A stretch of DNA of 20,000 bases from an uncultured virus (IMG/VR IMGVR_UViG_3300044613_002297) (Duplodnaviria; Heunggongvirae; Uroviricota; Caudoviricetes): the IMG/VR virus record IMGVR_UViG_3300044613_002297. One strand, written 5' to 3'. The notes beneath the pieces were generated by a model. That model was not told where the DNA came from. It ran no database searches and was given only the letters and a program-made list of their open reading frames with translations. Made by a program: the position numbers and the translations under genes. Of the stretch, positions 1-20,000 are shown one piece after another (the first letter of the stretch is position 1; every line of letters starts with the position of its first letter).

Positions 1-315
1 CTTCGCGAGCTGACGACCTCGCGAAACATCGCGACGCTTCTGGTCACGAACATAGCCAAGGGATGCGACGCGAGCACAGAGATCGGCAACATCGGCAAGG
101 GATCGAATCAGATTGACTTTGACGTAGACAACTTCCTCTTCGGGCATAGGTCCGGAGAGACCGGGGCCGACGGTGAGCTCAAGATTGAGTGGAAGTGCAA
201 GAAGTTGCGCCAGGGCCAAATGGCCGATGTCGAGCTTTGGTTTGAGGGCAAGTACCAGCTTTTCACGGACACGATGCCGGTCCCGTTCCCTGAGTTCGCC
301 GAAGGGAACTTCTGA
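1..315 (+). CDS. DnaB-like (SF4) replicative helicase, C-terminal part (5' truncated by window)
   Basis: Frame 1 is open from base 1 to TGA 313-315: LRELTTSRNIATLLVTNIAK...IGKGSNQIDFDVDNFLFGHR...IEWKCKKLRQGQMADVELWFEGKYQLF. This parallels the DnaB C-terminal pattern (LKELA..IPVIALSQ / SGSIEQDAD..FLYR / IIAKNRNG..V.L.F...Y..F). Not in the ORF track because it has no start codon. Confidence 0.75.
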   Translation, partial: LRELTTSRNIATLLVTNIAKGCDASTEIGNIGKGSNQIDFDVDNFLFGHRSGETGADGELKIEWKCKKLRQGQMADVELWFEGKYQLFTDTMPVPFPEFAEGNF

Positions 316-317
316 CC

Positions 318-953
318 ATGGCAAAGCGCAAGGTATCCAAGTCGCCAGCCAAGTCAGGCAAGGGCGAACTGCGTCGCCGCGTGCGGGCGTTTATCGAGGA
401 CGGCTCTCTGGCCCGCCTGGGTAGCGAGGGGCGTCTCGTGGCTCACTACGTCTTTGAGCGGGCCGATTGGTCTACCGGCGAGATCCGGTTCTCCATGCGG
501 CACGTCGCGCGGGTGATGAAGGTGAGCCCGACGGCTATTCGCAGGGGCGTCGAGCAGATGGTCCGCGAGGAAATCCTGGCAATCTCGGCAAAAAGAGAAG
601 GCTCCGGTCGGTCGAAATACACGGTCGTGGGGCGCACACACAGTGTGTCCACCCCGGACACGCCTTGTGCGCAGGCGCGCACACACAGTGTGTCCGGGGT
701 GGACACACCTCGTGTCCAGAGCGCGCACACAGTGTGTCCGGAGCGCGCACACAGTGTGTCCGGAGCGCGCACGCCTTGTGACCACTATTCAGTCTTATTC
801 AGTGGTATTCCAGTAAATACCACTGAAATAACCAATGCGGCTGACGCCACGGACGGTGAAGGACCGTCCGAGCCTCAGCCGCAGCCAGAGTTTTCGAGAG
901 GTTGCGCCGCCGCTCTTGCACGCACAGGCACACTTACGGAGGAGTCGCCATGA
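318..953 (+). CDS. Phage replication initiator-like protein (N-terminal winged HTH, internal iterons)
   Basis: HTH-like segment FSMRHVARVMKVSPTAIRRGVEQMVREEIL followed by low-complexity repeats (THSVS, TPC) encoded by DNA iterons. Lies next to the helicase; lambda O-like architecture. Confidence 0.7.
   Translation: MAKRKVSKSPAKSGKGELRRRVRAFIEDGSLARLGSEGRLVAHYVFERADWSTGEIRFSMRHVARVMKVSPTAIRRGVEQMVREEILAISAKREGSGRSKYTVVGRTHSVSTPDTPCAQARTHSVSGVDTPRVQSAHTVCPERAHSVSGARTPCDHYSVLFSGIPVNTTEITNAADATDGEGPSEPQPQPEFSRGCAAALARTGTLTEESP
637..780. repeat. Seven iteron-like repeats, core CAC-N5-GTG, ~22-bp period
   Basis: Cores start at 637, 659, 682, 704, 726, 748 and 770 (CACACAGTGTG x4, CACGCCTTGTG x2, CACACCTCGTG x1). 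A perfect 19-bp inverted repeat lies at 643-661 / 690-708. Confidence 0.9.
786..830. other. AT-rich putative DNA-unwinding element of the origin
   Basis: TATTCAGT (786, 796) and TATTCCAGT (806) at 10-bp period; 12-bp inverted repeat TTCAGTGGTATT (798-809) / AATACCACTGAA (816-827). Clearly AT-rich against a GC-rich background and directly after the iterons. Confidence 0.7.
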
Positions 954-1207
954 CGCACACGCACCTGCCACCGCTCACCGACACCCAGTCACGGGTGTTT
1001 GAGTTCATACGGGACCACAACGCCCGCACGAGGACCGGAGCCGGGTTCAGGCAGATCTGCGAGGCGTTCGGCTTTGCGAGCCCGAACGCCGCCTACGGGC
1101 ACTGCCTGTCGCTGCGGAAGAAAGGCTGGATCACGTTCGAGAGCAACCGCGCGAACACAATCATCCCGACCCTCGAATCGCTGGAGGCATCCGATGACGA
1201 GGCGTGA
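950..1207 (+). CDS. LexA-type DNA-binding domain protein (no peptidase domain)
   Basis: ATG 950 after GGAGG, overlapping the upstream stop (ATGA). LTDTQSRVFEFIRDH...FRQICEAFGFASPNAAYGHCLSLRKKGWI matches the LexA N-terminal wHTH pattern (LT.RQ.E..D.I...EIA...GF.SPNAA..HL..L.RKG.I). Confidence 0.8.
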   Translation: MTHTHLPPLTDTQSRVFEFIRDHNARTRTGAGFRQICEAFGFASPNAAYGHCLSLRKKGWITFESNRANTIIPTLESLEASDDEA

Positions 1208-1439
1208 AATCAACGCGATTCACTCGGCGTGCTTTCGTCGCTCGTGGGACGACGACACGGATGACGCCTCGCGGGTCGTCTTCGAGCAGGCTTCGCTGGC
1301 GATGACGGTGCTCAAGTCGCAGGTCAAGGACATGCGCGAGCGTCTCGCCCGTCAGGCGCTGCACCTGGAGCGGGCCGAACTCGACGCCGAGATCATGCGT
1401 CGCGCGGCATTCGGCGAGCAGAAAGGCGGGGCGGCATGA
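1194..1439 (+). CDS. Hypothetical protein (coiled-coil)
   Basis: ATG 1194 preceded by GGAGG; MTRREINAIH...QKGGAA; stop overlaps the next start (ATGA). Confidence 0.65.
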   Translation: MTRREINAIHSACFRRSWDDDTDDASRVVFEQASLAMTVLKSQVKDMRERLARQALHLERAELDAEIMRRAAFGEQKGGAA

Positions 1440-1699
1440 GCGAGCTCGCAATCATCGCAATCGGGATCGTGATCCAGTCGGCGACGTTCGCCCTCGGGAT
1501 CCTTGTTGGTGCGTCACTCAGGAGGAGAGGACATGACGACGGCAACGGCTACGAAGCGGCGAAGGAGTACTGGCATCACGCTACCGGCCGCCACGCTGAA
1601 GACAGCGCTCGCGGACGTGTCCGCAGCGGTGCCGACGCGACCGGCGAAGCCAGTGCTCGCGTGCATCCGAATTGGCGATGGCACACTCACGGCGACTGA
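1436..1699 (+). CDS. Hypothetical protein with N-terminal transmembrane segment
   Basis: Coupled ATGA start; hydrophobic MSELAIIAIGIVIQSATFALGILVGASLRRR. The 3' part overlaps dnaN out of frame. Confidence 0.5.
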   Translation: MSELAIIAIGIVIQSATFALGILVGASLRRRGHDDGNGYEAAKEYWHHATGRHAEDSARGRVRSGADATGEASARVHPNWRWHTHGD

Positions 1700-2654
1700 C
1701 CTCGAACTCCAGATCGCTGTCGAGATCGACTACCACGGCGAGCCGCTACTCCTGCCGTTCGCCCGGCTGCGTGCGATCCTCGCCGAGGCTCGTGCCGAGG
1801 AGGTGACGATCACGCCTGACGGCACGTCGTGCGTCGTGACGGCCGGGCGTGGCACGTGGCGGCTTCCGGTCGAGAGCGCTGACGAGTGGCCGACATGGCA
1901 GCACGAGCCGCTCAGAACGCTCGTGCGAGTCCCGTGCGATCAATTCGCCCGTGCCGTGAAGGGCTGCGTCTACGCGACGGATAACGACAGCAGTCGCTAC
2001 GCACTCGGTGCGGTGCTCATTGAGGTGCTCGGCGGCGACTGCTCGTTCGTGGCGACCGACGGGCGTCGGCTCTCGCACGTGGCGGTCGAGCACGACCAAG
2101 CGGTGGACGACGGTTCGGCGCTCGTCCCGGCTCGGGTGCTCGCATCGCTCGCGAGCGTGGCGGCTCGAGGCGACGACGCGGTGCAACTCGAGGCGAGCGA
2201 GCACGAGCTCGTCGCCACGCTGCCGGGGTGCGTCGTGACGGCCAGGCAGATCGCCGGGCGTTTCCCCCGCTGGCGTGACGTGCTGCCGAAGGACCGCGAG
2301 GGTGCGATCGAGACGGTGGTCGATCGCGACGAGCTCATCGCTGCGACCAGGGCGGCGGCGATCGTCACCAGCGAGCAGTCGAAGGGCGTGGATTTCACGT
2401 TCTCGGCCGACGGCGTGACGCTTCACGGGCAGTCGAGCGAGTACGGGCAGAGTGACGTGACGATCGAGGTCGTCAGCGGCGGCGACCCGGTCAAGGTGAA
2501 GCTCGATCCCGTGTTCGTCGTCGAGTGGCTCCGTGGCATCGCGACGGACGAGGGGCCGCACATCACGGTCGAGCTCGTGGACGCGCAGTCCGCGTGCGTG
2601 CTCCGCAACGGCGGCGTCTACACCGGCGTCATCATGCCGCTCTCGAACGACTGA
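1533..2654 (+). CDS. dnaN: DNA polymerase III beta sliding clamp
   Basis: ATG 1533 after AGGAGGAGAGG. Motifs KPVLACI, LTATDLE, YATDNDSSRYALGAVL, VATDGRRL, GRFPRWRDVLP and C-terminal VIMPL; ~373 aa. Confidence 0.95.
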   Translation: MTTATATKRRRSTGITLPAATLKTALADVSAAVPTRPAKPVLACIRIGDGTLTATDLELQIAVEIDYHGEPLLLPFARLRAILAEARAEEVTITPDGTSCVVTAGRGTWRLPVESADEWPTWQHEPLRTLVRVPCDQFARAVKGCVYATDNDSSRYALGAVLIEVLGGDCSFVATDGRRLSHVAVEHDQAVDDGSALVPARVLASLASVAARGDDAVQLEASEHELVATLPGCVVTARQIAGRFPRWRDVLPKDREGAIETVVDRDELIAATRAAAIVTSEQSKGVDFTFSADGVTLHGQSSEYGQSDVTIEVVSGGDPVKVKLDPVFVVEWLRGIATDEGPHITVELVDAQSACVLRNGGVYTGVIMPLSND

Positions 2655-2665
2655 GGAGGTGCAAC

Positions 2666-3010
2666 ATGGGACACCGCAGGATCACCGACGCTGCCCTGCT
2701 CTTTCGGCTCTGGCACGACGAGACGCTTCGTGTCGAAGACATCGCTGATCGGCTGCGCGTCACGCCGAACACCGTGACACGCACGGCACAGCGTTTCGGG
2801 CTCGCGAACCGCAACCGTGTCGTGAGCGAGATCCGCGAGCGTAAGGCGATCGAGGCGGTCGAGGACGACTCGACTGTCGTCGATCTTCGTCTCGACGCCT
2901 GGACCGAAGAGCGGGCCAGGCCGATCCGCGAGGGCTGGAGCGAGGAGGTTCGGTACGAGCGGCGCGCCCAGAAAGTTCAGCCGATCTGCTACGGCGGGGT
3001 GTTCGGATGA
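2666..3010 (+). CDS. GcrA-like HTH DNA-binding protein
   Basis: ATG 2666 after GAGGAGG. LLFRLWHDETLRVEDIADRLRVTPNTVTRTAQRFGL resembles the GcrA N-terminal HTH (L..LW..G.S...IA..L..TRN.V.....RLGL). Confidence 0.6.
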   Translation: MGHRRITDAALLFRLWHDETLRVEDIADRLRVTPNTVTRTAQRFGLANRNRVVSEIRERKAIEAVEDDSTVVDLRLDAWTEERARPIREGWSEEVRYERRAQKVQPICYGGVFG

Positions 3011-3150
3011 GCGCACCGCTCCTCTTCCTCGTCTCGCTGATCTACTGGGGCGTCGCGATCGAGCAGTGGTGGAAGGGCAGCCCTGCCGGGTTCGTCGTTT
3101 GGGCGAGCTACGGAATGGCGAACTGGGGACTGATGTGGATGACGAGGTGA
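3007..3150 (+). CDS. Small membrane protein (47 aa)
   Basis: Read by hand (below ORF-track cutoff): MSAPLLFLVSLIYWGVAIEQWWKGSPAGFVVWASYGMANWGLMWMTR*. Two hydrophobic segments; 4-nt overlaps with both neighbours. Confidence 0.65.
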   Translation: MSAPLLFLVSLIYWGVAIEQWWKGSPAGFVVWASYGMANWGLMWMTR

Positions 3151-3383
3151 CCGTGACCGACATCGTGACACGCCTGCGCCGGTGGACGCACGCGGTGGAC
3201 GCTGCGCCCGCGAGCGACTTGATGGACGAGGCGGCGGATGAGATTGAGCGTCTGCGGCTTACAGACGAGGAGCGTGAGGCGATTAAGGCTGGCATCTCAG
3301 CCTGCGAAGACATCGTCTACGGCGGTGCTACCGACCAAGAGGCGGCGGACACCATGCGGCGGTTGTTGGATCGGTTGAAGTGA
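3147..3383 (+). CDS. Hypothetical phage protein
   Basis: GTG at 3147 (or 3153); TDIVTRLRRW...DEAADEIERLRLTDEEREAI. Stop TGA lies inside the TGAGAAC box of attC-like site 1. Confidence 0.65.
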   Translation: MTVTDIVTRLRRWTHAVDAAPASDLMDEAADEIERLRLTDEEREAIKAGISACEDIVYGGATDQEAADTMRRLLDRLK

Positions 3384-3436
3384 GAACGCGCAGGATAAGC
3401 GGCGGCCTCGCCGTCCGCTTCATCCGCTGGTTCTGT
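3381..3436 (-). mobile_element. attC-like recombination site 1 (inverted relative to ORFs)
   Basis: Minus strand: ACAGAAC-CAGCG-GATGAAGC-GGACGGC GAG GCCGCC-GCTTATC-CTGCGC-GTTCTCA = R''/5 bp/8-bp L''/stem-loop/7-bp L'/6 bp/R', with two unpaired bases. Confidence 0.8.
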
Positions 3437-3461
3437 GAGCGTAGAGAAACGAGGTGAAGCG

Positions 3462-3752
3462 ATGAACGATCCGATTGCAGACAGCAAGCCATACGCGACG
3501 TTTGTCTTCAACCATGAAGGCGAGCAGTACGTCATGCGACAGGACTACGAGCGGCTGCGGGCGATGCTCACTTGGGTTCCAGTTGAGGAGCGGCTTCCTG
3601 ACCAAGTAGATGATGTTGTTGTCTGGCACCCAAGCAGGATCGGCACAGGCTGGGCGTGGTATGACGGCGACGGCAAGTGGTTCAGCGGAGACTATGAGGT
3701 GTTGGTTTCGCACTGGATGCCGTTTCCGGCACCGCCAACGGACGGCAAGTAG
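3462..3752 (+). CDS. DUF551-like protein (cassette ORF)
   Basis: ATG 3462 after GAGGTG; WVPVEERLP...VVVW...VSHWMPFPAPP is the typical DUF551 signature. Confidence 0.8.
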   Translation: MNDPIADSKPYATFVFNHEGEQYVMRQDYERLRAMLTWVPVEERLPDQVDDVVVWHPSRIGTGWAWYDGDGKWFSGDYEVLVSHWMPFPAPPTDGK

Positions 3753-3754
3753 CC

Positions 3755-3810
3755 ACAGAACGCACAGGATAAGCGGCGGCTCTGCCGTCCGCTTCATCCG
3801 CTGGTTCTAT
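3755..3810 (-). mobile_element. attC-like recombination site 2 (inverted relative to ORFs)
   Basis: Near-identical 56-bp copy of site 1: ACAGAACGCACAGGATAAGCGGCGGCTCTGCCGTCCGCTTCATCCGCTGGTTCTAT. Differences occur only in the loop, one spacer base and the outer R-box bases. Confidence 0.8.
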
Positions 3811-3841
3811 TTTTCGAGGGGTAGTTTAGGTGGTGCAGAAC

Positions 3842-4087
3842 ATGAGCGAGAACGCTCAAGGCCCGCGTTCGAGTCGCGGCTCCTCGATTCGGAAATCAGA
3901 CCGGCAACGGATGGCACGGTTGGATCGTGGGATTGCTTGGCTGGACGCTCGGATGGCAAGCGTGCTGGTGTGGTTCGACAAGAAGGAATACGCCAGACTC
4001 GACACGAAGCGGGCGTCGATGGATCGGCAGCGGAAAGAACTTCGGCTCCGCATGAAGGGGACGAAGGCGGTCGGGAAGAACAAATAG
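3842..4087 (+). CDS. Basic hypothetical protein (cassette ORF)
   Basis: ATG 3842 after AGGTGG; R/K-rich and helical-looking; stop TAG lies within the ATAGAAC box. Confidence 0.6.
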   Translation: MSENAQGPRSSRGSSIRKSDRQRMARLDRGIAWLDARMASVLVWFDKKEYARLDTKRASMDRQRKELRLRMKGTKAVGKNK

Positions 4088-4136
4088 AACTTGTGTTTCT
4101 ACTGTCCGCGTATCACGCCGCTTCCGTGTATCACGC
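4084..4136 (-). mobile_element. attI-like site with two direct repeats
   Basis: Minus strand: GTAGAAA-CACAA-GTTCTAT (cf. attI1 CCCTAAA-ACAAA-GTTRRRY). Preceded on that strand by two 14-bp direct repeats (+ strand TCCGYGTATCACGC at 4105-4118 and 4123-4136). Confidence 0.6.
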
Positions 4137-4137
4137 T

Positions 4138-4170
4138 AACTGCAAGGCCACTAGCCTCGCGTGCCATGAT
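4138..4170 (+). promoter_or_regulatory. Putative phage promoter, class A (AACTGCAAG-N14-GTGS-YAnnnT), copy 1
   Basis: AACTGCAAG 4138-4146, GTGC, CATGAT 4165-4170, then ATG 5 nt later (leaderless geometry). Same spacing at 10453 and 19700. Confidence 0.6.
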
Positions 4171-4175
4171 CGGGC

Positions 4176-4967
4176 ATGCGACTCTTGGCGACGCTCATCG
4201 CCGTGTCGGCCCTCGCGGCATCCGCCGCCACGATCGATGACTCAAAAGGCGACAGCCGATACCTCGACTACGGTGCGACGTTCGCGGGATACGTCGTGCG
4301 GGTCACCGGAAACAACGCCGAAGGCGTTCCGCTCGCGGGCTCTGGCACGCTCATATCGCCGCACTGGGTGCTCACGGCGGCACACGTCCCGCACGAGATG
4401 ACGGCGGTGACCGTCGTGCTCGGCGGCGAGCGTCTCGCGTGCGACCGTGTCGTGCGGCATCCCGAATGGGAAGGCGTCCACGGCTGGCACGACATCGCCT
4501 TGGTGCGGCTCGGACAGCACAGGCACGCAGACGTGTACCCGATGCTCGCTGACGGCACCGAGCGGCTCGGCAGCGTCGCTGCCGCTGCGGGGTATGGCAT
4601 GACGGGCACGCTCACTCGCGGGCTTACGGGAGGCGACCAGCGGCTGCGGGCGGGGACTTGCGTCCTCGGGTCGATCGAGCACGGCGTGTACGTCTGCCCG
4701 ATTCGCAGGACGCCCGACGCTGGCCCGCTCCCTGCGTGCATCGCGCCGGGCGACTCAGGCGGCCCGCTCTGGGCAACTGCGATCGACGGCAGCACGCGGC
4801 TCGTCGGCGTGAACTCCTACGTCGCGAGGGTCGGCGGGAAGACGCGGTACGTCCTCGGCGAGGAGTCGGGGCACACCCGCGTGGTGCTCTACCTCGACTG
4901 GATTCGCAGCGTTGTCGGCGAACTTGACTCGCCATGCACGATGCCGGGATGCCAACCGCCACGCTGA
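4176..4967 (+). CDS. Secreted trypsin-like serine protease (S1 family)
   Basis: Signal peptide MRLLATLIAVSALAASA; catalytic-triad motifs GTLISPHWVLTAAH, HDIALVRL and GDSGGP. Confidence 0.92.
   Translation: MRLLATLIAVSALAASAATIDDSKGDSRYLDYGATFAGYVVRVTGNNAEGVPLAGSGTLISPHWVLTAAHVPHEMTAVTVVLGGERLACDRVVRHPEWEGVHGWHDIALVRLGQHRHADVYPMLADGTERLGSVAAAAGYGMTGTLTRGLTGGDQRLRAGTCVLGSIEHGVYVCPIRRTPDAGPLPACIAPGDSGGPLWATAIDGSTRLVGVNSYVARVGGKTRYVLGEESGHTRVVLYLDWIRSVVGELDSPCTMPGCQPPR
4924..4948 (+). promoter_or_regulatory. Putative promoter, class B (TTGAC-N7-GCACSATGC-N4-ATG), copy 1
   Basis: TTGAC tcgccat GCACGATGC cggg ATG(4949); identical geometry at 17830. Confidence 0.45.
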
Positions 4968-5170
4968 GATTCCGCCTGCCCGAGGACGAGGGCGAGTTCC
5001 GCGACTGCGTTGAGGGCTCGCGGGCGAAGTCGATCGTCATCCTGCTCGATGACCACCTCGCCACCGAGATCAAGGCTGGCGAGCTCGGCCACGATGTCGA
5101 GGTGGCGTACCAAGAGCTCCGCGAGTGGCTGCGGAGTCAGTGTGCGGAGCACGGGCTCGATCTGCTGTGA
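4949..5170 (+). CDS. Hypothetical phage protein
   Basis: MPTATLRFRLPEDEGEF... resembles a common small phage protein type (ATL.F.LPED..EF); GTGA overlap with rusA. Confidence 0.7.
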   Translation: MPTATLRFRLPEDEGEFRDCVEGSRAKSIVILLDDHLATEIKAGELGHDVEVAYQELREWLRSQCAEHGLDLL

Positions 5171-5565
5171 CCATCACGCTCTCAATCCCCGGCGATCCGG
5201 TGCCGCAACCGCGCCCGCGAGTGTCAACGCAGGGCGGGTTCGCTCGCGCGTACGTACCGAAGAGCCATCCAGTTCACGCCTACCGACAGGCGATCGCATT
5301 AGCGGCAAGCGTCGCCGGGCTCCGCGAGCAGGCGAAACCCGTGAGCGTCGTCATCGACGCCGTGTTCGCCCGGCCCAAGTCGCACATGAACAAAGCAGGC
5401 GTGAAGCCAACCGCACCGGCGTTGCCGCGACCCGACGTGGACAACCTGGGCAAGGCGGTCCTTGACGCGCTTCAGGACGTGATGGGCGACGACACGCACG
5501 TCGCACGGCTCGTCGTCGAGAAATCGTGGGGCACAGAAGGTCGCACGACGGTGCGGATCACATGA
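5167..5565 (+). CDS. rusA: RusA-family Holliday junction resolvase
   Basis: IPGDPVPQPRPR, FARPKSH, RPDVDNLGKAVLDALQ..MGDDTHV...EKSW contain the RusA catalytic Asp/Lys motifs. Confidence 0.92.
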   Translation: MTITLSIPGDPVPQPRPRVSTQGGFARAYVPKSHPVHAYRQAIALAASVAGLREQAKPVSVVIDAVFARPKSHMNKAGVKPTAPALPRPDVDNLGKAVLDALQDVMGDDTHVARLVVEKSWGTEGRTTVRIT

Positions 5566-6158
5566 GCGTCGCGATCTTCACGAGCGCGGGTGTCGGAACG
5601 CCGTGGGCAGAACTCACGGTGGCGAACCGTCTCGCGTACTGCGTGCGGCACGACTACACGATGGTGTGGCGGTGCGAGGCGTACTCGCAGGCGTTGTCGA
5701 ACTTCTGGCGGATCGGGCAACTGCTCGAGCATCACGACCTCGTGTGGACGCTCGATGCCGACTGCGTCATCACGAACCTGACGACCCGGATCGAGGACGT
5801 GCCCGATCTCGGGCCGCACATGACGATCTGCGAGGAGGGTATCGGCGCGCACGCCCTGGTGAACGGCGGGTCGATCGTGTGGCGTGCAACTCAAGGCACG
5901 CATTCACTTCTCGACGAGATCGTCGCCGCAGAGAACGAGTGGCGATCGATGGAATGGAACGTCCAGCAGTGGCTGATGAAGCACCGCGAGCGGCTGGCGG
6001 ATCGCATGACGATCGCGCCGAAGCGGGCTTTCAACTCTGTTCATCTCGGACAGACGAACCACTGGCAGCACGGCGACCTCGTCTACCACCCGTGCGGCAA
6101 TCCGCCCGACATCCGATGCGAGTTGATCCGCGAGCACCTAGGGCGGGTGGTGACATGA
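5562..6158 (+). CDS. Glycosyltransferase, GT34/GMA12-MNN10-like
   Basis: NRLAYCVRHDY, VWTLDADCVITN (DxD), VNGGSIVWR, QQWL, RAFNS, WQHGDLVYH. Confidence 0.75.
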   Translation: MSVAIFTSAGVGTPWAELTVANRLAYCVRHDYTMVWRCEAYSQALSNFWRIGQLLEHHDLVWTLDADCVITNLTTRIEDVPDLGPHMTICEEGIGAHALVNGGSIVWRATQGTHSLLDEIVAAENEWRSMEWNVQQWLMKHRERLADRMTIAPKRAFNSVHLGQTNHWQHGDLVYHPCGNPPDIRCELIREHLGRVVT

Positions 6159-6724
6159 GCTATGAGTTCACGCACGATTGGTTCTCGATGCGTACGAACG
6201 CATGGCGTGAGCACGTGTTGCCACGCCTGCCGCACCCGCGCCGCTGGCTGGAAATCGGCTCGCACGAGGGCCGCTCGGCGTGTTGGATGCTCGATGAGGC
6301 GCTGAAGCCCGGCGACACGATCACGTGCGTCGATACGTGGGGCGGCCCCTTCGACGGGTACTCGGCTGAGAATCCCGAGGCGCGGTTCGACGCGAACGTC
6401 GCGGGTCGTGCCGAGAAGTTTCGCGGACGCTCGCACGTGTTCCTCGCCCGCGCTCTCGCCGAGCATCGGCTCTTCGATGGCATCTACATCGACGGCGGGC
6501 ACGAGGGCCGCACGGTGCTAGAAGACACGGTGCTCGCGTGGCGGCTGCTCAAGGTCGGTTCTGTCATCGTCTGGGACGACTACGAATGGCGTGACCCGCA
6601 TCCGCACCGGCAGCACCTGCCGACGCCGAAGCCTGCGATCGATGCGTTCCTCGCGCTCTACGGTCAATACCTCGACGTGCTGCACCGTGAGTGGCAAGTC
6701 ATCGCCGTGAAGCGGGGCGAGTGA
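6155..6724 (+). CDS. Class I SAM-dependent methyltransferase (Methyltransf_24-like)
   Basis: FTHDWFS, LEIGSHEGRSACW, CVDTW, FDGIYIDGGH, LLKVGSVIVWDDYEW. Confidence 0.88.
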   Translation: MSYEFTHDWFSMRTNAWREHVLPRLPHPRRWLEIGSHEGRSACWMLDEALKPGDTITCVDTWGGPFDGYSAENPEARFDANVAGRAEKFRGRSHVFLARALAEHRLFDGIYIDGGHEGRTVLEDTVLAWRLLKVGSVIVWDDYEWRDPHPHRQHLPTPKPAIDAFLALYGQYLDVLHREWQVIAVKRGE

Positions 6725-7330
6725 ATGGACATCTACGCGATCACGACCAGCGTCAACTACGCGGACTACCTGTCGATTTGTCTCAACTGCCTCGCCGGGC
6801 AGGTATCCGGCGTCTGCGTTGTCACCGAGGCGAATGACGCGAGCGTGGACGTGGCGCAGCGATTCGAGGCGACGCCGCTGATCTATGACGGGTGGCACGC
6901 TGACGGCGCTGCGTTCAATAAAGCGGGCGCGATCCGGTTCGCACAGGAGCACCTACACGCCGCGTACCCGGATGCGTGGTATCTGCTGATCGACGCCGAC
7001 GTGATGGTCCCGACGAACGCTCGCGAGATCATCGAGCAGGACGCGACGAATCCCGAGACGCTCTACGGTGCGCGGCGGGTCGATTTCCACACGCCCGAGC
7101 GGCTCATGGAGGGCAAGCCGAACAAGGCATACGCCTCGATGTTCGCCGGATTCTTTCAGCTCTACCGGCGGCACGTGCTGTACCCGGAGTGGTCACGCAC
7201 GGCCGAGCTCTGTGACCTGTCGTTCGCGAAGCAGTTCGCGTCGTGCGTCGTGCTGCCGATGACGGTCGGTCACTGCGGCGTCGAGGCGGTCAACTGGGAG
7301 GGGCGGCGATCGCCGCTCTGGAAATGCTGA
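6725..7330 (+). CDS. GT-A fold glycosyltransferase
   Basis: TSVNYADYL, FNKAGAI, WYLLIDADVMVP (DxD), LYGARR, GFFQLY, NWEGR. Confidence 0.75.
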   Translation: MDIYAITTSVNYADYLSICLNCLAGQVSGVCVVTEANDASVDVAQRFEATPLIYDGWHADGAAFNKAGAIRFAQEHLHAAYPDAWYLLIDADVMVPTNAREIIEQDATNPETLYGARRVDFHTPERLMEGKPNKAYASMFAGFFQLYRRHVLYPEWSRTAELCDLSFAKQFASCVVLPMTVGHCGVEAVNWEGRRSPLWKC

Positions 7331-8097
7331 CGCTCTTCACGCTCGTCTTGAACGGGCAGCCGTACATCGAGCAGCACCTCGCGACGCTGCGCCAGCTCAC
7401 GATCCCGTGGCAGTGGCGGATCGTCGAGGGCGTCGCGGCACCGACGCACTGCACCGCGTGGTGCCAGACGATGCCCGACAAGTGGCACCGGGACTTCGTC
7501 AGCGTGGACGGGACGCACGAGTACGTGCGAGCAGTAAACAACACGCCGAACGTCACCTGCTCGTGGAGGCACTCACCGTGGGACGGCAAGATCGCGATGA
7601 TCGCTCGCGCCCTCGAAGGCGTCGAGGGCGGCGTCGTCATGCAGGTTGACAGCGACGAGCTCTGGCAGGCGTGGCAGTTGGAGCGGATCTACTGGCTGAT
7701 GCTCCAGCAACCGGTGGCGACGGCCGCACGGTTCGCGTGTCGTTACTGGGTCGGACCGTCGAAGCTCCTGACGAGCACGGCGGGATGGGCACGCGGCGAC
7801 CTTGAGTGGCTGCGAGCGTGGCGTTGGGGACCGGGCATGCGGTTCCTCCGACACGAGCCGCCGATCGTTACCGGGTTTGACCGGTGTGTGAGCATCGAAA
7901 GCACCGAAGCGGCGGGGCTCGTGTTCGATCACTACGCGTACGTGACCGAGCAGCAGATCGCGATGAAGCAGGACTACTACGGGTACACGGGACTGACCGA
8001 GGCGTGGCATCGGCTCCAGGCGACGCCGGGGCCGGTGAACCTCCAAGAGTTCTTCCCGTTTGCGATCGGTGCGACGGCGGATGACGTGGGGATATGA
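7324..8097 (+). CDS. GT2-like glycosyltransferase
   Basis: MLTLFTLVLNGQPYI, IVEG, SVDGTHEY, MQVDSDELW (DxD), FDHYAYV. Confidence 0.75.
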   Translation: MLTLFTLVLNGQPYIEQHLATLRQLTIPWQWRIVEGVAAPTHCTAWCQTMPDKWHRDFVSVDGTHEYVRAVNNTPNVTCSWRHSPWDGKIAMIARALEGVEGGVVMQVDSDELWQAWQLERIYWLMLQQPVATAARFACRYWVGPSKLLTSTAGWARGDLEWLRAWRWGPGMRFLRHEPPIVTGFDRCVSIESTEAAGLVFDHYAYVTEQQIAMKQDYYGYTGLTEAWHRLQATPGPVNLQEFFPFAIGATADDVGI

Positions 8098-8100
8098 CGC

Positions 8101-8367
8101 ATGGTTGCTCAAGCGATCGACAATCGGCGACACGCAGCGGATGTCTACGGCACGCCAGATGGTCGGCGGTGGGTGCAGCAGGAGGACTACGAAGCACTCA
8201 TGGCGAAAGCGACCGTGAGCTTTGATGAATGGGAGGCGATGGAAGGTATCGCTAACGTGATAAAGCGTCTCTTGGAAATTCAAAACGGACTGACAAACGA
8301 AGAGCTTGCGACCGTAGGTAGGTGGCTGGAGGCGTGGCGCGCAATGCTGAACAGGCTCAACTCGTGA
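8101..8367 (+). CDS. Hypothetical protein
   Basis: Fills the gap between GT genes; GTGA overlap with the next gene; visibly more A/T-rich than neighbours. Confidence 0.55.
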   Translation: MVAQAIDNRRHAADVYGTPDGRRWVQQEDYEALMAKATVSFDEWEAMEGIANVIKRLLEIQNGLTNEELATVGRWLEAWRAMLNRLNS

Positions 8368-9236
8368 CGACCTTCACCATCACCGCCGCCGACTTCGAGG
8401 CTCACCGCCCCGACGTGTTGCTCCCGCCTGACGAGGAGTTCGCGGAGCAGTACGCCGCCGACGTTCGCATCGGTCGCGAGCTCGCCGCTGAGCGGACGGT
8501 GGCCCTGGTTGCCATCGCTCGCAATGCCATGCCCTGGCTCCCGCAGACGCTCGGGCTCGTAGAGGAGACGGGTGCGATGTTCCGCTCGTGGTCGGCGTAC
8601 ATCTTCGAGAACGACTCGGAAGACGAGACAAAGGACGTGCTCGCGGCATGGGCCGACGGCACGCAGCGGCAGGTCTCGCTCAACGTCAACCATCGGCCGC
8701 ACCTCTCGCACACGATCGCCACCGAGCGGACGACCGCGCTCGCGGAGTACCGCACGCAGTGCCAGTGGTGGGTGAGGAACGGCGAGCCGTGCGACTATGT
8801 CGTGGTCTTTGATTCCGACAGTTGGGGCGGGTGGAGCGTCAATGGATTGCTCACGAGCGTGGCGCATATCGAGCGAGGCGATTGGTGGGGGCTGGCTTCG
8901 CACTCCTGGTGCGAACTCAGTACGCCGCACGGGGCATTCCCGGCCGGATACGATGCGTGGGCTTGCCGGTGGACATGGTGGAACCAGCGGTCTCACGATT
9001 GGTTTCATCACCTGCACTTGCCTGTCGGCTCTCTCCCGGTCGAGATGAACTCAGCATTCGGGCAGCTCGCCCTCTACCGCTCGGACGCCTACCTTCGTGG
9101 GCGATACTCGGGCGAGACGTGCGAGCACGTTCCATACCACAAGTCGATCGCCGAACATGCCGACACGCGAGGTCGATTTGGGCTGAACCCTTCGAGTCGC
9201 GTTGTGAGTTTCTGGGTTCCGCGTGAACGCTTGTGA
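8364..9236 (+). CDS. Glycosyltransferase, CAP59/GT69-like GT-A
   Basis: GTG 8364; VALVAIARN, YIFENDSEDET, LAEYR, DYVVVFDSD, VEMNSAFGQLALYR, CEHVPYH, LNP. Confidence 0.75.
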   Translation: MTTFTITAADFEAHRPDVLLPPDEEFAEQYAADVRIGRELAAERTVALVAIARNAMPWLPQTLGLVEETGAMFRSWSAYIFENDSEDETKDVLAAWADGTQRQVSLNVNHRPHLSHTIATERTTALAEYRTQCQWWVRNGEPCDYVVVFDSDSWGGWSVNGLLTSVAHIERGDWWGLASHSWCELSTPHGAFPAGYDAWACRWTWWNQRSHDWFHHLHLPVGSLPVEMNSAFGQLALYRSDAYLRGRYSGETCEHVPYHKSIAEHADTRGRFGLNPSSRVVSFWVPRERL

Positions 9237-9259
9237 TCCGGCTGTAGAGGGGGTACACT
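9231..9259 (+). promoter_or_regulatory. Sigma70-like promoter upstream of HNH gene
   Basis: TTGTGA (9231-9236) - 17 bp - TACACT (9254-9259), at the start of a ~100-bp non-coding gap. Confidence 0.5.
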
Positions 9260-9334
9260 AAGCGAAACGGCGACGGGGTATCAGCCCGCCGCCGCCTCTA
9301 ACCAACGTCCCCTACTGACATAGGAGAGATGGCT

Positions 9335-10096
9335 ATGGCTGACTCTACACAGCCGGGCGAAGAAGGAAAGGACATCCAGAACGCTAAGGCAAAAAAGCGA
9401 GAGTCAGACAGGAAGTACTACCTCGCAAACCGCGACGCAATCCTTCGCAAGTGCAAGGAGTACCGCGAGCGACACAGGCAAGAGTACCTAGTCAGTAACA
9501 AACGGTACTACGAGTCGAATAAGGCTGCGTTCTCGCAACGGAGCAAATCGCCAGAAGGGCGCGTCGTTCAAAAAAGGTATCGCGAAAACAACAAAGAAAA
9601 ACTCAGGGACAGGCATCGCGAGTGGAGGCAAGGCAATCGTGAGCATCTCAGGGCGTACAAGAAGCGACGCCGTCAGGAAAACCCGCATTTAGCACTGATC
9701 AACAGAATCCGCTGCCGTACGTGGGGTGCGATAAAAACAGCAAATGCTCGCAAGAGCGCGCGAACCTTGGAGCTAGTGGGGTGCACCGCGAAAGAGCTTG
9801 CTGAGTGGATCGAATCCAAGTTCACTGATGGCATGTGCTGGGCGAGAATTGGAGAGATACACGTAGACCACTTGATTCCTCTGTCTGCGTTTGATCTCTC
9901 CGATCCAGAGCAGCAGGCGGTTGCCTTTCACTTCACAAACCTTCGGCCAATGTGGGATATAGAGAACTTGAGAAAGAGCGATCGGATCTTTGGCCAGCAA
10001 TGCTTCGGATTTGCTTACGCCGATAGGATCGCCGAGGCCGCATCGGCGAAACCCAAGAGACGACGCAAGCGTGGCGGGCGACACGGCGACCATTGA
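9335..10096 (+). CDS. Free-standing HNH-type (homing-like) endonuclease
   Basis: AGGAG SD at 9322 (alternative ATG 9329). K/R/Y-rich repeated N-terminus, then LVGCT..ELAEWIESKFTDGMCW...IHVDHLIPLSAFDL...HFTNLRPMWDIENLRKS; A-rich composition unlike flanks. Confidence 0.85.
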   Translation: MADSTQPGEEGKDIQNAKAKKRESDRKYYLANRDAILRKCKEYRERHRQEYLVSNKRYYESNKAAFSQRSKSPEGRVVQKRYRENNKEKLRDRHREWRQGNREHLRAYKKRRRQENPHLALINRIRCRTWGAIKTANARKSARTLELVGCTAKELAEWIESKFTDGMCWARIGEIHVDHLIPLSAFDLSDPEQQAVAFHFTNLRPMWDIENLRKSDRIFGQQCFGFAYADRIAEAASAKPKRRRKRGGRHGDH

Positions 10097-10466
10097 CGTT
10101 GCATTCCTGCGTGAGCAATGGGCGTCGCACATCCCCATCTCGCAGATTTGCACGAACTTCACCATCACTCGTGACCAAGTCACGCGGCTGAAGTTCGTAT
10201 ATGACCTGCCTCCCCGCCACGATCGATCGCTCCGCTACAAGCCGCCCCGTGATCCCGGCCCCGATGACGAGGAGGAGCGGGCGAGCCGCGAGAGCCTGTC
10301 GCTAGCTCCGCAGATCGCCGCCCGTGCGACGTGCGTGCAAGCGCTCTGGACCGAGCAGCAACGCCTCGATCGCACGATGGCGACGACGCCGAGCGAGGGG
10401 ATGCTCAGGTGGATCAAGGCGAAGGACATCGTCCAGAGGTTCGCCAAGGACGAACTGCAAGGCTAG
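10071..10466 (+). CDS. GcrA-like HTH protein, paralog of 2666..3010
   Basis: GTG 10071; IDVAFLREQWASHIPISQICTNFTITRDQVTRLKFVYDLPPR aligns by eye with the 2666 ORF, as does the C-terminal L.L....RA......W.E..R..R motif. Confidence 0.6.
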   Translation: MAGDTATIDVAFLREQWASHIPISQICTNFTITRDQVTRLKFVYDLPPRHDRSLRYKPPRDPGPDDEEERASRESLSLAPQIAARATCVQALWTEQQRLDRTMATTPSEGMLRWIKAKDIVQRFAKDELQG

Positions 10467-10485
10467 GGGGGCGCGGTGGCAGACT
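10453..10485 (+). promoter_or_regulatory. Putative phage promoter, class A, copy 2
   Basis: AACTGCAAG 10453-10461, N14, GTGG, CAGACT 10480-10485; heads the membrane/peptidase/tail gene run. Confidence 0.6.
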
Positions 10486-10510
10486 CGTGGAATCCCCCGG
10501 AGATCGTGCT

Positions 10511-10816
10511 ATGGACGCCCGCGAGCTCGGTGCCACGCCCGACGAGATCACGCAGTACGGCGCGACGCTGTCGTTCTGGGACGCACTGCGCCTGCTCCAG
10601 AAGTATTCGCCGGTCGTGAACTACGCCCGTGCGTTCGTCTCGGAGATCGACCCGTACAAGAAGGGGCTCGTCGTCGCCGATGCGTGCGAGTGGATCGCTC
10701 AGCAGACCGACGCGCGGCTTGACGACGAGCTCGTGAGGCACGTCGCGGCGGTGCTGAAGACTGCCGAGGGCGAGGCGCTCGTCCGGTTCTGCCTGTTCCA
10801 GGTCGGGGTGAAGTGA
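10511..10816 (+). CDS. Hypothetical protein
   Basis: ATG 10511 after GGAG; MDARELGATPDEITQYG...; codon usage typical of the window. Confidence 0.7.
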   Translation: MDARELGATPDEITQYGATLSFWDALRLLQKYSPVVNYARAFVSEIDPYKKGLVVADACEWIAQQTDARLDDELVRHVAAVLKTAEGEALVRFCLFQVGVK

Positions 10817-10817
10817 G

Positions 10818-11420
10818 ATGGGGACCGATGCACTCCTACGCATCCTCGCCGTCGCTGCTGCGGTTGCTCTGCTCGCTGCGCCGTACGCATGGCAAATCCG
10901 CGCTGCGGCCGCCGCAGCCGCCGAAGCCGTCAGGCAGCACAGCGGGATCATCGGGCGTCTGATCGCCGCGAGCCTGCTCATCGCGGCAGCGTGGGGCAAG
11001 GTGCCGATGCCGACGCTGCCGACGCCCGAGGCCCAGGTCGTGATCGAGGTCGAGGAGCCCACGCCGGAACTACGGCGGCTCGTCGAACCCGTCAGGGCCG
11101 CCCTCGCGTCGGCGTCGATGCGTGACCGTGCGATCTGGGCTGAGACGTGGATGAAGTCAGGCGTCGTCGTCGCGGCCGACAACGTCCACTCGACGCCCGT
11201 ACTCGCGGACGTGCGGGCTCTGCGTGCGTTCCAGGTCGTCGCTCTCGACGTGGCGTGGCGTCGCATCGCTGGCGTCGCGCCCGGCCGGTATCCGGGGCTC
11301 AAGGACGGCGTCGAGGCTGCGTTCGCCGAGGTGCTCGGTCTCGATGACGTGACGGTCGATGCGTCGCTGCGTGAGCGGTACGTGGCTCTCGTGCGTGCTC
11401 TGGCGTGGGCTGCGAGGTGA
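10818..11420 (+). CDS. Membrane-anchored hypothetical protein
   Basis: Two hydrophobic segments (LLRILAVAAAVALLAAPY; IIGRLIAASLLIAAAW), a Pro-rich linker and a helical domain. Confidence 0.7.
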   Translation: MGTDALLRILAVAAAVALLAAPYAWQIRAAAAAAAEAVRQHSGIIGRLIAASLLIAAAWGKVPMPTLPTPEAQVVIEVEEPTPELRRLVEPVRAALASASMRDRAIWAETWMKSGVVVAADNVHSTPVLADVRALRAFQVVALDVAWRRIAGVAPGRYPGLKDGVEAAFAEVLGLDDVTVDASLRERYVALVRALAWAAR

Positions 11421-11423
11421 CCC

Positions 11424-12356
11424 GTGGCACTCGACGCTCACGCATTCGGGTACGATCCCGATCCGGTTGGTGCCGAGGCGTTCGCCTCGACGCTTCCGCG
11501 TCCGACGCTCGCCCAGGCGGGGCCGGATCTCGTCGTTGACGGCAAGACCGAGACGCACCTCTGGCCCGCCCTGCTCCAGTGCTCGCCCGGCTGGAAGCGT
11601 GGCTCGCAGGGAATGGTGGGCTCGTGCGTCGGCTGGGGCGCGAGCCTCGCGGTGGATCTCACGAGCGCGTGCGACATCGTCTACCGACGCGAGCCCGAGG
11701 TCTGGCGTGGCCGCACGATCGAAAGTTCTCTGTACGGGTTCTCTCGCGTCGAGGCTCGCGGCAAGACCGTGAACAACGGCGGCGACGGGTCTACGGGATT
11801 CCATGCTGCGAAGGCGATCCGCGAGTTCGGGTGCCTGCACTACGGCGTCGAGTACGGCTCGGTCGTCATCGCCGAGAGCGGCAAGCAAGATCGCGATCGC
11901 TCGTGGGGAAGAAACGGCGTACCGAATGAGCTCGAGCCCTACGCCCGCGAGCGGCGGTGCTCCGAGGTGACGCTCACCGTGGACTTCGAGCAGGCGGCAG
12001 CGGCGATCCAGAATGGCTACCCGGTCGTGGTGTGCAGCGGTCAAGGGTTCTCGATGTCCCGCGATGCCGACGGGTTCTGCAAGCCAGGCGGGACGTGGTG
12101 GCACTGTATGTGCCTGGCTGCGGTGAGGTGGGGCAAGCGTCCCGGTCTGCTCTGCCTCAACTCGTGGGGCGACTCGAACACCGTCGGCAAGCACTACCCG
12201 GAGAACATGCCGACGGCGGTGCGGAATTGCTCGTTCTACGTCGATGCCGAGGTCTGCACCCGGATGCTCTCTGGTCGCGACTCCTACGTCTACGCCGGAT
12301 ACAGCGGGTTCCGCCGCACGCAGATCCCCAACTGGACCGGAGACATCCTCGGATGA
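11424..12356 (+). CDS. Papain-like cysteine peptidase (C1 family)
   Basis: QGMVGSCVGW (oxyanion Q and catalytic C), WWHCMC (H), LNSWG (N). Confidence 0.85.
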   Translation: MALDAHAFGYDPDPVGAEAFASTLPRPTLAQAGPDLVVDGKTETHLWPALLQCSPGWKRGSQGMVGSCVGWGASLAVDLTSACDIVYRREPEVWRGRTIESSLYGFSRVEARGKTVNNGGDGSTGFHAAKAIREFGCLHYGVEYGSVVIAESGKQDRDRSWGRNGVPNELEPYARERRCSEVTLTVDFEQAAAAIQNGYPVVVCSGQGFSMSRDADGFCKPGGTWWHCMCLAAVRWGKRPGLLCLNSWGDSNTVGKHYPENMPTAVRNCSFYVDAEVCTRMLSGRDSYVYAGYSGFRRTQIPNWTGDILG

Positions 12357-12607
12357 GATCGCTCGTCGCTTTTGCCATCGTGCTCGTGGGCTGCGTGGCG
12401 TCACTGCCGCGTGACGATGCCGCGATCACTGCGGACCTCGCAGCCGAGACGGCACGCGAGGTGATCCGCCTGCGTCACGAGGTCGCACCGACGCCGGTGC
12501 CGCCAGCGCCGGGCGGCAAGTGCCAGAACTGCGACGGGCGTGGGTACGTCGGTGACGGGAGGGTTCGTGTCCCGTGTCAGCCGTGCGGTGGAGACGGAGT
12601 CCTATGA
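12353..12607 (+). CDS. Putative lipoprotein with DnaJ-type zinc finger
   Basis: MRSLVAFAIVLVGC (lipobox-like); CQNCDGRG...CQPCGGDG (two CxxCxGxG motifs). Confidence 0.7.
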   Translation: MRSLVAFAIVLVGCVASLPRDDAAITADLAAETAREVIRLRHEVAPTPVPPAPGGKCQNCDGRGYVGDGRVRVPCQPCGGDGVL

Positions 12608-12963
12608 CCCGCGACGAGCTCTACGAGCACGTGTGGAAGCGACTCCCCATGCGAAAGTACATGGTAGGGAGAGAGACCGTTCACGACCTGACGACGCTGG
12701 CGATCGAGAACTGGGAGGCCGAGTACCTCGGCCACGCCGAGAGCGAGGAGGGCCGCGATATCGTCGCGATGTCGATCGCCGGGAAGGTGAAGCGAGCACA
12801 CCAGTGGCAGAGCGGTCGCGAGCCGCAGGAGTACGGCTTTTTCTGGACGCTGATGCTCGGTGCGATCGTCAATGCGATCGTGCAGATCATCGTGAAGTGG
12901 TGGCTCGAACGTCAGGTGAACCGCGTGCTGATGGTGGCGTGGCAGCAGGAGTTGACTCGATGA
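12604..12963 (+). CDS. Hypothetical membrane protein
   Basis: ATGA-coupled; hydrophobic YGFFWTLMLGAIVNAIVQIIVKWW. Confidence 0.7.
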   Translation: MTRDELYEHVWKRLPMRKYMVGRETVHDLTTLAIENWEAEYLGHAESEEGRDIVAMSIAGKVKRAHQWQSGREPQEYGFFWTLMLGAIVNAIVQIIVKWWLERQVNRVLMVAWQQELTR

Positions 12964-13229
12964 CCCACGAGCAAGTGCAAAGCACCTTCCTCTCGATGCT
13001 GAAGGACTACGGTTTTGCGACCGTCGTGGCGCTCGCCTGCCTCTACGTCGGGAGACAGGACGTTCTGCTACCTCTCGTGAAGGCGCACACGCAGTTCTTG
13101 GAAAAGCTCGCTCAGACGCAGATCGAGATCGCCTCGGCGGTGCAGGAGCAGACCCGCCTGCTCTATGCCTTGCAGCCGGGCGCACGCGAGACGCAGTACA
13201 AGGTTTCTGCCCCGGTGCAGGAGAAGTGA
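12960..13229 (+). CDS. Holin-like small membrane protein (single TM plus coiled coil)
   Basis: DYGFATVVALACLYV transmembrane segment followed by an amphipathic helix, BhlA-like layout; function is inferred. Confidence 0.5.
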   Translation: MTHEQVQSTFLSMLKDYGFATVVALACLYVGRQDVLLPLVKAHTQFLEKLAQTQIEIASAVQEQTRLLYALQPGARETQYKVSAPVQEK

Positions 13230-13230
13230 C

Positions 13231-13566
13231 ATGGCAGAGTTTTCCCTGCTTCCAGGTCAGCTTGCGTTGAAGACTCGCCAGGGAGACGAGTTCAGCGCTA
13301 CCGTCACGCTCTCGCAGGGCACGGCGGCGTTCAGCCTGACCGGATACACGGTCACGGCAGGCATCACGTCGCTCGTGGACGGCACCAGCGTGGACGACTT
13401 TACCTGCTCGGTTGTCTCGGCGACTGCGGGCACGGTGTCGATCTCGCTCCAAGAGAACGAGACCTCGGCGCTTGCATCCGGTTCGTATGCTTGGTCGCTG
13501 CGGTGGATCGCGCCCGGCGCGGTCACTCGCACCGCACTATCCGGCGTACTGGAGGTGACGCGGTGA
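13231..13566 (+). CDS. Putative tail/baseplate adaptor protein (BppU-N-like)
   Basis: RQGDEFSATV...SLTGYTVTA...AGTVSISL...TSAL..GSY.WSL...TRTALSGVLEV is a pattern typical of phage tail-adaptor domains. Confidence 0.6.
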   Translation: MAEFSLLPGQLALKTRQGDEFSATVTLSQGTAAFSLTGYTVTAGITSLVDGTSVDDFTCSVVSATAGTVSISLQENETSALASGSYAWSLRWIAPGAVTRTALSGVLEVTR

Positions 13567-13844
13567 GCATCACGGCGAGCGTCTCGGGATCACCGATCAC
13601 GGCAAGCGTGACCGAAAGCGGCGCGAGCGTCGCAGTGTCGCCCGTGGCGATCTCCGCGACCGTGCTCGCGGGCATCGGGCCGCAGGGACCGGCGGGCGCT
13701 GGCGGCGATGTCGGATCATCGACGCTCGCCGGGCTCACTGATGTGCAGATCACCGCTGCCGCCGAGGGTGATGTCCTTCGATACAACGGCTCGAAGTGGG
13801 CCGACTACGCCGAGATTCAACTCACCGATGGAGGGAATTTCTAG
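13563..13844 (+). CDS. Short tail-fibre-associated protein (collagen-like GPQGPAG)
   Basis: GIGPQGPAG; LAGLTDVQIT...GDVLRYNGSKW fibre motif; ends DGGNF. Confidence 0.65.
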   Translation: MSITASVSGSPITASVTESGASVAVSPVAISATVLAGIGPQGPAGAGGDVGSSTLAGLTDVQITAAAEGDVLRYNGSKWADYAEIQLTDGGNF

Positions 13845-13846
13845 TC

Positions 13847-14923
13847 ATGCCGAACGTCATCAGAATCAAGCGTCGCGCGTCATCCGGTGGCGCAGGAGCG
13901 CCGAGCTCGCTCGCCAACGCGGAGCTCGCGTTCAATGAAAACAGCTCGATACTTTACTATGGCACAGGCACCGGCGGTGCTGGCGGCTCGGCCACGAGCG
14001 TCATCGCGATCGGTGGCTCGGGTGCGTTCGTGTCGATCACCGAGGTCCGCGCTGCGAACACGGTCCTCGCTGGTCCGACGAGCGGTGCCGCCGCTGCACC
14101 GACGTTCCGGGCGCTGACTGCCGACGACATCCCGTCACTGTCGGGCGTGTACATCCCGATGACCGGCACGGCGACGCCGACCGGCACGTACACGTTTTCG
14201 GGGACGGTCAACGTCACGGGCACGTTTCAGGTCGGTTCGACGACCGTCACGTCGAGCGCCGCCGAATTGAACCTCGTGGACGGCTCGATCGCGAACACGG
14301 TCGTGAACTCGAAGGCTGTCATCTACGGCTCGGCCGGGCAGATCGCAGCGACGACGATCACGACCAGCGGCAACGCGACGGTCGGCGGCGATCTGACGGT
14401 GACCGGCAACCTCACGGTCAACGGCACGGTCACGACGGTCAACTCGACGACCGTCACGGTGGACGACAAGAACATCGAGCTCGGCTCGGTCTACTCGCCG
14501 ACGGACACGACCGCCGACGGTGGCGGCATCACGCTCAAGGGCTCAACCGATAAGACGATTCTTTGGGTCAACGCCACCGACTCGTGGACATACAACCAGA
14601 ACATCGAGCTCGCCGCCACCTACGCCTACCGCATCGACGGCGTGTCGGTTCTGAGCAAGACCACGCTGGGCTCCACGGTCGTTTCGTCATCGCTCACGAG
14701 CGTCGGCACGATCGGCACGGGCGTCTGGCAAGGCACGGCGGTTGGTGTCGCCTACGGCGGCACGGGGCTGACGAGCGTGGCGAAGGGGACGGTGCTCGTG
14801 GCGAACGACACGAACACGATCACCGCGCTTGACGGCGGCGGTACGAACGATGGACTCCTCGCCTACACGGCATCGAGCGACACGATCGCCTGGGCGACGA
14901 GCATCGACGGCGGGACGTTCTGA
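13847..14923 (+). CDS. Tail fibre protein
   Basis: N-terminal IRIKRR...APSSLANAELAFNE; APTFRALTADDIP; GDLTVTGNLTVNGTVTTVNSTTVTVDDKNIELG; SSLTSVGTI; VAYGGTG; ends IDGGTF. Confidence 0.85.
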   Translation: MPNVIRIKRRASSGGAGAPSSLANAELAFNENSSILYYGTGTGGAGGSATSVIAIGGSGAFVSITEVRAANTVLAGPTSGAAAAPTFRALTADDIPSLSGVYIPMTGTATPTGTYTFSGTVNVTGTFQVGSTTVTSSAAELNLVDGSIANTVVNSKAVIYGSAGQIAATTITTSGNATVGGDLTVTGNLTVNGTVTTVNSTTVTVDDKNIELGSVYSPTDTTADGGGITLKGSTDKTILWVNATDSWTYNQNIELAATYAYRIDGVSVLSKTTLGSTVVSSSLTSVGTIGTGVWQGTAVGVAYGGTGLTSVAKGTVLVANDTNTITALDGGGTNDGLLAYTASSDTIAWATSIDGGTF

Positions 14924-14926
14924 CGT

Positions 14927-16585
14927 ATGCCCACAACAGTCAAGATTCGCCGCAGCGGCACAGCGTCGGCCACGCCGTCGGCGCTTGAGCACGGCGAGAT
15001 CGCGATCAACTACGCCGATGGCAAGGTGTTCTGGAAGAACGCGAGCGATGTGATCACGTCGTTCACGTTTCAGAGCTACGCCCTCGCGTCGCACACGCAC
15101 GCAGCGTCGGACATCACCTCCGGCACGCTGGACGCCGCACGCCTGCCTCTTGCGACGACGGGTGCCGCCGGTGCGGTGATCGTCGGCACGGGGCTCGGCG
15201 TGTCGTCAGGCACGGTGTCGGTGACCTACGGGACCAGTAGCACCTCAGCCTGTCGCGGCGATGACAGTCGATTGAGTGACACCCGCACGCCGACCGATGG
15301 CAGCGTGACGACGGCGAAACTTGCCAACGACGCCGTCACCTACGCCAAGATTCAAAACGTCTCCGCCACCGACCGCCTGCTCGGTCGCTCGTCTGCGGGT
15401 GCAGGCGACGTGGAGGAGATCACCTGCACGTCGTTCGGTCGCTCCTTGATTTCGTCAGCCGATGCCCCTGCGGCACGCACCACGCTCTCCGTGCAGCCGA
15501 CGGCGAGTCCTACGTTCACTGGCACCGCAACTCTGGCCGCAGGAGCGATCGTCACCAGCACGGCGGCAAACTCTGGCCTATCGGTTGGCGGCAGCAGCAA
15601 GCAGGTTCGTTTGAGTTTCGCGCCCAGCGAAGGTACAGCGCCAACGTCTGCCGTGACAGGGACGGCGTATATCGTCTCTGCCGACTTCGGCAGCGGCTAC
15701 ACGGCAATGCGATTTGAGGCGACGGAGTTCGTCTTCGCTCACGGCATCTTTGCGTCTGAGGTTTCGACGACGTTCAAGAACAACGGCGACATCGTCATGT
15801 CGCGTGGGCAACTGCTCGCCGACGACATCGCCACAGCCAACAGCGTGGCGTATGCCTTTGATGGCGATACCAACACCGGAGTAGGCCGGGCGGGCGCGGA
15901 CATTCTGACGGTGGTGACGGGCGGCGCCGAGCGGGTGCGTGTTGATGCGTCGGGGAATGTGGGGATTGGCCGGGACAGCCCTAACGTCAAATTAGAAGTC
16001 GCTGGAAACGTTGGCGCGTACGGGACTCAGCCCGCTGTTCATTTCAGAGTAAACAGCAACACTCTGCGATTTGCATTGTTTGCAAACGACGCCGATAGCC
16101 TTCATGTTGGCAGGTATGACTCGTCAGGAGGCTATGTTGACTCGCCGCTACAAATATCCAGAACCAGCGGCAATGTAGTCACTCCAGCGGTTTACTCCGC
16201 CGCAGTCGGCGGAACGAACAGACCCGTATACGTTGATAGTGGTGGTCTTCTCGGCTACGTCTCCTCCATTCGCGAGAGCAAGACCGACATCGTCACGCTG
16301 GACGACGTGTCATGGCTTTCCGCGCTCTCGCCCGTCTCGTACCGCTACCGAAAGCGGAACGCCGACGGCACCTACAGCGACGAGGCCGACGGCGTCACCG
16401 ACTACGGTCTGATCGCTGAGGACGTGGAAGCGGTCAAGCCGGAACTCTGCTTCTACGACGACGTGGACGGCGAGCCGCAACTGCGTGGCGTCACGTACTC
16501 AAAACTGATCACGCCGATGCTGCGGTACATCCAGCAATTAGAGGCACGCATCGCCGCACTAGAGGAGCGACTGAGTCATGGCTGA
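14927..16585 (+). CDS. Tail fibre/spike with C-terminal S74-type intramolecular chaperone
   Basis: HTHAASDITSGTLDAARLP, DSRLSDTRTP, VTTAKLANDAVTYAKIQNV, ERVRVDASGNVGIG; C-terminal SSIRESKTDI...LSPVSYRY...YGLIAEDV...GVTYSKL plus coiled coil. Confidence 0.88.
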   Translation: MPTTVKIRRSGTASATPSALEHGEIAINYADGKVFWKNASDVITSFTFQSYALASHTHAASDITSGTLDAARLPLATTGAAGAVIVGTGLGVSSGTVSVTYGTSSTSACRGDDSRLSDTRTPTDGSVTTAKLANDAVTYAKIQNVSATDRLLGRSSAGAGDVEEITCTSFGRSLISSADAPAARTTLSVQPTASPTFTGTATLAAGAIVTSTAANSGLSVGGSSKQVRLSFAPSEGTAPTSAVTGTAYIVSADFGSGYTAMRFEATEFVFAHGIFASEVSTTFKNNGDIVMSRGQLLADDIATANSVAYAFDGDTNTGVGRAGADILTVVTGGAERVRVDASGNVGIGRDSPNVKLEVAGNVGAYGTQPAVHFRVNSNTLRFALFANDADSLHVGRYDSSGGYVDSPLQISRTSGNVVTPAVYSAAVGGTNRPVYVDSGGLLGYVSSIRESKTDIVTLDDVSWLSALSPVSYRYRKRNADGTYSDEADGVTDYGLIAEDVEAVKPELCFYDDVDGEPQLRGVTYSKLITPMLRYIQQLEARIAALEERLSHG

Positions 16586-16892
16586 CATCCCCACGCTGTT
16601 TGCAAGCGAGCCGCTGGACGTGCCTGCAAAGGTGTTCGACAAGTTGTGGGTGCGGGAAATCGTTCTGTCATCGCCGACAGGCGGCGAAGCCGAAGCCCGC
16701 GTGACGCTCGTCCGATTCCGCACCACCGACGACGGAGTGGAGGAGGCACCAGCCGAGCCGGTGCGGCTCCACGTCCGCGACCTGCTCGCTGGAGCGGAGG
16801 CCGACGCTGACCTCGCGGCTGCGGTTGGGGCGTTGATGAACTACGTCGCGAAGGTGGGCGTGGCAGAGGGCGTGGTCGCGGCGGGCGAGTGA
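16578..16892 (+). CDS. Hypothetical protein (possible fibre assembly factor)
   Basis: SD GAGGAG upstream; immediately follows the fibre gene. Confidence 0.65.
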   Translation: MADIPTLFASEPLDVPAKVFDKLWVREIVLSSPTGGEAEARVTLVRFRTTDDGVEEAPAEPVRLHVRDLLAGAEADADLAAAVGALMNYVAKVGVAEGVVAAGE

Positions 16893-17828
16893 ATGGTCGT
16901 CCTGTCGTCGATCCTGCGTCGCGACGAACCGCAACGCGAGCGACGCGAGCGGGTGCCGCTGCCCGGCGAGCTCGCCGTCGTCTGCGTGTTCTGGAATCCT
17001 GCCGGGTGGCGATCGCTGCGGCGGAACTACCTCCGGTTCCTCCACGAGATGCGGTGGTGGGGCGTGCCGACGTTCAACGTGGAGCTCGCCTACGAAGGGC
17101 AGGACTACACGTGCGACGACGCGTGGATCAAGGTGAGGGGCGGCGACCGGAACGTGCTCTGGCAGAAAGAGCGCCTCATCAATCTCGCCGTCGAACGCCT
17201 GCCCGACCGCTTCGACAAGGTGGCGTGGATCGACGCCGACATGGTGTTTCTCGACCACCAGTGGCCCGAGCGGCTGTGCCGAACGCTCGAAGAGTGGCCG
17301 GTCGTGCAGTGCTGGAACGAGTGGCACTGTGCCGGGCCTGACGGGCAGATCGAGGGCAAGAAGTTCTGCGTCGGGCATCGCTGCGAAAGGTATCTGAGCG
17401 AGCAGAACTGCTGCCCTGGCGGTGCGTGGGCGGCACGACGCGACATCTGGCCGCTCTACGATCGGCACATCGTCGGCAGCGGCGATTCGATGATGGTCGA
17501 GGGATGGACGAACCACCAAGTGAAACGCTGTCTGCGACTGATGAACGAGCCGATGGCGCGGCACTTCCGCGAGTGGTCGGAAGTGGCGTACGAGAAGGTC
17601 CGAGGCGAGATCGCCTGCCTGCCCGGTGACGCGATGCACCTGCACCACGGGAGCCTCGCTGACCGCCAGTATCACTCCCGGTGGTTCCCCGTCGTCAACG
17701 GCGGCTATGACCCGGCGACGCACGTCGAGGTGGACGAGAACGGGCTGCTTCGATGGACGGACTCGGCACCCGAGACGCTCGTCGAGTGGGTGCGGGGCTA
17801 CTTCGCCAGCCGGAACGAGGACGGCTGA
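16893..17828 (+). CDS. GT-A fold glycosyltransferase-like protein
   Basis: VFWNP.GWRSLRRNY, VELAY, LWQKERLINLA, VAWIDADMVF (DxD), PGGAWAARR, IVGSGD, HLHHGS..RQY. Confidence 0.7.
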   Translation: MVVLSSILRRDEPQRERRERVPLPGELAVVCVFWNPAGWRSLRRNYLRFLHEMRWWGVPTFNVELAYEGQDYTCDDAWIKVRGGDRNVLWQKERLINLAVERLPDRFDKVAWIDADMVFLDHQWPERLCRTLEEWPVVQCWNEWHCAGPDGQIEGKKFCVGHRCERYLSEQNCCPGGAWAARRDIWPLYDRHIVGSGDSMMVEGWTNHQVKRCLRLMNEPMARHFREWSEVAYEKVRGEIACLPGDAMHLHHGSLADRQYHSRWFPVVNGGYDPATHVEVDENGLLRWTDSAPETLVEWVRGYFASRNEDG

Positions 17829-17829
17829 G

Positions 17830-17854
17830 TTGACACGTCCCGCACCATGCGGGC
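17830..17854 (+). promoter_or_regulatory. Putative promoter, class B, copy 2 (leaderless fcl)
   Basis: TTGAC acgtccc GCACCATGC gggc ATG(17855); no SD before fcl. Confidence 0.45.
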
Positions 17855-18781
17855 ATGGACATCTCAACCAAGCGAATCCTCGTCACCGGCGGTGCCGGGT
17901 TTCTCGGCAAGGCGGTCTGCCGCGTGCTGCACAGTCGCGGATGCCGCCACGTGATCGTGCCTCGCAGGGTCGCGTGCGACCTGACCAGCGAAGAGGACAC
18001 GATCGACCTGTTCGACGATCACCGGCCCGAAGTCGTCCTGCACCTCGCGGCCGAAGTCGGCGGCATCGGGGCGAACATGGCGACGCCTGGGCGGTTCACC
18101 TACGCCAATCTCGCGATGGGGCTGCACGTCATCGAGCAGTGCCGACGGTTCGAGGTCGAGAAGGTCGTCGTCGTCGGGACGGTGTGCAGTTATCCACTCG
18201 ACCCGCCAGTGCCGTTCGTCGAGTCGGACCTGTGGAATGGCTACCCCGAAACGACGAACGCCGGGTACGGCGTGGCGAAGCGAGCGGTGTACGAACTGCT
18301 GAAGCAATACCACAAGCAGTACTCGCTCCCCGGTGCCGTTGTGATTCCGACGAACCTCTACGGGCCTTTTGATAACTTCGATCCGGCATCGTCGCACGTC
18401 ATCCCGGCGATGATTCGCCGATTCTGCCGCACCGATCCGGTGACGCTCTGGGGCACGGGCTGTGCGAGCCGGGAGTTCTTGCACGTCGATGACGCTGCCG
18501 AAGGCATCGTGCGAGCAGCGGAGACCGTGACCACGCCCGATCCGATCAACCTGGGCGGCGGCGGCGAGGTGCAGATGAGGAAGTTGGCCGAGATGATCGC
18601 TGGCGAGTGCAGCTACATGGGCGAGATCCGCTGGGACTCATCGAAGCCCGACGGTCAGCCGAGGCGTGCGGTCGATGCCACGCGAGCCCGCGAAATCCTC
18701 GGGTGGACGCCGAAGGTCAGCCTACAGAACGGGATCGCCGAGACGGTCTCGTGGTGGAGGGAGCAATGCGCGTCGCTCTGA
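17855..18781 (+). CDS. fcl: GDP-L-fucose synthase
   Basis: [78 protein letters not shown]. Confidence 0.95.
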
Positions 18782-19734
18782 TCACCGGCATCACCGGGCA
18801 GGACGGCTCCTATCTCGCTGAGCTCCTGCTCGCGAAGGGCTATATCGTCCACGGTATCGTGCGGCGGTCGAGCACCTTCGGCACGCAGCGGATTGAGCAC
18901 ATCTTCAACCGGCTCAACCTGCACTACGGCGACGTGACCGACGGCGGCGCGATGGCACGGCTCGTCGCCGAGATCGAGCCCGACGAGCTCTACAACCTCG
19001 CGGCACAGAGTCACGTGCGGGTGTCGTTCGACCAGCCCGCGTACACGGCGGAAGCGGTCGGCATCGGAGCGCTCAACGTCCTCGAAGCGGCCCGTGTCGT
19101 GCCTGGATGCCGGGTCTACCAAGCGTCCTCCTCCGAGATGTACGGGCAGGTCGCCGAGACGCCGCAGCGGGAGACGACGCCGTTTCGGCCGAGATCGCCG
19201 TACGGCGTGGCGAAGGTCTACGCTCACTGGATCACGGTGAACTACCGCGAGAGCTACGGGATGCACGCCTCGTGCGGCATCCTGTTCAACCACGAGAGCC
19301 CGAGGCGGGGCGAGACGTTCGTGACCCGCAAGATCGTGCGGGCAGCGGCACGCATCGCCAGCGGCATCCCCGAGACGCTGTACCTAGGCAACCTCGACGC
19401 CCGGCGGGACTGGGGCCACGCAGCAGACTACGCCGAGGCGATGTGGCTCATGCTGCAACAGGACGAGCCCGACGACTACGTCATCGCGACCGGCGAGACG
19501 CACAGCGTGCGGGAGTTCTGCGAGCGGGCGTTTGCCCACGTGGGGCTGGACTACCGCGACCACGTCGAGATCGACCCGAGGTACTACCGACCGGCCGAGG
19601 TGGACCTGCTACAGGGCGACGCGAGTAAGGCACGCCGAGCGCTAGGCTGGGTGCCGAGGGTGACGTTCGATGGGTTGGTGGCGGGCATGATGGACGCAGA
19701 ACTGCAAGCGATGCGGGGGCACGTGGTAGCGTGA
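18766..19734 (+). CDS. gmd: GDP-mannose 4,6-dehydratase
   Basis: [86 protein letters not shown]. Confidence 0.97.
19700..19732 (+). promoter_or_regulatory. Putative phage promoter, class A, copy 3
   Basis: AACTGCAAG 19700-19708, N14, GTGG, TAGCGT 19727-19732, then ATG 19739 six nt later. Confidence 0.6.
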
Positions 19735-19738
19735 GGCT

Positions 19739-20000
19739 ATGCCGCAGCGCATCGAGTTCATCCGGGCGGCCCGGCCGAACTACCGGATCAAGCGGAAAGA
19801 GAACCGCCCCAACGGATACCAGCGGGGCTACTCGGACAGGCGTCACTCAGCGTGGCGACGTGCTGTTCTCTTACGTGACAACTGGACGTGCCGTGCGTGC
19901 GGTCACGTCTGCGGCGAGAAGGGCAACGCCCACGCTGACCATGTGTCGCCGGTCGTGCCGGGCACGAAGGTCTGTGTCGATGGCCGCTCGCGGTATGACG
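19739..20000 (+). CDS. Packaging-associated HNH endonuclease (3' truncated)
   Basis: MPQRIEF...NGYQRGY...WRRAVLLRDNWTCRACGHVC....AHADHVSP is the typical small HNH (HK97 gp74-like) usually found beside terminase genes. Confidence 0.8.
   Translation, partial: MPQRIEFIRAARPNYRIKRKENRPNGYQRGYSDRRHSAWRRAVLLRDNWTCRACGHVCGEKGNAHADHVSPVVPGTKVCVDGRSRYD

Follow-up and report, generated by a model that had tools for sequence, protein, structure and literature searches.

Can a phage genome harbour a gene-cassette array of its own, comparable to those of the bacterial integrons, or do the repeated hairpins between its small genes have another origin? The question is raised by positions 3377 to 4136 of the stretch of DNA from an uncultured virus that was analyzed here (20,000 nt; hereafter the window), where the preliminary description had seen an integron-like array. 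We consider it very probable that two mobile one-gene cassettes form a short array here, as part of a hairpin-based system of site-specific recombination that resembles the integrons. This system is common to a large group of freshwater phages, which are uncultivated and for the most part temperate. The evidence base consisted of metagenome contigs and the output of a hairpin scanner that was written for this analysis.

The two near-identical imperfect palindromes of the preliminary description were both recovered, including all of the sequence features ascribed to them, at the coordinates given. As a direct repeat they cover 52 nt (3383-3434 and 3757-3808) with 92% identity, and a 33-letter core pattern had only 2 matches in the window, where 0.00 were expected (200 shuffles). 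In the attC-like hairpin 1 (3377-3440, + strand) the AAC is found at 3385-3387 and the GTT at 3430-3432, the L box is made up of GATAAGCGG and CCGCTT-C-ATC, with a bulged C and T in the 3' arm, and the loop measures 3 nt. The attC-like hairpin 2 (3751-3814, + strand) has its AAC at 3759-3761 and its GTT at 3804-3806. Against the covariance model R1 the two scored 79.7 bits (E 1.4e-20) and 76.3 bits (E 1.4e-19), respectively. Folded as DNA, hairpin 1 reached -17.7 kcal/mol (+ strand) and -17.3 kcal/mol (- strand), and hairpin 2 reached -16.2 and -16.4 kcal/mol, respectively (z between -3.2 and -4.3 for both hairpins and strands); as RNA both fold with -28 to -32 kcal/mol.

Each palindrome is followed by one small ORF, as had been described. 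The first putative cassette (374 bp, 3387-3760, + strand) contains, in addition to hairpin 1, a leader in which a Shine-Dalgarno sequence is present and a gene (3462-3752) that carries DUF551 (E 1.2e-9); the second (329 bp, 3761-4089, + strand) comprises hairpin 2 and an 85-aa gene (3830-4087), the product of which is without a known family. The ends of each unit are complementary (GTT/CTGTG...CACAG/AA in cassette 1 and GTT/CTATTT...AAATAG/AA in cassette 2), and the boxes are exact complements, GTTCTGTG (3430-3437) of CACAGAAC (3754-3761) and GTTCTATTT (3804-3812) of AAATAGAAC (4082-4090). At its far end the array is bounded by a 78-aa small gene (3147-3383, + strand; ORF reading), for which no Pfam family was found above cut-off and whose last bases and stop codon (..GTGAG) constitute the outer half of the basal stem of hairpin 1. 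Homologues of this gene also occur inside the arrays of relatives, with hairpins on both sides. At the other end lies an attI-like docking site (4086-4136, + strand), in which an AAC (4088-4090) is followed by TTGTGTTTCTACTG, with two direct repeats of the form TCCG(C/T)GTATCACGC at 4105-4118 and 4123-4136 (repeat family D13). Just past this site the phage backbone continues with a trypsin-like serine protease gene (4176-4967, + strand; Pfam Trypsin, E 2e-14).

The recurrence of the exact hairpin core across IMG/VR contigs is far beyond chance: an identical core was present in 57 stretches and a relaxed core pattern in 54, including a compensatory change from A-T to C-G. The related loci were collected via one hairpin class or one docking-site type and thus form a non-random sample. 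When the scanner was applied to loci L004-L115 and the window (overlapping loci were kept in the count), 337 hairpins were detected on the gene strand versus 2 on the opposite strand, and the reversed-sequence controls yielded 3. By size the 158 distinct hairpins form classes of 40-43, 47-50 and 76-83 nt, in addition to one of 122 nt. They share a common layout, in which AAC and a spacer of 5-6 nt are followed by an L box that covaries and contains one bulged base, then by a variable middle, a spacer of 5 nt and GTT. AAC and GTT are invariant across the family, at a distance of 40 to 122 nt, and the L box displays at least 12 compensatory types while the bulged C is constant throughout. The attC-type layout that had been claimed for the two palindromes is that of a structured family, having the imperfect AAC...GTT hairpin, R and L boxes, unpaired spacer, extrahelical bases and variable middle that characterize attC-type sites. 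A 64-nt class is near-identical across many contigs, and the outer left and right flanks of the hairpin sites assort independently.

The arrays of the relatives, in which each hairpin goes with one small gene, contain 1 to 7 hairpins at a spacing of around 260-900 nt. The 290 inter-hairpin segments could be reduced to 195 clusters. There were 124 distinct ORF products with a median length of 91 aa, which occupy around 90% of the unit length; one unit is free of ORFs. Around 75% of the products (93/124) lack a known family, and the remaining cargo includes DUF551 proteins (19/124) as well as DNA methylases, RusA and MazG. To evaluate the pairing of unit ends, the 6 nt that follow the upstream GTT of a unit were compared to those 6 nt that immediately precede the downstream AAC of the same unit. 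Within units 4.81 of 6 positions could pair (n=124; a run of at least 4 in 100/124), against 2.99 of 6 within sites (n=191; a run of at least 4 in 29/191), and shuffled pairing gave 2.93 +/- 0.10, never exceeding 3.31 in 2000 shuffles. The core boxes are thus complementary per unit and not per site, as had been proposed for the window, and this applies to 124 units from relatives. Such pairing within units is the signature of circular cassettes. In addition, the similarity between copies of one unit stops exactly after GTT and before AAC, and the breaks are fixed at these 3 nt even between hairpins that differ in sequence and length. Cassette 2, hairpin and gene together, was also found in another context in contig L079, with an AAC at both sides and a similarity to the window that extends from AGAAC to AAATAGAAC.

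Does a hairpin belong to the gene that follows it or to the gene that precedes it? In 42/54 loci the last hairpin is followed by a unit that closes with its own start in reverse complement, plus AAC, against 8/46 in the mirror test at the other array end, and 0 and 0 for control patterns. In a larger locus set, 46/59 arrays terminate in an AAC and a site without a hairpin, and do so exclusively at the end that is downstream of the genes; 33/44 distinct terminal sequences were, in our reading, of the type of the window with two direct repeats. Cassette edges between the AA and the C of the gene strand imply that the hairpin belongs to the gene after it. The alternative, in which the hairpin forms part of the preceding gene, was ruled out by the difference between 8/46 and 42/54, by the empty allele described below and by the comparison with L079; the same three lines of evidence agree with the array polarity inferred earlier. 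Linkage counts tie the hairpin to the following gene weakly. At a DNA identity of at least 80% linkage was seen in 1/2 versus 0/2 cases, with only 2 and 2 informative pairs. At the family level the upstream hairpin type was common to 98 pairs (43.5 +/- 10.2 when shuffled; 0/2000 reached 98) and the downstream type to 69 pairs (54.1 +/- 11.9; 230/2000), and after removal of the 48-nt class the two sides were alike (upstream 30/153, downstream 26/160). In units 33, 18, 19 and 8 the upstream hairpin differs between contigs.

The docking site is a discrete block of around 51 nt, which is kept in contigs L123, L124 and L143 despite different DNA on its right, and it does not fold (z -1.2 and -1.3). 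In L122 it is located right after a 47-aa ORF. The attI-like site postulated at 4086-4136 is conserved, discrete and non-folding, and occupies the same end of most arrays; like attI sites it combines a position at one array end with a predicted AAC crossover point and accessory direct repeats. The empty allele that the preliminary description had predicted is present in contig L129, which is 96.3% identical to 3007-3387 of the window and 90.7% to 4086-5549, with nothing between. It is without exactly the two cassettes, and the end of the 78-aa gene directly adjoins the docking site. Different contents at the locus were observed in relatives, where like backbones carry 0, 1, 2 or 4 hairpins.

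Lake metagenome contigs, which are informative only where long contigs bridge the locus, break at the hairpins, and at these points the depth rises to 3-12 times the value in the flanks. In run X3 one contig departs from the window just after the AAC at 3761 and continues into a different hairpin. In run X5 one contig jumps from 3756 to 4086 (5 letters are ambiguous) and thereby omits cassette 2, precisely 329 nt, which is a weak observation at a depth of 4.4 and a side of 25. No circle junctions were seen in the lake metagenome contigs. A joint between 3446 and 3746 that occurred in 4/4 runs was considered as a deletion and rejected, as it instead represents other cassettes that have both ends in common.

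The hairpin family with its covariation, the complementary ends, the one-sided array ends, the empty site, the varied contents and the occurrence of one cassette in two contexts are documented in the contig sequences, and a circular intermediate, the folding of a single strand and an enzyme are what we infer from them. In the proposed mechanism a cassette would consist of the C of the AAC, the hairpin up to GTT, the leader, the small gene and a final AA. It would leave as a circle, whose two ends would complete a basal (R) stem of 8-9 bp around AAC/GTT; the circles predicted for the window are 374 and 329 bp and would be joined as ..CACAGAA/C-hairpin and ..AAATAGAA/C-hairpin, respectively. Entry would occur at the fixed double-stranded docking site (4086-4136), by exchange between the AA and the C of the gene strand, and new cassettes would thus accumulate at the downstream end of the early operon. 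The cassette genes would presumably be expressed by transcription of that early phage operon. On the gene strand it is the 5' arm that carries the AAC, and the bulged bases are found across from it, on the other arm. According to the attC geometry rule, in which the bottom strand is recombined (Nivina et al. 2016, PMC5027507, the part on attC anatomy), this is a 'bottom'-strand geometry, so that the other strand corresponds to the integron 'top' and all genes are backward compared to integron cassettes. The inversion of the cassettes relative to the genes was correctly recognized in the preliminary description, as all genes are on the strand with bottom geometry and read towards the docking site.

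With respect to the enzyme, no recombinase gene is present in the 20,000-nt window. The earlier label 'integrase-less' is thus appropriate for the window, but in record G005 (99% identical) a tyrosine recombinase is encoded around 8.2 kb left of the window start. The related phage genomes carry an Xer-like recombinase, and IntI (TIGR02249, E<=0.01) was found in 0/5 of them. For two phage integrases only models of the XerD/XerC/XerA type matched, far below cut-off, and TIGR02249 was absent among the families matched. The spacing between the catalytic Lys and the His-x-x-Arg is 63 and 60 residues in these two proteins, which, given the spacings in IntI1 and XerD, leaves no room for an IntI-type insertion. 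When the 287-aa integrase was searched against PDB sequences, nothing matched at E<=0.01. The acting enzyme may well be the Xer-like tyrosine recombinase that the phages themselves encode, at a chance that we put slightly below even; another host enzyme, such as XerCD, is possible if rather doubtful, and a host integron integrase, one of the sources in trans suggested in the preliminary description, is unlikely. Tentatively, we propose that a small Xer-like tyrosine recombinase might exchange folded single-stranded hairpins with the double-stranded docking site, although it lacks the extra segment that in IntI is held necessary for recombining hairpins, and might thereby build the phages' own backward arrays at the end of an early operon. 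If true, hundreds of small accessory genes would be traded among freshwater phages, and the system would either have been invented independently of the integron or represent an ancestral form of it.

The host integrase deserves separate attention, as the units could also be ordinary bacterial integron cassettes (a CALIN), which that integrase took from a chromosomal integron of the host and still maintains, with the phage as a mere carrier. Phage CALINs with working attC sites have been published (PMC9892861, in its treatment of CALINs), and the window has no recombinase gene. Nevertheless, we consider this origin quite improbable. The GTT with the next 4 nt fits GTTRRRY in 1/130 units and the 4 nt before AAC fit RYYYAAC in 2/130, so that 129/130 units fail the R box consensus; the departure of the core from GTTRRRY, indicated earlier for the window, is thereby extended to the family. 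The cargo is phage-type, and backward genes have never been observed in mobile or chromosomal integrons, as far as the attC account in PMC5027507 goes. In a scan of 185,579 species genomes the exact core occurred in a single stretch only, which belongs to a MAG contig of 3.3 kb; nothing in this MAG scored above the IntI cut-off (24 bits versus 265), and the hairpin was absent from the 94 other genomes of its order (95 in total). With GenBank phages there was no DNA match to 2500-5500 of the window, a relative's array gave only an 88-nt match at chance level, and the beta clamp has GenBank phage relatives only at 25% identity or less, which implies that there is no cultured relative. Among the papers listed in literature searches there was no viral-metagenome survey that reports such arrays.

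Three other explanations were considered. PeSL-like boundary repeats, at which modules are exchanged by general homologous recombination and without a site-specific enzyme, would find homology in the near-identical 64-nt class, and the independent assortment of the outer flanks is in line with such exchange. Yet many differing, mutually complementary unit ends, arrays that end on one side only, at a special site that is not a hairpin, and breaks fixed at AAC/GTT between unlike hairpins are not predicted by it, and with 0 promoter-like sites at the locus a promoter motif is not apparent either, which makes this reading very unlikely. We assign a still smaller chance to a function at the RNA level only, in which the hairpins are terminators, RNase III-type processing sites or mRNA stabilizers located between early genes and the remainder reflects the common descent of tandem paralogs. 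On the transcribed strand they do follow a stop codon and precede the next ribosome site, hairpin 2 is followed by ATTTTT, and DUF551 paralogs occur in many units. However, the T run is limited to one cassette and most copies continue with CTGTGAGCG, a terminator scan of 2400-4400 gave 0 sites, a gathering search of the window against Rfam gave no match, and the end complementarity, the docking site and the exact empty allele are left unexplained. The hairpins may have an added RNA effect beside cassette mobility. Finally, single-stranded transfer by a hairpin-recognizing HUH transposase of the IS200/IS605 type is hardly credible: subterminal imperfect hairpins and single-strand circles are typical of that family, but Y1_Tnp (PF01797) was found in 0/5 related phage genomes, each unit has one hairpin and not two, and the arrays have a docking site dedicated to them that contains direct repeats.

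An integron-like cassette system, if true, would provide a concrete site-specific mechanism behind the turnover of small 'ORFan' early genes and behind phage mosaicism, and would imply that integron-style cassette capture reaches beyond the bacterial IntI systems. If the enzyme is an Xer-like integrase, it would bear on the origin of integron integrases from Xer recombinases. The two hairpins, the 51-nt docking site and the candidate enzyme family suit a standard attC x attI assay, and in the cassettes a library of phage accessory genes is already at hand, pre-sorted by nature.

Several known systems share part of these features. The PeSL repeats of T4-type phages are promoter/terminator motifs that are thought to work by homology. 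They too are conserved intergenic stem-loops beside small variable early genes, in phage hyperplastic regions, but they are without AAC/GTT cores, end complementarity within units or a docking site. Xer-type systems include the integration of CTX-type phages at dif and the pdif modules, and in CTX a folded single strand mimics the duplex site. The candidate enzyme described here is likewise Xer-like, with weak matches to XerD/XerC/XerA, although in those systems whole phages or plasmid modules are moved and not arrays of one-gene hairpin cassettes.

The resemblance to integrons is more extensive. In both there is one promoterless small gene per cassette, the R box is completed by the cassette ends only within its own cassette, and the arrays start at a double-stranded docking site that has two direct repeats, from which those of the phages would likewise grow. 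As outlined for attC anatomy by Nivina et al. 2016 (PMC5027507), integrons also have the folding site, in which AAC/GTT does not vary and which contains R and L boxes, a spacer that is unpaired in part, a middle of very different lengths, and bulged bases on the arm opposite the AAC. The likeness of the docking site to DR1/DR2 of attI1, judged from a figure legend in PMC9892861, is in layout only. In contrast to integrons, the phage R box reads GTT-CT-S.. and not GTTRRRY, every cassette gene points towards the docking site, there is no IntI and no Pc/intI module beside it, and the arrays lie inside an early operon. The loop and bulge bases on the bottom-geometry strand are pyrimidines, where the integron strand is purine-rich (PMC5027507, the same account). 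The closest published system is that of the phage CALINs, of which Qi et al. 2023 (PMC9892861) report 17 among 21 phages with integron components. In the parts of that study concerned with CALINs, the sites are canonical attCs according to IntegronFinder, five of six recombined with IntI1, and these phage-borne attC-type arrays likewise lack a neighbouring integron integrase and include DNA methyltransferases among their cargo. Its section 3.4 describes no docking site and its cassettes have the bacterial-type orientation in two phages, whereas the arrays described here possess a docking site of their own, have their genes reversed and form part of a large family that is defined by a separate site consensus.

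All genes of the window lie on the + strand of this phage DNA and include the end of a DnaB-like helicase gene, a beta clamp, an HTH protein, small ORFs and a trypsin-like protease, besides glycosyl- and methyltransferases, tail fibres and sugar-nucleotide enzymes. A direct repeat of 52 nt is found at 3383-3434 and 3757-3808 (92% identity between the copies), and its 33-letter core pattern occurs in two places, against 0.00 expected from shuffles. Both repeats fold as an imperfect hairpin on either strand (hairpin 1, 3377-3440; hairpin 2, 3751-3814), with DNA energies of -16.2 to -17.7 kcal/mol (z -3.2 to -4.3) and RNA energies of -28 to -32 kcal/mol. The complementary boxes and the two direct repeats reported for this region proved to be present exactly where the preliminary description had put them. 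An Rfam search at the hairpin locus gave no match, and a simple scan of window 2400-4400 returned no terminators and no sigma-70 promoters.

The exact hairpin core, with the loop left unconstrained, was recovered in 57 stretches among the IMG/VR viral contigs and a pattern fixing the outer parts only in 54. The hairpin always has the orientation of the genes and is positioned between a stop codon and the following ribosome-binding site; the genes that flank it on both sides are highly varied. Seventy distinct copies were aligned (A1) and used to build a covariance model (R1), which recognized two copies only in the window (79.7 and 76.3 bits), the next score being 16 bits. That best non-hairpin score (16.4 bits) fell at 649-702 on the minus strand; the stretch 643-708 has an 82% inverted match elsewhere in the related phage record G005 (6711-6776, + strand) and is possibly an unrelated inverted repeat within ORF 318-953. 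In the flanks of the relatives, R1 identified many more same-strand hairpins of ~57, 64-66 and 97 nt, a few hundred bases apart. Their common plan reads AAC, a spacer of 5-6 nt, a 9-nt L'' box, a variable middle, an L' box of 10 nt that includes one bulged C, a spacer of 5 nt and GTT. A scanner written to this plan, applied to the related loci L004-L115 and the window with overlapping loci kept, found 337 hairpins on the gene strand versus 2 on the opposite strand, and 3 in reversed sequences. With 158 distinct hairpins and at least 12 compensatory versions of the L box, the hairpin is, judged by these comparisons, one member of a large family. In hairpins of 76-83 nt (L008:4052-4149, L052:2548-2645 and others) the middle often resembles a ribosome site and start codon (..CAGGAGCATCGCATGAC..), giving the impression that a gene might begin within the hairpin.

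Related loci carry 1 to 7 hairpins, and the 290 segments between hairpins (units) fell into 195 clusters. The units specify 124 distinct ORF products with a median of 91 aa, the ORF filling ~90% of the unit, the median distance between GTT and the start codon being 22 nt and that between the stop codon and AAC 6 nt; a single unit was without ORF. Most of these 124 products (93) had no Pfam match. DUF551 was found in 19, Dam and RusA in single cases each above cut-off, and C5 methylase twice (one above cut-off, one at 20.5 bits versus 22), while MazG, HAD hydrolase, HTH_17 and MUG113/T5orf172 were single cases each, next to a few weak matches. In window 3432-3461 and at many loci (L014, L015, L024 and L054, for example), the hairpin gives way to a leader common to many unrelated cassettes, CTGTGAGCGTAGA, with a Shine-Dalgarno sequence and ATG behind it. 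This leader extends well past the 5-6 nt that the R box needs and may be a shared translation or processing signal.

Copies of one unit in different contexts stay similar as far as GTT| leftward and |AAC rightward and diverge exactly there. In a set of 124 non-redundant units, the hexamers that follow the upstream GTT and precede the downstream AAC were complementary at a mean of 4.81/6 positions, with a complementary run of at least 4 in 100 of the units; the sequences of these complementary end pairs vary widely. The flanks of one and the same hairpin, on the other hand, pair at 2.99/6 (n=191), which is chance level (shuffled control 2.93 +/- 0.10, maximum 3.31 in 2000), and a test based on A1 gave the same answer. 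The core boxes are thus complementary per unit and not per site, as had been proposed; the window's two units, with 8 and 9 complementary end bases, are ordinary within this pattern. Such within-unit complementarity of the ends is the classical argument for the circular passage of integron cassettes.

In 42 of 54 loci, the array's terminal unit, downstream of the last hairpin, closes on an AAC preceded by the reverse complement of the five bases with which that unit starts, and beyond this AAC lies non-hairpin sequence. The mirror test at the opposite array end was positive in 8/46 (control patterns, 0 and 0), and in a larger locus set the terminal-unit test was positive in 46/59. By our own reading of the alignment, 33 of the 44 distinct terminal sequences follow one plan, AAC|(C/T)(A/T)GTGTTT.T.CGG.., then two direct repeats CG.ATA.C ~20 nt apart. 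Window 4086-4136 is of this type and non-folding, with its direct repeats at 4105-4118 and 4123-4136; we refer to it as the docking site. Three related loci (L123, L124 and L143) have only 4086-4136 in common with the window here and different DNA rightward, so that, by this alignment, the docking site acts as a discrete block. As its AAC, 6-7 nt spacer and ..TATGCGG resemble the hairpin 5' arm (AAC, 6 nt, GATAAGCGG), we infer that a single enzyme could recognize both. At least two other kinds of array terminus, AAC|CATGTAATTGACCCC.. and AAC|AAGTATTCGCCGGCATC.. (L071, L042, L100; L024, L099, L105), suggest that several docking-site families exist. In relatives of the type of phage record G004, the sugar-nucleotide genes (GDP-mannose dehydratase, an epimerase) and part of the tail-fibre region are inverted directly past the docking site (window 15800-19656 compared with L123, L124 and L143 right of the site); the genome has therefore undergone a rearrangement whose breakpoint falls where this 51-nt site ends.

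A scan for the docking-site repeats yielded 24 stretches, and contigs with a window-like backbone have 0, 1, 2 or 4 hairpins at the locus. The empty allele that had been predicted was found, as written, in L129, where the counterpart of window 3007-3387 (96.3% identity) is joined directly to that of 4086-5549 (90.7%), the junction being ..TTGAAGTGAGAAC|TTGTGTTTCTAC... In L122 the docking site is immediately 3' of a 47-aa ORF. Relative to L129, the insertion in the window has a hairpin at its start and a gene at its end, and the cassette therefore consists of a hairpin and the following gene; the deduced edges lie at AA|C, giving cassettes of 374 bp (3387-3760) and 329 bp (3761-4089). Cassette 2 also occurs in L079 with other neighbours, the similarity running from AGAAC to AAATAGAAC, and counts of hairpin-gene linkage point weakly in the same direction. 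The 78-aa gene that bounds the window array (3147-3383) is backbone here; its homologues in L052, L123, L130 and L137 are within arrays or adjoin the docking site, flanked by hairpins, and L122 lacks the gene altogether.

The stretch is present in 24 listed lake or freshwater metagenome runs, from 24 studies; one of these runs may be its source. In four runs the contigs break at the hairpins, and from AAC or GTT the loose contig ends continue into different hairpins and different cassettes. Summed contig depth at the hairpins (3388-3448 and 3754-3814) was 3 to 12 times that of neighbouring bins or flanks in four lake runs, thus the hairpin family is present in these samples at much higher abundance than this phage. 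In metagenome run X5, precisely cassette 2 is missing from one contig, whose depth (4.4) and side (25) fall below the tool's caution line.

The description of the array as integrase-less is true of the window, which has no recombinase homologue. G005, 99% identical to window 1-7400, has a tyrosine recombinase of 382 aa ~8.2 kb left of the window start, and a PF00589 protein was present in all five related contigs examined. The proteins of G002, G004, G005, L023 and L068 share 33-50% mutual identity. In G004-type contigs and L023, the array is closely preceded by the recombinase gene; in L068 this gene ends ~100 nt from the docking site. These proteins match XerD/XerC/XerA-type models only, far below cut-off; TIGR02249 did not match them, a PDB sequence search with a 287-aa phage recombinase gave no match at E<=0.01, and Y1 transposase was found in 0/5 related phage genomes.

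According to passages in Nivina et al. 2016 (PMC5027507), the strand of an integron attC site that recombines is the bottom one: its R' contains 5'-AAC-3', cleavage falls between A and C, and the extrahelical bases protrude from the arm that faces AAC. In the phage hairpin, the gene (+) strand carries AAC in its 5' arm and the bulged bases, C and T, in its 3' arm; its geometry is therefore that of the bottom strand. The polarity, derived independently, is in agreement, since it places the docking site where the minus ('top') strand has its 5' end. The phage genes are thus reversed relative to integron cassettes, an arrangement never observed in integrons according to a passage in PMC5027507. 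The integron attC R box GTTRRRY, however, fits just 1 of 130 phage units, and the loop and bulge bases of the phage hairpin are pyrimidines on the gene strand, which counts against attC identity. Among the papers listed in literature searches, none dealt with cassettes in reversed orientation, with a docking site in phages or with an enzyme other than IntI. Qi et al. 2023 (PMC9892861) describe integron components in 21 phages, including 17 CALINs, and recombination with IntI1 of 5/6 tested phage attC sites. The initial observation of a phage-borne array is confirmed and its integron-like reading supported: because the tests for IntI and the R box both came out against classing it as an integron proper, the phage array is regarded as a variant of the integron kind.
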